A stretch of DNA of 11,606 nucleotides from Candidatus Hermodarchaeota archaeon (lineage in GTDB: Archaea > Asgardarchaeota > Lokiarchaeia > Sigyniarchaeales > SOKP01). Made by a program: the position numbers and the translations under genes. The DNA is taken from positions 1-11,606 of the forward strand of contig JBHLLO010000078.1 of NCBI GenBank assembly GCA_048885535.1, in the 5' to 3' direction. Shown here one piece after another: positions 1-11,606 of this stretch (positions are counted from its first letter, which is position 1; every line of letters begins with the position of its first letter). The notes under the pieces are model-generated. The model was not told the DNA's origin and made no database searches. It saw only the letters and a list, made by a program, of their open reading frames with translations.

Positions 1-118
1 AAGGTAGAATCAACTTAGAAAGCTTTATTAATAATCAGATAAAAATTAGATTTATTAGAATTTTAATCCAATTTTAGATAAAAAATAATAAATAAAATAA
101 AGTAAAGAGGTTAAAAAG

Positions 119-652
119 ATGGGAAAAAGAGGTACCTTTGGTAAAGCTCTATCAATAATTGGTGCTATTGTAGGGTTGGCAAGTATTTTACTTAGTTTTA
201 TTGCTCCTGAATTGTTTGCTTGGTATAGGTATTATGTGTCTGGATTTGGATCATCAGGTGGTTATTATCTTACGGGATTTGGAACTGTGGTTTCCATACC
301 TCCTTCTTCATTTATAACACAGTTAGCTATTTTAGAGACAATTGGAGGATCGTTGGTAATTCTTGGATCTATTTTATGTATAGTTGCTACTGTTAAGAAA
401 TCGAAAGGTATGGGGGCTCTTGGTGGATTATTAATGTTGTTAGCTCCAGTTCTACTCGTAATTGATTTTCTAGTAGGTATGAGTGAATTTGCTGGAGTAA
501 TTGCAGATAATACTGAGCTTTTCATCACAAGAAATTGGTTCTGGGAAGATTTCTTTGCCTTGCTTTATCATTATATCTGGGGTGTGTGGACTGGCTTTTT
601 CATGGGTATAGCAGGTGGAGCTTTAGGGTTAATCGGTGGAATTGCTCTTTAG
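119..652 (+). CDS. Hypothetical 4-TM integral membrane protein (tetraspan, claudin-like topology)
   Basis: 177-aa ORF with AGAGG 8 nt upstream of the ATG. Four Gly-rich hydrophobic segments: ALSIIGAIVGLASILLSFI; ILETIGGSLVILGSILCIVATV; MGALGGLLMLLAPVLLVIDF; VWTGFFMGIAGGALGLIGGIAL. A short basic KKSK loop lies between TM2 and TM3. Confidence 0.8.
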   Translation: MGKRGTFGKALSIIGAIVGLASILLSFIAPELFAWYRYYVSGFGSSGGYYLTGFGTVVSIPPSSFITQLAILETIGGSLVILGSILCIVATVKKSKGMGALGGLLMLLAPVLLVIDFLVGMSEFAGVIADNTELFITRNWFWEDFFALLYHYIWGVWTGFFMGIAGGALGLIGGIAL

Positions 653-710
653 TATAGTAGAATAGATAGAAAATATTTACAAACAGTAGGTTCTATTAAG
701 TTGTCCCAGC

Positions 711-1346
711 TTATTTCATGTAGCAATTTAATGAAGAAAGTGCTTCTTTTGTTAATTTCTTAATTCCCTCAAAGTTACCCTTAGAAATCAAATCTTGCTT
801 TACGATCCAGCTTCCACCACATGCTATAACGTTTGGTAGTTCTAAATATTCTTTCAAAGTCTCATTATTTATCCCTCCTGTAGGAATAAATCTCATATCA
901 GGGTATGGTCCTGCCATACTTCTGAGCATGTTCGGACCACCCGAAAGATTTGCGGGAAAGAATTTTACAATTGTTAGACCTCTATCAAATGCCCATTCTA
1001 CCATTGTTGGGGTATTTACTCCGGGAATAATAGGGATTTTTTCTCCTACACAATAATCTACCACTTTAGGATTGAATCCCGGAGTTACTAGAAAACAAGC
1101 GCCAGCATTTATGGCTTTATTCACTTGTTCAATTTTCAAGATGGTACCTGCTCCAACAAGAAGATTAGGATAAGCATTAGTGAGAATGCTAATGGATTCA
1201 GCTGCGACTTCCGTTCTAAACGTAACTTCTATAATTGGAAGTCCCGCTTCAATTAAAGCTTTTCCTAATGGAATTGCATCATTTACATTATGAATAACGG
1301 CAACAGGTATGATTTTTAACTCTTGTATTTTTTCAAATATATTCAT
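711..1346 (-). CDS. eda: Bifunctional 2-dehydro-3-deoxy-phosphogluconate aldolase / 4-hydroxy-2-oxoglutarate aldolase (KDPG/KHG aldolase)
   Basis: 211 aa with the Eda motifs in order: IIPV, IEVTFRT (catalytic Glu, Arg), VGAGT, FLVTPG, PGVNTPT, VKFFPA (Schiff-base Lys), FIPTGGI, ACGGSW. Confidence 0.95.
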   Translation of the reverse strand: MNIFEKIQELKIIPVAVIHNVNDAIPLGKALIEAGLPIIEVTFRTEVAAESISILTNAYPNLLVGAGTILKIEQVNKAINAGACFLVTPGFNPKVVDYCVGEKIPIIPGVNTPTMVEWAFDRGLTIVKFFPANLSGGPNMLRSMAGPYPDMRFIPTGGINNETLKEYLELPNVIACGGSWIVKQDLISKGNFEGIKKLTKEALSSLNCYMK

Positions 1347-1412
1347 TTTAAAGCAGATTATTTCAATTAAACTGATAATAGGAATTATTTTTTGTTATTT
1401 AAAATATCACTT

Positions 1413-2285
1413 TTACTTTTTAATTCCCAATAGGAATCTAAAATAAGTTTTGATCTTCTTTGGTCTAACAAAAATAGCAGGAACTTTTCTTTTATACTCA
1501 AGATAAGAATCTCCAAACCTCTGAATAAGCTCTCGTTCCTCGACAAAATACAAAAGCATGAAGATAGCAATCTGGAATACACATGTGGAGATTAAAGAAT
1601 AGATTGAAAAGCGAATTAAGAAACTTCCTATATTAATCATAAAAACTGCTAAATAAGCAGGATGTCTCAGGATAGAATATATCTCGTGTTTTTGGATTTC
1701 AGATTCTTCAGGATAATAAAGATAAACTAATGCCATGTAATCAATTCCAAAAGTAAAGAAAGACCGAACTGCGGTTAGCATTCCAAGGATTAAAAATAAC
1801 GCACTCCCTATTAATCGAATTAATAGGTCATAATATGATACTATGGGGATGAGAGAGATTAAAGAATCTGAGAAAAAAATTGTAAGAGGATTCGTAGGAG
1901 GGATTAAATAAAGGGTGTTAATGGGTAGATACGAATATATTATAACTGAAATAGCTAATGGAAGCCCAAGCAGAAGATAATAAACTGCTTTTTGATATGC
2001 TAAATTCTTATATTTGTATTTCAATTTCTCTTTTTTGAACCACACAGCAATGATGTTCAAAAATCCTATAATTACACAGAAACAAATCCCAAATATCGGT
2101 ATTATAGGTTCTAAAGCTACAAGATAATAATTAGTAGGATATAAACTGGGTAAGAGAAAGGATATGGAAATAATTGTTAAACCGAGAAATAGTGCTCCTA
2201 AAACTGGTAAAAGAAGCCGATATAGTCTTTTTCCTTGTAATCCAGGCAACTTTTCTCGGAATTTTTTAATCCCTTTTAATTTCAT
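1413..2285 (-). CDS. Isoprenylcysteine carboxyl methyltransferase / PEMT family membrane methyltransferase
   Basis: 290-aa polytopic membrane protein with the C-terminal family motifs IYSILRHPAY (YxxxRHPxY) and EERELIQRFGDSYLEYKRKVPAIF (EExxLxxxFGxxYxxYxxxVP). Confidence 0.88.
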   Translation of the reverse strand: MKLKGIKKFREKLPGLQGKRLYRLLLPVLGALFLGLTIISISFLLPSLYPTNYYLVALEPIIPIFGICFCVIIGFLNIIAVWFKKEKLKYKYKNLAYQKAVYYLLLGLPLAISVIIYSYLPINTLYLIPPTNPLTIFFSDSLISLIPIVSYYDLLIRLIGSALFLILGMLTAVRSFFTFGIDYMALVYLYYPEESEIQKHEIYSILRHPAYLAVFMINIGSFLIRFSIYSLISTCVFQIAIFMLLYFVEERELIQRFGDSYLEYKRKVPAIFVRPKKIKTYFRFLLGIKK

Positions 2286-2299
2286 ATTAGTATTAGTGT

Positions 2300-2342
2300 T
2301 TTTTCGAATAGTAATTTTTCGAATAATAATTGTCGATTATAA
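2300..2342. promoter_or_regulatory. Three tandem imperfect TCGA-centred repeats; candidate transcription-factor operator in a divergent promoter
   Basis: TTTTTCGAATAGTAA (2300-2314), TTTTTCGAATAATAA (2315-2329), TTGTCGATTATAA (2330-2342). They start 15 nt upstream of the methyltransferase ATG. Confidence 0.5.
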
Positions 2343-2448
2343 GATGAATAGAAGAATCATATTTTTATTTAATTTTTTGTCAATTGGGAAATATTATACC
2401 TCATTTCTTTTTATTGCAAGTGGATTTTTTTTATCCACACATTTTTAA

Positions 2449-4530
2449 ATGGTTAGAAAAATGCGCAAATCTTCTAAAATTTTAACATTATTTACTTTTT
2501 TAATTCTTCCAATATCAGTGGGCATGCTATTTGGATTTAACTTAGCCTTTAATACGGAATCTATAGATCTTATTCCTATTGATATTGGTCCCGAATTAAG
2601 AACAAAAGAACTACCCATAAGAGGGTCATTTTCTCATAAAGAAACAACATCTGGATTAAAAACAGCTCAAACTGACTATTATCAAATTGGAGATCTATTA
2701 GATTGGTTGGTACTTGATGATTATAATGGCGAAACTTTTTTTGATACCTTTGAATTAAGAGCAATCGGAACGGTAGCAGAACTTTGGGTTCAAGTTGATA
2801 TGGCTTATCCAGATGGTCGAGAAATTCCTATAGTAACTGATGAGCAAGCAGATTATATGTTGCAGGAATTCGAGAATGAGATAGGTCCAATTTGTAATAA
2901 TTATTTTGGAGTCCCTGATTTTCATAATGGGAGTGATTCTCAGTTAGTAAAGGATGGAAAGGTTCCAGAAGGTACCTATGAAGACGAGAGTGGAAGGACC
3001 GTTATCTTAGTATCGAATATTAGAGATACAGCATATTATGTTAGAAGTTATCCTTACTATATTGTAGGGTTCTACTGGTCTTATTTTGAAAGGCAATTTG
3101 ACAGGAATATCATTTCAATTGATAGTGCTGATTGGGAAAACCGTGTTGGTGATAATGCTGCTAGACCAAATTTATACGAGGCTACTGTAGCTCATGAATA
3201 CCAGCATCTCATTCACGATGATTATAATCCATTAGATGATAGTTTCATGAATGAAGGATGCTCAATGTATGCAGAACCTTTATGTGGATACCCTATTGAT
3301 TGGGGATCGATTAATAGTTTTCTTGCTACTCCAGATAACTCACTAACAGTATGGGGAGATCAAGGAGATATTAATATATTAGCAGATTATGGGCAAGGGC
3401 TACTATGGTCAGTTTATTTAAGTGATCACTATGGTGGTGCTGACTTTATCAGTTATTTCGTCCAAACGGGAATTCCAGGAATAGAAGGTATTAACAATGC
3501 TCTTGCTTATTTTGGAGCCACCGTTGAATTCGAAGATGTTTTTCAAGATTGGATACTCGCAAATTTACTGCATACAAGTGAAATTGGAAATGGAAAATAC
3601 AACTATGTCTCTATTGATTTAGAATGTGCTGATGCAGACCCTATTAGAGTGTATGATGTTAAGAGACCTTGGCTTCCTCCAACTACTGGAACTGATTTTG
3701 GTCAAACAAAAACTATTTTGCATAAGAATACAGGAGTTTATTTAGTAAGCTCCTATGGTACAGATTATTTCATGTTAAGTGGATTGAGTGAGTCAATGAG
3801 TCAAGAATTTATTTTCGATGGTGATGATGTAGCACATCCTCCTATATGGATAAGAATGGATGAAGATGCGGATGGAGATCTAGAATGGTACTCAACAAGT
3901 GCTGGACCAGAAAAGGATCTTTCAATGACAACTGTCATTGATGTACCTACTGGCACTGCCACTTTATCCTTTGATACATATTACGATATTGAATCACTTT
4001 GGGATTATGGGTTTGTTCAAATATCTGATGACAATGGTGAAACCTGGGTCTCATTAGAAAATGAGTATACAACAATGGATCATGATCCTGATGCTTATCC
4101 TGCAATTGTAGAAAATCTACCTGGTTTAACTGGTTCCTTTGGATGGGACACTATGAGTTTTGACCTTACCGCTTTTGCTGGGCAAACCGTTCTTTTAAGT
4201 TTTAGATATATGACCGACTGGGGAACTGAAAATCCAGGCTGGTGGGTAGATAATATCAAAATCAACGACCAATTAATTGATAACGCTGACGATACAATTG
4301 CTTTTAGCACTCCTCCTCTTCCTGAAACGGATTTTATAGTATCTATTGTTGATGTTACAATTATAAATGAAATTCCACACTATAATGAAGTATTTGAGTT
4401 ATCACTTGATCATATTAATGAATATGGTTCCTTAGATTTAAGTGGTTATATACATGAAGAGGGATATCTAATTGTACTAGTTACTCCTACCGTAGGTCCT
4501 GCAGATTATACATATGAAATAACGAGATAA
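2449..4530 (+). CDS. Secreted/membrane-anchored zinc metalloprotease (HEXXH...NEG catalytic domain, M30/M6-like) with C-terminal immune inhibitor A-like beta-sandwich domain
   Basis: N-terminal basic + hydrophobic signal/anchor. The zinc motif TVAHEYQHLIH is followed by FMNEGCS. C-terminal motifs LSFDTYYDIESLWDYGFVQIS, GETWVSL, FDLTAFAGQTVLLSFRYMTDWG and GWWVDNI are typical of InhA-type domains. The true start may be the ATG at 2461. Confidence 0.85.
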   Translation: MVRKMRKSSKILTLFTFLILPISVGMLFGFNLAFNTESIDLIPIDIGPELRTKELPIRGSFSHKETTSGLKTAQTDYYQIGDLLDWLVLDDYNGETFFDTFELRAIGTVAELWVQVDMAYPDGREIPIVTDEQADYMLQEFENEIGPICNNYFGVPDFHNGSDSQLVKDGKVPEGTYEDESGRTVILVSNIRDTAYYVRSYPYYIVGFYWSYFERQFDRNIISIDSADWENRVGDNAARPNLYEATVAHEYQHLIHDDYNPLDDSFMNEGCSMYAEPLCGYPIDWGSINSFLATPDNSLTVWGDQGDINILADYGQGLLWSVYLSDHYGGADFISYFVQTGIPGIEGINNALAYFGATVEFEDVFQDWILANLLHTSEIGNGKYNYVSIDLECADADPIRVYDVKRPWLPPTTGTDFGQTKTILHKNTGVYLVSSYGTDYFMLSGLSESMSQEFIFDGDDVAHPPIWIRMDEDADGDLEWYSTSAGPEKDLSMTTVIDVPTGTATLSFDTYYDIESLWDYGFVQISDDNGETWVSLENEYTTMDHDPDAYPAIVENLPGLTGSFGWDTMSFDLTAFAGQTVLLSFRYMTDWGTENPGWWVDNIKINDQLIDNADDTIAFSTPPLPETDFIVSIVDVTIINEIPHYNEVFELSLDHINEYGSLDLSGYIHEEGYLIVLVTPTVGPADYTYEITR

Positions 4531-4544
4531 AAAATATTAACTCA

Positions 4545-4561
4545 TTTCTTTTTTTTTTCTT
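4545..4561 (+). terminator. Archaeal-type oligo(T) terminator of the protease gene
   Basis: TTTC-T10-CTT beginning 15 nt after the stop at 4530; no hairpin evident. Confidence 0.6.
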
Positions 4562-4683
4562 GTCTAATATTCTCCCGCAATAATTAATATAAATATGTTA
4601 ACTACTGGTCTAACACAAGTTTAAAAATTAAATGAATAAATAAAACTACAATAGATTGAAAACTAGAAATAATTCAAAAGGTT

Positions 4684-4842
4684 ATGAAGAAAATAGACCT
4701 GATAATAATCGGTTATGTTGCCATAGTTATTTTAGATTTTATTTTCCTTATGATAGTACAGAGATTTGATATATTATTAATTTCAGGATCTCTAGCTCTA
4801 ATCCCTTTAATTATAGTACTAATTCGAAGGAAGAGGGATTGA
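4684..4842 (+). CDS. Small 52-aa two-TM membrane protein (not in the ORF track)
   Basis: Manual translation: MKKIDLIIIGYVAIVILDFIFLMIVQRFDILLISGSLALIPLIIVLIRRKRD*. Two hydrophobic helices with basic N- and C-termini. AAGGT lies just upstream, and the TGA is 1 nt before the next ATG (TGA-T-ATG). Confidence 0.75.
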   Translation: MKKIDLIIIGYVAIVILDFIFLMIVQRFDILLISGSLALIPLIIVLIRRKRD

Positions 4843-4843
4843 T

Positions 4844-5398
4844 ATGGTTGGTATTTCTTATTTTTATATTAATCTTATAATTAATCTTTATATCTTAATA
4901 GCCGTGTATTATTATTGTATTAAAATATATGGAATAAAAGCAACAATAATTACTAATTTGTCTCTTTCATCTTTAGTGTTGATACTTATTTTCACAAGTA
5001 CTTACGGTATAGCGGATTTGGGAACAGACTATCCTTTTTTTATACTAAAGGTGGGAGAATTCGAAATTAATACAGATGTAATTACTATCTTTACAGTGTT
5101 TGTCGTTGTTTTTGAACTCGCACGATATTCTTTAAAAAAATCAAAAGGAACTGATTTATCTATTAAAGATATAATAGTTGTTTCTATTGTAGTAAGTTTA
5201 TATGGAATTCTTTTTCAGCTCCTTATGGATCCAACTGCAGCAGCTATAGGACTTTATTATTATCAAAACCCTCCTGAGATTAACATTTTTGGATATCCAA
5301 TATGGTTTATCACATCTTTTGCAATATATGGATTGTATGCTTTCATCTTTTTATTAATTGAACGTTTTTACTTCCTTAAAAGTAGCAAACACCTTTAG
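4844..5398 (+). CDS. Membrane protein, divergent carotenoid biosynthesis (CruF/DUF422)-like family
   Basis: 184 aa, about 5 TM segments. C-terminal LLMDPTAAAIGLYYY...NIFGYPIWF resembles the DP-x5-G-x-W-x-W...FG-x-P motif of DUF422/CruF proteins, but the Asn/GW signature is missing. Confidence 0.5.
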   Translation: MVGISYFYINLIINLYILIAVYYYCIKIYGIKATIITNLSLSSLVLILIFTSTYGIADLGTDYPFFILKVGEFEINTDVITIFTVFVVVFELARYSLKKSKGTDLSIKDIIVVSIVVSLYGILFQLLMDPTAAAIGLYYYQNPPEINIFGYPIWFITSFAIYGLYAFIFLLIERFYFLKSSKHL

Positions 5399-5440
5399 AA
5401 GAGAAAGACCAAGCAAATTTCCCCTTACAGAAAAAGTAAT

Positions 5441-5638
5441 TTATAAAAAATCCTCTATTAAAACTTGTCTTTGTTTCAATCTCTTAATAGTGAATTTAAT
5501 ATTTTTAATCTTCTCCTCAGCATAGTTCATTGCTATTTTTTTCGCTTCCTCTTCATTTTTAGCGCTAACTTTCAACTTTCGATAGGGAAAAATATGGAAT
5601 CTTATCTCTGCTTCATATTCTGGCAATAAGCTCACCAT
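5441..5638 (-). CDS. Small hypothetical protein (65 aa), DpnD/PcfM-like beta-beta-alpha pattern
   Basis: Fills its own gap with no overlap. EYEAEIRF...LKVSAKNEEEAKKIA matches the V-x-A-x-x-x-E-E-A strand-to-helix motif of small DpnD/PcfM-like proteins. TTAAATA lies about 40 nt upstream on the minus strand. Confidence 0.6.
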   Translation of the reverse strand: MVSLLPEYEAEIRFHIFPYRKLKVSAKNEEEAKKIAMNYAEEKIKNIKFTIKRLKQRQVLIEDFL

Positions 5639-5795
5639 AATTATTATAGTACTATTGAATAAATAATCTAAAAGTATTTAATCATTTTGTCCTTAATTTA
5701 AAATTTTAGACGAATCTAAATTATTTAAATAGTAGAGTATCCTCCTTTTTTTTTATAACTCATTTGTAGTTTTAAAAAAGTTAAAGTGATATATT

Positions 5796-6302
5796 ATGGG
5801 GTCTTCAAAAGGTTTGTTAATATTAACTTTACTAATTGGAATAAGTGGACTAGGTCTCAGTGGATACACTCTACTTTTTGCGTTACCCGCAAATACACAG
5901 CAAGCGCAATCAGGTGTAAGAAATGTTTGGTATACTTCTAATCCCAATTCAGTTAACGTAAATAGCATTGATACAATTATTCCGGATCTTAGTATCATTG
6001 CAACCATTAATTCTGGCGAATCATTATATGTTTTATTCAATTCAGAAGTTTATTTTGAATCTCAGAGTGGAATAGAAATTCTTTTTGTATATATAAGTTT
6101 AAATGGTCGCAAGATTTTAACACCAGTTGCGACATTTGGAGCACAATATGGCCTTAAAGTTTGGGGATCAATAACATTACAATATTCTAATCGTACAATA
6201 TCTCCTGGAGTCTACAATGTTAGTATGATTGCTGTAGTGTCAGTTGCTACCCCTCTAAAGTCCTTATATGATATGACACTATTTGCGTTTACATATCTTT
6301 AA
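5796..6302 (+). CDS. N-terminally anchored extracellular beta-rich hypothetical protein
   Basis: 168 aa. N-terminal TM with IGISGLGLSG, a short polar linker, then alternating-hydrophobic beta strands (GESLYVLFNS, VYISLNG, ITLQY, PGVYNVSM). GTGAT SD-like element upstream and T9 tract downstream. Confidence 0.8.
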   Translation: MGSSKGLLILTLLIGISGLGLSGYTLLFALPANTQQAQSGVRNVWYTSNPNSVNVNSIDTIIPDLSIIATINSGESLYVLFNSEVYFESQSGIEILFVYISLNGRKILTPVATFGAQYGLKVWGSITLQYSNRTISPGVYNVSMIAVVSVATPLKSLYDMTLFAFTYL

Positions 6303-6310
6303 TTAATCTC

Positions 6311-6319
6311 TTTTTTTTT
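6311..6319 (+). terminator. Oligo(T) terminator of 5796..6302
   Basis: T9 run beginning 9 nt after the stop codon. Confidence 0.55.
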
Positions 6320-6321
6320 AA

Positions 6322-6462
6322 CTAAAGAGGAAAAAAGTACATATTATAGAGGTTATCACTCCCTCTAACGGCACAATTCCCGGATATAGTTTCTCATTCT
6401 ATTTTGGAATAATAATTTTATCCATCATAGCTTTAAGAAAAAAAAAGTTAGATCTAAAATAA
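6322..6462 (+). pseudogene. Start-less 3' gene remnant encoding an IPGY-type (Loki-CTERM/PGF-CTERM-like) sorting signal
   Basis: Open frame between TAA 6319 and TAA 6460 reads LKRKKVHIIEVITPSNGTIPGYSFSFYFGIIILSIIALRKKKLDLK*. This is motif + TM helix + basic tail, with no ATG/GTG/TTG in frame. Confidence 0.7.
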
Positions 6463-6479
6463 GTATAGTGTTTTGGTGT

Positions 6480-6830
6480 TTATCTCATATTGTTTATAAT
6501 GGCATTAGCTGTGTCATGAATATTTTTCATTAAGTTGGATATTGTTTGCATCATTACTGCCATTTTATTCTGTGCTTGCTGTAGTAACTGCGCTTGCATT
6601 TTTGAAATTGCTTCATTAACTTCTTCAATTTTCTCTTCTGTGGCACTTTCCAGTTGATTTGCAAGACTAATTAATTTATTACTTGAATCTATTAACCAAT
6701 CAATATATTGGGAAATTTGATCGCTTTCAGCAGGACTAAGATTCTTTCGCATCTTTTTTTTAGCTAAAGACCTTAATTTCTTAGCTGCTTTACGCAGTTT
6801 TGAAATCTGTTTTTTTCGATCATTAGTCAT
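6480..6830 (-). CDS. Alpha-helical hypothetical protein with T3SS needle-subunit (SctF: PrgI/YscF)-like C-terminal helix
   Basis: 116 aa with a GTGAT SD-like element upstream. Very basic N-terminal helix, then amphipathic helices. C-terminus is LQQAQNKMAVMMQTISNLMKNIHDTANAIINNMR. No signal peptide or TM. Confidence 0.75.
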   Translation of the reverse strand: MTNDRKKQISKLRKAAKKLRSLAKKKMRKNLSPAESDQISQYIDWLIDSSNKLISLANQLESATEEKIEEVNEAISKMQAQLLQQAQNKMAVMMQTISNLMKNIHDTANAIINNMR

Positions 6831-6988
6831 TAATATATCACATTTAATTTTTTCTTAACTATTATGATTTTTAGGGAATTCTGTAAGATAATTAATTCGA
6901 TTCTCTATTTATATTTAAATCTTCCTTTTTACCTTTTATTTTGTAAAATAATCTGAATATGGAATTAGACTCTTGTTCTCTTTTATCT

Positions 6989-7004
6989 AAAAATCTTTTT
7001 ATAA
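6989..7004 (+). promoter_or_regulatory. BRE-TATA promoter, probably giving a leaderless transcript of the VOC gene
   Basis: AAAAATC followed by TTTTTATAA. TTTATAA starts 28 nt before the ATG at 7026 and no SD is evident. Confidence 0.5.
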
Positions 7005-7025
7005 TTTAGTTGCTATGATTGTTCT

Positions 7026-7394
7026 ATGAATGAATTTGAAAATCTAAAAATTAGGGGCGGAAGAAATATCGCTATTAAAGTACCTTTCCATCTATATAAC
7101 CAAACTATTGAATTTTATCGAGATATTTTAGGATTAAAGGTAATAGAAGAAACTAGAAATGGGTTTCAATTTAAATTTGGTGAAGTAAATCTTTATATTG
7201 ATAAAGTAGAGCATTTGAGTCAAGCTGAATTATGGCTGGAAATTCACGTAAATTCGGTGGAATTAGCATCAAAATATTTTGCTGCGAAAAAGATTACTAG
7301 ATATGATGAGATTGAGAAATTACCTGAGGGTTTTAAAGGATTTTGGATATTATCCCCTTCTAATATAGTGCATTTAATCTCCCAAAATAGTTAA
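7026..7394 (+). CDS. VOC / glyoxalase-bleomycin resistance family protein
   Basis: 122 aa. NIAIKVP...TIEFYRDILGL is the canonical VOC beta-alpha start; FKFGEVNLYID, LWLEI and FWILSPSNIVHLI complete the two-module fold. Confidence 0.85.
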   Translation: MNEFENLKIRGGRNIAIKVPFHLYNQTIEFYRDILGLKVIEETRNGFQFKFGEVNLYIDKVEHLSQAELWLEIHVNSVELASKYFAAKKITRYDEIEKLPEGFKGFWILSPSNIVHLISQNS

Positions 7395-7443
7395 TTTATA
7401 TATAGATTTAGTTATTAAAAGAAGAAAAAAATAGGGTTTAGTT

Positions 7444-10400
7444 TTAAATATTCTCTTTTTTCCTTATGCTGATGATTAGAATAGCAAGTGTGATCAATGC
7501 TGATATTATAATGAATTCTATCATCCAAGGAATAGATGGTGGTAATAAAGTTTCAGCATCGTAGGAATATGGTATATCTATTTGATTATTATCTTCTTTA
7601 AGCTCTATAATTTCATCTGATGGATCAACTAAGGCACTAATAACATAATCGGTTCCATCAATAAACCAAGAGAAGAAATCTTCAAGATCTAAAACAATCA
7701 CAGTTGTCTGATTTACATCCAAAGCAATCGGAGTTATAGTTCCATTGTATAGAGTAAGTGAGAGTGAATCAATCCATATGAATAGCGTGATATTAGATGC
7801 AATCTCAGTCCCATTATTAAGTATTGTAATTGTTAATATATCATTAATAAGAGTATATGTTTGAATAAGTAAATCGGGAAAAGTACCTGATGGGAGATAA
7901 TAGTATTGCAATATCAACGAATTATTGTTTTCATTAAGCTCTAAAATTGTATCGCGTGGATCAATCCTTATCGTGATATTATAGGTTTCTCCTACTGTAA
8001 ACAGATGTGAATAATCAGATAAGTTCACGTATATTCCAAATATAGAGCTGATGTTGATATCAACTGGAGATAGAGTATTATTAAATAATATAAGTGAAAG
8101 TAGTTCAATTTCGACGACTATTTCAACCGCGCTTGCATTTTCATTTCCTATATTAGTAATATTAATCCAAAGTTCTCCAGATGTTAAAATATAATTATCT
8201 ACTACTAAATCAGGCAAGAATAGATTTGGTCTATAATGAAATTCCAGATCAACCTGGTTATTTAATTCATTTTGCTCGACAATTTGATTTTGTGGATCGA
8301 TGTTGACGGTAATATTGTAAATTTCTCCCCATGTAAAATTCTCATGAAAAGATATAAGGTCAATTACAATCACTTCAGTCTCATTGGTTTGGAGATCGAA
8401 GGGAGTTAGGGAATTGTTATAAAGAATTATAGGGATCGATTCGATTCCAACTAGAATTTCTACTCCAGTAGTATTTTCATCTCCAGAATTTTTGATTGTA
8501 ATTGTTAAGGATGAATTTGTTATATCATAATCGAATAAGAGAAGCTCAGCTAAAAGTGGAGGATTTCCTACAAAGGGATATTCCATTAGTGGTCTATCAT
8601 CAATTCCATTAGGAGGAATGAAATAAGGTGTATCACCGATTTTATCATTGTTTGTATCATTTCCTATATAATCATCCCAATAATTTCCTATATCATTTTT
8701 AGTCCAATGTGTATCTGTGCCTGAATCCTGACCCTGAACATTATTTTGGATAAAAGCATTATGCGAAAATGTATTGTTTATAGCTGTGGATTGTGTTATG
8801 TAGACACCATTTCCACTACAAGATTGGATGATATTATTTTTAAATAGATTAAAACTTGAACTAGAGGCTAATTGAATGCCTGAACCAAAAGCACTGGTAA
8901 TATTATTTCCTTTGAAGATATTAGAATCACATCCCATTTGGAGTAAGAATCCAAATTGAACACTCCAAATCTCATTATTTAAGATACGATTTTGATCAGC
9001 ATCAGATAGTAGTTCAATGCCACGACTCGTTCCGCTAAAACGGTTTTTAGTACAAGTATTGTTGTCGCTCATACGGATATGAAGTCCTCCCAACCCATTG
9101 GAAAGACCTACATTATCATGAATAGTGTTGTTCCTACTATAAGATCCTATCCATATACCATAGTTGCCATTTGAATTTACAGTATTATGTGATACATTGT
9201 TGAAATTTGTGTTTTCAAGATCTATCCCTGCAATATTTTGACTGAAGGTATTGAATACCACTTGATTTTCTTGACCTCCATCTTGGTAATAGCCATTGGT
9301 GCATTCTGTAACTGTATTTAATAGGACATTCGAATAGCTTGTAAATAACAGTGAGATTCCTACCGTTACATTATAAAAAGTAAATGAGATAATATCACAA
9401 TTAGTGCAATTAACAAGTATAATCTGCCCTGCATTAACGAAATTCGCAGCGTTTAATCCATCTTGATTAAGATAATAATAGATAGGTTTCCCATTTGCCC
9501 TATTGTTAGCATATATAAAATTCGAAACTCTTTGAACTGTTGAGCCACTGACATATATACCACATCCAAACATCTTATTGTTTGAAATATTGTTTTCTGA
9601 TGAACCAGTAAGAATAATTCCTCCGTGAGATACATCAACAATCGTATTATTGATTATTTTGTTGTTATTACTGTAATAACTTATATCAATACCGTAGTAT
9701 CCATTGTCTATCAATTCATTATCAATAATACTATTATTCATAGAATCATCCAAACTAATACCCCTACTACCTCCATGAAGAAATTTATTATTTATTACTC
9801 GATTTTGAGTGCAATCAGATCTAATACGAATACCATAGGAGTTAAATTGCCCAAAATTGTCGTCAATCAAATTATTACTGCAAAAATCGTAGATATCAAC
9901 CCCATATAAACTTCCCGTGACGTTATTATCATATATAGTATTATTATTGCAATTATTCCTAAGATAAACACTTGCTATATCAACATCGATTAAATCATTA
10001 TTGGTTATAGTGTTATTATCGCATAAGTCTAATAGATATATTCCATCATCCATTCTTGAGCCTAGTTGATTTGCTGTGTTGTTAATAATAATATTGAAAT
10101 CGCAATCGTCTTGCAGAAAAATTCCTCGTGGAGTATAAATTGGACTGGCACTACTACTGGTACATCGACTCACATCATTCTCAACTAATGTAAAATTATC
10201 GCAATTATCGTACATATAAATCCCAAAATAATTGGAAGTAAAGTTACAATCTATGATCTTTCCATTAGTTGAATTAGTAATATACAGACCCTTCTCATCT
10301 TCGTCAATTGCACCATGAGCTTCCACATTAATGAGTTGAAAGTATATTTTGCGAGAATTCTGTATAGATAATCCATATTCAGCGCTTCCTATAGATAAAG

Positions 10401-10704
10401 TCAAATTCTCAATAATATATGGGCTATGAAATGTTCCTAATCCGCGACACCATGGCTGTTCTACTGCCCAGTTCCAATTTCCATAATGGCTCCCATTAGT
10501 GAGAGCCTGATTATCAATAGTTAATGAAGTATTCGTCCATGATGCTGAACTTTTCATTTTTAAAAATATTTCTTTTTGGTAATCGCGTGCTTGATTTTGA
10601 ATAACTGAATTAGAAAGTATTGGAAATAGAAGAGAGATTAATAGACAACATATGATAAAAAATGTTTTAACTTCTTGAAATCTTATATTTTTGAACTTAA
10701 GCAT
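7444..10704 (-). CDS. Cell-surface protein: right-handed parallel beta-helix (NosD-like) + 3 CARDB domains + C-terminal TM anchor
   Basis: Signal/TM at the N-terminus, then WNWAVEQPWCRGLGTFHSPYIIENLT and many GIxL-x-x-x-x-xNxIxxN coils. NosD cap GNYWDDYIGNDTNNDKIGDTPY, three CARDB repeats, and tail PPSIPWMIEFIIISALITLAILIISIRKKENI. Confidence 0.92.
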   Translation of the reverse strand: MLKFKNIRFQEVKTFFIICCLLISLLFPILSNSVIQNQARDYQKEIFLKMKSSASWTNTSLTIDNQALTNGSHYGNWNWAVEQPWCRGLGTFHSPYIIENLTLSIGSAEYGLSIQNSRKIYFQLINVEAHGAIDEDEKGLYITNSTNGKIIDCNFTSNYFGIYMYDNCDNFTLVENDVSRCTSSSASPIYTPRGIFLQDDCDFNIIINNTANQLGSRMDDGIYLLDLCDNNTITNNDLIDVDIASVYLRNNCNNNTIYDNNVTGSLYGVDIYDFCSNNLIDDNFGQFNSYGIRIRSDCTQNRVINNKFLHGGSRGISLDDSMNNSIIDNELIDNGYYGIDISYYSNNNKIINNTIVDVSHGGIILTGSSENNISNNKMFGCGIYVSGSTVQRVSNFIYANNRANGKPIYYYLNQDGLNAANFVNAGQIILVNCTNCDIISFTFYNVTVGISLLFTSYSNVLLNTVTECTNGYYQDGGQENQVVFNTFSQNIAGIDLENTNFNNVSHNTVNSNGNYGIWIGSYSRNNTIHDNVGLSNGLGGLHIRMSDNNTCTKNRFSGTSRGIELLSDADQNRILNNEIWSVQFGFLLQMGCDSNIFKGNNITSAFGSGIQLASSSSFNLFKNNIIQSCSGNGVYITQSTAINNTFSHNAFIQNNVQGQDSGTDTHWTKNDIGNYWDDYIGNDTNNDKIGDTPYFIPPNGIDDRPLMEYPFVGNPPLLAELLLFDYDITNSSLTITIKNSGDENTTGVEILVGIESIPIILYNNSLTPFDLQTNETEVIVIDLISFHENFTWGEIYNITVNIDPQNQIVEQNELNNQVDLEFHYRPNLFLPDLVVDNYILTSGELWINITNIGNENASAVEIVVEIELLSLILFNNTLSPVDINISSIFGIYVNLSDYSHLFTVGETYNITIRIDPRDTILELNENNNSLILQYYYLPSGTFPDLLIQTYTLINDILTITILNNGTEIASNITLFIWIDSLSLTLYNGTITPIALDVNQTTVIVLDLEDFFSWFIDGTDYVISALVDPSDEIIELKEDNNQIDIPYSYDAETLLPPSIPWMIEFIIISALITLAILIISIRKKENI
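7567..8555 (-). repeat. Three tandem CARDB (Ig-like) domain repeats within the surface protein
   Basis: Each has (P/A)(D/E)L...IxNxG...DPxxxIxExxExNN: about 8235-8555 (DPQNQIVEQNELNN), about 7898-8215 (DPRDTILELNENNN), about 7567-7878 (DPSDEIIELKEDNN). Boundaries approximate. Confidence 0.85.
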
Positions 10705-10995
10705 TTGATTATAACCAAAGTTATGCTATAAATTACTTTGATAAAAAAAATCCAGTTATTTATACGTATGTTAACTTTGAGAAGAAGATAATAAAATCAA
10801 ATAAAGCTACTTCGGTTTTTAATTTACTTGAAAGAATCTTTTAAAGAGTATTATTTAATATTATAGTTTTGCATTTTAGCTTAAAAATCAAAGTTTAAAT
10901 AAAAACCCGACATAATTAACTATTGCAAGAAAGTCTCATGATTGCGAAATTCATCATACTTAAGTAATCAATATTAATAGGAATTAAGTAAAAAT

Positions 10996-11001
10996 AGGAG
11001 G
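10996..11001 (+). promoter_or_regulatory. Shine-Dalgarno sequence for the ACT-domain gene
   Basis: AGGAGG 9 nt upstream of the TTG start at 11011. Confidence 0.75.
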
Positions 11002-11010
11002 AATAAAAGA

Positions 11011-11394
11011 TTGAAAGATTTAACAATTAGCTTAAAGAATGAACCGGGGATGTTAGCCAATATGGGTGAGGCATTAGGTAAAATGGGCATTAATATAGAA
11101 GGTTTATGTGGCTTTCCACTAAGGAATGAAGCAATTGTTCACATTCTGGTTGAAGATGAGACCACTGCTCGATGGGCTCTTGAACAAGCTGGTTTTGAAG
11201 TACGTGCTATTCGTGAAGTAATTGTTATTGATGTTGGTCATAGTGTGGGAAAACCAGGAACAGGAGGTAAGATGGCTAGAAGGATAGGTGATGCTGGGGT
11301 TAATATTGACCTAATTTATTTTGCTGAGAATAATAGAGTTGTTATTGGAGTTGATAATTTAGAAAAAGCTCGTACGGCTATAGGGATTAAATAG
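11011..11394 (+). CDS. Tandem ACT-domain (amino-acid-binding) protein
   Basis: 127 aa with two ACT repeats: LKNEPGMLANMGEALGKMGINIE and GKPGTGGKMARRIGDAGVNIDLIY. TTG start with a strong SD. Confidence 0.9.
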   Translation: MKDLTISLKNEPGMLANMGEALGKMGINIEGLCGFPLRNEAIVHILVEDETTARWALEQAGFEVRAIREVIVIDVGHSVGKPGTGGKMARRIGDAGVNIDLIYFAENNRVVIGVDNLEKARTAIGIK

Positions 11395-11429
11395 ACTTTT
11401 TAAAATATTTTAAGATATAACAATCAAGA

Positions 11430-11572
11430 ATGACTGTAGAAAATTTAACACAGAAGTTAAAAAGATGCTTTTAAGAGCCCAGAAGAATGAAATTACAGAA
11501 TATCATATCTACAAAAAACTTGCAACATCGTTTGCTCTTGGTGTGTTTATAAAAATAGTTTTCAATATTTAA
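11430..11572 (+). pseudogene. Remnant of a rubrerythrin-like/VIT1-CCC1 family iron transporter gene (frameshift plus large internal deletion)
   Basis: The ATG 11430 frame gives MTVENLT then stops at 11472. The shifted frame from about 11450 gives EVKKMLLRAQKNEITEYHIYKKLA (family N-terminal QxNEITEYxIYxxLA motif) running directly into TSFALGVFIKIVFNI* (like the last TM of the family). Confidence 0.7.
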
Positions 11573-11606
11573 AAAAGGAATCACTTTAAACTCCAATTTG
11601 TGAAAA

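Follow-up and report, generated by a model that had tools for sequence, protein, structure and literature searches.

The window, by which we mean the whole stretch of DNA analysed, covers 11,606 bases from the start of contig C78, which is 14,201 bases long and belongs to a genome of 3.09 Mb that is 91.6% complete. It carries a genuine gene for a small, all-helical protein of 116 residues, with a pI of 9.9 and P33 as its only proline; the gene is present in a single copy in its own genome (Table 1). The initial annotation, made from the sequence of the window, described the product as a stand-alone type III secretion needle-like protein in an apparent Asgard archaeon, and the last 34 residues quoted there match the translated open reading frame (ORF) exactly. 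Assignment of the host to the Asgard archaea is supported by the presence in its genome of Snf7 (ESCRT-III; 65.9 bits) and of four actin-family genes (best 442 bits), since none of 14 control genomes has an actin match. It is also supported by a genome of the same genus (G006), in which the translations compared over one stretch are identical to those of a record labelled Promethearchaeota. The GC content of the contig is 0.312 versus 0.303 ± 0.011 for the genome, and that of the gene copy itself is 0.311 versus a genome value of 0.302. The tetranucleotide correlation of the contig (0.979) falls slightly below the 5th percentile of contigs of at least 8 kb (0.988), which for a short contig is a weak ground for doubting it. 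No RNA family from Rfam matches within the window.

Table 1. The gene under study and the parts of its product, in coordinates of the window.
Feature	Positions	Strand	Basis
Complete ORF, 116 aa, ATG start, stop codon	6480..6830	-	Sequence
Helix 1, strongly basic, residues 2-24	6759..6827	-	AF2 model; aligns to the family's RIxxLRxxxxxLxxLA helix
Helix 2, residues 33-62, with the family-conserved Y..WL motif (W45, L46)	6645..6734	-	AF2 model and family alignment
Helix 3, residues 65-96, acidic start, then the Q-rich first half of the SctF-like module	6543..6638	-	AF2 model
Helix 4, residues 99-114, after a kink at S98/N99 in the full-length model	6489..6536	-	AF2 model
SctF-like C-terminal module, residues 76-116	6483..6605	-	hhalign over 41 columns and family conservation

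Several of the protein's described peculiarities are borne out by its translation. The N-terminus is without a hydrophobic segment, and thus a signal peptide is absent; the PxxP turn of needle subunits is missing, as the single proline shows; and the N-terminus is strongly basic, with 14 K/R and 1 D/E among residues 1-31 (pI 12.0), most of which are predicted to form the first helix. We infer that the archaeal protein is located in the cytoplasm. Just as the initial annotation had it, the window contains no type III secretion system (T3SS) genes. The same holds genome-wide for FHIPEP, FliP and Bac_export_2: no SctR/FliP, SctU/FlhB or SctV/FlhA was detected in the 91.6%-complete genome. The 116-aa protein does not depend on a T3SS.

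In the AF2 monomer model (pLDDT 86.2, pTM 0.78) the four helices form a closed bundle, with pLDDT falling to 69 at residues 91-100. When residues 52-116 are modelled alone they form a single continuous helix (pLDDT 92.9), a prediction compatible with a helix that is able to straighten. A needle or filament fold had been suggested for the protein, and here the structural searches went the other way: the modelled monomer shows a four-helix bundle of a generic kind and no needle-type hairpin, Foldseek with the full model retrieved generic four-helix bundles only (E ≥ 0.72), and the top match of the full model in a VIA structure search (Z 11.9) is under the value of ~13 quoted for helical noise. 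Prediction of a four-copy oligomer with the family alignment A1 (see below) scored 0.30 against a mark of 0.42 and points neither way. Searching the PDB by sequence, with both phmmer and the family profile, yielded no SctF chain, for the family profile at E<10; the sole T3SS-labelled match is a 43-aa chain with an E-value of 2.1.

The protein does not stand alone in the way that an orphan would: it is one member of an unnamed family that is patchily distributed across many bacteria and several Asgard lineages. With phmmer at E ≤ 1e-3 we recovered 33 cluster representatives (a count that includes the query and P0012, which was dropped later), nearly all of them aligned up to the subject's own last residue, and a family profile search at the same threshold matched 487 proteins among 8,000 candidates scored. 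All 487 bear the source name 'hypothetical protein' or stray automatic labels, and a precomputed Pfam domain is missing from all but one of the 120 profile matches listed. The PHROGs and PADLOC libraries gave weak, inconsistent helical matches that assign no family, and no such family is described in those parts of the literature on SctF in Asgard archaea, or on type III needle homologues in archaea, that we consulted. The only close relative by word-indexed search, P0002, is intact and 76% identical. When one genome of each species was scanned, 45 loci were located, in bacteria and in Asgard MAGs. Bacterial carriers are found in Syntrophaceae, Myxococcota/Polyangiales, Acidobacteriota, Burkholderiales, other Pseudomonadota, Planctomycetota, Chloroflexia and Bdellovibrionales; archaeal copies come from MAGs labelled Thorarchaeota, Promethearchaeota or simply 'archaeon'.

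Alignment A1 comprises 32 sequences, with the repetitive P0012 (571 aa) and the 655-aa P0011 left out. It opens with an RIxxLR...LA helix, a P-x-P loop and a Y..WL helix; after a variable linker comes the strongly conserved C-terminal part, which closes with ...SNIMKxKHDTAKNxINNxR. Most bacterial four-helix forms have a signal-peptide-like (Sec-type) N-terminus, and none of the archaeal copies has an export signal. The initial annotation had raised the possibility of a cytoplasmic filament; the Sec-type signal peptides of most bacterial homologues argue against such a role being conserved across the family.

The conserved and portable unit of the family is its last ~41-45 residues, always located at the very C-terminus of the protein. 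The near-invariant columns are L83, Q84, S98, N99, M101, K102, D106, A108, I112, N114 and R116, and in the window protein the module carries the pattern S-N-x-x-K-x-x-H-D-x-x-x-A-I-I-x-N-x-R at its free C-terminus. Module-bearing proteins range from 88 to 1,836 aa, with one 45-aa database entry being little beyond the module itself. In the long relatives the profile match is restricted to positions ~96-140, i.e. the last ~45 residues. The largest protein, from a Planctomycetota genome (locus L035), is an RHS protein (PF05593, E 2.3e-61); its last 45 residues are the module, which comes directly after the core. P0011 is a Cys-rich secreted protein with the module at its C-terminus, and a deltaproteobacterial genome (G472) encodes three tandem paralogues of ~500 aa that end in the module and have variable N-termini.

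The appearance of the same module behind such diverse N-terminal regions is what one would expect if the tail were a delivered effector or cargo 'warhead' that travels by varied export routes (Sec, RHS, possibly T3SS), with the archaeal copies having been captured. Both the signal peptides of the bacterial four-helix forms and the patchy, cross-domain distribution of the family fit this reading, as do the tandem paralogues with their variable N-termini, and in its position after an RHS core the module does resemble the tips of RHS polymorphic toxins. The RHS fusion, however, is found at only one of the 45 loci. Typical RHS toxin domains are much longer than a module of ~45 residues, and the module is polar and without a catalytic motif. 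No immunity gene was recognised next to the RHS protein, the sole downstream neighbour scanned being a DUF2344 protein, and no immunity-like neighbour recurs across the family. With no PADLOC or PHROGs family assigned and no export signal on the archaeal copies, we consider the cargo explanation decidedly improbable.

The tails fall into two subtypes. The majority subtype, 'ENRQF...SNIMK', accounts for 169 of the 193 classified tails, and the window protein is in a Q-rich minority subtype, '...MQT.SN.MK..HDT'. A related '...IRKIG' form, grouped with this minority, is also the end of ~150-aa proteins in three further genomes from the window's class. Aligned with hhalign, the window protein's subtype and the majority subtype match each other with a probability of 98.6% (E 5e-16).

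SctF builds the needle of the T3SS: its C-terminal helix packs the subunits into the needle and lines the lumen, and the protein is exported by the T3SS itself. For comparison we took the needle genes YscF, AscF, MxiH, EprI and EscF from four named records of plasmids and E. coli; evenly sampling 400 genomes of a proteobacterial class gave one weak needle-gene match. In ungapped, end-anchored alignments of the last 20 residues, the window protein has 10/20 identities with MxiH, 9/20 with EprI and 6/20 with EscF, and 3/20 with YscF, 2/20 with AscF and 4/20 with L050. The pattern common to the window protein and MxiH is.SN..K.I.D...AII.N.R, both proteins ending with a terminal Arg. The YscF segment to which part of the tail had been likened is indeed found in the fetched YscF, with L, Q, N, K, V and S common to both. 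When the 20 C-terminal residues of each of the 7,349 ORFs of at least 60 aa in the genome are compared with the MxiH end, the window ORF alone reaches at least 8 identities; of 1,138,000 sliding segments of that genome, 8 reach at least 8, the best having 10.

At the level of profiles, PF09392 is the most recurrent weak Pfam match of the family, found in 6 of 32 members (best E 4.8e-4) as compared with 4 for the next family, and it gives 20.2-23.2 bits on further family members. We compiled an SctF profile from a large-database search, in which most of the sequences were near-identical ones from E. coli, Shigella and Aeromonas; an 80% identity filter left 10. In hhalign the tails of the whole family align to SctF with a probability of 44.5% (P 2.3e-4) over 36 columns, both C-termini being anchored; none of 400 column shuffles reaches the score of 25.3 (maxima 21.6 and 17.4), and the reversed control scores ~9. 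An 18-sequence subfamily that includes the window protein, restricted to sequences found via the window protein or the family profile, aligns to SctF over 41 columns with anchored C-termini at a probability of 87.6% (P 3.5e-6), to be read in the knowledge that the match is one Q/N/M-rich helix of ~41 residues and that profile-profile probabilities can be inflated for such segments. The result changes little when six seed SctFs are used (89.4%) or the window protein is omitted (86.5%); with SctF reversed the probability drops to 0.1%, and none of 300 shuffles reaches the score of 33.6 (maximum 17.5). A run for the window subtype with a probability of 94% was set aside and replaced by the 87.6% run, because the former was biased by the inclusion of sequences found with PF09392 itself.

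Spike-in searches gave enrichment in both directions. Of 10 SctFs, the family HMM ranks 8 among the first 20 of 7,360 sequences, at individual E-values of 0.6-7. In the search with the SctF HMM, none of the 7,349 ORFs native to the genome scores better than the window ORF (E 2.7e-5), and spiked family sequences take 29 of the top 40 places. A language-model search returned SctF clusters at 0.90 and 0.87, which we treat as a lead only. Taken at the profile level, the earlier claim of an SctF-like C-terminal helix holds beyond chance against the shuffled and reversed controls, and, as far as sequence comparison can tell, the last ~41 residues are reasonably likely to be homologous to the C-terminal helix of SctF, or else a close mimic of it.

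This likeness does not make the protein a needle. The two share a small, helical build and a helix of ~41 residues that lies at a free C-terminus and ends on Arg, and the invariant Q and S columns of SctF align to Q84 and S98 of the family. SctF, however, is a hairpin of ~70-90 aa, and the window protein has 116 aa and four helices, including a very basic extra N-terminal hairpin; the fetched SctFs show an NP.NP turn where related family subtypes have D-D-A/S-Q; most bacterial family members bear Sec signal peptides; and the genome of the window lacks a T3SS, with no needle-chaperone genes near the gene. An hmmscan-type check, suggested together with the initial annotation, puts the window protein under both curated SctF cut-offs: it scores 16.5 bits with PF09392 (17.9 in a six-frame search) against a cut-off of 29.4, and 13.3 bits with TIGR02105 against a cut-off of 41.7. 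By cut-offs, turn, helix count and absence of a T3SS alike, the 116-aa protein is not an SctF needle subunit.

Scores of this size raise the question of chance or convergence, that is, of an ordinary four-helix or coiled-coil protein whose Gln/Asn/Met-rich last helix happens to resemble the SctF tail. Across the 161 genomes of the window's class no match reaches the PF09392 cut-off, and in three of these genomes proteins outside the family score 15.6-20.3 bits; the two inspected lie at the C-termini of proteins of ~400 aa, which go unmatched by the family profile. Since unrelated proteins from sister genomes score equally, a single-sequence PF09392 match this strong is noise-level. Many coiled-coil families also match the window protein at similar E-values, the structure matches are generic bundles only, and the majority subtype on its own aligns to SctF at just 13.9% in hhalign. 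A search of four T3SS-bearing records with the family profile (with prefilter) picked up no needle gene, its one match being unrelated (E 0.33). Chance fits less well with a profile-profile signal that depends on residue order, as the shuffled and reversed controls of the 18-sequence run indicate, with the reciprocal enrichment among 7,349 natural decoys, with the placement of the motif at the exact C-terminus in both families, and with the recurrence of PF09392 as the top weak match across divergent members. A sub-threshold score is moreover no bar to relatedness: MxiI, a true paralogue of SctF, has 20.1 bits on PF09392, inside the family's range of 16.5-27.1 bits, and so true relatives can fall under the cut-off. 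Weighing these points, we find chance or convergence rather doubtful as an explanation; were the resemblance convergent, the finding would be an unannotated family of four-helix proteins.

MxiI belongs to SctI (PF17001), accepted distant paralogues of SctF, and it is thus SctI with which the family shares its range of PF09392 scores. SctI differs in being encoded with, and exported by, the T3SS, and the family HMM ranks MxiI 192nd of 7,360 sequences.

We have surveyed 40 carrier genomes for SctV/FlhA. Eleven have an SctV over the TIGR01399 cut-off, 15 have sub-threshold FlhA-like matches and 14 have none; the latter are all eight archaeal genomes and six bacterial ones. These counts support the proposal of a T3SS-independent family in so far as the family is mostly found where a T3SS is lacking. 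The 11 SctV-positive carriers are of Myxococcota type, Bdellovibrionales or similar, and have mostly short-module forms, with larger versions in Myxococcota. In five SctV-positive carriers there is no canonical SctF over the cut-off, and at least seven of the best eight PF09392 matches in these five genomes lie in family-tail ORFs with the module C-terminal, reaching up to 27.1 bits. On a complete Polyangiales chromosome the family gene lies ~2 Mb away from SctV, and so outside that T3SS cluster. The Myxococcales T3SS is the earliest-branching one and is reported by Abby and Rocha to lack SctF; a link of SctF to flagellar axial proteins has also been drawn (PMC3459982).

A more far-reaching reading would make the tail an ancient, portable polymerisation or docking helix outside the T3SS, Sec-exported in many bacteria, fused to RHS proteins and other carriers, and forming a cytoplasmic polymer in Asgard archaea; either SctF would have been recruited from this family, or the family would provide the 'missing' needle-like part of the secretin-less Myxococcota T3SS. 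We regard this as speculative and unlikely. If the two helices are homologous, the family offers a handle on where the polymerisation helix of the needle came from, or where it went.

The genes around the family give little common context: no gene neighbourhood is conserved across lineages at the 45 loci and 4 further archaeal loci. Synteny is seen within lineages. Myxococcota copies have downstream of them genes for a small TPR protein, for a protein of unknown kind, for a sigma-70 factor and for a protein that weakly matches YscI (PF17001, E 5.4e-4), this last being a neighbour and not a family protein; in Burkholderiales an ABC transporter precedes the family gene.

The family is sporadic within the window's class, being carried by 7 of 161 genomes. 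Synteny with congeners spans positions ~4670-6320 of the window and ends just before the gene, so that the gene lies at a breakpoint. We built a tree from 23 locus or window proteins and 18 database proteins, using four-helix forms only. It separates, with weak support, a Thorarchaeota-type clade from a long-branch pair made up of the window protein and P0002, and under it the 'Asgard' label must change at least twice. Sporadic presence, breakpoint and tree together agree with an accessory gene that has moved between bacteria of the sediment and Asgard archaea, and we think that the window's gene is probably such an accessory gene, acquired horizontally. One suggestion of the initial annotation was a bacterial gene captured and retained intact. 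Capture from bacteria is plausible, given that carriers are mostly bacterial, that few genomes of the class have the gene, that it sits at a breakpoint and that Asgard copies occupy at least two places in the tree; the ORF is intact, too.

A gene with this history might also be a functionless remnant of horizontal transfer, drifting towards loss in the lineage. Two of the six other copies in the class are disrupted, one by a TGA and a frameshift (G006) and one by a TAA (G516), and the rarity of the family in the class, the location at a synteny breakpoint and the long tree branch would all agree with decay. Against this, the window copy is intact and has kept all of the near-invariant family residues, its 76%-identical homologue P0002 is intact as well, and the GC content of the window copy matches that of the genome. 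That the gene is a mere remnant thus seems very improbable to us.

The explanation towards which we lean on balance is that of a T3SS-independent family in which the needle-like tail helix serves as a masked association module, represented in this archaeon by an accessory, horizontally acquired gene. The tail helix would mediate association with itself or with a partner. In the monomer it may be sequestered in the closed four-helix bundle by the N-terminal hairpin, which is unusually basic in the window protein; once the tail were released and the long C-terminal helix straightened, it could oligomerise as a coiled coil or dock. Masking of this kind would have an analogy in the needle subunits, which are held monomeric by chaperones, and in the T3SS tip proteins, held so by their own N-terminal hairpin. 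The tip proteins IpaD, SipD and BipD, of ~300 aa, have an N-terminal helical hairpin that packs on the coiled-coil helix docking onto the needle. Their likeness to the window protein lies in the idea of a closed bundle and is an analogy from general knowledge of these proteins, our searches having given neither a sequence match nor, with Foldseek and VIA, a fold match.

The most fitting description of the feature is a new T3SS-independent family with a needle-tail-like helix, rather than a needle protein. What is new is a large, unnamed family, comprising Asgard proteins, Sec-exported bacterial proteins and an RHS tip, that has an SctF-like tail helix outside any T3SS. If the masked-module explanation is true, Asgard biology gains a candidate self-assembling helical protein of bacterial acquisition.

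Small helical polymer-formers with a basic N-terminal helix are found in ESCRT-III (Snf7, PF03357), and we have compared the window protein with these. Snf7 is absent from the best 25 of the 48 families that match the window protein at E ≤ 10, and a weak Snf7 match is seen in 1 of 32 family members (E 4.8e-4). Closed CdvB appears in the VIA search with a Z of 8.8, within helical noise. At a single locus, in one Promethearchaeota record, a disrupted copy of the family gene adjoins Snf7 and Vps4.

Five genomes positive for the export-apparatus protein SctV (G062, G472, G495, G497 and G499; Myxococcota, Bdellovibrionales or deltaproteobacterial; loci L069-L076) were searched with the needle-subunit model PF09392, and no SctF was found above the Pfam cut-off. 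The same genomes encode proteins of 258-564 aa that end in a needle-tail-like module and score at most 27.1 bits against PF09392; in G472 three of its module-ending proteins are encoded in tandem. According to one published study, SctF is absent from the T3SS of Myxococcales (PMC3459982).

In Myxococcota, a family gene heads a conserved gene run (L043), with a similar arrangement in three further loci (L030, L034 and L046). The 167-aa protein of the L043 run has a weak match to the inner-rod family (PF17001, E 5.4e-4), and the run also encodes a TPR protein; typical chaperones of T3SS include small proteins of this kind. The family tail module also forms the final 45 residues of a 1,836-aa RHS-repeat protein on a Planctomycetota chromosome record (L035), where it starts directly past the end of the RHS core, the spot that usually holds the toxin domain in RHS proteins.

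Features of the window and of loci carrying relatives of the family
Record	Coordinates	Strand	Feature	Basis or content
Window	2449-4530	+	InhA-like protein with MAM domain, 693 aa	flanks the region
Window	5430-5668		stretch with matches in same-genus genomes, ~230 bp	contains ORF 5441..5638 (minus strand, 65 aa)
Window	7444-10704	-	beta-helix/NosD protein, 1,086 aa	CARDB domains and C-terminal hydrophobic segment
L043	7638-12608		Myxococcota gene run	family gene, then 138-aa TPR protein, 164-aa protein, sigma-70 factor, 167-aa protein
L035	2598-8108		RHS-repeat protein
L007	850-3340		disrupted family copy

Among Asgard archaea, a Promethearchaeota record (L007, matching contig C104 of G006) holds a family copy disrupted by an in-frame TGA and a frameshift, which directly adjoins Snf7/ESCRT-III and Vps4 genes. 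Within the window's class, proteins of ~150 aa in three genomes (L064 in G008, L066 in G588 and L067 in G586) share the ending ...HDT..A.IRKIG, and a 101-aa protein (L065 in G501) scores 20.2 bits against PF09392, aligning from position 4 to position 70 of the model's 71; the neighbours are unrelated metabolic genes in all four. PF09392 also matches the C-terminal ends of ~400-aa proteins at L085 (G565; 19.5 bits) and L086 (G013; 15.6 bits), and the family profile does not match these two proteins. This pair makes a useful benchmark of false positives for the PF09392 model in AT-rich archaeal genomes.

In the window itself, the two large proteins flanking the region are probably surface or secreted proteins. 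Neither Pfam nor Rfam gave a match to the ~230-bp stretch or its ORF. The stretch, which may represent either a small conserved gene or a small element that is mobile or repeated, has matches of 74-83% identity in many genomes of the same genus, at times two per genome, and the syntenic spot in G025 is without it.
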